Notes under the pieces: model-generated | The model's database searches: none | What the model was told of the DNA's origin: nothing | What the model saw: the letters and a program-made list of their open reading frames with translations, nothing else | Made by a program: the position numbers and the translations under genes | Part shown: one piece after another, positions 1-56,281 of the stretch | Position numbering within the stretch: position 1 is the first letter of the stretch | Layout: the number at the start of each line of letters is the position of its first letter | Origin: Desulfovibrio sp. OttesenSCG-928-A18 | GTDB lineage: Bacteria > Desulfobacterota > Desulfovibrionia > Desulfovibrionales > Desulfovibrionaceae | Direction: 5' to 3' | DNA length: 56,281 nucleotides | NCBI GenBank assembly: GCA_030267245.1 | Contig: JAJDJN010000001.1 | Coordinates: 1-56,281 of the forward strand

Positions 1-35
1 ACCCATATTTTTTGTCAAAAGTACGCTTCAGCCGG

Positions 36-1202
36 ATGAGCCTATATTTTTACCTGAAAAAGCGTCTTGATTCGGATGTTCTGGAAAAAGCGTATTACAT
101 TATGTACCGCCAGGGGGGAAGGGGCTCGAAGCTGATCTAGGAACCCGTTGGCCGCGAAAGCGAAGGCATGACCGCCGCCAAAGCCACGCATATCAGGGCA
201 GACAGAGCGCGTGGGTTGGAGCTGCCCAACGCGGAAAAACGAAAGGCCGAAGAAGCCGTCAGACTGGCCGACGCCTCCCGCCCCACCATTGATCGCCTCT
301 GGGCGCTCTACCGCGACAGCCGCCCTGACCGCAAACGCTGGGAAACTGACGAAAGCCGCTATCGCCTGCACATCGGGCCGCGCTTTGCCAAAAAAGTTCC
401 GGCGGAGATCGTCACCCTGGACGTGGACCACATGCGCTCGGAGATGACCAAGAACGGAAAATCCGCCGCCACTATCAAGGGAGCCATGGACTTGCTGCAA
501 CGCCTGATTCGCTTTGGAGCCAAGAAAGGCCTTTGCCCCATGCCGGAAGTTTCACAGCTCCATTTCAATTACCCTACAGTGGACGGCGGCAAGACCGAAA
601 ACATGATCGCCGCGCAAATGAAAGCCTACCTGGAAGCCCTGGACGAAGAAGAGGATCAGAACGCCGCCGCATTCATGCGCCTCGCGCTGGCTACCGGCAT
701 GCGCAAAAGCGCCTTGCTCGGCCTGCGCTGGCAGGACATAGATTTTGAGTATGGCTTCATCACCCTGCGCGGCGAATTCGCCAAGAAAGGCAAAACCGAA
801 CGCATTCCGCTCTCCGCCGCCGCGCGGGCCATCCTGAAAGGCATTGAGCGCCTGGATGACGAATTTGTTTTCCCTGGCCGTTATGGCGGGCCGCGCAAGG
901 AGTTCAAGAAAATCGCCCAGCGCGTCAAGGAAAAGGCCGGACTGCCCGCCGACTTCCGCCCTATGCACGGTCTGCGCCACACCTTTGCAAGCTGGCTGGC
1001 TTCATCGGGCGAAGTTGACCTCTACACCCTGCAAAAGCTGTTGACCCACAACTCGCCGCAAATGACTCAACGTTATGCCCACCTGGCGGATTCCGCTTTG
1101 CAGCGAGCCGCTTCCGTGGCTGACAAACTATTTTCGGAGGTTGCGCCGGAGCCGCAGGCTGCTTCGCCAGACATGCCCGGCGTCAAAGGGAGAAGGAAGT
1201 AG
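36..1202 (+). pseudogene. Tyrosine recombinase/integrase of the left island; in-frame TAG at 138-140 interrupts the N-terminal region (intact ORF 168-1202)
   Basis: Motifs LATGMRKSAL, HGLRHTFASWL and LLTHNSPQMTQRYAH. The upstream frame reads AYYIMYRQGGRGSKLI*EPVGRESEGMTAAKA, so coding-like sequence continues across the stop. Confidence 0.8.
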
Positions 1203-1231
1203 CTGTTTAGGAATAAAAATTGCTTTTCTTG

Positions 1232-1315
1232 ACCGTTCGGTAAAAATGCGCCATTTTACTCTGGCATAACCGTTCGGTAAAAATAAATGTTTCATACCCA
1301 ATGTGACCGATCGGT
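1232..1315. promoter_or_regulatory. Three palindromic operators ACCG-WT-CGGT upstream of hipBA
   Basis: ACCGTTCGGT at 1232 and 1269, ACCGATCGGT at 1306; starts are exactly 37 bp apart, directly upstream of the HTH antitoxin. Confidence 0.75.
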
Positions 1316-1330
1316 GAAAGGGACAGTCTT

Positions 1331-1597
1331 ATGCGTAAACAAAGCGAAACCAGATTCCCCATAGATTTCTTTGGTGTGGAAGAGCTGGGCCAAGCAATAA
1401 AAAGAGTGCGGATGCAGCGCGGGCTGACCCAACACGAGTTGGCCATGCAGACGAACACCAGCACAAAATTCATCAGCAACGTGGAAAACGGCAAGGATAC
1501 CGCGCAGCTTGGAAAAGTCCTGCTGCTCATCCGTGTTCTGGATATGGGTACGCAACTTGTTGATCTTCGTGCCAAAGCTCGCCCCAAGGAACTGTGA
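1331..1597 (+). CDS. hipB: HipB-like XRE-HTH antitoxin
   Basis: LGQAIKRVRMQRGLTQHELA...ISNVENGKDTAQLGKV; overlaps the hipA start. Confidence 0.88.
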   Translation: MRKQSETRFPIDFFGVEELGQAIKRVRMQRGLTQHELAMQTNTSTKFISNVENGKDTAQLGKVLLLIRVLDMGTQLVDLRAKARPKEL

Positions 1598-2874
1598 TGG
1601 CTGAAAAGGGGATCTTGTTTGTACAATGGGACGGCGAAACAGTCGGTCATATTTCCCCGCACCGCAGGGGCAATGTAACCTTCTCCTATGCGGAGGAATG
1701 GCTGGCGAAGTACAATCAGCCGATTTCCCTTTCCTTGCCCTGTTCTGCGGAGAGCTTCGCCGCTCAAAAGAGCACCGCCTTTTTTGACAACCTGTTACCG
1801 GAGGAAGCTATATACAAGGACTTGTGCCGTGAGGCCAGACTTGACGAGGCGGACATCTACAATTTTTTGCGCCTGTTCGGGCAAGAGTGCGCGGGCGCTC
1901 TCACTGTCTTTGAGGAAGGCGCTTCGCCTTCGGTTCATTCCGCAGCCTACCGTGACATAACTGACGAGTTGGAAGAGCTTCTGAAAAAGCATCATGGCAT
2001 GCCGCAAGGCAGCCTGATTGCGGAAACCCAGGCCAGACTGTCCATAGCTGGCGCACAGAACAAGCTCCCGGTTGTTTTGGAAAACGGCCGATTTCTTGTG
2101 CCGGAAAACAATTCATTCGCTCCGACCACCGCGATTTTGAAACCCACCACATCACGCTTCCCGGATTTGCATCGCAACGAGCTGTTTTGTATGGAACTTG
2201 CTCGCCAGGCGGGGCTCCCCACACCAGACGCGGAAATCTTGCAAATAGGGAATTATCAGGCCTATGTGGTTATGCGTTATGACCGCCAGCGCGAGGGCGT
2301 AAACATCATCCGCATCCATCAGGAGGATTTCTGCCAGGCTATGGGCATCAGCCGCTTGCACAAGTATGAGGAAAACGGAGGGCCGGGCTTTGCCGCTTGT
2401 GGCAAGATTCTGCTGCACCCATCGCTTTCCCTCGACCAGACGGCGCGCGAGATGTTCATCAAGTGCGCGGTATTCAACTACATCATCGGCAACTGTGACG
2501 CCCACGGAAAGAACTTTTCCCTGTTGTACCAGAGAGGGAACGGCATCAACCTGGCTCCGTTCTACGACCTGGTTTCCACTATGGCCTACCCGGAATTGGC
2601 GCAGAAATTCGCTATGGCCATCGGCAAGACGTATCGTTTTGACAGAATTGCGGAACACTCATGGAGACAGTTCGCCGCCGACATGAATGTTCGTTTCGAA
2701 TGGCTACAATCGCTTATGGGAAAGGTCTGTATCGCCGTCATGTCAGGCTTGGAGCCGTTGGCGGCAGGGCATGAGCGCCAATACGGCGCATCGCCGATTT
2801 ATGAGCGTATCATCCGCATAGCCAGAGATGGGGCCAAGAGAGTTCTGCATGTTGCGGAAAATAGCGCAGCCTGA
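1594..2874 (+). CDS. hipA: HipA family Ser/Thr kinase toxin
   Basis: PISLSLP N-terminal domain, [11 protein letters not shown]-loop, [25 protein letters not shown]. Confidence 0.95.
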
Positions 2875-2889
2875 CTATAGCCGTACGGA

Positions 2890-3090
2890 CCCGTCATCTG
2901 CAAATCGTCGTCATCAACATCAGCGTCATCGGTTTTTTGGTAAAAATTTGTGGGAGGAAGCTGTTTCGGATCTCCCACCACAATCACTTTTTTGCCTCTC
3001 GCCATAGCGCCGATGGCGTCCCAAACCGGGATTTGCGATGCTTCGTCAAAAATAACGAGATCAAATGTGGTTTGTTCAAGAACGTCTTCT
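2890..3090 (-). pseudogene. Fragment of an SF1 (Upf1/DNA2-like) helicase
   Basis: [39 protein letters not shown] (motifs II-III), with no motif I and no C-terminal domain. Confidence 0.8.
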
Positions 3091-3189
3091 GGTCGAACAG
3101 TTATGCGTGTTGGGCGGCGCAGGGAGGGTTCAAACGGTTTACATTTTACGTCTAGAAAACTATTGCTGTGCAATGCTTTTACCCGGAGC

Positions 3190-3384
3190 GTGTGGGTAGG
3201 TGTTGGGTAGGAAACTACCCGCCCGCAAAAACGTGCGAGCATATCCAACTTCCTCCTCATTCGCGTGTGGGGACGGTGTGGGGAAGAGATGCAAAACCAT
3301 ACCAGTTTTGCAAACCATCCTGGCGGTGCCGTCTTACGGCCTCGCCATTTTTTTTTGACCTTCCGTGTTGGGTATGGTGTTGGG
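3190..3384. repeat. Three tandem pairs of GTGT(T)GGG, probable integrase arm-type sites
   Basis: gtgtgggtaggtgttggg at 3190, gtgtggggacggtgtgggga at 3265, gtgttgggtatggtgttggg at 3365, next to the att core. Confidence 0.55.
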
Positions 3385-3388
3385 CAGC

Positions 3389-3422
3389 AAAAAGGCCTTA
3401 CGATGCATTTCATCGTAAGGCC
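3389..3422 (-). terminator. Intrinsic terminator downstream of the tRNA 3' end
   Basis: 12-bp stem GGCCTTACGATG/CATCGTAAGGCC followed by a T-tract on the minus strand. Confidence 0.75.
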
Positions 3423-3432
3423 CTGAATTTAC

Positions 3433-3477
3433 TGGTGGGCAGTACAGGACTTGAACCTGTGGCCCCCGCCGTGTGAA
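3433..3477 (-). tRNA. 3' half of tRNA-Val(CAC); prophage att core (partial duplication)
   Basis: Minus strand TTCACACGGCGGGGGCCACAGGTTCAAGTCCTGTACTGCCCACCA gives the anticodon loop, T-arm and CCA; the 5' half is absent; adjacent to the integrase. Confidence 0.85.
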
Positions 3478-3506
3478 AACTGCGACCAGCATATAGACTA
3501 TTGTAA

Positions 3507-4634
3507 TTATTGAAATATCATTTTGTCGGGATACGAAAAATACCCCGAAAGCGTCTGTTTTGTACCCCGCTCCTGTACCCCGCTCAAAACGTCCGGAATC
3601 GATTCCACCACTTTCTTTTTTTGGGCGTCAACCACATGCTGATAATGCTTGTGGATCATGGCCGTGCTGGCATGCCCCATGATGTCGGCCACGGCCTTTA
3701 TATCAGCCCCGGCGGCAAGCGCTTCTGTGGCAAAAGCATGGCGCAAATCGTAGAGGCGGATGCGACGGGTAATGCCCGCTTTCTTAAGGGCGCCCCACCA
3801 TGCTTTTTTGATGCTGGATACGGGCTTTCCCTTGTAAGTGATAAGGTGCGTCAACCCCAAGGCCGAATCTTCGACAGCCCATTCCAGAAAAAGAGGTAGC
3901 AGGGCAGGGGAAATATCCACGTCGCGCCACGGCCGCTCTTTGTTTTTCTTGGCAGACCAGATGCGCATTCTTTTGCGGTCGACGTCGTAGTCTTCCCACT
4001 TGAGGGACAGGAGTTCACAGGGGCCAACACGGACGCCGAGATAGTAAGATAACAGAATTGCCCGCACAAGGTGGGGAGGGGAGACGGCGAGAATTGTTTT
4101 AACTTCGGCCGGGGAGGGAGGAGGAAGCTTAATGCATGCGCCGCCTTTGCATCGGTAGCCTTGTACCGGGTTTTCAGCAAGGCCGGCGTTTTCCACGGCC
4201 CAATTGAGAATCGCCCTGACTATGCTTATTCGGCGCTGCACAGTGCTTTGCTTAACTCCTGACTTGATTTGCTCGGCTTCAAAATCTTTGAGGTGTTCTC
4301 GTGTGATCTCCCCTGCGGGGATTGAACCCAAGGCCGGGGCTATTTTGGCGAAGTGGTAAAAATCTTCTTTGCGGGTAGATTCGGCCAAGTCCCGTCGGGC
4401 AAGGTAAAGCTGAGAGAGGTGATAGAGCGTGGGGGAGTCGCCAGGTGGCGGCGCGCCTTCTGGGAGAAAATAGTCAGGCTCGTATTCCAGCTTGACCTTG
4501 ATTTCCGCGTCATCTTTGCGGGCCTCTTTCAATGATTCGCGCGCCGGGCCTTTTTCGATCTTGCCGGTAAATGGATTTCGCCAATATGCCCGGTAGGTGG
4601 TGCGGTTTTTGTACTTTCTCTTTTCGACGGCCAT
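3507..4634 (-). CDS. int: Prophage tyrosine integrase
   Basis: LGVRVGPCELL, RLYDLRHAFAT, IMGHASTAMIHKHY; adjacent to att. A direct repeat TGTACCCCGCTC x2 (3561-3585) lies in its 3' end. Confidence 0.93.
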   Translation of the reverse strand: MAVEKRKYKNRTTYRAYWRNPFTGKIEKGPARESLKEARKDDAEIKVKLEYEPDYFLPEGAPPPGDSPTLYHLSQLYLARRDLAESTRKEDFYHFAKIAPALGSIPAGEITREHLKDFEAEQIKSGVKQSTVQRRISIVRAILNWAVENAGLAENPVQGYRCKGGACIKLPPPSPAEVKTILAVSPPHLVRAILLSYYLGVRVGPCELLSLKWEDYDVDRKRMRIWSAKKNKERPWRDVDISPALLPLFLEWAVEDSALGLTHLITYKGKPVSSIKKAWWGALKKAGITRRIRLYDLRHAFATEALAAGADIKAVADIMGHASTAMIHKHYQHVVDAQKKKVVESIPDVLSGVQERGTKQTLSGYFSYPDKMIFQ

Positions 4635-4642
4635 GCCCTTGT

Positions 4643-4948
4643 TTACTGCTCAAGGCCGCCTGCGGTCAAGAGCGCCTTGGCTTTGCTCCAGGGCATGTTG
4701 TAAATATTATCGGATGCCAGGAGTTTACGGCGGATTCGGGGTTGCCGCTTTTGCCTTTTGGCGAGTTGCATCTCGCGTTCATTTTTCAGGGCCAGGGATA
4801 TTTCGTCGGCGTCATAGAGCACATGGTGCCCGCGCCCGGTTTTGGCCGGAGAGAAAGGATGCACACCAAGTTCAGCCATGCGGGAAGAGACGGATGCGAG
4901 GGGCATCCGAAACTCTTTGCTGATTTCTTGGCGTGTAAGAAGGCGCAT
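4643..4948 (-). CDS. Putative excisionase/winged-HTH protein
   Basis: MRLLTRQEISKEF...; small, basic, immediately upstream of int. Confidence 0.6.
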   Translation of the reverse strand: MRLLTRQEISKEFRMPLASVSSRMAELGVHPFSPAKTGRGHHVLYDADEISLALKNEREMQLAKRQKRQPRIRRKLLASDNIYNMPWSKAKALLTAGGLEQ

Positions 4949-4955
4949 AGCTTGC

Positions 4956-5345
4956 CTATTTCTCCGGCCCTGCGGGCAGGGGTATGACAAAATCGGGGTT
5001 AAAGACGACTCTGCCCGTTGTATCTTCCCAAACTTCCTTCTCGTAAAATTCGCAGTACTTAAAGCGGGCCAGAAGGATGCTGCTGCCGATAAACTTCAAG
5101 ACACACAGTCGCCCATCTTTCCATTCCTCCGGGCAATCCTCGATGCGGGTCCACCCCGGCGCGCGGCGGTTCCAGGCGTCTATCGCTTCTTCCGGTTTCG
5201 ACCAGAGGGCCGTACTACACTCACACCCCATGTTCATGCAGGATATTTGATATGTCGCAATTTCGGTATATCCGCGATGAGCATCAAGGCTAGTCGAACC
5301 GCAAAACGGACACGGCAACAGTTCAGGCGTTGGCATTGTCGTCAT
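4956..5345 (-). CDS. Lar-like (restriction alleviation) Zn-binding protein
   Basis: LLPCPFCG...ISCMNMGC...AIDAWNRR. Confidence 0.75.
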   Translation of the reverse strand: MTTMPTPELLPCPFCGSTSLDAHRGYTEIATYQISCMNMGCECSTALWSKPEEAIDAWNRRAPGWTRIEDCPEEWKDGRLCVLKFIGSSILLARFKYCEFYEKEVWEDTTGRVVFNPDFVIPLPAGPEK

Positions 5346-5610
5346 CCTCATACCCGATGGTAATATAGGTTACCTTAAAACCATTGGCCCGCATGGCGTT
5401 CATTGTCTTCTCACGGTCATGCTCGCTCATGGAATTTGCAAAGTCAGGAGCACAGTAAGCGCGGGCAACCTCAAGGGCCAGGCGGCGGGCCGCGAGAACT
5501 TCTTGATTGAATCGGCTGAGGCTCTCAAAGACAGGAGCAGTGGCCGTGACGCTTCCTTCGGGTGAGGTAAAAATGCCTATTATGCCCTTGGGGTGCTTTG
5601 CTTTAGGCAT
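5323..5610 (-). CDS. Hypothetical phage protein
   Basis: Overlapping packing within the left early operon. Confidence 0.6.
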   Translation of the reverse strand: MPKAKHPKGIIGIFTSPEGSVTATAPVFESLSRFNQEVLAARRLALEVARAYCAPDFANSMSEHDREKTMNAMRANGFKVTYITIGYEDDDNANA

Positions 5611-6187
5611 TGCGGACCTCCTCCAGGCGGGCGCGGGCGGAAGCGACCTTCTTCACGCGCTTGGAATATTCTTTTCTGTCAAAATAGGAACGCGTGAACG
5701 CAATGCTTTCTACACCATGAAGACACCACTCCAACGCCTCCACCAGCGCGTTCAGCGCCTCAATTTCTTCTTTAAGCGGTGCCACTGCCCTGGCATAGAT
5801 TTTCTCCGCCTCTCGCTGGTAGGCCGCCATGCAACGATCACGTTCTTTCAGGCAGGCCGGGCCGCCTGTTTCTACAGGGCATGTCTCGTCACAGACGACG
5901 GAGGAAATTATACCAACTATGTTGCTGATGGTGGGGCGTGTTGCCTCATCGTGACGTTTGGACAGCATCTCAATCTCAGCTGTGAGACGAGCGTTTTCGG
6001 TGCGGAGAGCGTCTTCAAGGGGGCGGGTGTTCCATCTGGCATTAAGGTCGGATGCAATTACACCCTTGCGATAAATCTTGATTTCTCCGTAACAGTCGGC
6101 GCAATAAACAGATGCATCAGCGGTTTCATGGGTCACAACTATGTTGCTGCCCCCGCAGAACGGACAAGGTTTCAGTTCCTTCATCAC
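5603..6187 (-). CDS. Lar-like Zn-binding protein with coiled-coil C-terminus
   Basis: ELKPCPFCGG...YCADC...RWNTR. Confidence 0.75.
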   Translation of the reverse strand: MMKELKPCPFCGGSNIVVTHETADASVYCADCYGEIKIYRKGVIASDLNARWNTRPLEDALRTENARLTAEIEMLSKRHDEATRPTISNIVGIISSVVCDETCPVETGGPACLKERDRCMAAYQREAEKIYARAVAPLKEEIEALNALVEALEWCLHGVESIAFTRSYFDRKEYSKRVKKVASARARLEEVRNA

Positions 6188-6462
6188 ACACCGCTCCTCA
6201 CGGCTTCATAGGTGGCTTTGAAAATATCCGGCTTGCAGGGATAAAGTTCGCCTTTAATGCCGCAGATGATGTAATCTCCCGGATCAGCGCGCATGTCTCC
6301 CTCAAGGGTTTTGATGGTGCAGCCGTCGCCGCTAAACTCAATTTGCCGGGAGGCGTTCAGGGATTCGCACCAACGCATCAACTCAAAGTCATCTTTGCGC
6401 CCTGTGTAATGAAAAGCTACGATCACAACAGGTTTCTTGCGGTACTTTTGAAGTTTATTCAT
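6184..6462 (-). CDS. Conserved phage protein (KYRKKPVVI...PGDYII...YPCKPDIF family)
   Basis: Widespread phage motif; the start overlaps the upstream stop. Confidence 0.8.
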   Translation of the reverse strand: MNKLQKYRKKPVVIVAFHYTGRKDDFELMRWCESLNASRQIEFSGDGCTIKTLEGDMRADPGDYIICGIKGELYPCKPDIFKATYEAVRSGV

Positions 6463-6976
6463 GGTCGGCACCCTTCGCGGTTTTAGCCGCGGCCCATTCG
6501 AGCAGGCATGCCAAGCGCTCTTTTTTCTTCGGCTGGCAAGTTGCGCAATCCTCTTTATAAAGACTCCTGTCGGAATTGAGGTACAACACAAAAGGACACG
6601 GGGCGAAGCGTTCTGCAATCATCAACAACGCATCCCGCTCCTGTTCCGCCTTTGTAATACGCTCCAGAAGAGCGAGTTTATCGTCATTTTCCTTGTCCCA
6701 CATTTCTGTGATGGAATCGCGTTCGTGGCGATGCCTTTCCGCTTTGCGCTCTGCTTTCTCGGCCCTCTCCCTCTCGGCGGCAAGTTGATGCCGCAACACG
6801 TCGCACTGTTCCAGTGCGCTATTTTCTGCATCATAAGCAGAGACAAGCCGGACTTCGGCCGCTTTCAGGGCGTCGAGGAGGCGAATAATGCGTTTATCTA
6901 TTTCACAGCGTAAGGGCTGGTCAGGATGGTGTTCGTGACGCCATTGCTGGCGCTCTTCTGCGGTGATCAAGGTCAT
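6455..6976 (-). CDS. Hypothetical coiled-coil phage protein
   Basis: Translationally coupled; heptad-rich. Confidence 0.6.
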   Translation of the reverse strand: MTLITAEERQQWRHEHHPDQPLRCEIDKRIIRLLDALKAAEVRLVSAYDAENSALEQCDVLRHQLAAERERAEKAERKAERHRHERDSITEMWDKENDDKLALLERITKAEQERDALLMIAERFAPCPFVLYLNSDRSLYKEDCATCQPKKKERLACLLEWAAAKTAKGADHE

Positions 6977-7557
6977 TCGTCGTCTCCTTCGTTACGCATG
7001 GCGTCCTGTTCCTTACGCATTTCTTCCTCAGCCCACTGGAGCACTGCCTCTGCGTCAACCCCGTAAGGGTCGGCAGCGTTGCGGGGGTCTGTATTGTAGT
7101 TTCTGGCTATGTGCGTTGCCAGGAAGTGGGCAAGTGCCTTGAGGCGCATGATTTCGGCCATGAGGTCGGAACCGGCATCGACAGCCGTGTCGCGGGCATG
7201 GTCTGCGATGTCGAAAAGGCCTTTCAGACGATCCACTTCCTTTCGCAACCCCTCCACCTCCCTCGCCAGGGCGGGGGCGAGGTTGCAGGCGGCGACGATG
7301 TAGGCGGCGTCTTCTTCCCATCGGCCAGCATCGTGGCAGGCGCACCGCTCGGATTGATACAATGTGACGGCAACGACCTTTCCGTGAATTTCTCGAGGGT
7401 CGTCATCAATGTCCTCTGTGGCTATGTAATAGGTACTCATGCACAGGCGGTCATCGCTATGTTGTGGATACCACGGCCTCGGCGTTGCCTTCTCCGCAAG
7501 CGCCAGCAGTTCGGCGCGTTGTTCGGGGGTGGTCATTTCGATTTCGGTCAATAGCAT
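6973..7557 (-). CDS. Ead/Ea22-like protein
   Basis: LLALAEKATPRPW...DAAYIVAACN motif. Confidence 0.7.
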   Translation of the reverse strand: MLLTEIEMTTPEQRAELLALAEKATPRPWYPQHSDDRLCMSTYYIATEDIDDDPREIHGKVVAVTLYQSERCACHDAGRWEEDAAYIVAACNLAPALAREVEGLRKEVDRLKGLFDIADHARDTAVDAGSDLMAEIMRLKALAHFLATHIARNYNTDPRNAADPYGVDAEAVLQWAEEEMRKEQDAMRNEGDDE

Positions 7558-7562
7558 CGTAT

Positions 7563-8075
7563 TTATTCTCCCCTTCGACGTTTGAGCGCATGCTCAAACT
7601 TTTGCCGCGCGCTCATATGGCCGACCTGTTTATTGCAATCCTCACAGGCCAGAGTCATATTTGCGATATGCTCCATCCCGCGAGAAGCCAACGCCACAAT
7701 ATGCTCAATCGTGGCAGTCTCCCGGTCGAGGGTGTTGCCGCAGAACATGCAGGACCACCCGTCACGTTTTGCTATTTTTTGGATAAGCTGATCGCGTTTT
7801 TTGTCGCGCCTTTTTTCTCTGGGTGTCCGCATGGCGAACTCGAATTTGCGACCCTCTTTCCATGCCCAAAAGAGGGACTGGGAACAGCCGGTCATTTTTG
7901 AGATTCGGCCCCCCTCCTTACGGTACACAATGCCTATGCCGTCTGGAGTGGTAAATCTGACGACCTCATAAGGGTTTGTCGGCTCAAGAATCTGGCAGCC
8001 GTTTTCCTGGAGCCATGCGCGGAAGGCTGGCCATTGCTGCATGAAGTCATTGTCACGCATCAAGCAGCCCTCCAT
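7563..8075 (-). CDS. HNH endonuclease
   Basis: RDGWSCMFCG...TIEHIVALASRG...N...ACEDCN. Confidence 0.85.
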   Translation of the reverse strand: MEGCLMRDNDFMQQWPAFRAWLQENGCQILEPTNPYEVVRFTTPDGIGIVYRKEGGRISKMTGCSQSLFWAWKEGRKFEFAMRTPREKRRDKKRDQLIQKIAKRDGWSCMFCGNTLDRETATIEHIVALASRGMEHIANMTLACEDCNKQVGHMSARQKFEHALKRRRGE

Positions 8076-8868
8076 GTCTTATCTTGGCCTTTTCGTATGC
8101 CTCCTGCGCGCGGAGAAGATCCTTTTCCGCCTGCACTTTTGCTTGTTGCAGCTTTTTATTTTCGTAAGCCGCGTTTGCCACCATGATATCTTGAGGGATA
8201 GCAATTCCCAGTTCGATGAGATCATCCACTATACAACACTCTCTGCCGCGTTTTTTAAACAAGGCGAACCGTTCTGTCGCTATCTTTTTGGCATGCTCAA
8301 GCGCATCTTCTTTTGTGCGATGGAAAGAAATGCTTTCGGGGTACCACTTGTCGGACCCATCTGTATATCTTGATACACGCCACTCCAGGTCTTTTCCATT
8401 TTTGCCGAACAAAGAAACGAGCCGGACCTTTGGCCAGTCGCACTTGTCATCAGTCTTCAGTATTTCGGGAACAAGGCCAATTTGTATATGCCAATCAGAC
8501 CAGAGGATAGCATATTTCAAGTCGCCGCTGAAGAAATCACGCAAGTACGAAAGGGGTTCGTACATTGTGCAGATGGATTGGATTTCTTTTTTCTGTTGAG
8601 CTATATCCTTTTCCAACTGCTGTAGTTCCGCGCGTTTTTCCTTTATGGAGGATTCAAAATTGATAATGCGTTCATCTTTTATTGGGCTTGGCACTTCCCG
8701 GTATAGGTTGCGCACGTAGAAAGAGTCTTTTTCTTCATCGATAAAGGAAAAACCGTCTTTGTCTTCGTAAGTTTCGGAAACGAAGTAGCCGTATTTAGCG
8801 ATTCCCGTTACGGCAACTTTGCGGCCGTCTGGAATATATGCTTCGTCGCCGATGTTGTATTTTTGCAT
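8053..8868 (-). CDS. Hypothetical phage protein
   Basis: 271-aa ORF with RBS AGGAG; more AT-rich than neighbours. Confidence 0.7.
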   Translation of the reverse strand: MQKYNIGDEAYIPDGRKVAVTGIAKYGYFVSETYEDKDGFSFIDEEKDSFYVRNLYREVPSPIKDERIINFESSIKEKRAELQQLEKDIAQQKKEIQSICTMYEPLSYLRDFFSGDLKYAILWSDWHIQIGLVPEILKTDDKCDWPKVRLVSLFGKNGKDLEWRVSRYTDGSDKWYPESISFHRTKEDALEHAKKIATERFALFKKRGRECCIVDDLIELGIAIPQDIMVANAAYENKKLQQAKVQAEKDLLRAQEAYEKAKIRHGGLLDA

Positions 8869-8929
8869 GGCATTTTCTCCTTTTGTGAGAGCGGAGGCGA
8901 GTTCCTGTGTACTTTAGTAACGCTTTCGC

Positions 8930-9000
8930 CATTGTAGATGGGATTTGAGCCCATGACCGTCGTATACGTTGCCGCCCTACCGCGCTGAGCTACAACAATG
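8930..9000 (-). ncRNA. tRNA-like element with degenerate anticodon arm
   Basis: Minus strand CATTGTTG-TAGCTCAGCGCGGTAGGGC-...-GGTC-ATGGGCTCAAATCCCAT-CTACAATG has an acceptor stem, D-arm and T-arm. Confidence 0.65.
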
Positions 9001-9057
9001 CCGCCTTCCGCTCATTCCTCCCCACGTCCGGGGACGCGGGAAGTTGGAGGGGAGGGA

Positions 9058-9360
9058 TCAAGGCCGGATATATTCGCGTTCTATGTAACGCACGAGAGTG
9101 GCCATAACTTGATAGCCCTCCCTGTCGGCCTTGTCCCTGCGGTTGGGGTTGATGGATTTGTTCGGGCGAGCGGTTAAAAGCGCTTGCGCTTCCCATTCCA
9201 GCATTTCCGATTTGACTACACGCATGGCTTCTTCGTGGTTTGTGGCAAAGGTGGGGTGCATTCTGCGCGCCATGGTGACGTGTTGGGCCAGGTTGATCAG
9301 CGTGTCGCGGCCGATGGCTTCGGTTATCTCTGCGATTTGCTCAGGGGTGAGGGGGTGCAT
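9058..9360 (-). CDS. Degenerate MazG-like all-alpha protein
   Basis: HPTFATNHEEAMRVVKSEMLE...REGYQVMAT pattern. Confidence 0.5.
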   Translation of the reverse strand: MHPLTPEQIAEITEAIGRDTLINLAQHVTMARRMHPTFATNHEEAMRVVKSEMLEWEAQALLTARPNKSINPNRRDKADREGYQVMATLVRYIEREYIRP

Positions 9361-9379
9361 GGGGAGGCTCCTTTTTTAT

Positions 9380-10069
9380 TCAAACAGCGGCGGCAAAGGG
9401 GTCTTTGGTCCTGGCTATGGCGGGAGGGTTGCCTGTGCCCATGCGGTGGGCTATGGCCCTTGTCATTTCGACGTCCGCCTTGCAGTAGGAGGCTATTTTA
9501 TCGAATTCACCGGCCACATAGAGGTCGAGGACGTCGCTACCGTCCATGTCCATAGTTGGTATGCCCAGGAAGCGGGCTATATCCTTGAGCTTCCCCTTGC
9601 CGTATGGATTCCCGCCAGTCCAGCGCTCGCGCACATCAAGGACGTTCTTGGCGAAGCGCTCTCGAGGGATGAAGTCAAGCAGGGCGGCAAGGTCGTGCTT
9701 CACGGCCCGATGCCAGATCCAATTGAGATCAAACTCGCGGAGGTTGAACCCGCCCCACGTGATCCCGTCGCTTTTGCGGTCGGAAATCGTATGTTGCACA
9801 ACGTCATTGAAGCATTCCAGCAGTTGCGCCTCTGTATTGTCCCAGATCCCACGGCAGACCGCAGGGCTATTACCGACGGCCCAGCCGATACAGAGCACTC
9901 GCCCCCGGGCACTGTTCAGAGCCTCTTCGCGCCAGGTGTCATCGACTTTTGCGAGTTGGTATTCCTCGATTTTTTTGGGATCTTTGTAATTTGCAGGGGT
10001 TGCGATCGCCGATGGGTCCGGTTTATTCGGAGATGGTACAGTTTCAATATCCAGCCAGATAATTGCCAT
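9380..10069 (-). CDS. DnaQ/PolB-like 3'-5' exonuclease
   Basis: WLDIET (ExoI), GFNLREFDL (ExoII), YCKADV (ExoIII). Confidence 0.85.
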   Translation of the reverse strand: MAIIWLDIETVPSPNKPDPSAIATPANYKDPKKIEEYQLAKVDDTWREEALNSARGRVLCIGWAVGNSPAVCRGIWDNTEAQLLECFNDVVQHTISDRKSDGITWGGFNLREFDLNWIWHRAVKHDLAALLDFIPRERFAKNVLDVRERWTGGNPYGKGKLKDIARFLGIPTMDMDGSDVLDLYVAGEFDKIASYCKADVEMTRAIAHRMGTGNPPAIARTKDPFAAAV

Positions 10070-10084
10070 GTCGTGCTCCTGTGG

Positions 10085-11092
10085 TTACTGGTCTTCGGGG
10101 AAGGATGGCAGATAATTTTCAGGTAGCCATTCCTTTTTGCGCACAGCGTCTGTAGCCGCTGTTGCCTGCTGCCTGGAAAGGGCCTCCATGCCGCCGGAAA
10201 TACCCATATTTTCCTTTAGGGCCTCGGTAAACATTTCGTCTGTCCAGTTGTTTTCATCCATGGCCCGGCGCAGAAGGGTTATCTGGGCCGGGGTGATATG
10301 ATCACCGCTACCGTTGCCGCCCTGGCGCTGCTTTTGGGCAGGAGGAGCCTGGGTACTTTTTCCCTGTCCACTCCTGCCTTTAATCCCGGAGGCAGTGTCC
10401 TCGTCTTCCAAGTCCTGAGTGAAGATGTCACTGGCGGCGGTGGCGGTTAGTACGGCGGCCACCAGGGCGCGCTTCTGAGCCATTTTGAGGCACGTATTAT
10501 AGCAATCGGCGGGGTTATCATTTTCAATCTTGCTGCCGTGGGTGGATATCTTCCAAAATCCTCCCTCATTTTTCTTGACGCCGAACTTATCGCCTTCGTG
10601 TCCGTCGGCGTTGGCAGCCTCCTTTAGTATCTTGCTTGCGGCTATGGGGTCGTCCTCCCGTGCGTCCCAATATGCTTTTGGGACATCAACATCGGTCACT
10701 TCACCGCCTCCGGTGCGGTACCGATATTTGCTTTCCATTGTGGAACAGGACCCTGCCCCTTGGCCGACAAGCTGATTGGTAATAATGGAGGTTAGGGTCG
10801 CAACAACAAGATACTCTCTGTGGTTGTTCGGCATTTGCCGTTCGTCAATCTGGTATGTGGGCGTAAGGCGGAACGTCATCAGGATTTTTTCCGCTCCAGG
10901 TTTCAGGAGAACCTGCTTTGTGCCGCAGTTGGGGATTACATCGTAGTGTTCGCCTTTCTTCATTACCTTGCTTAGGATATCTTGAAGTAGGCTCACCTGC
11001 GCCAGCACACTGTCGGCCTGCATGGCATAGTCGGTGATGTTGAAGGCCATCGGTTGCACTTCCCGTACAGCGAGCGTGTTGGCCTGATTCAT
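10085..11092 (-). CDS. Putative phage recombination (single-strand annealing-like) protein
   Basis: LLKPGAEK...NTCLKMAQKRALVAAVL...SDIFTQD; paired with the exonuclease. Confidence 0.65.
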   Translation of the reverse strand: MNQANTLAVREVQPMAFNITDYAMQADSVLAQVSLLQDILSKVMKKGEHYDVIPNCGTKQVLLKPGAEKILMTFRLTPTYQIDERQMPNNHREYLVVATLTSIITNQLVGQGAGSCSTMESKYRYRTGGGEVTDVDVPKAYWDAREDDPIAASKILKEAANADGHEGDKFGVKKNEGGFWKISTHGSKIENDNPADCYNTCLKMAQKRALVAAVLTATAASDIFTQDLEDEDTASGIKGRSGQGKSTQAPPAQKQRQGGNGSGDHITPAQITLLRRAMDENNWTDEMFTEALKENMGISGGMEALSRQQATAATDAVRKKEWLPENYLPSFPEDQ

Positions 11093-11195
11093 TTCTATTC
11101 CTCCGTTTCCGGCCCATCGTCCGGTTTGTAGGTGCCTGTATTCCCACTCAGCGGTCGGCGCTCCATGGGATCCAACAGGGGGGCTTCGTCGTCGT

Positions 11196-11585
11196 TCATA
11201 CCGCCCCCACCGCCCGCACGAGCAGGTCCGCAGCCTCGCGCGCCTTGTCCAGTGATGTCCGGCTGTTGAACAACTCGGCGGCTTGTGCGTCGCGGTCGAC
11301 GCGCAACTTGTCGCGCTCGTCTGTCAGGCTCCCAGCGAGCCGGGAGTATTCTAGCAGCCAGGACTCCATGCCGTGGGAGTCCTCGCAGTAAGCACATTCC
11401 AAAAGATCGCCGTCCGAGTAGCACAGGTAGCTGTGGTCACGGCCCTCCGCCAGGCAGAGCGGGCAAAGGATGTCGGTAAGACAGGACTCGTTGAAGGCCT
11501 CTTCAACGGCACATGTGCGGGGCCCCGGCCCCTGGAAGGCGCAAGTTCCGTCCGGGGCTTCGGACGGGCATCTGGAGAAGCACAT
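11196..11585 (-). CDS. Cys-rich hypothetical protein
   Basis: CPLC and CAYC pairs; RBS GGAGG. Confidence 0.55.
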   Translation of the reverse strand: MCFSRCPSEAPDGTCAFQGPGPRTCAVEEAFNESCLTDILCPLCLAEGRDHSYLCYSDGDLLECAYCEDSHGMESWLLEYSRLAGSLTDERDKLRVDRDAQAAELFNSRTSLDKAREAADLLVRAVGAV

Positions 11586-11586
11586 C

Positions 11587-11868
11587 TTACACCTCCCCTT
11601 CGCCGGCCCATGCTGGCATGGCGTCAATGGTTTGTGCCGCGGCGGCGAGGTGATCAAAGAGGGGGCTCATGAGGGCCTCATAGTGGTCTTCGATGCGCGT
11701 TACGGCAAAGCCAAGTTCATCCGCCAGGACTGTCATGCCTTTTCCTTCCGCATAAGCCACTGCCCGATGAAGCCAGGCAAGGGCCGTTTCCGCCGTGCTC
11801 GGGAACTGGATTGCCTCGTAAACCAGGCTTTGCGCCCGGTCGGCGATGAAGTGGGACGTCGTATTCAT
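11587..11868 (-). CDS. Hypothetical phage protein
   Basis: RBS AGGAG; fits the operon. Confidence 0.6.
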   Translation of the reverse strand: MNTTSHFIADRAQSLVYEAIQFPSTAETALAWLHRAVAYAEGKGMTVLADELGFAVTRIEDHYEALMSPLFDHLAAAAQTIDAMPAWAGEGEV

Positions 11869-11956
11869 ATCTTCTCCTCTTGCCGGGTATTTCGTCCGCG
11901 CCCGGCAGCGCGGTCACGTAGGAGGCGTATGCGTGGCCCGTTCTGCTTTGCGCCGG

Positions 11957-12343
11957 CTATGCGCCGCCGCCTTCTATGTACGCCTTGCGGCGGCTATCGG
12001 CGGTCAATCGCCTGGCACCCCACGGGCGGCGGGGGGATTGTTTTTCCTCATCTTCTTGTACTAGAAGGGATATACCTATCCCCGCTTCGCGCTCAAGGGA
12101 GGTTAAATCGCTATCGGAGCAGTTGCCCCTGAGGCCGGAGCAGTTGCCCTCGAGGCCGGAGCAGTTGCCCTCGAGGCCGGAGCAGTCGCCCCTGAGGCCG
12201 GAGCAGTCGCCCCTGAGGCCGGAGCAGTTGCCCTCGAGGCCGGAGCAGTTGCCCTCGAGGCCGGAGCAGTTGCCAGCGATCCTTTCTCCATCAACAAAAT
12301 GGTACAATTCTTCCTTCTTGATTCGCTTCAACACCTTTTTCAC
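11957..12343 (-). CDS. Heptapeptide-repeat protein G(N/D)CSGL(E/R)
   Basis: GTG at 12343 with RBS AGGAGG; first clear gene after PL. Confidence 0.65.
   Translation of the reverse strand: MKKVLKRIKKEELYHFVDGERIAGNCSGLEGNCSGLEGNCSGLRGDCSGLRGDCSGLEGNCSGLEGNCSGLRGNCSDSDLTSLEREAGIGISLLVQEDEEKQSPRRPWGARRLTADSRRKAYIEGGGA
12115..12274. repeat. 21-bp tandem repeat, about 7.6 copies
   Basis: Unit CCGGAGCAGT(T/C)GCCC(TC/CT)GAGG. Confidence 0.95.
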
Positions 12344-12446
12344 TTGTTGCCTCCTGGCGCTTGCCAGCAAATGGCAAGTGGTTGAAATCTTTGAGCCGGT
12401 GACGTTTTGTCACCGATTATTGAGTTACAGGGCAATAAAACTCCGC

Positions 12447-12633
12447 TCGGACTTTCGTGACGCTGGCGGGCCAATCCCACACAGATGCCTCAACCCCTGC
12501 CGTGGCAGGGCAAGCATTCCGCACATGCCGGGTAAGCGCTCTCACCGGCAATTCCCGCCGTTTTCCCAATGCGGCTTAGGGCAGGTCTGGCCTGGGCCAC
12601 GGATGGGCTTCCCGCCAGCGCACGAAAGTCCGA
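12447..12633 (-). ncRNA. Multi-stem structured RNA in the PL leader
   Basis: 12447-12470 pairs with 12611-12633 (23 bp, one bulge) and encloses several hairpins. Confidence 0.55.
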
Positions 12634-12835
12634 ACACAAAAATCTCTGAACCTCCCCCGCCTTCCCGGCTTCTTCCCCTTTCGCTCCCACCGCCGCCTCA
12701 CAGGCTCCTGCCTCGGCTGCGGTTTGGCTACTCAGCGTTTCACGCGGTACTTTCGCGGGGTAACTTCGACACGCCCGCCGTCTGGTACTCTGGCCCGTGG
12801 GCCGTGTTCCCTGGGGGTGTGTCGTTGTTGATGTC

Positions 12836-12908
12836 ATCATTTCACCCGTGGTTAATCTTGTCAATATATATTTTGCCATTGGTTCATAATTTGATAACCA
12901 TTGGCGAA
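12836..12908 (-). promoter_or_regulatory. PL promoter with three OL-like operators
   Basis: TTGACA (12864-12859)-N17-AATGAT. TTCACCCGTGGTTAA at 12841, TTTGCCATTGGTTCA at 12872 and ATAACCATTGGCGAA at 12894 resemble the OR sites. Confidence 0.7.
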
Positions 12909-12915
12909 GAGTGAT

Positions 12916-12965
12916 AAAAAAAGCCCGCAGGGCGCGGGCGAAAAAAAGCCCCTCGGGTGAGGGGC
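12916..12965 (-). terminator. Two tandem intrinsic terminators ending the cI-moron transcript
   Basis: Stems GCCCCTC/GAGGGGC and GCCCGC/GCGGGC, each followed by a T7 tract on the minus strand. Confidence 0.8.
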
Positions 12966-12984
12966 GGAAGGTATGGGGGAAAGG

Positions 12985-13929
12985 TTAGAATTGCCCCGAG
13001 GGAGGCGGAGGAATAGAAGGGAAAACCATTTGGGGCGCAATAACCCCTATATGGCAACGTCCCTCATGATTTTCAATTATTTTGATGGCTGGGGTTTGCT
13101 CGAAAGTCAATATACAGGAGTGATGAAGAGTAAGGATCAGATCTTGTAGCTTATTATCTTTCTCCATATCTGTTATCTTGAGACCCAACTCTTTTGCGCG
13201 CTCTTTGTGGATATGGCGGGCATGCATATGCGTCGCGGCATTGCTGCCAAGTGTTTTTATGATGTGGTCAATTTTCGCCTTGGCGTCATCGTCCGTATCG
13301 TCTACAAACATGCATTCCCTTAAGCTTTTCCTTACAACCTCGTCAGCCATCTTGCTGGCGTTTTCGCACTGGTCAAAAAAACCTAAGTCATACTTAGTTA
13401 TTATTGGCTGCCATATATATGCCATTCTTTGGTCTGCCGACATTTCTTCAGCTGCACGCTTAAGATCTGCCAAAATTGCTTGTGACGGTGTTGCTCCGAT
13501 CTGCGGATCAAAAGGCCCTATATTGGATTGTGCACCCATGATTATTTCTTTGCTGGCACAGGCGATCATTGAGCCGCCGGACATTGCAATTTGAGGGACT
13601 ATAGCGCGAATATCGCTACCAAACATAGAGCGTAGATAGTGGATTAGGGACTCTGTGGCGGCCATATTCCCGCCAGGGGTATGGAGCACAAGGTCCAGGC
13701 CTTTCGCCCTGTCCAATTTGTGCACGACTGTCATGAAGCCGTTTTTGTCAGCATCAGTTATACCAAAAGCAACCCCTTGCAGGTTCCCTTTTTGAAGCCA
13801 GCCAGAGTAATATATTATGACATTTCGTTTTGTATAATGCGCAAGCTTGCGCAACGACTTTCGGCGCAGGGCGTCTTGATGAGACTCTTGGCCACGTAAT
13901 TCCGCATGTAGATCATACCAATCTGGCAT
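12985..13929 (-). CDS. SDH-family ClpP/SppA-fold serine protease
   Basis: LDLVLHTPGG, AMSGGSMIA (nucleophile Ser), GPFDPQ, HMHARHI. Confidence 0.85.
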   Translation of the reverse strand: MPDWYDLHAELRGQESHQDALRRKSLRKLAHYTKRNVIIYYSGWLQKGNLQGVAFGITDADKNGFMTVVHKLDRAKGLDLVLHTPGGNMAATESLIHYLRSMFGSDIRAIVPQIAMSGGSMIACASKEIIMGAQSNIGPFDPQIGATPSQAILADLKRAAEEMSADQRMAYIWQPIITKYDLGFFDQCENASKMADEVVRKSLRECMFVDDTDDDAKAKIDHIIKTLGSNAATHMHARHIHKERAKELGLKITDMEKDNKLQDLILTLHHSCILTFEQTPAIKIIENHEGRCHIGVIAPQMVFPSIPPPPSGQF

Positions 13930-14098
13930 TCCGTTTTTCCTTTGCGGCGGATTTGCATTCTTCACAAAAAATGATCTCGGAAGGTTTCTTGGACAGTCCA
14001 TTCAACCCCTCAAGGAAAACATTTGATTGGTATTTCGGGACAACTGCGTTCGCTTTGAGCATTACCTTCTTCGCTAAACTCACTATGCTCTTTGCCAT
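13913..14098 (-). CDS. Small basic 61-aa protein coupled to the protease
   Basis: RBS AAGGAGG; 17-nt overlap with the protease start. Confidence 0.6.
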   Translation of the reverse strand: MAKSIVSLAKKVMLKANAVVPKYQSNVFLEGLNGLSKKPSEIIFCEECKSAAKEKRNARLV

Positions 14099-14196
14099 AT
14101 TTGCCTCCTTAGCTAAAATGCTTCGCAGGTTATTTATGCAAAGTTCGGACCAACACGAGAAATAAATCTATCTTATTTTTGCGACTTGCTCAAGCC

Positions 14197-14688
14197 CTAT
14201 CTCGCCCTCTTCCTCCACACCCACGGAGCAACCGGCTTCCTCGGTCCGTCAATCTCCCTCCACAGCCCCTTGCGCGCCTTCGCTGCCGCCTTTTCTTTGG
14301 CCTTCCAAGCCCGGCACCGCGGAATCTTGCAATACTGCGTGTAGACCCAGGCCAGGCCGGACTCCAAGAGTATATCCTGGATCGTGGTGTCGCCGATATG
14401 CAGTACGGCCAGGGTGCGCTTGTAGCGGTCTTTGCCGTGTTCTTCGATCTCAACCTCCCGGAACAACGCCGCGCCATTGACCAGACCTGTCGCCGCCGGC
14501 CCGTAATCCTGCCGACTCTCGGGGCAGTCGATGCCATACAAGCGCACCTTCATGCGGTCTCCGCCCTGGATCGGCTCGACGTGGACCGTATCACCGTCAG
14601 AGACATGCACCACACGGGCAGGCCAAGCGTGGACGAGTAGAGGGGAAAACAGGCAAAACAGTAAGGCAAAAGCAACAGTGCGAATCAA
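14197..14688 (-). CDS. Exported thermonuclease (SNase family), copy 1
   Basis: Signal peptide; VSDGDT, VRLYGIDCPE, DRYKRTLA, ARKGLW. Confidence 0.9.
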   Translation of the reverse strand: MIRTVAFALLFCLFSPLLVHAWPARVVHVSDGDTVHVEPIQGGDRMKVRLYGIDCPESRQDYGPAATGLVNGAALFREVEIEEHGKDRYKRTLAVLHIGDTTIQDILLESGLAWVYTQYCKIPRCRAWKAKEKAAAKARKGLWREIDGPRKPVAPWVWRKRAR

Positions 14689-14691
14689 GGG

Positions 14692-15351
14692 CTAATACTC
14701 CCTACAACTCCAGACCATGCGCCCGAAGACCTGGAAGCTTTCCATTTCCGCCTCATTATCCTTGTGGATGACGATTTCCCGGTATTCTTTGTTATCCGAC
14801 CGAATAACGATTGTGCCTGGCCGCGTTTCCAGGCGCTTTACCATGAGTTCGTCGTCGATGCGCAGGAGGTAGATCTGGCCGGTTGTCACGGCGGTGTCTC
14901 TTTCATTTATCATAATCAGGTCGCCATCACTGAGCGTCGGCTCCATGCTGTCACCGGACACGGCAAAAATCCGCATTGTTTCAGCGGTGCCTCTTTTTCT
15001 GGTTATGAATTTGTCGTGAAAGGCGTAAAGCCCATCATGCTCCGCGTCAGTTTCCAGGCTTCCCGTCCCGGCGCTGGGGCGGGCCTTCACCCGTTGGATC
15101 AGCACAAGGTCCGGGGCACTATCGTCCTTGCATGCAAAAAATTCCGGCAGCGAAACGTCAAAAGCATCAGCCATCTTTACGGCTACTTCCAAAGATGGAG
15201 TCTTTTTTTTGGTAATGAACTGCGAAATAGCGCTTGGTTCGACGCCGACGAGTTCAGCCAACGCGTTTTGCTTCATGTTCTTTTTTTTCAACCAGAATTT
15301 CAACGTCGCGGAAATAATTTGTCGCTCTTTCATGTTTATAATTTCACTCAC
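14692..15351 (-). CDS. cI: CI-like repressor (XRE HTH + S24 peptidase)
   Basis: N-terminal HTH; SAG cleavage site, VSGDSMEP, VKRL. Confidence 0.93.
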   Translation of the reverse strand: MSEIINMKERQIISATLKFWLKKKNMKQNALAELVGVEPSAISQFITKKKTPSLEVAVKMADAFDVSLPEFFACKDDSAPDLVLIQRVKARPSAGTGSLETDAEHDGLYAFHDKFITRKRGTAETMRIFAVSGDSMEPTLSDGDLIMINERDTAVTTGQIYLLRIDDELMVKRLETRPGTIVIRSDNKEYREIVIHKDNEAEMESFQVFGRMVWSCREY

Positions 15352-15408
15352 AGTTAAGGAAAAGTAAAGTAACTATGGGTTGACAGTGGTTTACTTATGG
15401 TAAATAAT
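15343..15408. promoter_or_regulatory. OR operators and PR promoter
   Basis: TTCACTCACAGTTAA at 15343, GTAACTATGGGTTGA at 15369, TTTACTTATGGTAAA at 15390; TTGACA (15380)-N17-AATAAT. Confidence 0.75.
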
Positions 15409-15414
15409 AGCGCC

Positions 15415-15654
15415 ATGAAAAAAGATATCGACATAGCCAAAGCGGCCGGGGTTTCACCTGGGTTTATCAGCATGCTCCGCAAGGGGATGCGTAGGGCCAG
15501 TATCGATACCGCCCGCCGCCTGGAGGAGGCCTCCGGCGACAGCTTTTTGTATTGGATGGACCCCAAGACATATGCGCGGGACGGTTCACTGCTGTCTTCT
15601 CCGTCTTTTGTGCGCCCTGCTTCGCTTTCCCCCACCCATGACCCCCTGCCCTGA
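15415..15654 (+). CDS. cro: Cro-like HTH protein
   Basis: DIAKAAGVSPGFISMLRKG; divergent from cI. Confidence 0.8.
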   Translation: MKKDIDIAKAAGVSPGFISMLRKGMRRASIDTARRLEEASGDSFLYWMDPKTYARDGSLLSSPSFVRPASLSPTHDPLP

Positions 15655-15994
15655 CTGCGGCACCCCGCGAGAGGTGGTGCACATGTACGCGCAGCCGGTG
15701 ACGTGGGTCATCTGTCCTCGCTGCCATCTGGCGGAGAGGGTTGTGCGCACGGCAGGGCAAGCTGGACCATGGCCGCCCGAAGGCCGGCGGAGCGCAGCGC
15801 CTGGCGGACAGCTTCATCCGGGTCCAGGGGTGGGCGGTACTTGCGGAAGTGGGCCTCAACCTGGTCAACGATGACCACGGTTTGCAGCGGGCCGCGCGAG
15901 GTGGCGGCTATGTGGATATAGGCCTGGGCGGTGGGAGGATGGATCTTCATACATTGGATTTTGCCAGGAAAATAACAATATAAAAGGCGCAGTT

Positions 15995-16417
15995 ATGGCA
16001 AATATGCAACCGATCCGCGAGGCATTCGCAGACACCGTGGATATTCTGGGGGTCAAGCACTTCGCCCACAAATGGGGGCACTCCCGCCAATACATAGAAC
16101 GCCTTTGGGGCGACGAGGATAAAAATCTCCCGGTCCACTTCATCATGGACGCCATGGAAGATACGGGCGATTTCCGCATCCTTCGCGCTATGGCCTTGCC
16201 GCTGCAAAGGCGGATATCCCCCATTTCGGGGAAGCCGGATGGTGAGGATATGCGGCACGAGATAATGCAACTTGTGATCGCCTGCGGAGAATTTGTCAGC
16301 GCTGCGGAAAGTGGCGCTTGCCATACCGTGCTGCATGACCTGCTGGAGCGGATGCAAAAAGAGGCAGAGGACGTTTTTGTCCGGGCCAGAGAGCGCGATG
16401 AGGGAGGGAGGTCGTGA
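15995..16417 (+). CDS. CII-like regulatory protein (tentative)
   Basis: Position after cro; helical pattern IMDAMEDTGDFRILRAMA. Confidence 0.5.
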   Translation: MANMQPIREAFADTVDILGVKHFAHKWGHSRQYIERLWGDEDKNLPVHFIMDAMEDTGDFRILRAMALPLQRRISPISGKPDGEDMRHEIMQLVIACGEFVSAAESGACHTVLHDLLERMQKEAEDVFVRARERDEGGRS

Positions 16418-16617
16418 GTATGGGAATACCTCAAATTATCGTCATTACCTTGGCCGCCCTTACCGGCATTTCGGAGATTTTCCTACATGGCAAACCGCGC
16501 ACGGGCATGCATGATTTTCGTAACTGGCTCATAGGAACCGCGATTGCGCAGGGGTTGCTTGTGTGGGGCGGATTTTACACAGCGTTTTCATGAGTAACAA
16601 CGATTGGAGGTTGTGCC

Positions 16618-16830
16618 ATGGATAATCACGGGACCTGGAGCCCGGCAGCATGTTGCCATGGACTACGGACCTGCCCCGGTTTCGGCAGCACTGACGACTG
16701 CACCGTTACGCATACATGCGACCACCACGCGGATTGTGCCGCGTCTCTGGCGGACACCATTGAAAGCTACTGCGGTTGCTGCGGGATGCTGGATGAGGAA
16801 TGCGCTTGTGGAGGTGGCAGCCATGAGTAG
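16618..16830 (+). CDS. Small Cys/His-rich protein
   Basis: RBS GGAGG; 11 Cys and 6 His in 70 aa; overlaps the next start. Confidence 0.55.
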   Translation: MDNHGTWSPAACCHGLRTCPGFGSTDDCTVTHTCDHHADCAASLADTIESYCGCCGMLDEECACGGGSHE

Positions 16831-17236
16831 CCACGAACCCAAGCCATGCCCGTTTTGTGGGAGAAATCCGAGTGTTTACTATGACAAAAACACTTGCACA
16901 GGCGATTTACACGGTTTTTACGCCACGCTGCAATGCACCTGCCTAGACGATGCGCCAAGCGTTGTCGGAGGAGGAAAAACAAAAACAGAGGCGTTCAATG
17001 ACGCTGCTCAACAGTGGAACACCCGCCCCATCGAAGACCGCCTAAACGCCATTATCGCGGCGCAGGCGCAATATATTGATCGGCTTGAATCCTCGTTTGC
17101 CGTCGCTGAGCAGTATATCCCAAAAGATTCCAGTTTTTGGGAACCTCGTATCGGAACTGCCAAGTTGATAGAGTCACGCATCAATGAATCCCGCGCCGCC
17201 CTGGACGCGCTGAGAGCGGAGGTGAGTCATGGGTAA
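16823..17236 (+). CDS. Lar-like Zn-binding protein, copy 3
   Basis: PKPCPFCG...QWNTR. Confidence 0.72.
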   Translation: MSSHEPKPCPFCGRNPSVYYDKNTCTGDLHGFYATLQCTCLDDAPSVVGGGKTKTEAFNDAAQQWNTRPIEDRLNAIIAAQAQYIDRLESSFAVAEQYIPKDSSFWEPRIGTAKLIESRINESRAALDALRAEVSHG

Positions 17237-17297
17237 TACAAAAATCGAATGCCTTCAGGGCGTGGAATACAATCAGCTCCCGGCGGCGTTGCCATGA
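17229..17297 (+). pseudogene. Internally deleted Gp37Gp68/DUF5131-like gene
   Basis: MGNTKIE fused to LQGVEYNQLP, resembling that family's N- and C-terminal ends. Confidence 0.55.
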
Positions 17298-18421
17298 AGC
17301 CCTACTTCACCGGCCCGCACGGCGCGCTATATCAGGGCGATTCCCTGGCGGTGCTTTCGGCGCTGCCGTCTGAAAGCGTCCAGTGCTGCGTTACCAGTCC
17401 GCCCTATTGGGGGCTGCGCGATTACGGCGCGGACGGGCAGATCGGCCTTGAAGAAACCCCGCAGGACCATATTGAACGCCTGCTGTCTGTGTTCCGTGAA
17501 GTGTACCGCGTACTGAAGAATGACGGCACTCTGTGGATGAACTACGGCGATACCTATCTTTGCCAGCAGGGCAAGGGGTTCAACGGCAATGTCCGGCTTG
17601 ATTCCACCAACAAGGCAATCAAAGTCAAGCGGCCCCTGCCGGCAAAAAATCTTCTCGGTCTTCCCTGGCGTCTGGCCCTGGCTCTTCAGGATGACGGATG
17701 GATCTTGCGCGCGGATATAATATGGCACAAGCCCAATCCCATGCCGGAATCCTGCAAGGATCGCCCCACGCGGGCGCATGAATATCTGTTTTTGTTCGGC
17801 AAACGGCCCAGGTATTTCTATGATGCGGAAGCCATACGCGAACCGGTGGCGGCCTTGTGCGAACATGACGCCACGGGCCCGGGCTACTCCGCGCCGGGGC
17901 AAGCGCCGCACACTGGTAGCCGCCCGCGCATGCAAAGCGCCCAGGCCCTGTCTTTTGCGCGTGAAGTGGATGAACCGGACCGCCCCGGCCAGGCGTACAG
18001 CCAGCATAGGCCGGAAAGAGCTGGCGCTCAGCCACGTAACCGGAAGGCCTTCAGGGGCGGCGGTAAGTACACCAGCGGACAGAGCTTTGATAATACCGTG
18101 CATGTGGAAAACGCCATTCCTGGCGATACCCTGAATGAAACCTATACCCGCAACAAGCGCACGGTCTGGACCATCCCCACTTTCCCCTGCCCTGGCGCCC
18201 ACTTTGCCACGTTCCCGCCAAAGTTGGCGGAAACCTGCATCCTGGCAGGTTCCCGCCATGGTGACACGGTTCTTGATCCCTTCATGGGCAGCGGGACTAC
18301 GGGCATGGTAGCGCGCCAGCTTGGCCGGAAGTGGCTGGGCGTGGAACTGAATCCGGAATACTGCGCTTTGGCGCTGAAGCGCATAGGCGTAAATCGGGTG
18401 ATGTTGACGGAGCTGGTGTGA
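17294..18421 (+). CDS. Orphan N4-C/N6-A DNA methyltransferase (beta class)
   Basis: VTSPPYW, HFATFP, VLDPFMGSGTTG. Confidence 0.93.
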   Translation: MKPYFTGPHGALYQGDSLAVLSALPSESVQCCVTSPPYWGLRDYGADGQIGLEETPQDHIERLLSVFREVYRVLKNDGTLWMNYGDTYLCQQGKGFNGNVRLDSTNKAIKVKRPLPAKNLLGLPWRLALALQDDGWILRADIIWHKPNPMPESCKDRPTRAHEYLFLFGKRPRYFYDAEAIREPVAALCEHDATGPGYSAPGQAPHTGSRPRMQSAQALSFAREVDEPDRPGQAYSQHRPERAGAQPRNRKAFRGGGKYTSGQSFDNTVHVENAIPGDTLNETYTRNKRTVWTIPTFPCPGAHFATFPPKLAETCILAGSRHGDTVLDPFMGSGTTGMVARQLGRKWLGVELNPEYCALALKRIGVNRVMLTELV

Positions 18422-18423
18422 TT

Positions 18424-18612
18424 ATGAACCGCATAGCCATTCATGATGCCGACGGGGGCAAGTATCCCAATCTCGCGCTGATGAAGCTGGCAGCGTGGCA
18501 CCGTGCCCAAGGTGACGTGATGGAGCGCTTTGTTGCGCTAAACGGCAAACACCCAGGCCGTACCTGGGATGATAACCCCTACGTCTGGGTTATTGAATTT
18601 CAACGCATCTGA
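18424..18612 (+). pseudogene. Chimeric remnant of two phage genes
   Basis: DADGGKYPNLALMKLAAWHRAQGD joined to WDDNPYVWVIEFQRI. Confidence 0.55.
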
Positions 18613-18627
18613 TTTTGCAGGCTGATC

Positions 18628-19068
18628 ATGGCAGAACAACGACAAAAAACGCACCATATTTTGCTCTCCACGGATGGCAAAAACATCACGCTGGAACTTT
18701 TCGACGCCCGTTTGTGGCCGGATAAAAGCAGCGCTGACAACGAATTCCGGGTGCGTATCGACGGCAAGTGGTACAGCCCGGCGGGCAAGTATACCTTTTT
18801 GCCGTATGCCGCAGTCGGGGGCCTAGTTTCCCGCCTGTTGTCCGGCCGGGAGATTTTTGAAGATGATCCCGCCCCGGCATTGCGCGTCAAACAGCGTGTG
18901 CGCGTCCACTTCGGTGATTGCATTGACGGCATCCCGATGCGCTGCACGGGCGGTTTTATCGCAGCGCCACCATACCGTGGCGTTGACGGGCGCTGGTATG
19001 TGGCGGTGTCCGTGTTCGGCGGTACGGAAACGTTTTTGTGCCATGACGTTGAAGCGGCAGGAAGGTGA
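18628..19068 (+). CDS. Hypothetical phage protein
   Basis: 146-aa ORF within the operon. Confidence 0.6.
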   Translation: MAEQRQKTHHILLSTDGKNITLELFDARLWPDKSSADNEFRVRIDGKWYSPAGKYTFLPYAAVGGLVSRLLSGREIFEDDPAPALRVKQRVRVHFGDCIDGIPMRCTGGFIAAPPYRGVDGRWYVAVSVFGGTETFLCHDVEAAGR

Positions 19069-19071
19069 ACT

Positions 19072-20721
19072 ATGGGCATCATCGTAGATCTCTTTGCCGG
19101 CGGCGGCGGAGCATCGCAGGGCATCTTTGAAGCCCTGGGCAGGCATCCGGACGCGGCGGTAAATCATAGCCCGCAGGCCGTGGCCATTCATGCCGCCAAC
19201 CATCCGGATACGGAACACTGGTGCCAGGATGTCTGGTCCGTGGATCCGTCATGGGTGGGCTGTGGCTACCCCGCTGATCTGCTATGGGCATCCCCGGATT
19301 GCACGCACCACTCAAAGGCCAAGGGCGGCCCGCCCCGGCGCGATGAAAGGCGCCGCGATCTGGCCATGGTGATCAGTACCAAGTGGATTCCGGCCCTGAA
19401 GCCGCGCGTCCTGATCCTGGAAAATGTGGAAGAATTCCTGGACTGGGGGCCGTGCGATTGCAACGGCGTACCCATCGAACATGCGAAAGGGGAAAATTTC
19501 CGCGCCTTTGTCAACGCCATCCGCCGCCGCGGCTACAGGGTGCAGTGGCGGGAACTGGTTGCCTGCGATTACGGCGCGCCCACAACACGCAAGCGCCTGC
19601 TACTGATCGCCCGCAACGACGGCCTCCCAATCGTCTGGCCGACACCGACGCACGGCGCGCCGGACAGTCCGGAAGTACTTTCCGGCAGGCTTCTTCCATG
19701 GCGCACGGCGGCGGAGATCATCGACTGGTCCTTGCCCTGCCCGTCAATTTTTGCCAGTTCCCGGGAGATATGGGAACAATACGGGCTGCGCGCCGTGCGG
19801 CCGCTGGCAGATAACACCATGCACCGCATTTTCAAGGGCCTTCAGCGCTATGTGCTGGATGCGGCGGATCCGTTCATCGTCAATAGCGCGGATGCGACCG
19901 CCGCCTTCCTGGCAAAACACTACAGCGGCGTTACGGGGCAGGATTGTCGCTCCCCGATAGGGACAATTACGACCATCGATCACCATTCCCTGGTCACTCC
20001 TTTTCTGGTGGGGGCTGGCGGCCCCAAATACAGTGCTAAGCCTGTTTCGGCTTCCATCCCCCTGGGCACGGTATTACCGGAAAATCATCGTGCCCTGATC
20101 GCCCCCATCTTGACAAGCTACTACGGCCCCAAGGGTGACAACGACTGCCGCGCCCGCCCCTTGACCGGGCAACTGCCCACGCAGACCACGGCAAACCGCT
20201 TTGCTCTGGTGGCGGCCTTCCTGGGGAAATACAACGGGAAAACGGCCGCAGGCTATCCCCTGGGTGCGCCGCTGGATACCTGCACGTCAAAAGATCACTT
20301 TTCCCTGAACAGCGCTTTTTTGGTGAAGTACAACGGCAGCGACCAAGACCCACGTCTTGAAGAACCCTTGCACACAGTAACCACGAAACCCCGTTTCGGA
20401 CTGGTCTCAGTGGCGGTTGCCGGTGAAATATACGCCATCGCGGACATCGGCATGCGCATGCTGACACCCAGGGAACTGCTCCGGGCGCAGGGTTTTCCCG
20501 ATACATACATCATCGACATGGCCGGGGGTAAAAAGGTGCCGAAAGACGCGCAAGTGGCAATGATCGGCAACTCGGTCTGTCCGCCGCTGGCCCGGGCGCT
20601 GGTTGCCGCAAACTATGTGGAAACAAGGCCGGAAGAACTGTGGTCCGCGCGGATGGGGATGCCGCTGTTCAGATATGGGGGTGCGACTGAGCGTATTGCG
20701 GAAAGGAGCGTTGTGCAATGA
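19072..20721 (+). CDS. Orphan C5-cytosine DNA methyltransferase
   Basis: DLFAGGGG, WASPDC, LENV, GAPTTRKR, RMLTPRE, IGNSV. Confidence 0.95.
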   Translation: MGIIVDLFAGGGGASQGIFEALGRHPDAAVNHSPQAVAIHAANHPDTEHWCQDVWSVDPSWVGCGYPADLLWASPDCTHHSKAKGGPPRRDERRRDLAMVISTKWIPALKPRVLILENVEEFLDWGPCDCNGVPIEHAKGENFRAFVNAIRRRGYRVQWRELVACDYGAPTTRKRLLLIARNDGLPIVWPTPTHGAPDSPEVLSGRLLPWRTAAEIIDWSLPCPSIFASSREIWEQYGLRAVRPLADNTMHRIFKGLQRYVLDAADPFIVNSADATAAFLAKHYSGVTGQDCRSPIGTITTIDHHSLVTPFLVGAGGPKYSAKPVSASIPLGTVLPENHRALIAPILTSYYGPKGDNDCRARPLTGQLPTQTTANRFALVAAFLGKYNGKTAAGYPLGAPLDTCTSKDHFSLNSAFLVKYNGSDQDPRLEEPLHTVTTKPRFGLVSVAVAGEIYAIADIGMRMLTPRELLRAQGFPDTYIIDMAGGKKVPKDAQVAMIGNSVCPPLARALVAANYVETRPEELWSARMGMPLFRYGGATERIAERSVVQ

Positions 20722-21206
20722 TCTACACGCGTGGCATTTGCCCTGTCTGCTCCAAACCCTTTGCATGCAAATACCTGAAACGCGGGCAGCTATATTGCAG
20801 CCTGGACTGCCGCCGAGAGCGCGCCCGCCTGGTGCGTGAGGATAGCGCCATAAAGGCGGGCAAGATCAAAGAGAGATCGCAACCCGAAGGACCGGATCTG
20901 AATGAGTTGCTGCGGCGCGTGGAGGAAATAGAAAAAGGCCCGGCTCTGGGCACTTGGTCCACGTGCCAGTGGTGCGGGAGGCCGTTTTCCTCGCGCTATT
21001 CGAGCCAGAAAACATGCTCCATCCAATGTAGGCGAGAACGAAAACGACAAGCGGAAGAAGAGCGCAGGAAGCTACGTCCGCCGAGTGCCCCAAGGGCAAA
21101 GATTACAACGGCTATGGAGTGCCCATTTGCATGCGGCGAGGCGGTCTTGAGAGATGGCTTTGGCTGCGTGGACAAAAGGCAGCCGGATCCGGTGTTGGGG
21201 TTTTGA
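20718..21206 (+). CDS. Zn-finger protein
   Basis: Two CxxC...CSxxC units. Confidence 0.65.
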   Translation: MIYTRGICPVCSKPFACKYLKRGQLYCSLDCRRERARLVREDSAIKAGKIKERSQPEGPDLNELLRRVEEIEKGPALGTWSTCQWCGRPFSSRYSSQKTCSIQCRRERKRQAEEERRKLRPPSAPRAKITTAMECPFACGEAVLRDGFGCVDKRQPDPVLGF

Positions 21207-21394
21207 TGCGCCTCCATCAAGGAAAACCTGTGAATAAAGACGAAAAAATCCGGTACTTGCTTGGCACTATTGGCCGGCTCCTGAAACATCGCCTTGTCGC
21301 CCTCGATGCCGGGTTGCCGGTGGCTCTTCTGGATATTGAAATCAACACCTGTATTAACGCACTCAGGATGATAGAAGGTAAAGAGCATGGCTGA
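21206..21394 (+). CDS. Small hypothetical protein
   Basis: Overlaps neighbouring ORFs on both sides. Confidence 0.5.
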   Translation: MRLHQGKPVNKDEKIRYLLGTIGRLLKHRLVALDAGLPVALLDIEINTCINALRMIEGKEHG

Positions 21395-22262
21395 ATATCG
21401 CACCGTTCGAATGTCTTTTTGGCACGACCCATATATTGAGGAGTTGGACGCCAAGGCCAAGCTTCTCTATCTTTATCTGTTCACCAGCCCCTACACGAAC
21501 AATCTCGGCATACTGGAAGCTACCCGGAAAAAGATCAGCTTTGAAACGGGCCTAACCGTAGGGGAGTTGGATAAAATCCTCTCCGAATTTGAACAGTCCG
21601 GGAAAGTTGTATGCGACCATGACCATAGCCTTATCTTCCTGTGCAATTTTATCAAGCACCAGTGCAAGACCAGCCCAAAGATCATGGCCGGACTCATGGA
21701 ACTTGCTCCGGCGATACCCTCCCCAATCATAGCAAGAGCCATTTGCATACACTATCCAGAGGTTTACGGCGTAAGTGTTCATGATGGTGATACCCTATCG
21801 ATACCCTATGCAGACGGTATGAAGACCGTATCCATACCAACGGGGGAAGTTGGAAGTTGGAAGTTGGAAGTTGGAAGTAAAGAACCTGACGGTTCTTTTG
21901 CCGACGGCAAGCCGTCGCCGCCTCCATGCCCGCATGACGGAATCCGGGAGATGTACCACGAAGCGTTGCCTCAACTCCCACGAACCGTCACGTGGGGCAA
22001 AAACCGGCAAGTCTTGCTCAAGGCTCGATGGCGCGAGACCTGGGAGCGATTGCGAGAAAAGGGCCAAGCGCACGAATTGCAAGATTTGCTGACGTGGTGG
22101 AGGGAGTACTTCGCCAGGGTTCGGGCATCGCCCTTTTTGCTGGGCCAGGTAACGGGCGGTAGGGGCAAGCCGTTCCTTGCCGACCTGGAGTGGCTTATCA
22201 GGCCGGAAAATTACGCCAAGGTCATTGACGGCAGGTACCTCGACCGGAGGACGAGTGCATGA
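21387..22262 (+). CDS. Replication initiator protein
   Basis: FWHDP...KLLYLYLFTSP N-terminus; ADLEWLIRPENYAKVIDGRY C-terminus; upstream of dnaB. Confidence 0.85.
   Translation: MAEYRTVRMSFWHDPYIEELDAKAKLLYLYLFTSPYTNNLGILEATRKKISFETGLTVGELDKILSEFEQSGKVVCDHDHSLIFLCNFIKHQCKTSPKIMAGLMELAPAIPSPIIARAICIHYPEVYGVSVHDGDTLSIPYADGMKTVSIPTGEVGSWKLEVGSKEPDGSFADGKPSPPPCPHDGIREMYHEALPQLPRTVTWGKNRQVLLKARWRETWERLREKGQAHELQDLLTWWREYFARVRASPFLLGQVTGGRGKPFLADLEWLIRPENYAKVIDGRYLDRRTSA
21789..21878. repeat. Intragenic iteron-like repeats, probable phage origin
   Basis: GATACCCTAT x2 (21789, 21800) followed by GGAAGTT about x5 (21845-21878). Confidence 0.65.
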
Positions 22263-23704
22263 GAACAGCGAAAAAGCCGAACCTTTCGCCGGAAGATGAA
22301 GCGATATGCCAGCGCAACGAAAATCGTGTTTCGCTGGAATTGCAACTTGCCGGGAGCATCCTGGCTTTCACTGCCGGGTCAAGGCGCAAGCCGTACCTGG
22401 CCGCAGACGTTCTGGCCGTGTGCCCGCCGGAATATTTTATAAACCCGGATGCAAGGGCGATCATGAACGCCGCGCGTGGGATTGTGGCCGAAGGTGGAGA
22501 TGTGAATCTTGTTTCATGCGCTGAATACATGCACAGGAACTCGCCGGATGGAAAACTGCCGGTTCATCAGGCCTATCTCGCAAAGCTCACCACAGGTGCC
22601 GCCAACCTGATCACCGAGGCGTCAGTGATGCAGGCGGCGAGGATGATCGCGGCGGAATGGGCGAAGGAATCAGCATACGTTGACGCTGGCGGCGCAATGG
22701 AGATGATGCGCAATTTCGGCACTGACGCCGGCATCGCTGCCGAACTGCTATACACGGCGGCCAGAAAGCTTGAATCGCTGGATGTGGCTGATGATACAAG
22801 CCTGGATGCGGCCATAGACGCCTACCTTCCCTTGCTTGCAGCGGAAAAGCAAACTCGGCCGGTGAGGGCTCCATGGAACAGTTTGAACGCAATTTTGCGA
22901 GGGGGGGTTCTGCCTGGAGAATTGACCATCCTCGCTGCCAGGCCGTCAGTAGGAAAATCAGCTTTTGCCCTGAATTGGGCGTGGTCTGTGGCCTGCTCCG
23001 GCAAAGAGGCAGTATTTTTTTCGCTGGAGATGGGCCGGGAGCAACTGCTTGAGAGGCTGGTGTCGAACGCGGAAGGCCTTGACCTTGGCTCTTTTCGATA
23101 TGGGTTGAACGACCAGGAAAAAGCCAGAGCGCAAAAATCCCTTGCCGGGTTACGCGGAAGACCGCTGTATATCGTGGACGACCCGAAAATATCCGTTGCG
23201 GAGGTCCGCCGAAGAACGCGACTCGTTCAGCGTCAGGATAAAAATCTTGGGCTCGTAGTCGTGGATTATCTGCAACTCATGACGCCGGATGATCGTAAGG
23301 CCCAACGCGAGCAACAGGTAGCGTCCATGACCCGGGGATTGAAACTGCTGGCCAAGACGTTAGGGGTTCCGGTGCTGCTTTTGGCCCAACTCAACCGGAA
23401 AGGAGAGGAATCCGGCCGGGATCCAATCCTGTCCGACCTTCGAGAGTCTGGAGCCATAGAGCAAGACGCGGATATCGTGATTTTTTTACATCAGGCCAGG
23501 AAAAGAACATGGCATCCGGACGAGCCGGTGAAGTTTATCGTGGCCAAAGGGCGCAGTTCGGGGGTGGGGAGGGATAGCCTCATCTTCCGGCGTCGATACC
23601 AGCGCTTCGAAGAGTCCAGTGATGCTGTTTTTGCACAGGCGGAACGGGAAGAATATGAACAAGATCATCCCTGGGCCGACAATGGGCAGCCGGGGTTGTT
23701 GTAA
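22259..23704 (+). CDS. dnaB: DnaB-like replicative helicase
   Basis: AARPSVGKS, FSLEM, VVDYLQL, AQLNR, DLRESGAIEQDAD. Confidence 0.95.
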   Translation: MRTAKKPNLSPEDEAICQRNENRVSLELQLAGSILAFTAGSRRKPYLAADVLAVCPPEYFINPDARAIMNAARGIVAEGGDVNLVSCAEYMHRNSPDGKLPVHQAYLAKLTTGAANLITEASVMQAARMIAAEWAKESAYVDAGGAMEMMRNFGTDAGIAAELLYTAARKLESLDVADDTSLDAAIDAYLPLLAAEKQTRPVRAPWNSLNAILRGGVLPGELTILAARPSVGKSAFALNWAWSVACSGKEAVFFSLEMGREQLLERLVSNAEGLDLGSFRYGLNDQEKARAQKSLAGLRGRPLYIVDDPKISVAEVRRRTRLVQRQDKNLGLVVVDYLQLMTPDDRKAQREQQVASMTRGLKLLAKTLGVPVLLLAQLNRKGEESGRDPILSDLRESGAIEQDADIVIFLHQARKRTWHPDEPVKFIVAKGRSSGVGRDSLIFRRRYQRFEESSDAVFAQAEREEYEQDHPWADNGQPGLL

Positions 23705-23737
23705 ATATTGCCCATGCTGGAAATGTCCGGAGGTGCA

Positions 23738-24262
23738 ATGGTCATAAAATGGACCGAAGCAGATCTTGTCGCGCACTATGCCCGCAAAGGCATTGACGAC
23801 GTGTGCGATGCCATGGGCAAAAGAGCGCAAAGGCGTCAAGCCAGGACCGAAAAACGGCGATACGAGCATGAGGAACAGGTAGCTCTTGTCGCCCGCTGTC
23901 GGGAAATGGAGAACCAGTATCCGGAGTTGACCCTCCTGTACGCGGTTCCAAACGGCGGGCACCGTCATGTGGCTGTAGCCGCAAAACTCAAGGCCGAAGG
24001 AGTCAAGGCCGGAGTTCCGGATCTGTTCCTGCCGGTTCCTCGGAACCCGTTTCATGGCTTGTACATCGAACTCAAGGCCGCATGGGGAACCGTTTCCGAT
24101 AGCCAGCGGCGCATGTTGCGCGCCCTGGAAAAGCAAGGGTATGCCTGCGTTGTGGCTTATGGCTGGATTGCGGCATGGGAAGAGATAGAGGCCTATCTGA
24201 AAAATGCATATGTGGTGCCATTGTCGGAGATCTTCGGCTGGGCACAGGAGGATGAAGAATGA
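23738..24262 (+). CDS. VRR-NUC domain nuclease
   Basis: AVPNGG...GVKAGVPDL...LYIELK...Q. Confidence 0.88.
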   Translation: MVIKWTEADLVAHYARKGIDDVCDAMGKRAQRRQARTEKRRYEHEEQVALVARCREMENQYPELTLLYAVPNGGHRHVAVAAKLKAEGVKAGVPDLFLPVPRNPFHGLYIELKAAWGTVSDSQRRMLRALEKQGYACVVAYGWIAAWEEIEAYLKNAYVVPLSEIFGWAQEDEE

Positions 24263-24558
24263 CCATCAGTAATCAGCCGGAAGAAATAAGACATGATCAC
24301 CCTTTCGGTATGCGCCTGGATTTTTTCCTGACAGTGCAGAGCAACACCATCCGTGCAAGAGACAAGCATCCTGACTTCACCGACTGCCGGTTCAAACTTC
24401 TGGCCCTCTTGGCTGAAGAGTTGGGAGAGGCGGCTAGGGCGGCCTATGAGGGAGACCCTGAAGGATTCCGTAGGGAGCTGGTTGATATGGTATCACTGAT
24501 ACAGCGGAACTTTGAAGGGGACATGAAGCAAGGAGCAAATATATGCGGCGATATCTGA
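24259..24558 (+). CDS. MazG-like nucleotide pyrophosphohydrolase
   Basis: LAEELGEAA...RELVD. Confidence 0.65.
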   Translation: MTISNQPEEIRHDHPFGMRLDFFLTVQSNTIRARDKHPDFTDCRFKLLALLAEELGEAARAAYEGDPEGFRRELVDMVSLIQRNFEGDMKQGANICGDI

Positions 24559-25037
24559 TCGGCCTGTGTGTTTTTATGGTTTTTGGATGGACGCATGCCG
24601 CCCTGGCCTGGCCTGCCCGTGTGGTGCATGTGTCTGACGGTGATACCGTGCACGTGGAGCCCATCAAGGGCGGCAAGCGCATCAAGGTGCGGCTGTACGG
24701 TGTTGACTGCCCGGAGTCCAGGCAGCCATACGGTCAGGCCGCTACGGGGTTTGTGAGCGATCTGGCGCTGTTCAAGATCGTGGACGTGCAACCGTATGAC
24801 ACGGACCGCTACGGGCGCACTGTGGCTGTGCTGGCCATAGGCGAAAGCACGGCTCAAGACGCGCTGCTTGATGCCGGGTTGGCATGGGTTTATACGCGGT
24901 ATTGCAAGATCCCGCAGTGTGCGGCGTGGAAAGACAAGGAAAAGGCGGCAGCGCGGGCTAGGCGGGGGTTGTGGCGGGACTTGGATGGGGCGAGTAAGCC
25001 CGTGGCACCGTGGACATGGAGATCAAGGGGGCGGTAG
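24543..25037 (+). CDS. Exported thermonuclease (SNase family), copy 2
   Basis: Signal peptide; VSDGDT, VRLYGVDCPE, DRYGRTVA. Confidence 0.9.
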   Translation: MRRYLIGLCVFMVFGWTHAALAWPARVVHVSDGDTVHVEPIKGGKRIKVRLYGVDCPESRQPYGQAATGFVSDLALFKIVDVQPYDTDRYGRTVAVLAIGESTAQDALLDAGLAWVYTRYCKIPQCAAWKDKEKAAARARRGLWRDLDGASKPVAPWTWRSRGR

Positions 25038-25237
25038 TGGGCAGCAAAGTTCCCCACCGCCTGACTCTGTGCCCCAAGTGCAAGCGGCGCAGGCTGTCGT
25101 CCGATAAAGATGTGTACGTCGACGGCCGGGGGTATGCCTTCAGGCGGCGGCAGTGCCCGAAGTGCGGGGATATCTACTCGAAGCAGGCGCCGGAAGAATT
25201 CACGGGGCCCTTTGAGGGTGAGGCGTGTCGGCATTAG
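25016..25237 (+). CDS. Zn-ribbon protein, possible late-gene activator
   Basis: CPKC...RRRQCPKCG at the end of the early right operon. Confidence 0.55.
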   Translation: MEIKGAVVGSKVPHRLTLCPKCKRRRLSSDKDVYVDGRGYAFRRRQCPKCGDIYSKQAPEEFTGPFEGEACRH

Positions 25238-25760
25238 GCCTCGACGGTGTTTTCTCCGGCACCGGATGCCGCCGTGCCTGATCGTATTCCCTCTGGCGCT
25301 TTTTGCGCCATTCCGGGCGGCAGTCCGGGCAGACTATGGCCGGGCCATGCTTTACAAACTCTTTGCCGCATCCGGGAACGGGGCAGGGGGTTAGTCTGGG
25401 CGTTTTCTGGGCGCGGCGGCTGTTGCGCGCCGGGTTGATTTCTTCCCGGTTTGCCATGTACCACTCCAGGCCTTGCTCCGCGTCATTTTCCAGGATCACG
25501 CAAGGGGCGCATTCCGGACAATAGCGCTGGTTTCCGCCTTTTACTTCATACTCGCGCCCGCAGATGGGGCAAATGTCGGGTTCGCCTATTGTCCTGGCCA
25601 GACCTTGGCGCTTTCTCCGCAGATGCCTGCGGCCGGCAGCGCGCCTGCGTTCCTCCCGGCAGTAAGGGCAAAACCATGCGCGCGGGCCGCCCATGAAGGG
25701 CCGCCCGCAGCCGCCTTTGTCCGGGCGGCAGATGCGGGGGCGAAGGTTTTGTGAGGTCAT
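25200..25760 (-). CDS. Multi-CxxC Zn-finger protein
   Basis: CGRPFMGGPRAWFCPYC, CPICG...YCPEC, CPDC; ATGA overlap with the upstream gene. Confidence 0.7.
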   Translation of the reverse strand: MTSQNLRPRICRPDKGGCGRPFMGGPRAWFCPYCREERRRAAGRRHLRRKRQGLARTIGEPDICPICGREYEVKGGNQRYCPECAPCVILENDAEQGLEWYMANREEINPARNSRRAQKTPRLTPCPVPGCGKEFVKHGPAIVCPDCRPEWRKKRQREYDQARRHPVPEKTPSRPNADTPHPQRAP

Positions 25761-26467
25761 TCGCCTGCCTCGTTGTTTTTTTGGGGGCACTTGCGTATCC
25801 CCCTTTTTTTCGCCTGAAAGCGTACAGTCGCCACGGTGCACCCAAGCTCTGCGGCGATTTCCTTGTAGGGGCGGGAGAAATCAACGGCGTCCCATTTTTC
25901 TATAGGCGTAACCGTTCTTGGCACCTTGCGCCGTTTTCTTATTCCCCTTTTTATAGCATGGCTTGAAACTATCTCCGCAGTGCACCCTAGTTCAGCCGCT
26001 ATTTCGCCGTAGGGGCGGGAAAAATCAACGGCGTCCCAGTGTTTTTCTGGTAAATTTGTCCTTGCCGCCTTGCGCCGTTTCCGTATTCCCCTTTTCCGGG
26101 CTTGCGCGTTGACTGTTGCGATAGTGGCACCAGTCTGCGCAACGATATCGCTATATGGCTGTGAAAAATCTACAGCATCCCATTCAGCGGGGGAGATTTC
26201 CGGTTGGCGTGCGCGGATTAATTTTTGTATCCCCCTTTTTTTCGCCTGATGGCTGACAGCGGACGCGGTGCACTGCAGTTCATCCGCAATATCCTGGTAG
26301 GGGCGGGAGAAGTCAACAGTGTCCCATTTTTCTATGCGCCGTTTTCTTATCCCTGTCCCCCTTTTATTCGCCTGAAGACTGACAGCTGCCACAGTGCACC
26401 CAAGCTCTGCGGCGATTTCCTTGTAGGGGCGGGAGAAATCAACGGCGTCCCAGTTACGTTTCACCAT
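25757..26467 (-). CDS. Protein with five tandem HTH-like repeats
   Basis: WDAVDFSRPYKEIAAELGCTVAAV...AKKRGI x5; repeats 1 and 5 share 59 identical bp. Confidence 0.8.
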   Translation of the reverse strand: MVKRNWDAVDFSRPYKEIAAELGCTVAAVSLQANKRGTGIRKRRIEKWDTVDFSRPYQDIADELQCTASAVSHQAKKRGIQKLIRARQPEISPAEWDAVDFSQPYSDIVAQTGATIATVNAQARKRGIRKRRKAARTNLPEKHWDAVDFSRPYGEIAAELGCTAEIVSSHAIKRGIRKRRKVPRTVTPIEKWDAVDFSRPYKEIAAELGCTVATVRFQAKKRGIRKCPQKNNEAGE

Positions 26468-26675
26468 ATTCTTGTCCTGTCAGCAGTGATTTTGCCAGGA
26501 TCAGCACTGCGCCCTGTATGGGGTGAATGCCGCGTTCCAGCTTTGATATCTGCTGGCGGCTCAGGCCCAAGGCAGCTGCGGCCTGTTCCTGGCTCCAACC
26601 CCGCTCCCGGCGCAGGCGGGCCAGGATATTATCGCTGGCCGGGGCCTGCAGGGGTCGACCCATACGCTTTTTCAT
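26454..26675 (-). CDS. XRE-HTH regulator (Aca-like)
   Basis: LARLRRERGWSQEQAAAALGLSRQQISKLERG. Confidence 0.85.
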   Translation of the reverse strand: MKKRMGRPLQAPASDNILARLRRERGWSQEQAAAALGLSRQQISKLERGIHPIQGAVLILAKSLLTGQEYGET

Positions 26676-26685
26676 GTCTTACCTG

Positions 26686-26714
26686 TGGACTTTTTTGGCG
26701 GGCGGCGGTATGTT
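26686..26714 (+). promoter_or_regulatory. Sigma70-like promoter for the repeat-containing sRNA
   Basis: TGGACT-N17-TATGTT; the expected start falls at about G26721, the first base of the repeat. Confidence 0.6.
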
Positions 26715-26720
26715 TAAACC

Positions 26721-26747
26721 GTCGCCCGCAGTGGCGTGGATTGAAAC
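26721..26747 (+). CRISPR. Solitary shortened type I-C CRISPR repeat (no array, no cas genes in window)
   Basis: GTCGCCCGCAGTGGCGTGGATTGAAAC: GTCGC start, CGCC/GGCG hairpin, GCGTGGATTGAAAC end typical of I-C repeats. Confidence 0.75.
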
Positions 26748-26777
26748 AACGCGATTAGCGTTATGGCCGTAGGCCAG

Positions 26778-26810
26778 AAAGACCCGTCCTTACCCGATGG
26801 GTCTTTTTTT
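26778..26810. terminator. Terminator hairpin, strongest on the plus strand and possibly bidirectional
   Basis: AAAGACCC...GGGTCTTT with a T7 tract after GGGTC. Confidence 0.7.
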
Positions 26811-27012
26811 ATGGGGCTTGCAGGTATACGGTGTTCTCAGTTTCATACAGTTCGCCATTGCCGGTGGCATAGGCGCACATGTAATCGTTAAATCCGTATA
26901 CTTCCGCGTACAGCGCTTCGCAAGCGGCGTTGTCGTTGCCGGTTATTACGGCAACGATGGGGGCGGGGTTGTTGTGGTCCACTTCGGCGTTTTCAAAGAC
27001 GTACAGGGTCAT
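26809..27012 (-). CDS. Small acidic protein, anti-CRISPR candidate
   Basis: 67 aa with 10 D/E and no K/R; RBS AAGGAG; strong upstream promoter. Confidence 0.7.
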   Translation of the reverse strand: MTLYVFENAEVDHNNPAPIVAVITGNDNAACEALYAEVYGFNDYMCAYATGNGELYETENTVYLQAP

Positions 27013-27063
27013 GGTGCTTCTCCTTTTTTCGATTGCGGGTTATTCCGTTGCGTCGTTGATTTA

Positions 27064-27092
27064 AACATACGCGCGTCACGCGCGAAAGTCAA
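27064..27092 (-). promoter_or_regulatory. Promoter with an inverted repeat between -35 and -10
   Basis: TTGACT-ttCGCGCGtgaCGCGCG-TATGTT (17-nt spacer). Confidence 0.75.
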
Positions 27093-27254
27093 GCGGATTT
27101 TTATATTTTCCCAAATTATTTTTTATAAATATTTTAAGCATGTTATGCCCGCAAACCTTCCCCCCTCCCCATAATCTCCGCAAATGCGGTGAATCTTCTT
27201 GAAAATATAAAAAAAAGCTTGACATAATTAGGGCATAACCCCGCGAGGTGAATT

Positions 27255-27806
27255 ATGCCCCTTTCCTTCTCCGATATCTCCCATGCCGCCAAGCGGCTGT
27301 CCCTCCCCCCCTGTGCCGTGAAAGCGGTTGTCGATGTCGAATCGTCCGGCAGCGGCTTTCTTGCGGACGGGCGGCCCGTGATTCGTTTTGAAAAGCACAT
27401 TTTTCTGCGCGAATTGAAAAAACGCGGGGCTTCGGCTGATGCCATCGCCAGGGCCGGGGCTCTTTCCGGTGTGCGATGGGAGACCTTGAACGCGGCCATC
27501 GCCATCCATGAAGAAGCGGCCCTCGCCTCCGCCTCCTGGGGGCTGTTCCAGATTATGGGGTTCAATCATCGCTCCTGCGGCTTTGCCGATGTTCACGCCT
27601 TTGTGGCAGCCATGAAAGAGAGCGAAATAAGGCAGTTGGATGCCTTCTGTACGTTCATGATCAACGAAGGTCTGGTGCTGTTGCTCAAGGGACAGGATTG
27701 GACTGGATTCGCCCGGCGCTACAACGGGCCGGGATACGCGGAAAACAACTACGACAACAAGATCCGGCGAGCCTTCGAGCGCTGTTGCCGGGAGATGAGG
27801 CAGTGA
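27255..27806 (+). CDS. Endolysin, N-acetylmuramidase (DUF3380 type)
   Basis: AVVDVESSG, FEKHIF, SWGLFQIMGFN, FARRYNGPGY. Confidence 0.92.
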   Translation: MPLSFSDISHAAKRLSLPPCAVKAVVDVESSGSGFLADGRPVIRFEKHIFLRELKKRGASADAIARAGALSGVRWETLNAAIAIHEEAALASASWGLFQIMGFNHRSCGFADVHAFVAAMKESEIRQLDAFCTFMINEGLVLLLKGQDWTGFARRYNGPGYAENNYDNKIRRAFERCCREMRQ

Positions 27807-28306
27807 ACACAAAACTCGTCGCCGTCATTTGGGGGATCGCCCTGTGCTCCACCATGCTCATTGGCGGATATGTCGCTTACCGCTGGTATGTCCCGCCGCT
27901 TGAGATCCGGGTGGCCGAACTTGAGGCGCTGCGCGTTGCGGACCAACTTGCGCAGGCAAGGCAAACCGTAAGCATCATGGCCGCGGATGCGGCTGCTATG
28001 GACAAGGCCCTTGCGGCCAGGGAGGAAGTACGTGCCGATCTTTACAGGGCCGCGCACGAGGCGGCCGAGGCCATGCGCGCTGTGCAGGACGATGCAGGCT
28101 TTGACGCTGCTCTGCCTGCCGGCGTTACTGATCTTTTGTGCCGGCTGTACAGCCAGGTGTCCAGAAGCGGCGACTGTGCCGGTGGCGCATGTGATTCTTC
28201 CGCCAGCGGCGCTGATGGTCCACAAGCCACTGCCAGAGCCCCCCAGGGCGATGACAACGCGCACACTGGCGGACTGGACGGCGCGGCTGCTGGTCTGGGG
28301 CGGTGA
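27803..28306 (+). CDS. Rz-like inner-membrane spanin
   Basis: N-terminal TM helix plus coiled coil, following the endolysin. Confidence 0.7.
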   Translation: MNTKLVAVIWGIALCSTMLIGGYVAYRWYVPPLEIRVAELEALRVADQLAQARQTVSIMAADAAAMDKALAAREEVRADLYRAAHEAAEAMRAVQDDAGFDAALPAGVTDLLCRLYSQVSRSGDCAGGACDSSASGADGPQATARAPQGDDNAHTGGLDGAAAGLGR

Positions 28307-28409
28307 AGTCAACGCGGACCGGGCGGCCTTGAGGGTGTGGGTGAAGGAAGTTGAGGAATCAGGGGTCGCTATCGAGAGAACGGTTTGGACTGGCCACAAG
28401 ACGAAGTGA
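28092..28409 (+). CDS. Rz1-like lipoprotein spanin
   Basis: Lipobox-like LLIFCAGC; Pro-rich; overlaps Rz in another frame. Confidence 0.7.
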   Translation: MQALTLLCLPALLIFCAGCTARCPEAATVPVAHVILPPAALMVHKPLPEPPRAMTTRTLADWTARLLVWGGEVNADRAALRVWVKEVEESGVAIERTVWTGHKTK

Positions 28410-28425
28410 AAAAGGCTGCGTACCC

Positions 28426-28659
28426 ATGAGCTTAGATATCAATCCCCCCATTCCGGCACAGAGGAAAAAGCTGGACATAAGGACCGGGAGCAATATTCCG
28501 AGCAGCAGCCCTGCGGGGAAGGCAAGCAACAGCCTGAATATAAAGGCAAGCCCCCGGGGTTTATCGGTACGGATTGACTCCGATGACGGGAATTTGATTG
28601 TGGCCATAGTAGCAATCCTCGCTGGTGCGACTGTCGTTATAGCGTTCATTTTAACATAG
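28426..28659 (+). CDS. Small protein with C-terminal TM helix
   Basis: LIVAIVAILAGATVVIAFILT. Confidence 0.5.
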   Translation: MSLDINPPIPAQRKKLDIRTGSNIPSSSPAGKASNSLNIKASPRGLSVRIDSDDGNLIVAIVAILAGATVVIAFILT

Positions 28660-28713
28660 TCACCTACGGTTGCAAAGGGAACAAGGGGATAAAGCCATGG
28701 GGAAAGAAAAGTG

Positions 28714-29046
28714 ATGGACAGTGCAACAGAGATTTTGGACCGCATTCTCGCCTGGCTCCTGCTCCCCGCAACTCTGTACGGCGCAGGCGGGGCACTGATG
28801 CATGCCGGGCGCAAAAAACAGCCGGTACGCAAGACAATCGTAGAACTCACCGGCGGGGCGATTACGGCCAACATGGTCTGCCCGCTGGTGCAGCACTATA
28901 CCCCGGAGCAAATGCATTACACCCTCTTCTTCCTCGTCGGCTGGGGCGGCCTGGAACTGGTTGGGCGACTGTATGAGGCTATCGCCGCTGCCCTGGAAGC
29001 GCGTATCCGGCGCAGGCTGGGGGAAGGCGAGGGGCGGGAAAATTAG
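28714..29046 (+). CDS. Putative holin
   Basis: About three hydrophobic segments and a charged C-terminus, in the lysis module. Confidence 0.6.
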   Translation: MDSATEILDRILAWLLLPATLYGAGGALMHAGRKKQPVRKTIVELTGGAITANMVCPLVQHYTPEQMHYTLFFLVGWGGLELVGRLYEAIAAALEARIRRRLGEGEGREN

Positions 29047-29058
29047 AAGGTATTTTAA

Positions 29059-29286
29059 GTCACACGGCGGCGTTCCCCCCGGCCGCCTATCGGCCCATGC
29101 CAGGGCGTAAAGGATAAACGGGCGCGGTTACACACACAGGCAAAGGTTCCCGGTGACGACTGCCGGTTACGCCCTACGGGGATGTGGACAGGTCGGAAGA
29201 TGCTCCGCAGGCCCGATATATCGTGTGACGTATGGCGAATGGCAACTGAGACAGGTTGCCGGGTTTGATGCCTCTTTCGGGGGGCT
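29059..29286. ncRNA. Nested multi-stem non-coding structure
   Basis: GTCACACG/CGTGTGAC, TATCGG/CCGATA and AGGGCGTAA/TTACGCCCT are nested; two further hairpins follow. Confidence 0.5.
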
Positions 29287-29334
29287 TGTGGTGTGAGGGG
29301 AGCGAATAGAGAGCAATAAAACGGGATTATAAAA

Positions 29335-29922
29335 ATGTTAAAAATTGTATCCTGGAAAATAAATAAAATTATCCCATATGGGAAAAATCCGCGCATACAC
29401 GACACATCTGTTGAGCGAATGGCGGAAACTATAAATGCATTCGGGTTTCAGGTTCCGGTCTTGCTTAAAAAAGACGGCAATTTGATTGATGGCCACTTGC
29501 GTCTAAAGGCAGCACAACTCCTGGGCATGAAGGAAGTTCCGGCCATTGAAGTTGATGGCCTTTCTGAACCTCAGATACAGGCATTACGTATCGCCGCAAA
29601 CAAAAGTTCAACATTTGCGCAATGGGACTTCAATCTCTTGGCTGACGAAATGGAAGCGCTCAAGCTGGAAGAGATAGACTTGGCCATTACCGGATTTGAT
29701 CCAGCCGAATTATCCGAAGTCTTTCGCATAACGCAAGAGATGCCGGGGGGTGGGGCAGAATCCAGCATTGGACGCATAGCCAGGAATGGCCCCTCTGTGC
29801 GCGTAGTTCTCCCGGTGGAAATATTAAAGATATTTGAAGAAACCCTTGCCGCTACTGGAGAAATGAATCGGGCGGAAGCCGTGAAAAAAATATGCGAGGC
29901 GTACCGTGGGAAAAAAGGATAA
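29335..29922 (+). CDS. ParB/Srx N-terminal domain protein
   Basis: IPYGKNPR...FGFQVPV...IDGHLRLKAA...RIAANK. Confidence 0.88.
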   Translation: MLKIVSWKINKIIPYGKNPRIHDTSVERMAETINAFGFQVPVLLKKDGNLIDGHLRLKAAQLLGMKEVPAIEVDGLSEPQIQALRIAANKSSTFAQWDFNLLADEMEALKLEEIDLAITGFDPAELSEVFRITQEMPGGGAESSIGRIARNGPSVRVVLPVEILKIFEETLAATGEMNRAEAVKKICEAYRGKKG

Positions 29923-30520
29923 CGGATCGCGCGCGCTCAAGACATATGTCAGACAGGAACTTATGAGGAAGATCCAGCCGGTAGCCATTCTCGAGACTCA
30001 TGGGGGAAGCGGGGCCATGTATAACGACTGTTATCGCGGTATACCCGGTACGGTCTTGGAGAAGAACCAGGACAAGGCGAGCGCTTTGGCTGAACAGCGT
30101 CCAGAGTGGGCGGTTTATGAAGGTGACTCAGAAAAGATAATCGCTGCCGGAGTCGGATTTCATATCCCCATAAATTTCGTGGACATTGATCCCTATGGCG
30201 ATCCATGGCCGGTTGTGGACGCCGTTTTTTCTCAGGCGGAAAAGATGCCGGATAAGTGGGGCCTTGTGGTCAATGACGGACTTAAACATTTCTTGATGTT
30301 GGGTGGTGCCTGGAAGGTAAAACGACTGGCAAAATTTGTCGAACGCTACGGCAACAAGGGCGTGGTGGAAGCGTATTGGGATATCTGCCGGGAGATAATC
30401 GAAGGAAAAGCCCATGCTTGCGGCATGGGCTTGGAGTGGTGGCGGACATGGTCCGGAGGACATGGGGGGCAGATGACCCACTATGCTGCGGTCATTTCGC
30501 GGCCAGAAGATCTTTCTTGA
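29906..30520 (+). CDS. SAM-dependent methyltransferase-like protein (Trm1-like DxDPYG)
   Basis: ILETHGGSG motif I; FVDIDPYGDP. Confidence 0.65.
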   Translation: MGKKDNGSRALKTYVRQELMRKIQPVAILETHGGSGAMYNDCYRGIPGTVLEKNQDKASALAEQRPEWAVYEGDSEKIIAAGVGFHIPINFVDIDPYGDPWPVVDAVFSQAEKMPDKWGLVVNDGLKHFLMLGGAWKVKRLAKFVERYGNKGVVEAYWDICREIIEGKAHACGMGLEWWRTWSGGHGGQMTHYAAVISRPEDLS

Positions 30521-31223
30521 TGATATACGGCTTGCCGATTTTATCCAACAAGGTAGTGATGCTTTCGCGGAAGGCGGGCCAGTCAATGGTTTTGGAGTGC
30601 GCATGGTAGTTCAACTTGCCAACCTTAAACAGATCCACAAACGGGTAGATCTGCTCAACCAGGCGCAAGGCAGCGTCTGGGTTGATGACCGGCTCAAAGC
30701 TGACCCAAGTCTTTATCCCGGCTTCGTGCGCTTTTTTAAGGCTGTCGATGCGTTCACAAGGCTTGCCGGCCTGCGGCTCCCACTCGGCGGACTCGACTTC
30801 GCTGTCGGAGGTAAGAGTAACCGCAAAGGCTGCACCTGGGATGGTGGACAGGATGTCAAAGTCCCGCTGGGCCAGGACGCCCGCCTTGGTGAGAATGGTC
30901 GGGCGCAGGCTGTTGGCCTTCAAAATCTCCAGAGCTTTGCGGGTAATGCCATGCTTTTCCTCGCAGGGTTGGTAGGGATCGCTTGTGAAGCTCAGCAAAA
31001 TTTCGCGTTGATCGCCGGAAAATTTTTGCGCGTCTTTTTCAAGTTCGCCAAGAATTCCGGGCCGTGGGCGAATGTAGCTTTTTTGGCTGAATTTGGCCCT
31101 TTCGGTAAATGTAGCGCTGGGAGCGAAGCAATAAGCGCAGGCGTGGGCGCAGCCCTTGTAAAGATTTAGGGCTAAAGGGCTGTACTCGAAAGCTTTTCCA
31201 CGAGGCTCGTAAATGGCTGGCAT
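30492..31223 (-). CDS. Radical SAM protein (SPL/Rv2578c-like)
   Basis: GCAHACAYCFA (CxxxCxxC), TSDPYQ, ILTK, SFEPV. Confidence 0.88.
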   Translation of the reverse strand: MPAIYEPRGKAFEYSPLALNLYKGCAHACAYCFAPSATFTERAKFSQKSYIRPRPGILGELEKDAQKFSGDQREILLSFTSDPYQPCEEKHGITRKALEILKANSLRPTILTKAGVLAQRDFDILSTIPGAAFAVTLTSDSEVESAEWEPQAGKPCERIDSLKKAHEAGIKTWVSFEPVINPDAALRLVEQIYPFVDLFKVGKLNYHAHSKTIDWPAFRESITTLLDKIGKPYIIKKDLLAAK

Positions 31224-31358
31224 GAAGGACTCCTTTGTTGGAATGGTGGCTGTTTGGATATTTTATCTCATAAAATCATGGTGTTGTCAAATTATTCAAC
31301 AATAACAGATACATAATAATAAAATATATTTTTTTATGAATAAATTTATGGGGTTATT

Positions 31359-31784
31359 ATGGGAGAAAAAAATACAACGGATAAAAAAAGGCATAGAGGG
31401 CGGCCAAGGATTGAACGAGATGAAAAAAAAGCGTCCGAAGTGATGGCTATGAGCCAATATGGGCTACCGCAAGAGTCTATGGCAGCCTATTTGGGCATGT
31501 CGGTAGAAACGCTCGTGGGCCTATATCGAGAAGAAATAGACAAAGGCAGGGCAGTTGCAAATCTGATGGTAGGCAAAACCTTGTTCAGTAAGGCCGTTGC
31601 TGGAGACATAACTGCCGCTATTTTTTGGGCAAAGACACAAATGGGGTGGAGGGAGACCTGCAAAATAGATCATGCGAGTTCTGATGGAAGTATGAGCCCG
31701 ATTACGCCTATCGATCTGACTAAATTGACCCCTATAGAGACTATCGCGCTGGCAAAAATCGTATTTGGTAAGGATAAAAAATGA
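31359..31784 (+). CDS. terS: Terminase small subunit
   Basis: HTH plus LFSKAVAGDITAAIFWAKTQMGWRE; directly upstream of terL. Confidence 0.75.
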   Translation: MGEKNTTDKKRHRGRPRIERDEKKASEVMAMSQYGLPQESMAAYLGMSVETLVGLYREEIDKGRAVANLMVGKTLFSKAVAGDITAAIFWAKTQMGWRETCKIDHASSDGSMSPITPIDLTKLTPIETIALAKIVFGKDKK

Positions 31785-33265
31785 ATCTCGCGTCACACAT
31801 GCACAATCTTCCCCCGATTGGGGTTATGGCCGAAGCCTATCGGCTGCATGTTGCACGAAATTCCATGTATGGCTTTGTATTGCATACTATGCCTGACTAT
31901 AAAATGGGGTGGGCCCATGAAGATATCTGCTGTGAACTTGAATTATTCCTTGCGGCCGTGAGTCGGCGGGAGTCGCCCCGCCTGATGATCTCCATGCCTC
32001 CAAGACACGGGAAAAGCGAGTTAGCGACAAGACGTTTCCCGGCCTATGTTTTCGGGAATAATCCCGATGCGACCATAATCAGCACCTCATATAGCGCAGA
32101 TCTCTCCAGCCGTATGAACCGGGATGTACAGCGAATCATGGACGATGAGTTGTATAGGGGGCTTTTCCCCCAAGTACGCTTGGCGAACAAGAATATACGG
32201 GGAACAAGCAGGGGCGGATATCTGCGCAACTCAGAATTTTTTGAAATAATTGACCACGAAGGCAATTATCGCAGTGCCGGCGTGGGAGGCGGCATCACAG
32301 GTATGGGTGGGGATATCCTGATTATAGATGACCCAATCAAGGATCGGGCTGAAGCGGACAGCCCCACAATCAGAGAAAAGGTCTGGGATTGGTACACGTC
32401 CACACTGTATACCCGCCTGGCCCCAGGAGGAGGAATCCTGCTGATCCAGACCCGCTGGCATATGGACGATCTTGCCGGGAGACTGCTGGAGGCGGAAAGA
32501 AGTGGCGAGGGTGATGTCTGGCGTTGCATAAACTATCCAGCCATTGCCGAGAGAGACGAGATCCATCGTGGAATCGGAGAGGCCCTGCATCCTGAAAGAT
32601 ACCCACTTTCTCAGTTGCAGGCCATCAAGGCAGCCCTTGGCTCCAGGGATTGGGCGGCTCTGTACCAACAAAGGCCTGCGCCAGACGGCGGGGCGATCTT
32701 TCGTAAAGAGTGGGTGCGTTACTGGCTGCCGACCGGACTGCCCGCACGTTTCGACAAGATGCTCTTGTCCTGGGACATGACCTTCAAAGGGAATGAAGAC
32801 TCGGACTTTGTGACCGGGCAGGCATGGGGAAAGAAGGGGGCAGACTTGTACCTACTGGATCAAATTCGGAGGCGTATGGGCTTTACGGCCACTCTTCAGG
32901 CGTTCCGCGAGCTAGCGGTGAAATGGCCACAGGCCACGGAGAAGCTGGTGGAAGATGCGGCTAACGGGCCGGCGGTCATCGATAGCTTGCGGCATGTGGT
33001 GCCTGGCATCATTCCGATAACCCCGGACGGTAGCAAGTCCGCCCGCGCCCATGCGGTGACCCCCCTATTTGAATCTGGGAACGTGTATATCCCGCACCCT
33101 CAAGTGGCATCATGGGTGCCGGATTTCGAGGCCGAATTGCTTCAGTTTCCGGCTGCGGCCCATGATGACCAAGTGGACGCGGCCACCCAGGCAATACGCA
33201 GGTTATCTTCCCGGCCGGGACTGCGTGTGCATCCGGCAAACAGACAGCGCGGGATTCGGAGATGA
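31781..33265 (+). CDS. terL: Terminase large subunit
   Basis: MPPRHGKS, IIDDPIK, TRWH, YQQRP, HDDQVDA. Confidence 0.95.
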   Translation: MNLASHMHNLPPIGVMAEAYRLHVARNSMYGFVLHTMPDYKMGWAHEDICCELELFLAAVSRRESPRLMISMPPRHGKSELATRRFPAYVFGNNPDATIISTSYSADLSSRMNRDVQRIMDDELYRGLFPQVRLANKNIRGTSRGGYLRNSEFFEIIDHEGNYRSAGVGGGITGMGGDILIIDDPIKDRAEADSPTIREKVWDWYTSTLYTRLAPGGGILLIQTRWHMDDLAGRLLEAERSGEGDVWRCINYPAIAERDEIHRGIGEALHPERYPLSQLQAIKAALGSRDWAALYQQRPAPDGGAIFRKEWVRYWLPTGLPARFDKMLLSWDMTFKGNEDSDFVTGQAWGKKGADLYLLDQIRRRMGFTATLQAFRELAVKWPQATEKLVEDAANGPAVIDSLRHVVPGIIPITPDGSKSARAHAVTPLFESGNVYIPHPQVASWVPDFEAELLQFPAAAHDDQVDAATQAIRRLSSRPGLRVHPANRQRGIRR

Positions 33266-34878
33266 GGAAGAAAAGAAAAAACACCACCGGGAGAAGCGCG
33301 AGGAAAGAGGTGGGTCATGGTGCCGTCATGCAAGTAAGGCATATAGCGGACAACTTAGGTTACTTGCCTACTGGGCGGGAAATACCCACTCCGGCCCAAA
33401 TCCGGGAACAATACGGCCCGCCAAAGAGTTTGGGGCTGCCGGCAAGCGAGGCCGAAAATCTGAGTTTGGCAATGGATTCAGCCCTTGAGGGTTGCGGTTT
33501 TTATTCATTGATCCAGCATGCATTTGAAATGGGCCAAGGTTTGGGGGGCGGTTCCTTTCTCGGTTACGGGACATTGTCCAGGTTGTGTCAGAATGGCTTG
33601 GTTTCGGCCTGTGTTGAAACCGTTGCAGATGACATGACTCGGGAATGGATAGACTTATCGAGTGATAGCAAGGACGGAGATGCAGGCAATGACGATATCT
33701 TGATCAGTGTAAAAGGTGCGATCAAGAAATTTAAACTGCGTGATGTGTTTCATCGCGCAGTGTCGTTGACGCAGTATTTTGGTGGATGCCTGATATTTAT
33801 CGACACAGGGGTAAATGATCCCGAAATGCTGAAAAAGCCTTTGGATATCAGTAATAAATCAGGGGAACTGGGGCCGGGAAGGCTTCGCGGATTCACCGTT
33901 ATCGAGCCGGTGAATGTCTCCCCAGGGCATTTCAACAGTACCAATCCTCTGTCCAGAGAATATTTTGAGCCTGGTTCATGGTGGGTGCTCGGACGAGAAA
34001 TACATGCCAGTCGCTTTATCAAGATCAGCACTGGGGATGTGCCGATTTTACTACGGCCATCTTATAATTTTTTTGGCGTCCCTCACGCCCAGATTCTTTG
34101 GGATTATGTGATGCATTTTCAAGAATGCCGAACGGCCTCGCAAAGAATGTTGACCAAATTCAGCGACATGGTTTTCAAGACTGACATTTGGAATACCATC
34201 GCTCAGCCTGGGGGGGCGGCGGAAATAGACAAGCGTATCGGGCTTATGGCCCGAAACCGCAGCAATGACGGCATAGCGGTCATCGACCGGGAAAACGAGG
34301 ATATTGTAAAGCTGGAAACGCCCCTAGGAGGGGTAACCGATATTGTGAGGCAGAGCCTGGAAATGATTGCGGCGATCAACCGCACACCGGCGGTGAAGCT
34401 GTTGGCCATATCTCCGGCGGGGTTCAACGCCACGGGCGAGAGCGATATCCGCAATTATTATGATCACATCGCCAGTCAGCAAGAGAAGATGCTGTACAGC
34501 GGTGTTGCCCGCGCTCTGGATTGCGTGCAATTGCATGTAGTCGGGAAAATAGAACCAGGATTCGGGTTTAATTTCCGGGAGTTGGGGGGAGAAGATCGAC
34601 AGATTGAAAGCGGCATCCGTAAGGCTAACACCGATACGTTGGCGGCCCTGGTCATGGCTGAAATTGTCACCGCCTCCGGGGCGCAGGCCACGGTGGAAGC
34701 TAATCCGGATGAATATCTGGTGGGACTAGTGGACGGTATAAAGGTTGATCGGGAAGAAATGGAGGCCGGAGCGGAAGTAGGTTTTGAAGATGATGATGAT
34801 GATGAAAGTCCTGAAAATATGAGTGCGATGAAAGAAGCACAAAAAACAGCACCCGTAGGGCTTGGGCGTACCTTATGA
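33262..34878 (+). CDS. Portal protein (DUF1073 type)
   Basis: Position after terL; ADDMTREW, IHASR, KLLAISPAGFNATGESDIRNYYD. Confidence 0.88.
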   Translation: MRKKRKNTTGRSARKEVGHGAVMQVRHIADNLGYLPTGREIPTPAQIREQYGPPKSLGLPASEAENLSLAMDSALEGCGFYSLIQHAFEMGQGLGGGSFLGYGTLSRLCQNGLVSACVETVADDMTREWIDLSSDSKDGDAGNDDILISVKGAIKKFKLRDVFHRAVSLTQYFGGCLIFIDTGVNDPEMLKKPLDISNKSGELGPGRLRGFTVIEPVNVSPGHFNSTNPLSREYFEPGSWWVLGREIHASRFIKISTGDVPILLRPSYNFFGVPHAQILWDYVMHFQECRTASQRMLTKFSDMVFKTDIWNTIAQPGGAAEIDKRIGLMARNRSNDGIAVIDRENEDIVKLETPLGGVTDIVRQSLEMIAAINRTPAVKLLAISPAGFNATGESDIRNYYDHIASQQEKMLYSGVARALDCVQLHVVGKIEPGFGFNFRELGGEDRQIESGIRKANTDTLAALVMAEIVTASGAQATVEANPDEYLVGLVDGIKVDREEMEAGAEVGFEDDDDDESPENMSAMKEAQKTAPVGLGRTL

Positions 34879-35771
34879 GGGGGCCGACAGTTCGCCCTTC
34901 CGACGCTCTGAGGCGACAGTATCAGGCCTATTTGCTCGGGCCTGTAAGGCGCATGAATGCCGAATTGTTACGAGAAATATCGCAGGTTTATAGCGAACGT
35001 GAAGAAGAATTTTTGCCTAGGGAAATGGCGGCGGACAGGTCCGCTTCTTCGGAAATGGAGAGAGTGTTGTCTAGCTTCTTCAGTCGTTGGCAGAAGCGCT
35101 TTGATCGCATGGCCCGACGCTATGCCGACTGGTTTGCGGAACAGACCGAAAAGGTTGCTTCACGACAAATAAGAGGCATGCTCAAAGAAATAGGCTTTAC
35201 TGTCGAGTTCAAGCATTCGCATTATGTGAACAATATTTTGCAGGCGGCCATCCATGAAAATGTCGGGTTGATAAGATCCATTCCCGAGCAGATGCATGAC
35301 AAGGTGCGAGGCATCGTTATGCGAGGAGTGCAAGCCGGTAATGACCAGCATTACATCGCCACTGAATTGCGTAAACAGTTTGGGATTACAGAACGTAGGG
35401 CGCGTTTTATTGCCCGAGATCAGACGCAGAAGGCGAATAATGCAGTTTCTCTTGCTCGTAGCGCTGAAGCCGGGATTGAGTACGGTTTCTGGATGCATCG
35501 CAGTGGAAGTAAAAAGCCACGAACGACACACCTGGGCACACAGATGAACGGAGTACGCTTCAAGCTATCAGATGGCTTGTATGATCCGGATCCCAGAGTA
35601 CGGCGCAAGGTTAAGCCAGGGGAACTGCCGGGGTGCCTATGTGGCTATAAACCGGATCTGTCCAGTTTTAAACCGCAGACGGCGGCGGACAGTGCGATGA
35701 TCAGGCCGCTAAAAGTAAAGTACGAGCAGATATTGGAGCGCATAACATGCGATAGGAGGCGGGCGGTATGA
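34875..35771 (+). CDS. Head morphogenesis protein (SPP1 gp7/MuF-like)
   Basis: ENVGLIRSIP, RARFIARDQ, PGELPGCLC. Confidence 0.85.
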   Translation: MRGPTVRPSDALRRQYQAYLLGPVRRMNAELLREISQVYSEREEEFLPREMAADRSASSEMERVLSSFFSRWQKRFDRMARRYADWFAEQTEKVASRQIRGMLKEIGFTVEFKHSHYVNNILQAAIHENVGLIRSIPEQMHDKVRGIVMRGVQAGNDQHYIATELRKQFGITERRARFIARDQTQKANNAVSLARSAEAGIEYGFWMHRSGSKKPRTTHLGTQMNGVRFKLSDGLYDPDPRVRRKVKPGELPGCLCGYKPDLSSFKPQTAADSAMIRPLKVKYEQILERITCDRRRAV

Positions 35772-37273
35772 TGTTAGAAGGCAGTAAAGGGGAGACAGTA
35801 ATTATCGAGCCCGGAAAAGCTGTCAATCGGGATGTCGTAGCTCTGGACCGAGCCACGCGCCGGAGAAAAGACGAGAACGGATTTTTGCATGTTGCCCTAT
35901 CTCACATCAGCAAGGAGACAGTGAATCCCTACTACGGCAGCGAGATACCAGGCGGTGCTGAGTTCGGGCTTGACCCTGGGCGGATCTACCGCGGCTATCG
36001 CAAGGGTTCCGAATTGGCCAAGGCGGCGGCTACTTTCAACGGCCTTCCCCTGCTGATGGGGCATCATGAGGAAAGCGCCGAAGAGCCACAAAAAGAATAC
36101 CGGGTCGGATCCCTGGGAACCGATGCTGTTTTCCGTGCTCCTTATCTGGATAACTCTCTAGTCATTACGGACGCCGGGGCAATCAGGTCTATCGAATCCG
36201 GCAATACTGTGGAGCTTTCCAGTGCTTATCGTTACGACCCCGTTTTTGAATCCGGAGAGTTTAACGGAGAACATTATGATTTTATCATGACCAACATACG
36301 CGGCAATCACGTCGCGCTTGTGGAAGAGGGGCGGGCTGGCCCCGATGTGGCAGTGGCTGACGGACAAATAGTACACAAATCCCCGAAGAGGAAAACGATC
36401 ATGGGAAAATTGCAAGATTTGGCGAAGAGACTACTCGCCAAGGGAGGCCTCGCAGCTGACGAGGCCGATGTGGTGGAAGCGGCGGAAAAGCTTGTGGAAG
36501 CAATTGGTGAGGAAGTGACGGAACAGGCCCTGGTGGGTGGCCCCGCAGGCTTTGACGAAGAAGCGGCAAAGATCTTGGCGGATAACAATCTGGACGAGGC
36601 CGGAAAGATCGGAGCCCTAAAAAAGCTGGCAGAAGGCTTGGGCGGACAACGTGACAAGGAAGAAAAGGCGACAGGCGACCAACCTGTGGGCGCCCCTCCC
36701 GATAGCCCGGCTACCAAAGGCGATATCTCAGCCGAGTGCGTGGAAAAGATGAAGACGGCTGGTCTTGACCCCACTGATGCCTCGACAGTCAAGGCCTTCA
36801 TGGCCGGGCTGAGCGCGGGCGGGAGCGCGACGGACAACGGACCGGACGGCAAGGTCAAAGACGAAAGCACTGATCCCAAGGCCAAGGATAATGGCCCCGG
36901 TTCTGAACAAAAGGCCCAGGACAAGGCTCTGACCGCCAAGGATGCGGCCTTAATACGGGAACAGGCCAAACAGGAGGCGGCCGGTGAGGCCAAGGCCCAC
37001 TTGCGCAGCCTGTCCGATGCGGCTCGCTATGTGCGCGATCTGTGTGGGGAGCTGGATCCATTCGCATTCGATTCGGCGGGCGATATATATCGTCACGCCT
37101 TGAAGCAGGCCGGGAGAAACGTGAACACGCGCGACGAGTCCGCTCTCAAGGACATGGTATCTATGGCCGTAGACGCGCGGGCGCAGGCCATGTCCATTCC
37201 CTCGCCTGCTTTTCCCAGCGGGAAGATGGAAGGACCTTTTGCCGGGCTCTCCCGCATCATAATTCAACAGTAA
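35768..37273 (+). CDS. DUF2213 prohead protease/scaffold
   Basis: ELSSAY, IRGNHVALVEEGRAG; low-complexity C-terminus. Confidence 0.88.
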   Translation: MMLEGSKGETVIIEPGKAVNRDVVALDRATRRRKDENGFLHVALSHISKETVNPYYGSEIPGGAEFGLDPGRIYRGYRKGSELAKAAATFNGLPLLMGHHEESAEEPQKEYRVGSLGTDAVFRAPYLDNSLVITDAGAIRSIESGNTVELSSAYRYDPVFESGEFNGEHYDFIMTNIRGNHVALVEEGRAGPDVAVADGQIVHKSPKRKTIMGKLQDLAKRLLAKGGLAADEADVVEAAEKLVEAIGEEVTEQALVGGPAGFDEEAAKILADNNLDEAGKIGALKKLAEGLGGQRDKEEKATGDQPVGAPPDSPATKGDISAECVEKMKTAGLDPTDASTVKAFMAGLSAGGSATDNGPDGKVKDESTDPKAKDNGPGSEQKAQDKALTAKDAALIREQAKQEAAGEAKAHLRSLSDAARYVRDLCGELDPFAFDSAGDIYRHALKQAGRNVNTRDESALKDMVSMAVDARAQAMSIPSPAFPSGKMEGPFAGLSRIIIQQ

Positions 37274-37288
37274 GGAGGGCGGAACATC

Positions 37289-37759
37289 ATGAGCCTGCAG
37301 TCACAGGTATACACATCAATTGCCATAGGAGCCCCGGGCGCGAAAGCGGATCTGAATGTTTTTGATTATTACCCCCAGAGCCTGGCGGCGGAAGAGGATG
37401 TTGCAGCTGGCACCTTTGTTTGGGCCGGAAGCGACCCCGAACGATTGGCCGGGTATGGCGGAAGTGGCGAACCTTTGGGGTTTGTAGAACGGAATATAGT
37501 GTACCCCAACTACGATGTAGATGGAGAAGGCACAATGATTATCCATGAAGGTGAAACCCTGACCATCGCCACATGTGGGTGCTTTTATGCTGTGGCGGAT
37601 ACGGACGCCGCCGTGGGACAGGCGGTATTCGCCTTCACGGCCAACGGGTCAATCACCGTGAATGATCCCGGGGCGACGGTGGCCGATGCGGTGGAAACGG
37701 GGTGGAAAGTCATTACCGCCGGCGAAGCCGGTGAAACCATCATCATCAAGCGGAGTTGA
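37289..37759 (+). CDS. Capsid decoration/cement protein
   Basis: Size and position before the major capsid gene. Confidence 0.7.
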   Translation: MSLQSQVYTSIAIGAPGAKADLNVFDYYPQSLAAEEDVAAGTFVWAGSDPERLAGYGGSGEPLGFVERNIVYPNYDVDGEGTMIIHEGETLTIATCGCFYAVADTDAAVGQAVFAFTANGSITVNDPGATVADAVETGWKVITAGEAGETIIIKRS

Positions 37760-37764
37760 GCGTC

Positions 37765-38781
37765 ATGAGTAAAAATATCACCTTTGACCAAGCCGCACAG
37801 TATGGCTTCACTTTCCCGGGTGCGCGAGATTGGATCGCCAAGGATAGGCTGAACCAGCTCGCGCGCGACGCGGCCCTTATCACCACGCCCAACACCTCCG
37901 TGCCGGTTGAGCTCTTGGCCTACATAGACCCCCGGGTGGTGGAGATACTTACAGCCCCTCGCCGGGCCAGGGAAGTCTTTTCCGAATCAAGAAAGGGGGA
38001 CTGGACAACCCCTTACGCCAAGTGGCGCGTGGATGAAATGACCGGGCGAACCCAGGGTTATTCAGACTTTGCCGACAATGGCGTATCCGATGTGAACAGC
38101 AACTGGAAGGCGCGTCAACAGTATGTTTTCCAGACTACTATCCAATATGGGGATTTGGAAACCGCCATGTCCGGAGTGGCCAGGATCAATCTGGCCGCAT
38201 CCAAGCAGGCGGCCGCGTCCACCATATTGGATATCGACGCAAACAGGTTTTATCTGCTTGGGGTAGAAGGGCGGGAGATATATGGGATTTTGAACGATCC
38301 GGATCTGCCGCCCTCCATTACCCCACTGCCGGGAGGTGGCGGGGGCCTGGCCTGGAGCGGAAAAACAACGGTGGAAAAGTATAATGATGTGCTGGCCCTG
38401 TTCCGACAGCTCGCCCTGCAATCAGCCGGGCTGATTGATCGCAATACGTCGATTATCCTGCTCCTCTCCCCGGAGATGGAGGTAGAGCTGGGGGCAGCCA
38501 CGAACTTCAACGTGTCCGTGCTTGATATGATCAACAAGTACTTCGCCAGCATCAAGATCGTTGCTCTGCCCGAGTTGTCCAGCGCGACAGCGGGACAGAC
38601 TATGATCATGATAGCTCCGGAAGTGGCCGGGCAACGCACGGCCGAGCTCGGGTTCGGTGAAAAGGTACGAGCCGGACGTGTGGTTCTGGAGTTGTCTTCC
38701 ATGAAACAGAAGTGGGTATCGTCTACCTATGGCGGTATTGTGCTTCAGCCTTTTGCCTTTGCCTCCATGCTCGGCATTTAA
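37765..38781 (+). CDS. Major capsid protein (DUF2184 type)
   Basis: YIDPRVVEIL, KGDW, YGILNDP. Confidence 0.85.
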   Translation: MSKNITFDQAAQYGFTFPGARDWIAKDRLNQLARDAALITTPNTSVPVELLAYIDPRVVEILTAPRRAREVFSESRKGDWTTPYAKWRVDEMTGRTQGYSDFADNGVSDVNSNWKARQQYVFQTTIQYGDLETAMSGVARINLAASKQAAASTILDIDANRFYLLGVEGREIYGILNDPDLPPSITPLPGGGGGLAWSGKTTVEKYNDVLALFRQLALQSAGLIDRNTSIILLLSPEMEVELGAATNFNVSVLDMINKYFASIKIVALPELSSATAGQTMIMIAPEVAGQRTAELGFGEKVRAGRVVLELSSMKQKWVSSTYGGIVLQPFAFASMLGI

Positions 38782-38845
38782 ACCTGAACAGAAGCGGGTT
38801 TTGCCTTAATGTCAAAGCTCGCTTCACCATAAAAGGGTAAACGAC

Positions 38846-39280
38846 ATGACGACGAAAAAAAAGAAGAAGAATGACACGGTTGAGGTCAAGACAACGACGG
38901 ATACAGGGATGACACAAACTGTTGGCTCGTCGGGGGCCGTCACGGTGGCATACAATTCCGTGCGGGGTATCACCTTTGCCCTGGGCGATAAGCGTATCCT
39001 GATCAGGGGCAGTTCCTCGCATCTGGTAGGAAAGGAAAAGGGGATAATTCCTGTGGGCCGGTATGGATATACCCGGGTCGCAGTTGATGAATGGGAAGCG
39101 ATAAAAAAGGAATATGGCGAAATGTCCATCTTCAAGAACGGCCTCATTTTCGCGGAAAAAAGCAGTGATCGAGCCGAGGACAGGGCTATGGAGCAAGCGG
39201 AATTGCGCCATGGCCTTGAGCCGGTGAATGCAGAAACGGCAAAGACCGAAGCGACGGACCTGAGCACGGTCGGAGTGTAG
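38846..39280 (+). CDS. Virion/head-associated hypothetical protein
   Basis: Slot after the capsid gene; IFKNGLIFA...GLEP. Confidence 0.6.
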   Translation: MTTKKKKKNDTVEVKTTTDTGMTQTVGSSGAVTVAYNSVRGITFALGDKRILIRGSSSHLVGKEKGIIPVGRYGYTRVAVDEWEAIKKEYGEMSIFKNGLIFAEKSSDRAEDRAMEQAELRHGLEPVNAETAKTEATDLSTVGV

Positions 39281-39284
39281 TACA

Positions 39285-39707
39285 GTGGCCGTGGTTGTGT
39301 TTGCCCCCGAAGATTTTCGGCAGGACTTCCCACAGTTTGCTGACCCCGCAGTCTTTACGGGCCGGAGACTACAAGGGGCTTTTAATGCCGCATGTCTGAT
39401 CCTCGATAACTCCGAAGCGTCTCCTGTGCCATATGACCCAACCAAGGGTCAAACAGCACGGGAGACGCTTTTATATCATCTGACATGTCATATTCTGACT
39501 ATGGCATTGTGGGGAGAGGCGGGGCAGTCCGGTCCGGTAAACAGCGCAAGCGAGGGCAGTGTCTCGGCAAGTTTTGCTACAGCGCAACTGTCGGATAAAT
39601 CCTATTTTCTGGAAACGCCGTGTGGGCGCACTTTTTGGCAGATGCTGGCCATGTATCGTGTGGGCGGGCGCTATTGCGCGGTGAAACATCATCATCCCTG
39701 GGGATAA
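39285..39707 (+). CDS. Head-tail adaptor (DUF4054 type)
   Basis: FRQDFPQF, SASEGSVS, TPCGRTFW. Confidence 0.8.
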   Translation: MAVVVFAPEDFRQDFPQFADPAVFTGRRLQGAFNAACLILDNSEASPVPYDPTKGQTARETLLYHLTCHILTMALWGEAGQSGPVNSASEGSVSASFATAQLSDKSYFLETPCGRTFWQMLAMYRVGGRYCAVKHHHPWG

Positions 39708-39709
39708 GA

Positions 39710-40231
39710 ATGTCTGTTACTGTCACCATTGACGGCGGCTCTCTATCCAGGCTTAAGGGCAGGCTGAAGGAGTTACTGAAAGACCCAAGCCCAGGAGTGA
39801 AGATAGGAGTCATGGAAGGCACCACGTATTCAGAGGGCCCGCTGGCCGGCGAAAGTGTTGCCGTGAACTTGGCCCGACATGAATTCGGCACCGAGGATAT
39901 CCCGGCCCGGGCTCCCCTAAGAAGAACAGTCGAGGCCCAAAAAAGAGATTGGGCCAAGGCCGGGGCCAGTTATCTATCGGATTTTGCGTCCTCCGGGAAG
40001 GATATTCGCGTGGCCTTGATACAGGTAGGAGAGGTGGCAGCAATGGATATTCAACAGGCCTTCGAGGACGGACTCTCCCCTCCGTTACAGGAAGCCACGA
40101 TCAGGCGTAAGGAAAAGATGGGGTATGCGGCCCATGCCAGCAAGCCGGTTATTCTAACCGGGCAATCACAACGCGCCATAACAGCCGAATATGCTCCGGA
40201 TATCAAGGCTGTCACAAAGGGGGTTATATAA
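39710..40231 (+). CDS. Neck/tail completion protein
   Basis: HEFGT...IPARAPLR...KPVILTG. Confidence 0.7.
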   Translation: MSVTVTIDGGSLSRLKGRLKELLKDPSPGVKIGVMEGTTYSEGPLAGESVAVNLARHEFGTEDIPARAPLRRTVEAQKRDWAKAGASYLSDFASSGKDIRVALIQVGEVAAMDIQQAFEDGLSPPLQEATIRRKEKMGYAAHASKPVILTGQSQRAITAEYAPDIKAVTKGVI

Positions 40232-40674
40232 TGTCAGCCGGGCTAAATTTGCACGCTGTGGTCCGGGGAGCCATCTCCCGCCTACATCCAGAGCTGCCCG
40301 CCACCCTTTATCGTAGCATCGGGCAGAGGGTGGACGATGGAGGATCTGTTAAAAGCGTTTATGCTCAGGGGACAATGATCATGGTCCAAATACAGTCCGA
40401 GGGGGCGACTGCCTTGTATCATGCCGACCGGGTGGGCATGGAGGAGATAACGCGCAAGTTATATTTGTTTTCCGCCTCAGGATTAAGGGAGAGGGTAGCG
40501 GGTATTGTGCGCCCCATGTCGCGCGGTGGAGACATGTTGCAACTGGAGGATGGTACATGGTGGCTGGTGGACGCGGTGATAGAGGACTTTACGCGTTCCG
40601 GCTGGGCCAGTGTGCGGGCAACCTTGCAGGTCAGGGCTGCGGATTTTTCGGCCTCCGATTGGTGGAAGGGTTGA
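40231..40674 (+). CDS. Head closure/collar protein
   Basis: LNLHAVVRGAI...GGD...WLVDAVIE. Confidence 0.7.
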   Translation: MSAGLNLHAVVRGAISRLHPELPATLYRSIGQRVDDGGSVKSVYAQGTMIMVQIQSEGATALYHADRVGMEEITRKLYLFSASGLRERVAGIVRPMSRGGDMLQLEDGTWWLVDAVIEDFTRSGWASVRATLQVRAADFSASDWWKG

Positions 40675-40743
40675 CGGAGTCTGAAGAGGATGGGCCGAGC
40701 GGGAAGCCTAGCCGGCGCCACGCGCCCGGCCCTCATTAGAGCG

Positions 40744-41358
40744 CTACTTAATCGCCGCGCAAATCCTGCGTACCGCCTGGAGCATAAAATATCCAGTGCC
40801 ACAAGCGCTCTTGGCAGCCGCCGCGTTCGCGCTGGCCGCGTCGATGAGTGCTTTGTTGCGGTTGTATACGCTCACGAGGATGCCGCTGGGCCGGGCGAAC
40901 AGATGAAGCCTGACGCACAGAGCTTCGATCTTCTTTTCGATGTCCAGAATATCCCGCTCCATTTCGGCGAAATTGTCCGAAAGATAGGGGGAGTCTTCGG
41001 GAGTCGGCGCGGGAAGGGCCTTTTGTTTGGGCTTGACATTAAACGTGCCGGTCTTGCGGATGGCGGGGAGGACTTCGGAAGCAACCCAGTTGGTGAAGGC
41101 GTCGGCCTCGGGTTTGTTGCTGCGGAAGGCAAGTTTGTAGACGGCGGGTTCGGAGACCATAACCGTTTGCTGGTCGCCTCTCCGATGGGTCGTGAGTTTT
41201 ACGACCCTTTGCCAAGCATCAGGAAAACCACGGAGAATCTTCCGGCCGCTCCAAGAAATACTAAGAGCGCGGCAGACATCAATTGCAGCAAACCATGTTT
41301 CATTGTTTTCGGTGAATGTGCGTACCTGGTGAGACTGGTAAGCGAAGATTTGGGACAT
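40744..41358 (-). CDS. ant: BRO-N domain antirepressor
   Basis: WFAAIDVCRAL, VSEPAVYKLAFRSNKPEA, WVASEVLPAIRKTG. Confidence 0.9.
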   Translation of the reverse strand: MSQIFAYQSHQVRTFTENNETWFAAIDVCRALSISWSGRKILRGFPDAWQRVVKLTTHRRGDQQTVMVSEPAVYKLAFRSNKPEADAFTNWVASEVLPAIRKTGTFNVKPKQKALPAPTPEDSPYLSDNFAEMERDILDIEKKIEALCVRLHLFARPSGILVSVYNRNKALIDAASANAAAAKSACGTGYFMLQAVRRICAAIK

Positions 41359-41365
41359 GATGCCT

Positions 41366-41616
41366 CCGAGGTGAACTTTTCAGGTTCGAGAAGGCAATCC
41401 CCCCGATGGGAATTGCCGGACGCTGAAAACAGCCCTCGGAGCTGCGGACTATCTCCCCAGAAGGGTATTGTACTTCGCCCACGCCCGGCAAATATGGCAA
41501 GAATTTTACCCGGATGTCGGGCAAAAGAAAAGGCCATTCTGACGGGTGGCGTGGCCGCCGAGGTCGGTGTTTTCAGCACCTGAAACGACCACGCCATAAA
41601 ACGCGGACAATGTCAA
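41366..41616 (-). ncRNA. c4-like antisense RNA/leader controlling ant
   Basis: CCGAGG...TTTTCAG (41439-41423) is complementary to two targets, 41558-41576 and 41366-41383 (beside the ant RBS); TTGACA at 41616-41611. Confidence 0.7.
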
Positions 41617-41657
41617 GTTGAAGAGTGTCAGAATCGAGAGAAATATAGGAGAGACAA

Positions 41658-42746
41658 TTATTCCCGCTTGTCGTAATACCCGATAACGGCCCGCAGTTCG
41701 GTGCTATATTTATAGATGTCTGACAACCTATCCAATTTGTGTTTTGTCCCATTTTTTTCCGCGTCAAAGGTTTCCAGATACTTGACCGAGGCAGCATTAA
41801 AATGCATCCGGCAAATGGGCTTTGTGTTTTTGTTATCAAGGAGGATGCCGCAATAACTGATAGTGTCGCGCATGATCACCCTGTCTGGGTTGACAACCTT
41901 GCTCATGATGGCGCGTACAATATGATAACCTTCGATCTCCTCCTGGGTGGTGATAATGCGGTTTTCTCGCTCCGGAGCTTCTGTGGCGCATTCTTCGCCA
42001 GTGGTTTCGGGCTGGACTCCAGGATAGGCGTTAAGTAGCATTGCCCCCTGCAAGCGGGCGTTAAGTACGCTGTTGATGTGATTTTCAAAGGACAGTTTGA
42101 TGCGAGGGCGGAAGTCGTCGATAATATTGGCTCTGAGCAACCCATCGTATACCTGACGGGCGAAAAGTCTGACAAGATCATCTGAGGGATTTTCTAATTC
42201 TGAAGACACGATCTTTTTCAACTGTCCAAGGTACTTTAGCTCCTGAGCCGCGGACAGAGCTGTATCCAGATCAAAGCAGTCATTGCACAGTTTTTTTAGC
42301 TCGGGGATCATGGCCTCATCCATGTCCAAAAAGTCAAAGATCATGAATGGTTTTTTGTCCATGACGTTTGGGTTGTCCAAGTCGGTATAGAATTTATATA
42401 CCACGCCATCGGTAAGGATGGCGATCTTGACCGGAAGAAGGCTTTGAAAATATTGTTGCAGTTGTCCTTCCCTGGCTCCATCCAGGGGGTCTCCGACCTT
42501 TTTCGCCTCGATGATGACCACGATATCGTCACCGCGCTTGATGGCGTAATCCACCTTACATTCCTTTTTACCCCCGAAGTCCGCGCAGTATTCGGGAATT
42601 ACTACGCGAGGATTAATCGGGTCGTAGCCGAGTAATTGCAGGAAAGGGACGATGAGGGCCATCTTGGTGGCTTCCTCGGTGAGGGCATGGGCCTTATGCT
42701 CTTCCACGCGCCGAGAGTGGGCTTTGACAGCATCGGTGAATTCCAT
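41658..42746 (-). CDS. Stand-alone HsdR-N (PD-(D/E)xK) nuclease domain protein
   Basis: TEEATK...PFLQLLGY...KVDYAI...IEAK...QLQQY...LTDG; no motor domain. Confidence 0.82.
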   Translation of the reverse strand: MEFTDAVKAHSRRVEEHKAHALTEEATKMALIVPFLQLLGYDPINPRVVIPEYCADFGGKKECKVDYAIKRGDDIVVIIEAKKVGDPLDGAREGQLQQYFQSLLPVKIAILTDGVVYKFYTDLDNPNVMDKKPFMIFDFLDMDEAMIPELKKLCNDCFDLDTALSAAQELKYLGQLKKIVSSELENPSDDLVRLFARQVYDGLLRANIIDDFRPRIKLSFENHINSVLNARLQGAMLLNAYPGVQPETTGEECATEAPERENRIITTQEEIEGYHIVRAIMSKVVNPDRVIMRDTISYCGILLDNKNTKPICRMHFNAASVKYLETFDAEKNGTKHKLDRLSDIYKYSTELRAVIGYYDKRE

Positions 42747-42764
42747 AAAGGGGACTCCTTTGGG

Positions 42765-43499
42765 TTATTCTGTTAAGCTGAACTCGGAGAGGGGAACGCG
42801 CTTGCCGTCGATGAGGGCCGTTTCTTCATCAGCAATGATGACGCCGTCAACTAGGACCGATTGCATGACAAAGCCCCGTGCCTGGCCCTTTATGGTAATT
42901 TTTGATCCCTTTTTTATCTTGCGAAGATAGGGATCTTTGGTGTCCACATAGATTTGCACCCCATGAAGACCCGTCTTGCCAACACCTACATTGATATAGG
43001 GTTTTCCAAGGGGATCCTTGGAGACCTGTTGAACCGTTATATACATGATGATCGTTTTGCCTTTAAAATCATCGTCCGCGACAACTTCATTATCGGAATA
43101 TGCGGCGTACAGGTTTTTGGGGGATATTCGATAGCCCAGGGAGGTTGTGACGAGTTTTCCTCGCAGTTGTGCTTTTTCCCCTGTCAGTTCGAGGAATGGG
43201 ACCGCGTCATTGTTTTTGCCTTTTTTTATTTCTCCAAAAGCCCTCGCTCCGTCTTCGGGCTTTTTACCTTCATCGTACAAGACGAATTGAAATTGCTCGA
43301 CATCCAGTTTGGCAAAGACCTCTTCCATTTGGCTGAGTATGGTGTCTTTATCCAACGGCACATCTGGAATATTGCCAGTGATTTCTAGCAAGGCGTATCG
43401 TTCCGGTATGGAGACAGTGATATTGCCGGTTACCGCCAAAGCCAGATGGGGTGATAGGGCAAACACGAACAAGAAAGAAAGTAACGCCCGCTTCATCAT
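42765..43499 (-). CDS. Exported OB-fold (tRNA_anti-like) protein
   Basis: Signal peptide; LYAAYSDNEVVADDDFKGK...KKGSKITIKG. Confidence 0.75.
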   Translation of the reverse strand: MMKRALLSFLFVFALSPHLALAVTGNITVSIPERYALLEITGNIPDVPLDKDTILSQMEEVFAKLDVEQFQFVLYDEGKKPEDGARAFGEIKKGKNNDAVPFLELTGEKAQLRGKLVTTSLGYRISPKNLYAAYSDNEVVADDDFKGKTIIMYITVQQVSKDPLGKPYINVGVGKTGLHGVQIYVDTKDPYLRKIKKGSKITIKGQARGFVMQSVLVDGVIIADEETALIDGKRVPLSEFSLTE

Positions 43500-43897
43500 C
43501 AATCCTCCCGATACAGGTTGATATGTATAAGCAATCATTAACCGATGGATATCGCTGGATCAAGGGGGAAAGTTTTTTGCAAAATACTTTGATAATACCG
43601 CTTGCTCCGTAACCTTGTTCTGTTATATAAACATCAAACAACTTATTTGTTCGTCCTTCTCGTAGGAGACCAGCCCGTCTTCTGCCAACACGGCGCACTA
43701 GCGCGAAGCCTACACCCTGCACCCTGAAAAGGGCATCTGGCGCGGGCTTTTTGTGTTTACGGCAGAGAGAGCATGACGGACATTCACGCCTCCCCCACTC
43801 CCCTTGCGGCATTCACGCCGTTTCATCTCTTCACGCTCGCGCGGGTGTGCTGGCCGATGTGTTTCTTTGTTTGTTACCGCAAGCAAGGAGGCATGAT

Positions 43898-44485
43898 ATG
43901 AGCCAAGCCGATATAGCGCGTCCATCGGATCCCGCATCTATTTTAGAAAGCAATGTTTATAGTGCATGCAAAGCCTTTGTCTTGGCCTATGCTCTGCCGG
44001 CCATGTCTCCGCATTGCGTGATTGAGGGATGGCAGAATCGGACCTCGTTGCCGGCGGATGTGAACGAATATGCCGTGATCAGTATATTGCACGACAAGCA
44101 GCATGGAACTGCCGTTGAAGAATATACCTGGGATTCGAGCTCTCCCGATGAGGTGGGACGCCTTGAGGTCAAGGGGTTGATCGAACTAGCCGTGCAAGTG
44201 GATTTTTGCGCCGAAAATGACAGTGCAAGACAACGGGCGCGTAGACTGGCAATTATAACCAGATCCAGCATTGGCGCACAGTTTTTTAACGAATGCGGGA
44301 TGTCCTCACTGTATGCAGATGATGCACGGGATATCTCTTTCACGGGTGACGCGCGACAGTTTGTACGCCGATGGACAACTACCCTGCATTTAACTCTGGA
44401 CCAAGGAATAAGCGCTAATTTCGAAGCTTTTGATAAAGCGCTGATATCGAGACTTGAAGACGTGGATGCCCACCATAAAGCCTGA
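43898..44485 (+). CDS. Neck/tail terminator protein
   Basis: RBS AAGGAGG; VQVDF...LYADD...RW; precedes the sheath gene. Confidence 0.7.
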   Translation: MSQADIARPSDPASILESNVYSACKAFVLAYALPAMSPHCVIEGWQNRTSLPADVNEYAVISILHDKQHGTAVEEYTWDSSSPDEVGRLEVKGLIELAVQVDFCAENDSARQRARRLAIITRSSIGAQFFNECGMSSLYADDARDISFTGDARQFVRRWTTTLHLTLDQGISANFEAFDKALISRLEDVDAHHKA

Positions 44486-44517
44486 GGCGGCAAGCATCTA
44501 TAAGGAGTATTGTATAA

Positions 44518-46026
44518 ATGGCCATTCCCGCATCGCATATAGTCAAGGTGCTGCCCCGCGTCATCAGGGCGGGCAGTTCAGACCTTGAACTGAACGGGCT
44601 GCTACTGTCGGACAATCCGATAATATCCGCGTCCACCATGGCCCTGGAGTTTCCCAGCGCCGCGTCGGTGGGGGATTATTTCGGGATCGGGTCCGTGGAG
44701 CATGAGGCGGCGGACGTGTACTTCGCCGGCTATGACAACAAATTCACCGCGCCCAGGGCTTTTTTTGTGGCCAGGCGCATAGCTGCCGACGCCCCGGCCT
44801 GGCTGCGCGGGGGCAGGGTAAATCGTACCCTGCAGCAATTGAAGGCCGTAAGCAATGGCGGCCTGACCATCAGCATAGACCATACCGCCTATGCGATCAG
44901 CGGCGTGAACCTGGCCGGAGCGGCCAGTTACAGCGCTGTGGCGGAGACGCTGCAAACGGCCATCAGAGGCGTTGTGGGCGCCGGGGCCGTTAGCGTCACC
45001 TACTCCAGCCTCACCGGGGCCTTTACCATCACCAGCGCCACGGCCGGGGAGGATTCCGAAGTGGGCTTTGCTTCGGCCCCGGGCGCCGGCCAGGATCTGG
45101 CCGGGATGCTGAACCTGAGCGAAAGCCTGGGTGCCGTGCAGTCGGCGGGCATGAACGCCCTGACCGTGCCGGAGCAGATGGCCAGGATCCGGGCCAGGAC
45201 CGAGAACTGGGTGACCTTCAGCACCGCATGGGAGGAAACGCCCGAGCTGATGCTGGAATGGGCGGCCTGGGCCAATGACAACTACGGCTGGCTGTATGTG
45301 CCCTATACCACGGCCCCGGCCACGCTGCTGGCCGACTCCACGGCCGATCCGGCCAGTCTGATCAAGGGCGCGGGCTATGACCATACGGCCATAGTCTACG
45401 GAAGCCTGGAATACGCAGCCTTCATCATGGGCGTGGTGGCCTCGGTGGCCTGGCAGCGGATCAACGGCACTATCACGGCGGCTTTCAAGCGCCAGTCCGG
45501 CCTTGCGCCCATGGTCACGGACGAAGGAACGGCCGCGATCCTGGAAAGCAAGAATTGCAACTACTTCGGCAATTTTGCCACCAGAAATGCCGAGTTCGTA
45601 TTCCTGTATCCGGGCTGCCTGTCGGTCTCCGATTACGGCTTCATCGACCCGTACATTAACGCGATCTGGCTGAACAACCGCCTGCAGGTGGCCCTGATGG
45701 ACGGCATCAGCTCGGCCGGGCGGGTGCCCTACAACCAGCGCGGTTACACCATGATCGCGGCCTGGATGATGGACCCGGTGAACGCGGCCAGGAACAATGC
45801 GGCCATCGAAGCGGGCGTGACCCTGTCCGAACGGCAGAAGTCGGAACTGATGAACGAAGCCGGGCTGGATATATCGGATGAACTGTGGACCCAGGGCTAC
45901 TATATCCAGATCCTGGACCCGGGGGCCTCCGTGCGCGCGCAGCGGGGAACCCCGATCATATCCCTGTGGTACACCTACGGCGGCGCGGTGCAAAAAATTG
46001 AAGTGGCCAGTACGGCCGTACTTTAG
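44518..46026 (+). CDS. Tail sheath protein (DUF3383 type)
   Basis: MAIPASHIVKVLP, VGDYFG, AFKRQSGL, PYNQRG, WYTYGGAVQK. Confidence 0.9.
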   Translation: MAIPASHIVKVLPRVIRAGSSDLELNGLLLSDNPIISASTMALEFPSAASVGDYFGIGSVEHEAADVYFAGYDNKFTAPRAFFVARRIAADAPAWLRGGRVNRTLQQLKAVSNGGLTISIDHTAYAISGVNLAGAASYSAVAETLQTAIRGVVGAGAVSVTYSSLTGAFTITSATAGEDSEVGFASAPGAGQDLAGMLNLSESLGAVQSAGMNALTVPEQMARIRARTENWVTFSTAWEETPELMLEWAAWANDNYGWLYVPYTTAPATLLADSTADPASLIKGAGYDHTAIVYGSLEYAAFIMGVVASVAWQRINGTITAAFKRQSGLAPMVTDEGTAAILESKNCNYFGNFATRNAEFVFLYPGCLSVSDYGFIDPYINAIWLNNRLQVALMDGISSAGRVPYNQRGYTMIAAWMMDPVNAARNNAAIEAGVTLSERQKSELMNEAGLDISDELWTQGYYIQILDPGASVRAQRGTPIISLWYTYGGAVQKIEVASTAVL

Positions 46027-46037
46027 GGGGTGCAGAC

Positions 46038-46484
46038 ATGCCACAGGTAACCAATATGGATATCACCAGCGCCAACGCGGAGCTGGTCCTGACAGTGGAA
46101 AGCCTTTTTCCTTCCGGCATCGTTTTGCAGATGTTCGGCACAGATCAGGCGGCGAACATGGACGCCGTGGACATTACGGAAACGCGCATGGGCGTGGATG
46201 GAAAGATGGTGGCCGGCTACACGCCGGTTATTTACCCGGTGACAGTGACCCTGGAGGCGTCCAGTCCCAGCCGCTTTTCCCTGTCCACGGTATGGGAGGC
46301 CATGGCCGCCAACAGAAAAATCTACGTCTGCGGCCTGGTCTGCACCCTGCCAAGCATCGGCGAGCGCCTGACCTGGTCCACTGGCGTACTGAAAAACGGG
46401 GTGGTGGTGCCGTCGCTGCAAAAGGTGCTGGCCCCCACGACCTGGCTGTTCCATTTTGAAAAGCTTGAACGCGCCAAAATTTAA
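46038..46484 (+). CDS. Tail tube protein
   Basis: DITSANA...MGVDGKM; follows the sheath gene. Confidence 0.8.
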   Translation: MPQVTNMDITSANAELVLTVESLFPSGIVLQMFGTDQAANMDAVDITETRMGVDGKMVAGYTPVIYPVTVTLEASSPSRFSLSTVWEAMAANRKIYVCGLVCTLPSIGERLTWSTGVLKNGVVVPSLQKVLAPTTWLFHFEKLERAKI

Positions 46485-46494
46485 GGAGTTTTTC

Positions 46495-46941
46495 ATGGCC
46501 CGTAGAGAAAAGATCATCACCCTGCGCGACAGGGACCAGGATCTGAGCTTCAAGATCCGGGAGATGTCGGCCACCGGCCTGGAGGCCTGGAAGATCCGCG
46601 CCCTGATCCTGCTGGCAAAAACGGGCATAGAAGTGCCCGAAGGGGCTGACTTGCAGGCGGTGGGGGCCTACCTGGTGGCCAACGGGGTCAAGACCCTGAC
46701 CGGAATCCTGGGTAAAGTGGACTACGGCGAAGTCAGCCCGCTGCTGGACGACCTGCTGGCCTGCTGCTCGCGGCTGGTGGAAAACGTGTCCGAACGCTGC
46801 ACCCCGGAGAGCGTGGACAACTACATCCAGGACGCGAACACGCTATCCCGGCTGCGCTGGGAGGCGCTGAGACTGAATCTGGATTTTACGGGGCCGGAGG
46901 ATGCAGGCCCCTGGTCTTCCTCCGGCGACGCCAGTATCTGA
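46495..46941 (+). CDS. Tail assembly chaperone
   Basis: Between tube and tape measure; RDQDLSFKIREMSA. Confidence 0.75.
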   Translation: MARREKIITLRDRDQDLSFKIREMSATGLEAWKIRALILLAKTGIEVPEGADLQAVGAYLVANGVKTLTGILGKVDYGEVSPLLDDLLACCSRLVENVSERCTPESVDNYIQDANTLSRLRWEALRLNLDFTGPEDAGPWSSSGDASI

Positions 46942-46949
46942 GCGCTCTG

Positions 46950-47138
46950 GTGCGCGAGGGATATGCCGACTATGCCAACGTGCCCAGCATCATAGGCATC
47001 ATAGTCGCGCGGCGCCTGGCCACCCTGCATGAGCTGCAGACAGTATACAGCTACAGGGACGCCCTGGATATGGCCGAAATAATCGTGGTGCAAAACTACA
47101 ACGAATGGCTGGCGATGGAGAACGGACGCAATGGCTAA
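46950..47138 (+). CDS. Chaperone C-terminal extension in the -1 frame
   Basis: LATLHELQTVYSYRDALDMAEI; the -1 frame is open back to GGATTTT at 46881. Confidence 0.65.
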   Translation: MREGYADYANVPSIIGIIVARRLATLHELQTVYSYRDALDMAEIIVVQNYNEWLAMENGRNG

Positions 47139-48690
47139 CGTGATAGATTCCCTGCTGATCACCCTGGGCATGGATTCATCCGGCGTCAGCAAGGGCATGA
47201 AGCAGGCCCAGGGCAGCATCCAGCAGGGCGTGGGCATGATCAAGAGCCTGCTCGCGCCCATGGCCGGGGCTTTTGCCTTTGGGTCTATATTCAATAACTA
47301 TACCACGATGGCCGACTCACTGGGGAAACTGTCGGAATCCCTGGACTGGGGCATACAGAATCTGGACGCCTGGAGTCAGGCGGCAAAGCTCAGCGGGGGC
47401 AGCGCGGAGGGTTTTCAAGCCAGCCTGCGCGGGATGAACCAAAAATTACAGGAGTTTGCGACAACTGGCGAAGGTGAGGCCAAAAAAGTCTTTGCGGCCC
47501 TGGGCATCAATGCCAAGGACGCCAGCGGCAAGGTCAAGCACTCTTCGGAACTGCTGATGGAGCTGGCCGGAAAGGCCGAAAAAATGGACAAGGCCAAGTT
47601 CGCGGGCCTGGCCCAGAAGCTGGGCCTGGACCAGGGCACGATCCAGCTGCTGCAGTCGGGCAGCAAGGAAGTGGGCAAGTTGGTCGGGGAAATGAAGGAA
47701 ATCTCCTTCACCGACGACGATTACAAGGCTGCCGCCGAGTACAACGACATGATCGCCAAGCTGGGCAAGTCCCTGACCGTGACGGCGGGCGTGTTGCTGC
47801 AGCCGCTGCTCAAGGGCCTGACCTTCATCGGCGACAAGTTGCGTGCGGGCGTGGCTTTTTTACGCAAGCACGAGCCTTTTTTGATTGCCCTGGTGTCCGG
47901 CCTGGCGCTGATCATCGCGGTCAAACTTACCCCGGCGATCATCAAGATGGGTCTGGCCTGGCTGTCCAACCCCCTGACCTGGATCGTGGGCATGCTGGTC
48001 CTGCTGGCCATCGCCCTGGACGACATCTGGACCTACATAAACGGGGGGGAAAGCGACTGGGGCGACTACTGGGAAAAATTGGGCCTGGGGGAACACACCC
48101 TGCAGGATCTTAGCGCCGCCGGGGAGTGGCTGATAGACGTCTTCAAGGAATACGGCCCGGTGCTGGCGGAAATCGCGGGCGGCTTCGGCCTGGTCTCGGG
48201 GGCGATGAAGGTCATGGGCGCCCTGTCCGGCACCAATCCCTTCTTTATCTTCCTGACTGTGGCCGCCGGTTTGATCGGCCTGATAGTGGCCAATTGGGAC
48301 AAGATCAAGGCGGGCTGGGAGTCCTTTCGCCAGTCCGCGGCCGAGTTCGCCGAAAAATACGGCCTGAACAAGGCCGACGAGAACATGGCCGTAACCCACG
48401 CCGGCGGCGAGTTCCTGGACAGCGACGACGACTACCGCCCGGGGCTGATATCCCAGATGATCCACGGCGACGCCTCCGCCGCCGTCAGTCCGGCCGCCAC
48501 AGGCGCGGGCGGCACGTCCACCGTAAACAACGACAACAGCACGGACACCAAGATCAGCATCGGCAGTATCAAGATAGCCACCCGGGCCACGGAGGCCTAC
48601 GGGATCGCCGGGGACATAACCGGGGCCATGCGCCGCAGTCTTGTGGGCACTGCCAGCACCGGGGTCAATCCGGCCGGAGGCAGGACATGA
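47131..48690 (+). CDS. Tape measure protein
   Basis: MANVIDSLLITLG; Ala/Gly-rich helical sequence with TM segments. Confidence 0.8.
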   Translation: MANVIDSLLITLGMDSSGVSKGMKQAQGSIQQGVGMIKSLLAPMAGAFAFGSIFNNYTTMADSLGKLSESLDWGIQNLDAWSQAAKLSGGSAEGFQASLRGMNQKLQEFATTGEGEAKKVFAALGINAKDASGKVKHSSELLMELAGKAEKMDKAKFAGLAQKLGLDQGTIQLLQSGSKEVGKLVGEMKEISFTDDDYKAAAEYNDMIAKLGKSLTVTAGVLLQPLLKGLTFIGDKLRAGVAFLRKHEPFLIALVSGLALIIAVKLTPAIIKMGLAWLSNPLTWIVGMLVLLAIALDDIWTYINGGESDWGDYWEKLGLGEHTLQDLSAAGEWLIDVFKEYGPVLAEIAGGFGLVSGAMKVMGALSGTNPFFIFLTVAAGLIGLIVANWDKIKAGWESFRQSAAEFAEKYGLNKADENMAVTHAGGEFLDSDDDYRPGLISQMIHGDASAAVSPAATGAGGTSTVNNDNSTDTKISIGSIKIATRATEAYGIAGDITGAMRRSLVGTASTGVNPAGGRT

Positions 48691-49235
48691 GCCAGTCGCA
48701 GCAGCAGGAATGGACGCTGCTGGACGAGGGCGGCGGCACGGCCGTGGTCTTTACCAGCTTTATCGGCATGGATCTGCGTAGCGATGGCAATGCCCTGACC
48801 TATCCCGTGGAACAGGGCAGCTTTGCCGACTACAACAAAGTGGACAGCCCGCAGGAGATCAAAGTGACGCTGGGCCTTCAGGGCGCGGAGGCGGACTTTG
48901 AGGCCGCCCTGGCCAAGCTGGACGAGTACCAGAAGGAGGCCGTCAAACTGGCCGTGGCCACCCCGGCCAGACACTACGACAGTATGACCCTGGAGGGCTA
49001 CGCCTACTCGCGCAGCCAGGAGCGGAATGCGGGCATGCTGGCTGTGGAACTGACCCTGGTGGAAGTGCGGGAGGTGGAAACACAGGTGACTACAACCGTG
49101 GTCACCAAGCCCAAGAACCCCACCAGCGCCAGCAAGGAGAACACGGGCAAGGCGCAACCCGAAGCGGCGGAAAAAAGACAGTCCCTGTCCAAGTACCTGG
49201 AGCTGCGGTCCGCCCTGACCGGAGGGGGGAGCTGA
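48687..49235 (+). CDS. Baseplate/Dit-like protein
   Basis: YPVEQGSFADYNKV...P; ATGA overlap. Confidence 0.75.
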   Translation: MSQSQQQEWTLLDEGGGTAVVFTSFIGMDLRSDGNALTYPVEQGSFADYNKVDSPQEIKVTLGLQGAEADFEAALAKLDEYQKEAVKLAVATPARHYDSMTLEGYAYSRSQERNAGMLAVELTLVEVREVETQVTTTVVTKPKNPTSASKENTGKAQPEAAEKRQSLSKYLELRSALTGGGS

Positions 49236-49582
49236 TGCAGATAGTGCCTCTTGCCCGCCTTGCGGCCCAGACCCTGAACCTGGTCCTTGATGGCCAGGAC
49301 TGCACCCTGTCCGTGTACTGGCGGCAAAAGCGTCTGTATCTGGATCTTGCCGTGGGCGCGGAACGGGTATGCGTCGGCGCGATCTGCCATGATGGGGCCG
49401 ATGTGCTGCAGTCGCGCTCGCGCCACTTCAGCGGCACCCTGCACTTTCTGGACCTGGAGGGCGCCCGCGCGCCTGAGTGGGAGCGCCTGTATACAGCGTC
49501 TCCGGACGCCGAAGCGTCAACCCGCTGGGTTTTGCTTTTTGTCTCCGCAGGCGAGGAATTGCCTGAAATTCTGAGGTATTGA
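49235..49582 (+). CDS. Baseplate plug-like protein
   Basis: MQIVPL...LDGQDC...LYLDL...F.D..G..P. Confidence 0.7.
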   Translation: MQIVPLARLAAQTLNLVLDGQDCTLSVYWRQKRLYLDLAVGAERVCVGAICHDGADVLQSRSRHFSGTLHFLDLEGARAPEWERLYTASPDAEASTRWVLLFVSAGEELPEILRY

Positions 49583-49583
49583 T

Positions 49584-50444
49584 ATGCCCAAAAGCTTTTC
49601 CATCAAGACCATCCAGCTGTCGATCGTCCTGGGCAAGGGCAGCTTTGCCGGGGGCGGCAACACCAAGGTCATCGAAGGCCTGGCCGTTGACGCCAATGTC
49701 CAGAAACCCGGCCTGCCCGAAAAGAACAAGGCCACGGTCAAGGTCTGGGGGCTGAAGTACGAGGACATGGCCGAGCTTACCATGCTGGCCTTCAAGCCGC
49801 TGGAGTCGCAACACAACCTGATCGAAATCAAGGCCGGAGAAAAAGGCGGCGCGCTGCCGGTCATCTTTCAGGGCGAAATCACCAGCGCCGCCGCTGACTT
49901 CAACCAGGCTCCTGACCCCTGCATGCATTTTGAAGCGGACACGGGCAGCTATCCGCAGCAGATCCCCAAGCCGGCAACCACGGTCAACGGGGAGGCGCAG
50001 GCGGACAAGCTCTTTGCGCAGTTCGCCGCTGATGCCGGTTACTCTTATAAAAACGAGGGAGTTACCGGATCGGTGCAAAACGCCTGGTTCCCCGGCTCGC
50101 CCATCGAAAAGATGCGCAAGCTTTCACGCGATTTGGGCTGCGAGCTGCTGATCGACGACGGCGCGGTCATAGTCATGCCCGAAGGGCAGGCCCGACAGGG
50201 TAACGCCACGCTTTTACGCAAGGATGCCGGCCTTATAGGCTATCCCACCTTCAACCAGGACGGTATTTCCTGTCGCTGCATCTTCAATCCCGCCCTGGCT
50301 TACGGCGGCCTGGTCAAGGTGGAAAGCATAGTGCCCAGGGCCACGGGGACGTGGCGCATTACCAAGCTGACCCATCACGTCACCGCCTATATCCCCGGCG
50401 GCGGCAACTGGGAAAGCCAGATCGAGGCGGCCTACTATGGCTGA
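49584..50444 (+). CDS. Baseplate hub protein
   Basis: IFQGEI, NEGV, GLIGYP, FNP. Confidence 0.78.
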   Translation: MPKSFSIKTIQLSIVLGKGSFAGGGNTKVIEGLAVDANVQKPGLPEKNKATVKVWGLKYEDMAELTMLAFKPLESQHNLIEIKAGEKGGALPVIFQGEITSAAADFNQAPDPCMHFEADTGSYPQQIPKPATTVNGEAQADKLFAQFAADAGYSYKNEGVTGSVQNAWFPGSPIEKMRKLSRDLGCELLIDDGAVIVMPEGQARQGNATLLRKDAGLIGYPTFNQDGISCRCIFNPALAYGGLVKVESIVPRATGTWRITKLTHHVTAYIPGGGNWESQIEAAYYG

Positions 50445-51294
50445 TGACAAGACAGTAAAGGGCTCGCGGAGGCTGACATCCGCCAACACTGAAGCCAACG
50501 CGATAGCATTTTTTGTGGACCAGCAGATAAAGGCCACTGTCAACACGGCCGAGGTCATGAGCATCGGCAGCGCGGACCAGAACGGCACCGACGGGGCTGG
50601 AGGATACGCCTCGGCCACGCCCCTGGTCTGCCAGACCGACGCCTTTGACAAGACCATTCCCCCGGCATCCCTGGCCAAGTTGCCCTTTTTCCGCCCCCAG
50701 GCGGGCAAGGCGGCCATCGTCATGGATCCGCAGCCGGGAGACAAGGCTGTGGCCGTTTTCATGAAGCGCGACTCCTCCGGCGTGGCCAGCGGCAAGGATA
50801 CGCCGGTACAGCCGGGCTCCTTCAGATCCTTTGATCAGGCGGACGGCTACCTGATCAACGGCTTCCTGGGGGAAGCGCCGGAGATCTGGCTGCACCTGAA
50901 CCCGGTCAGCGGGGACATATCCCTGTCCACCAAGGCGGCCAAGGTTGAAATATCCTGCCGGGAATCCGGGGACATGGAGATAAAGACCGGATCGGGCAAC
51001 ATAACGATCACCTGTACCGAAAAGGCCACGGTCAAAGCCCAGGAGATAATCCTGGACGGCAACGTGCGCGTGACTGGCAACCATAGCGTGGAAGGAAAAT
51101 CCCACGGCAAGGGCGGCGGCGCGGCGGTCTTCAGCAACGGCATCGTCAACCAGGCCGGGGGCTTTGCCAACACGGGCGGCATCACCAATACGGGCGGCAT
51201 CACCACATCCAATGGGGTCACCGCTGAAACGCACACACACACGGGCGTTTTGCCCGGTGGCGGTAACACGGGCAGCCCGAATGCGGGGACATGA
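50437..51294 (+). CDS. Baseplate spike (gpV/Gp138-like)
   Basis: DPQPGD...RDSS...PGSFR; C-terminal THTHTGV metal-binding tip. Confidence 0.85.
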   Translation: MADDKTVKGSRRLTSANTEANAIAFFVDQQIKATVNTAEVMSIGSADQNGTDGAGGYASATPLVCQTDAFDKTIPPASLAKLPFFRPQAGKAAIVMDPQPGDKAVAVFMKRDSSGVASGKDTPVQPGSFRSFDQADGYLINGFLGEAPEIWLHLNPVSGDISLSTKAAKVEISCRESGDMEIKTGSGNITITCTEKATVKAQEIILDGNVRVTGNHSVEGKSHGKGGGAAVFSNGIVNQAGGFANTGGITNTGGITTSNGVTAETHTHTGVLPGGGNTGSPNAGT

Positions 51295-51674
51295 TCATGG
51301 CGCATAGCAGACGCACACTACAGCTGGACGCCGGCTGGGACATCACCCTGGACGGCACGGGGCGCATCGCCCTCGCCCGGGGAGATCTGGCCACGGCCCA
51401 AAACGTGGCCAACGAGGCCCGGTTGTTCACGGATGACGCCTACTTCATCCAGGACAAGGGCATCCCGCACTTTGTAGTGGGCCTGGGCGGCCGGGTGCGG
51501 GCTTCTGTACTGCGATCCTACCTGCGCAGGGCGGCGCTGCAAGTGCCGGACGTGCGCGAAGTGCTGTCCGTGACCATAGTGGACTTCGACCCGAAAACGC
51601 GCCGGCTGGTAGGGGACATAATCTTCACAAGCGTGGAAGGGGTGAATAATGGCACGATCCGGACTTATTTTTGA
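51291..51674 (+). CDS. Baseplate wedge (gp25-like)
   Basis: WDITLD..G.IA...AQNVA...GIPH. Confidence 0.75.
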   Translation: MIMAHSRRTLQLDAGWDITLDGTGRIALARGDLATAQNVANEARLFTDDAYFIQDKGIPHFVVGLGGRVRASVLRSYLRRAALQVPDVREVLSVTIVDFDPKTRRLVGDIIFTSVEGVNNGTIRTYF

Positions 51675-52926
51675 TCCAGCCTCGGGGCTTTACGCCCCGG
51701 ACACGGCCCAGATCCGGGAAGGCGTGGCCGAGGACTGGCGGCAGGCTTTTTTTGATCCGGATCTGCCCGTTCTGGACACTGAGCCGACCACGCCGGCCGG
51801 GCAGTTGATCGACGCCCAGGTGGCGGAGATCGAAGCCAAGAACGCGGAGCTTTTGTTTTTGTCCAGCATGTTTCAGCCGGGCAGCTCGGAGGGGCGCTGG
51901 CAGGATGCCCTGGGCTACATCTACTTTTTGCGCCGCAAGCTGGATGAACCAACGGTCGTAACTTGCCAGTTGACCGGACTGAACGGCACTGTCGTGCCCT
52001 ATGGCGCGCTGGTGCAAAGCGCGGAAGGGCACACGTTGATCTGCAACCGGGCCGTGACCATAGGCCAGGACGGCAAGGGGGCGGGCGCGGCCGAGACTAC
52101 CTTCAGGGTATCGGATAACGGGCCCATCGATATAGCGCCGCATTCGGTGCAGTCCATCGTGACCGTGATCCCCGGCTGGGACACGGTGGACAACGCCGCT
52201 GCCGGCGCCCTGGGACGGGATCTGGAAACGCGGGCCGAGTTCGAAGCCAGGCGCGCGGCCTCTGTGGCGGCCAACGCGCATGGGTCCACCGGCGCGCTGT
52301 ACGGGACCATAGCCGATCTGCCCGGAGTTCTGGACGTGCAGGTGCTGGAAAACATCGGCCAGAATCCGGTGATCAAGTACGGGGTCACGGTGCCCGGGCA
52401 CGGCATCACGGTCTGCGTATACGGGGGCGAGGACGCGGCCATAGCCGAAGCCATATACAGCAAGAAGGACAACGGCTGCGATACCGGCGGCAATACCACG
52501 ATAATGCACCTGGCGGCCGACTACCATAATGCCGCGTATGAATACCGCATCCTGCGCCCGGTCACGATCAATTTCTGGGTTCGGGTGACCCTGGGCGCAG
52601 GCAGCGCGCCCACGGAAGCGCAGATCGCGGCCATCAGGCAGGCCATCCAGCAAGACTTTTACGGCCTGAATACACAGTCCGGCAATGCGCGTGTGGGCCT
52701 GGCGTCCACGGTTTACGCTTCGCGCTTTTATTGCCCGGCCCTGGGCGCCCTTTCCTCCCTGTCCGCATCGGACGGGGTGAAGAGCATCCAAAGCGTGGAA
52801 ATCGCCCTGGCCGCCAATGCGCCGGGCGCTGCCGCATATGCCGCCCTGGTGACCATCAGGGGGGACCAGGAGCCGGTATGTAGCACGGCCACGATTAGCG
52901 TCGTGGTAGCCGGGGGCGCGCCGTGA
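51649..52926 (+). CDS. Baseplate J/gp47 protein
   Basis: TPAGQL, GRWQDALGYIYFL, GRDLETRAEF..RR. Confidence 0.88.
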   Translation: MARSGLIFDPASGLYAPDTAQIREGVAEDWRQAFFDPDLPVLDTEPTTPAGQLIDAQVAEIEAKNAELLFLSSMFQPGSSEGRWQDALGYIYFLRRKLDEPTVVTCQLTGLNGTVVPYGALVQSAEGHTLICNRAVTIGQDGKGAGAAETTFRVSDNGPIDIAPHSVQSIVTVIPGWDTVDNAAAGALGRDLETRAEFEARRAASVAANAHGSTGALYGTIADLPGVLDVQVLENIGQNPVIKYGVTVPGHGITVCVYGGEDAAIAEAIYSKKDNGCDTGGNTTIMHLAADYHNAAYEYRILRPVTINFWVRVTLGAGSAPTEAQIAAIRQAIQQDFYGLNTQSGNARVGLASTVYASRFYCPALGALSSLSASDGVKSIQSVEIALAANAPGAAAYAALVTIRGDQEPVCSTATISVVVAGGAP

Positions 52927-52928
52927 GC

Positions 52929-53093
52929 ATGTATACCTGGCGCGATTGGCGCGACGTTCATCCGCTCCTACGGCGGGCATATGCGGCCGGGGCGAAGCCC
53001 CGCCCGCCCGCCTTGTCGCTCAAAGGCGCTACCGCGCCAGACGCCGTCGGCTAAGGAGGCCTGGATATGTATACTTGGCGCGATTGGCGCGAC
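52929..53093 (+). repeat. 27-bp direct duplication of the DUF2612 gene start flanking a 111-bp insert
   Basis: ATGTATAC(C/T)TGGCGCGATTGGCGCGAC at 52929 and 53067. Confidence 0.9.
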
Positions 53094-53810
53094 ATTCTGG
53101 ATATAGCCGAACTGGAAAATCTGCGCGAGATGACGGGATACGCCATCCAAAGCCAGTACGCGGCATCGGCCAGGATCCTGGCTCTGGCGGCCGCCTGCCA
53201 GGAAGAAGTCTGCCCGGAAGCGGACGTGGGCCTGTTCTTTCGGACCATGTTCGATATCTACACGGCTGAAGGCGTGGGGCTGGATAACTGGGGGATGATC
53301 CTGCAGATGGGCCGCGTGATCCCAGGGCCCTACCTTGGGCCCTGCTTCGGTTTTGACGGCTCGGAGTTGCATCCCTTCAGCCGGTATCCCTTTGCTCCGG
53401 ACACGGCGTCAGAAGATGGGGCCGTGGCCCTGCGCCTGGATGATGAAGCTTACCGCCTGCTGCTGCTGTACAAGGCCATGGCCAATATATCGGCGTCCAC
53501 GGCACAGGCCCAGAACGATCTGCTGGCCGCCCTGGTGGGAACGGGCATAGCCGATCTGCCCGGCGCCGCCTATGTGCTGGAAGTGGATACAATGGTCATC
53601 CGCTGGGTCTTTGAAGACAGCCTGGATGCCATACAACTGGCCGTTTTCCGGGTAGCCGGCGCTCTGGCGCGCGGCGCCGGTGTGGGCTGGGAACTGTACG
53701 CCCTGAATCCGGGCGCCGTTTTCGGCTTTGACGGCGGCAACTGGCAGCCCTTCAACCAGGCCCCCTTTGCCCCGGACGGGGCGCTGATCAACAACAGGAA
53801 GGAAACATGA
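53067..53810 (+). CDS. Baseplate wedge protein (DUF2612 type)
   Basis: SQYAAS, TAEGVGLDNWG, FGF, LDDEAYR...KAMANI. Confidence 0.85.
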   Translation: MYTWRDWRDILDIAELENLREMTGYAIQSQYAASARILALAAACQEEVCPEADVGLFFRTMFDIYTAEGVGLDNWGMILQMGRVIPGPYLGPCFGFDGSELHPFSRYPFAPDTASEDGAVALRLDDEAYRLLLLYKAMANISASTAQAQNDLLAALVGTGIADLPGAAYVLEVDTMVIRWVFEDSLDAIQLAVFRVAGALARGAGVGWELYALNPGAVFGFDGGNWQPFNQAPFAPDGALINNRKET

Positions 53811-54638
53811 AAAAACATCCAATACCCCTCGCACTTTTTCGGGGCCCCCTTTGCCTCGGCCGGGAACAAACAGATCATCCCGGAAGTCGCCTCCGAGGCC
53901 GGCCGGGCCAGCCTGGACCAGGGCTTTCCCGTGGTCACGCAGTTGCCCCTGGCCCAGGGGGGCATTGCGCCCAACAGGCTGGATTTTAACGGCGTCCTGT
54001 ATATGCTTTCCGCCTTCGCTTTCTGGCAGCAAAGCGGCGGCATGTGGCGCTGGGACGGTGCCCTGAACTACGCGCCTCCCTGTCTGGTCTTTCATGGCGA
54101 AAAGCTTTGGTGGTGCCGCAAGGCGTCCGGGCCGAACTCGGGCGATGGACCCAAGACGCCGGGCACGACGGGGGCGGATGGCTACTGGCAAGACTTTTTT
54201 GCCGCATTTCTTGATCTTGACGGCCTGGGCGGTTCCGCCCTGCCGGTGGGCAGCCTGATTTTCTATTGCGGCGTAACGGTGCCGGCGGGCTTTTTCTTCT
54301 GCAACGGGCAAAACTTTTCGGCTACGGACTATCCGAAGCTGTATGCCGCCCTTGGCAATCGCAACAAGGTGCCGGACTACAGGGGGCTTTTTTTGCGTAG
54401 CACAGGCGGGGCTGCCGGCGCCCAGGGAGTGACGCGCGCGTCGTCCATCGGTCCGCATGCCCATGCCATCCCGGGCCCCTTTGACGCCGGCGGCCTGAAG
54501 CATGACAGCTCGGTGGAAAACGACGTGGGCGTGGAACGCACTACCCTTACGGGCACGACGCAAAGCAACGGAACCGGCATCGGGACAGAAACAGCGCCGG
54601 CGCACGTGGCCGAGATGCTGTGTATAAAGCACGACTAG
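53807..54638 (+). CDS. Tail fibre/collar-domain protein with an apparent extra base just after ATG
   Basis: PFASAGNK...GFP..TQLP...GG..P.R.DFNG; collar motif CNGQ...YPKLY...PDYRGLFLR; the ATG is out of frame by one A. Confidence 0.75.
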
Positions 54639-54646
54639 GGGGGCTT

Positions 54647-56281
54647 ATGCCAGTCAAATTTCGCTATGTGCCGCCGGCTCCGGAGCCCATATCCGGCAAG
54701 TCTTTCATCGAACAGACCGAAAAGGCGTTCAACGAACTGGGCGGCCAGATCGATATCAGCAACGAAACGGCGCAGTCCGCCGTGACCATCGCTCAGGGGG
54801 CGGCGGAAACGGCCGCTGATGCCCTGCAAACGGCGCAGGACGCTAACGACAAGGTACAGGGGGCCGTGGACGCGGCCGCCGATGCGGCCGCGCAGGCACA
54901 GGCTGCCGCCGGGCAAAGCGCCGAGGCCCTGGCCCGGGCGGATGAGGCCTTTGATCTTGCGGCCAGCGCGGAGACGGAAGCAGAAGACGCAGCGACAAAG
55001 GCGGAACAGGCGGCCGGAGCGGCCGATGCCGCCGCCGATGCCGCCGCCGATGCGGCCGGGGCGGCCGCCGCCGCAGGGGCGAACGCCGCGCAGGCACTGC
55101 TGGTGGCGGAGTCCGCCCTGGATGTCTTTGTGCGCATCGATGGGGTCATAGACGCGGACGAATACTTCGACGATCCGGAGAAGCTGTATGTCACCAACGG
55201 GCAAAGCGCGCACTTTCCGCTCGCGCCGCCCGTATACTTTGCGGTCATGCCCACCAGTGACGGCGGCGCCTGTACGCAGATGGTCTGGTCCGCCGCAGAT
55301 GATGCGCTGTACCAGCGATGCGGGACCATAGACCGCGCCAACCTGTCCAACCCGACGGTAGTCTGGCCGGAATGGGCCCGGTCCGCTCCGGCGGATCCGC
55401 CGGATGACGGCCAGGCTTATGCCCGCGTAAGTGACGCCTGGCAACGGGTAACGGGCAATCTGGCCATAAATGCCAATGACAGGGTCATAAGCCAGAACGC
55501 CCAGGGGCTGCTGACCACTCTGGGGCTGGTCCACTCTCCGGACACGGGCAAGCTGCAGCTTACGGGCAGGGGCGGCGCCGTCATCGCCACAGTCACGCTG
55601 CCCCAGGCCCAGGTGATCGATGATGTGCGCGTGGAAACGAACCCGGCCGGCTACCCGCCCGGCACCTATCTGGTGATGACCTTCACCACGGCCACCGGCC
55701 CGGAAACGGTGTATGTGGACATCACGTCCATCATGCCCGTGTACAGCTCCGGGAACGCGGCCATAGGGATATCCGGTGAAAATAAGATATCGTTGATAGT
55801 GGACGGCAACTCCGGGTTGACCGTCGGCGCGGCCGGCCTTGGCGTTCCGCAGGCGACAACGGCGCAAAAAGGCCTGGCGCAACTGGCCAACAACGCCGAA
55901 GCCCAGGCCGGGACCAATGCGGCCAAGGCCCTGACCCCGGCCGCCCTGGCTTCGGTCACGGCCAGCGACGCGCGCAGGGGCCTGGTGGAACTGGCCACCA
56001 ACGCCGAGACCCAGGCCTTTACCGACGCCACGCGGGCCGTGACCCCGGCCGGCCTGGCGTCCGCCGCCGCAAGCGCCCCCACCATCAACCGCCTCATCCG
56101 GCGCGACGCTAACGGCCGCGCCCAGGTCAACGCCCCTGAAGCCGCGGCGGATATAGCCCGCAAGGCCGAAGTGGACGCCGTGGCCGCAAGCCTGGCCGCG
56201 CGCAAAATCAACACCGCCGCGCCCCTGACCGGCGGCGGCGATTTGTCCGCCGACCGCACCCTGGGCATCAGCGACGCCACG
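54647..56281 (+). CDS. Long tail fibre-like protein, truncated by the window end
   Basis: Frame from ATG 54647 (spot-checked): Ala-rich coil, then repeats ATTAQKGLAQLA and RRGLVELATNAE...AVTP. Confidence 0.8.
   Translation, partial: MPVKFRYVPPAPEPISGKSFIEQTEKAFNELGGQIDISNETAQSAVTIAQGAAETAADALQTAQDANDKVQGAVDAAADAAAQAQAAAGQSAEALARADEAFDLAASAETEAEDAATKAEQAAGAADAAADAAADAAGAAAAAGANAAQALLVAESALDVFVRIDGVIDADEYFDDPEKLYVTNGQSAHFPLAPPVYFAVMPTSDGGACTQMVWSAADDALYQRCGTIDRANLSNPTVVWPEWARSAPADPPDDGQAYARVSDAWQRVTGNLAINANDRVISQNAQGLLTTLGLVHSPDTGKLQLTGRGGAVIATVTLPQAQVIDDVRVETNPAGYPPGTYLVMTFTTATGPETVYVDITSIMPVYSSGNAAIGISGENKISLIVDGNSGLTVGAAGLGVPQATTAQKGLAQLANNAEAQAGTNAAKALTPAALASVTASDARRGLVELATNAETQAFTDATRAVTPAGLASAAASAPTINRLIRRDANGRAQVNAPEAAADIARKAEVDAVAASLAARKINTAAPLTGGGDLSADRTLGISDAT

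What the first reader, a model, noticed from the sequence alone, without database searches (positions are those of the whole stretch)
26686..26810. Self-contained crRNA-like small RNA: promoter, solitary I-C repeat, 33-nt spacer, terminator
Seen: TGGACT-N17-TATGTT places a start at about the first G of GTCGCCCGCAGTGGCGTGGATTGAAAC. This is followed by 33 nt (26748-26780), then a GACCC/GGGTC hairpin with a T7 tail. No second repeat or cas gene is in the window. Known: I-C repeats end in GCGTGGATTGAAAC (the D. vulgaris repeat, from memory, is GTCGCCCCCCACGCGGGGGCGTGGATTGAAAC) and Cas5d cuts at the hairpin base. Phage solitary repeats can act as RNA anti-CRISPRs (Racr) or guides. Inference: an approximately 90-nt RNA that loads host Cascade as a decoy, or as a guide using the terminator in place of repeat 2. 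The spacer folds into two hairpins (AACGC/GCGTT, TGGCC/GGCCA), which favours a non-targeting decoy.
Basis: partly seen in the sequence, partly recalled or inferred. Interest (0 to 1): 0.9.

Follow-up and report, generated by a model that had tools for sequence, protein, structure and literature searches.

The report
Trimmed CRISPR-repeat decoy RNA in prophage
A prophage carries one shortened copy of its host's type I-C CRISPR repeat between a predicted promoter and a predicted terminator, which likely makes a small RNA that would soak up the host's CRISPR proteins, a known phage trick in a trimmed, hairpin-rich form.

Summary
The window is a 56-kb prophage contig. Positions 26721-26747 are the repeat of the host assembly's type I-C array with 5 bases removed from the hairpin; the stem base and the 11-nt handle that Cas5c reads are kept. 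Its promoter scores only 8/12, but it shares a 10-mer found twice in 2.37 Mb with the converging promoter of an orphan acidic 67-aa gene. The unit lies antisense between that gene and an XRE-HTH gene, a layout like acr-aca operons. No close homologue was found. Short-stem solitary I-C repeats do form a widespread class (56 families), enriched for promoters and terminators, with pairing kept at a base pair left free in the search (16 of 19). One gut-phage family shares the two-hairpin geometry, without detectable sequence homology. No PAM-flanked promoter target was found, but the host assembly is 66% complete. Against: from the likely start site the repeat stem is predicted at only 9%, and expression, processing and inhibition are untested. 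Best reading: a Racr-like decoy (0.55); rivals are a Cracr-type guide (0.2) and a decaying copy (0.2). This scan noted similar trimmed I-C repeats before on other DNA.

The parts
26686..26714 (+). Predicted sigma-70 promoter (TGGACT-17-TATGTT, 8/12); canonical spacing would put +1 at G26721
   Evidence: below the scan threshold; shares TATGTTTAAA with the minus-strand promoter, the only two copies in 2.37 Mb
26721..26747 (+). Solitary type I-C repeat shortened to 27 nt: first 6 and last 15 nt identical to the host repeat, 4-bp stem CGCC/GGCG, 6-nt loop; predicted Cas5c cut between 26736 and 26737, leaving the 11-nt handle
   Evidence: cut position inferred from PMC8524198 and PMC5965381 (passages)
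26748..26762 (+). Hairpin 1 (5 bp, 5-nt loop) starting at the first base after the repeat; covers what would be the seed of a guide
26764..26776 (+). Hairpin 2 (5 bp, 3-nt loop), one base after hairpin 1
26776..26810 (+). Predicted intrinsic terminator: 12-13 bp stem, 7-nt loop, T7 tail; on the minus strand it follows the acidic ORF's stop and has a short TTTCT tail, so it is probably bidirectional and leaky that way
   Evidence: (z -6.4, 0 of 200 shuffles); not listed
26809..27012 (-). Orphan acidic 67-aa ORF (pI about 4.1, strong AGGAG ribosome site); anti-CRISPR protein candidate by position and charge only
   Evidence: no homologue or family
27064..27092 (-). Twin promoter (TTGACT-17-TATGTT, 9/12) with an inverted repeat between the boxes (27070-27084), a possible operator
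26454..26675 (-). XRE-family HTH protein, 73 aa; its start codon lies 11 nt from the -35 box of the RNA promoter; Aca-like by position
   Evidence: (PF01381 E 3e-12)
25757..26467 (-). 236-aa protein of repeated HTH-like units, downstream in the same cassette
25200..25841 (-). Cys-rich zinc-ribbon-like ORF; a homologue lies next to another promoter-short repeat-terminator unit (L057)
   Evidence: 35% over 107 aa, E 2e-15

Best explanation
This is a solitary, shortened copy of the host's type I-C repeat with a predicted promoter and terminator, and it likely makes a 90-nt RNA that would act as a decoy (Racr-like) for the host's Cascade proteins. Shown: the repeat match, the host array, the twin promoter motif, and the position antisense between an acidic orphan gene and an XRE-HTH gene next to the lysis genes. 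Inferred: host RNA polymerase starts at about 26719-26721 and stops at the U7 tail. Cas5c would recognise the stem base and 3' overhang and cut after G26736, giving a 74-nt RNA with the normal 11-nt handle. Cas5c, Cas7c and Cas8c would then assemble on it, while two hairpins over the seed region and the terminator hairpin in place of a 3' repeat would leave the complex unable to pair with DNA. The twin promoters would switch on this RNA and the acidic protein together.
For: The host assembly holds an I-C array (12 whole repeats plus one cut by the contig end) behind cas1-cas2. The deletion removes only the upper stem and loop, whereas Cas5c is reported to depend on the stem base and 3' overhang, not the loop (PMC8524198, PMC5965381, passages). 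Class evidence: of 56 non-redundant solitary short repeats from 121 loci, 10 have a promoter of 9/12 or more (background 1.8% of 1120 positions), 12 a terminator (2.7%) and 5 both (0 of 1120). With the fourth stem pair left free, 16 of 19 solitary families are Watson-Crick paired against 0.45 expected. TATGTTTAAA occurs twice in 2.37 Mb, both times as the -10 region of these two converging promoters. The segment folds at -12.7 kcal/mol, z -3.0; 5 of 99 real spacers are as stable. The strict two-hairpin geometry recurs in 1 of 65 families (73 of 82 members) against 0.005 expected; that family also lies antisense among small genes with an XRE-HTH. No TTC-flanked match longer than 9 nt in the assembly or longer than 7 nt in 8 genus cas loci. 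Racr candidates are enriched near acr genes (PMC10651486, passages).
Against: If +1 is G26721, the four basal pairs form with probability about 0.09 (about 1.6 kcal/mol to force), against 0.91-0.99 for the host repeat. A start at 26719 or earlier gives 0.93 but pairs the UGG that Cas5c reads. The repeat differs by 2 nt from a better-folding 5-bp tetraloop form in a genus relative, which could be decay. The promoter scores only 8/12, and the 25/39 identity between the twins is nearly matched by an unrelated site at 24/39. No close homologue, so no conservation test of this copy. None of 101 host and relatives' spacers targets this phage (best 24 of 34). The acidic ORF matches no Acr family. The only assembled host Cas5 is divergent (55.7 bits, cut-off 85) and lacks the Tyr and Lys at the columns I take to be the catalytic ones; cas3, cas7 and cas4 were not found in the 66% complete assembly. 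Folded segments are not general in the class (6 of 56 with z <= -2, against 4 of 99 spacers). A model of the gut-phage segment does not find this one.
Confidence: 0.55

Rival explanations
1. The RNA is a Cracr/crlRNA-type guide: it loads Cascade and, through a 9-12 nt PAM-proximal match, represses a host cas, toxin or defence promoter or a rival element.
For: Single repeat + spacer + rho-independent terminator is the published CracrVA1 layout, and I-C Cracr candidates are reported (10.1101/2024.10.29.618823, passages and section 7). The distance from repeat to the GC core of the terminator (33 nt) is within the host spacer range of 33-35 nt. The first 10 nt match the host's divergent cas8 gene at C116:3177-3186 (minus strand) behind CTC, a PAM reported as functional for I-C (10.1101/137067, passage). 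Only 0.2% of phage 10-mers have such a site in the assembled cas regions. The promoter of the array-linked cas operon is not assembled.
Against: The 10-nt match is inside a coding sequence, about 490 nt into cas8, not at a promoter. It was found after the fact, and the chance ranges from 0.002 to 0.044 depending on the PAM rule; with TTC alone there is no match. Eight genus cas loci give no TTC run over 7 nt. The seed is buried in hairpin 1. In the gut-phage family with the same geometry, seed position 8 varies in 5 of 12 variants while stems and position 6 stay fixed.
Confidence: 0.2
2. The repeat is a decaying remnant of a once-active repeat unit or mini-array; today the hairpin mainly terminates the converging acidic gene and blocks read-through from the replication genes into the lysis genes.
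For: Weak predicted stem from the canonical start (0.09). Two differences from the 5-bp tetraloop form in the G023 mini-array. The -35 box is weaker than the twin's. Endolysin relatives lack the element: 0 of 80 viral loci and 0 of 14 genus loci, apart from one two-mismatch hit in a coding region.
Against: All 15 terminal bases and the first 6 are intact. The T7 tail faces the plus strand, where no gene ends nearby. Promoter spacing to the repeat (6 nt) equals that of other intact class members, L183 and L229. 4-bp stems with 6-nt loops recur in unrelated families. Both downstream hairpins are perfect.
Confidence: 0.2
3. The transcript works mainly as an antisense or interference regulator of the minus-strand cassette, tuning read-through from the acidic gene into the HTH gene, with the repeat as a Cas5c-sensitive switch that reports host Cascade levels.
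For: The RNA is fully antisense to the stretch between the acidic ORF and the HTH gene, and its -35 box abuts the HTH ribosome site. In 9 of 10 hand-picked class members the next gene downstream is on the opposite strand (rough ORF calls).
Against: The RNA does not cover the HTH ribosome site or start codon. Convergence is explained more simply by sharing a terminator. I found no precedent in the papers read.
Confidence: 0.05

Closest known systems
RNA anti-CRISPRs / solitary repeat units, especially RacrIC1 (Camara-Wilpert et al. 2023, PMC10651486; abstract, passages, section 30, supplement 1 part 1, string search of supplement 3)
   Same: One intergenic repeat in a prophage, matching the host's subtype, with a promoter upstream, beside a small acidic gene.
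   Different: RacrIC1 has a 34-nt repeat with a full hairpin and is co-transcribed 11 nt behind acrIC5; this one is 27 nt, has its own promoter and terminator, and is antisense to the neighbouring operon. It scores 30.2 bits over 15 of 32 nt against the host repeat, below the SRUFinder cut-off of 41.1 (7 repeats tested, not the 17,823 of that tool).
[quoted passage not shown]
   Same: Single repeat-like unit, spacer-like segment and rho-independent terminator in a phage; I-C examples reported.
   Different: Cracrs need at least 9 PAM-proximal matches to a CreR/CreA-type promoter target; none was found here at a promoter, and the seed is folded.
Phage CRISPR mini-arrays (example found here: G023:C3, two 27-nt I-C-like repeats plus degenerate units behind a promoter)
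   Same: Same 27-nt shortened repeat length, 2 nt from this repeat; promoter and terminator; prophage of the same genus.
   Different: Several units with different spacers and 5-bp tetraloop stems; the window has one unit.
acr-aca operons (general layout recalled; no call defines it)
   Same: Strong promoter with an inverted repeat, small acidic gene, downstream small HTH gene, placed among phage accessory genes.
   Different: Neither protein matches a named Acr or Aca family, and an antisense RNA gene is nested between them.

Membership tests
Racr / solitary repeat unit | Single CRISPR-repeat mimic, intergenic, on a mobile element, no second repeat within 100 bp | tested here: met
Racr / solitary repeat unit | Repeat subtype matches a CRISPR-Cas system of the host | tested here: met
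   I-C array and cas1-cas2 on C230; caveat: same metagenome bin, effector genes of that locus not assembled
Racr / solitary repeat unit | Passes the published SRUFinder rule (at least 90% coverage, at least 41.1 bits) | tested here: not met
   30.2 bits, 15 of 32 nt, with 7 repeats as queries; a search rule rather than a biological feature, and RacrIF2 was also only partly found by it
Racr / solitary repeat unit | Repeat keeps the fold that the processing nuclease needs | tested here: inconclusive
   Stem base and overhang intact; stem probability 0.09 from 26721, 0.93 from 26719 or earlier
Racr / solitary repeat unit | Next to an acr gene | tested here: inconclusive
   Orphan acidic ORF and XRE-HTH, no Acr family match
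Racr / solitary repeat unit | Expressed, processed and bound by Cas proteins; inhibits immunity | not testable with these tools
   No sequencing run was listed for this stretch; needs the bench
Cracr / crlRNA guide | Single repeat-like unit, spacer-like segment, intrinsic terminator | tested here: met
Cracr / crlRNA guide | At least 9 PAM-proximal matches to a cas or creT promoter | tested here: inconclusive
   None at a promoter in the assembly or 8 genus cas loci; a 10-nt CTC-flanked match inside cas8; host 66% complete
Cracr / crlRNA guide | Lowers the target transcript in a Cas-dependent way | not testable with these tools
   needs the bench
CRISPR mini-array | At least two repeats flanking a spacer | tested here: not met
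   One repeat only

The most novel reading that the evidence does not exclude
Phages of distant hosts have arrived at one design of type I-C decoy RNA: a minimal 4-bp repeat stem, the intact 11-nt handle, a 5-bp hairpin at positions 1-15, a one-base linker, a second hairpin and a terminator, nested antisense in an anti-defence operon. The hairpins would be the active part that jams Cascade assembly. Such trimmed elements fall below the published search rule, so RNA anti-CRISPRs against I-C would be far more common than catalogued, and here RNA and protein inhibitor would be co-fired by duplicated promoters.
Probability: 0.25. Interest if true: 0.72.

Novelty: new variant of a known kind. Interest (0 to 1): 0.5.

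Why it matters
Of the nine Racr candidates in the tested table, one is type I-C, and it has a full-length repeat. If this 27-nt form works, the minimal requirement for hijacking Cas5c is a 4-bp stem plus handle, and dozens of phage elements that a 41-bit BLAST rule would tend to miss become candidates. The shared two-hairpin geometry gives a direct test of whether the fold after the handle, not just the handle, makes a decoy. A 90-nt off-switch for the compact I-C system would also be useful as a tool. If it proves to be a guide or a remnant, it is an ordinary case.

Tried and rejected
Chance match: rejected. Close homologues: exact repeat in viral contigs 0; handle plus segment start in metagenomes 0; 851-nt query in 61 relatives gave only the G023 mini-array and one weak unrelated hit outside G000; phage and plasmid records gave only matches at E of 1 or more. 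Rfam: nothing. Self-targeting: none of 101 spacers matches the phage; an 18-nt partial match of host spacer 4 did not extend. The 67-aa ORF: only itself in the 5.8-billion set; one spurious viral hit inside a 499-aa ORF of another kind; Atlas best score 0.87, under the 0.9 bar; single-sequence model pLDDT 48 and best Z 3.3, which say nothing either way; the HMMER search of representatives was still queued at the end, so remote homology is open. Sequence homology with the gut-phage segment: a covariance model from 11 variants does not find the window's segment at E <= 10, and covariation within that family is not significant (161 of 500 shuffles). The double changes at 4 of 5 pairs come from rows chosen for having the hairpin, so I give them little weight. 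Expression: no run was listed; this is no evidence either way. Six strings from the short repeats were not found in the held copy of the SRU table, which may be cut. Literature: 'RacrIC1' 1 paper; solitary repeat unit + type I-C + phage 4 papers; solitary repeat + Bacteroides + phage + anti-CRISPR 0. The library lacks most subscription journals, so later structural work on Racrs may exist unseen, and the closed supplements of the Cracr preprint may list relatives of this class.

Full report
Setting. The window is the whole of contig C1 of assembly G000 (2.37 Mb, 318 contigs, 66% complete). Pfam on 46 ORFs shows two integrases, a CI-like repressor, DnaB, methylases, endolysin, terminase, portal, capsid and baseplate genes: a temperate phage. 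A same-genus relative's contig coincides with a record titled Desulfovibrio sp.. The finding lies in a minus-strand accessory cassette (25200-27092) between the plus-strand replication genes and the endolysin at 27255.

Observation. All listed elements are at the stated coordinates. The 12-nt end of the repeat occurs exactly once in the window and, in the assembly, otherwise only in an array on C230. That array has a 32-nt repeat, 33-35-nt spacers and lies behind cas1 and cas2. The element keeps the first 6 and last 15 bases of the host repeat and is 5 nt shorter in between, so a 7-bp stem becomes a 4-bp stem with a 6-nt loop. The pattern is present in 3 of 401 family genomes, with the backwards control at zero: this one, a mini-array in G023, and a deletion variant inside an ordinary array in G141. 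It is not chance.

What the trimmed repeat keeps. Two papers, read as passages, state that Cas5c recognises the stem base and the 3' overhang, cuts at the stem base to leave an 11-nt handle, and tolerates changes in the loop (PMC5965381; PMC8524198). Those parts are intact, so a cut between 26736 and 26737 is the inference. Folding gives a caution. From G26721, the canonical +1, the basal pairs have probability 0.08-0.09 and cost about 1.6 kcal/mol to enforce; from 26719 or earlier they reach 0.93, through extra pairs that take up the UGG after the cut site; the host repeat with one spacer gives 0.91-0.99. The host side is also incomplete: the only assembled Cas5 (C116) scores 55.7 bits against a cut-off of 85 and lacks the Tyr and Lys seen in three canonical genus proteins at the columns I take to be catalytic; cas3, cas7 and cas4 were not found. 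The effector that reads the C230 array is therefore probably unassembled.

Promoter and terminator. The consensus scan called neither. The terminator nevertheless folds at z -6.4 with a 12-13 bp stem and a T7 tail. The promoter has independent support: TATGTTTAAA occurs twice in the whole assembly, at 26709 (+) and 27069 (-), each time 17 nt behind a TGGACT or TTGACT box. Overall identity of the two promoters is 25 of 39, which alone is unremarkable (an unrelated site reaches 24). The second promoter carries an inverted repeat between its boxes and drives a 67-aa acidic ORF (pI about 4.1, strong ribosome site) whose stop codon overlaps the T tail. Behind the element on that strand follow an XRE-HTH gene and a repeated-HTH gene. 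This resembles an acr-aca operon (layout recalled). The acidic protein has no homologue or family, so the Acr label rests on position and charge only.

The class. No close homologue was found, and endolysin relatives lack the element (0 of 80 viral loci; 0 of 14 genus loci apart from one two-mismatch coding hit). Short-stem repeats are common, though: 63 viral, 56 metagenome and 3 genome loci. Of 121 loci examined, 104 hits were solitary and fell into 56 families; 10 had a promoter of 9/12 or more, 12 a terminator and 5 both, against 1.8%, 2.7% and 0 of 1120 random positions. The window's own promoter, at 8/12, would not count. Because that pattern fixed the stem, I repeated the scan with the fourth pair free: the scan stopped at 120 stretches, 80 were held, and 16 of 19 solitary families were Watson-Crick paired in four pair types against 0.45 expected. 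One member (L057) sits antisense among acidic genes beside a homologue of the window's zinc-ribbon ORF. In 9 of 10 hand-picked members the next gene converges on the terminator (rough ORF calls).

The segment after the repeat. It folds into two perfect hairpins at -12.7 kcal/mol (z -3.0); 5 of 99 real spacers are as stable and 3 of 99 have as low a z. Folding is not general in the class (6 of 56). A strict geometry taken from the window (5 pairs at positions 1-15, then 5 pairs starting at 16-19) is met by 40 of 783,769 genome positions and 66 of 847,196 comparator positions, so 0.005 of 65 families are expected; one family meets it, in 73 of 82 members. I set the tolerance for the second hairpin after seeing that family, so the figure is somewhat flattering. 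That gut-phage family also lies antisense among small genes that include an XRE-HTH, and varies in loops but hardly in stems. Its promoter looks Bacteroidales-like (motif recalled); no annotated phage matched it. Homology is not shown: a covariance model of 11 variants misses the window's segment, and covariation inside the family is not significant.

Is it a guide? Among 6003 sites sharing the first 5 nt, the best TTC-flanked run is 9 nt with position 6 free, and the best ungapped match is 23 of 33. Eight genus cas loci give at most 7 nt behind TTC. One lead remains: a perfect 10-nt match behind CTC inside the host's divergent cas8 gene (C116:3177-3186, minus strand), which 0.2% of phage 10-mers would have under a TTC/CTC/TCC rule and 4.4% under any PAM. 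CTC is a reported I-C PAM (10.1101/137067, passage). It is not at a promoter and was found after the fact. None of 101 spacers targets this phage, so pressure from I-C on it is not shown.

Comparison. It works most like a Racr (PMC10651486: abstract, passages, section 30, supplement 1 part 1). It differs from RacrIC1 in the trimmed stem, separate promoter and antisense position, and it scores 30.2 bits against a published cut-off of 41.1 with the 7 repeats I tried. Its layout equals that of Cracr guides (10.1101/2024.10.29.618823, passages and section 7), whose defining promoter match is not found in what is assembled. Membership in either family needs function and is not shown. Earlier notes of this scan describe a trimmed I-C repeat in a rumen phage and a lone I-C repeat gene in another prophage; nothing was noted for this genome or sequence.

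Verdict. A real, probably expressed, shortened I-C solitary repeat unit. Decoy 0.55, guide 0.2, decaying copy 0.2, antisense regulator 0.05. New variant of a known kind; interest 0.5. The twin promoters and the recurring two-hairpin geometry are the points worth testing.

Noticed in passing
G023:C3 about 53500-53830 (L072 about 19300-19630): Prophage-borne mini-array: promoter, a degenerate repeat-like unit with a different stem, two 27-nt I-C repeats with tetraloops, a partial fourth unit and a terminator; spacer 3 matches G000's cas5 upstream region for 7 nt behind TTC.
   Followed up: partly
L072:16373-19337: Reverse transcriptase (RVT_1) behind an Mtd-domain tail protein with a near-duplicate stretch between them, just upstream of the mini-array: looks like a diversity-generating retroelement.
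   Followed up: no
G000:C116:2028-4188; L089, L090: Divergent I-C-like locus (cas5 about 24% identical to canonical genus Cas5c; in G014 the order is cas5-cas8-cas7-cas3 with no array or cas1 within 16.5 kb); in G000 a KilA-N gene and an IS element lie upstream.
   Followed up: partly
G000:C116 about 1890-1900, minus strand: A 9-nt repeat-handle-like motif in the intergenic stretch before cas5, without the repeat stem; may be chance.
   Followed up: no
window 25757-26467 (-): 236-aa protein of five roughly 45-aa HTH-like repeats; the only relative found among 24 genus genomes is a 1195-aa frame in G023:C38.
   Followed up: partly
window 27088-27110 and 27201-27223: 23-nt inverted repeat (87%) formed by similar AT-rich stretches ending in TTGAC boxes that face away from each other, before the acidic ORF and the endolysin.
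   Followed up: no
window 1331-2874 (+): HipB/HipA-like toxin-antitoxin pair between two integrase genes at the left end.
   Followed up: no
window 14197-14688 (-) and 24543-25037 (+): Two similar SNase-family nuclease genes in one prophage.
   Followed up: no
window 41658-43538 (-): Two genes against the direction of the structural region: an HSDR_N-domain protein and a tRNA_anti-like protein.
   Followed up: no
L026, L035, L045, L050, L055: Short I-C solitary repeats in the same orientation between small acidic genes next to an integrase, a layout close to the co-transcribed RacrIC1 locus.
   Followed up: partly
L049, L061, L067: One 57.7-kb viral contig holds three separate short I-C solitary repeats with different loops.
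   Followed up: no
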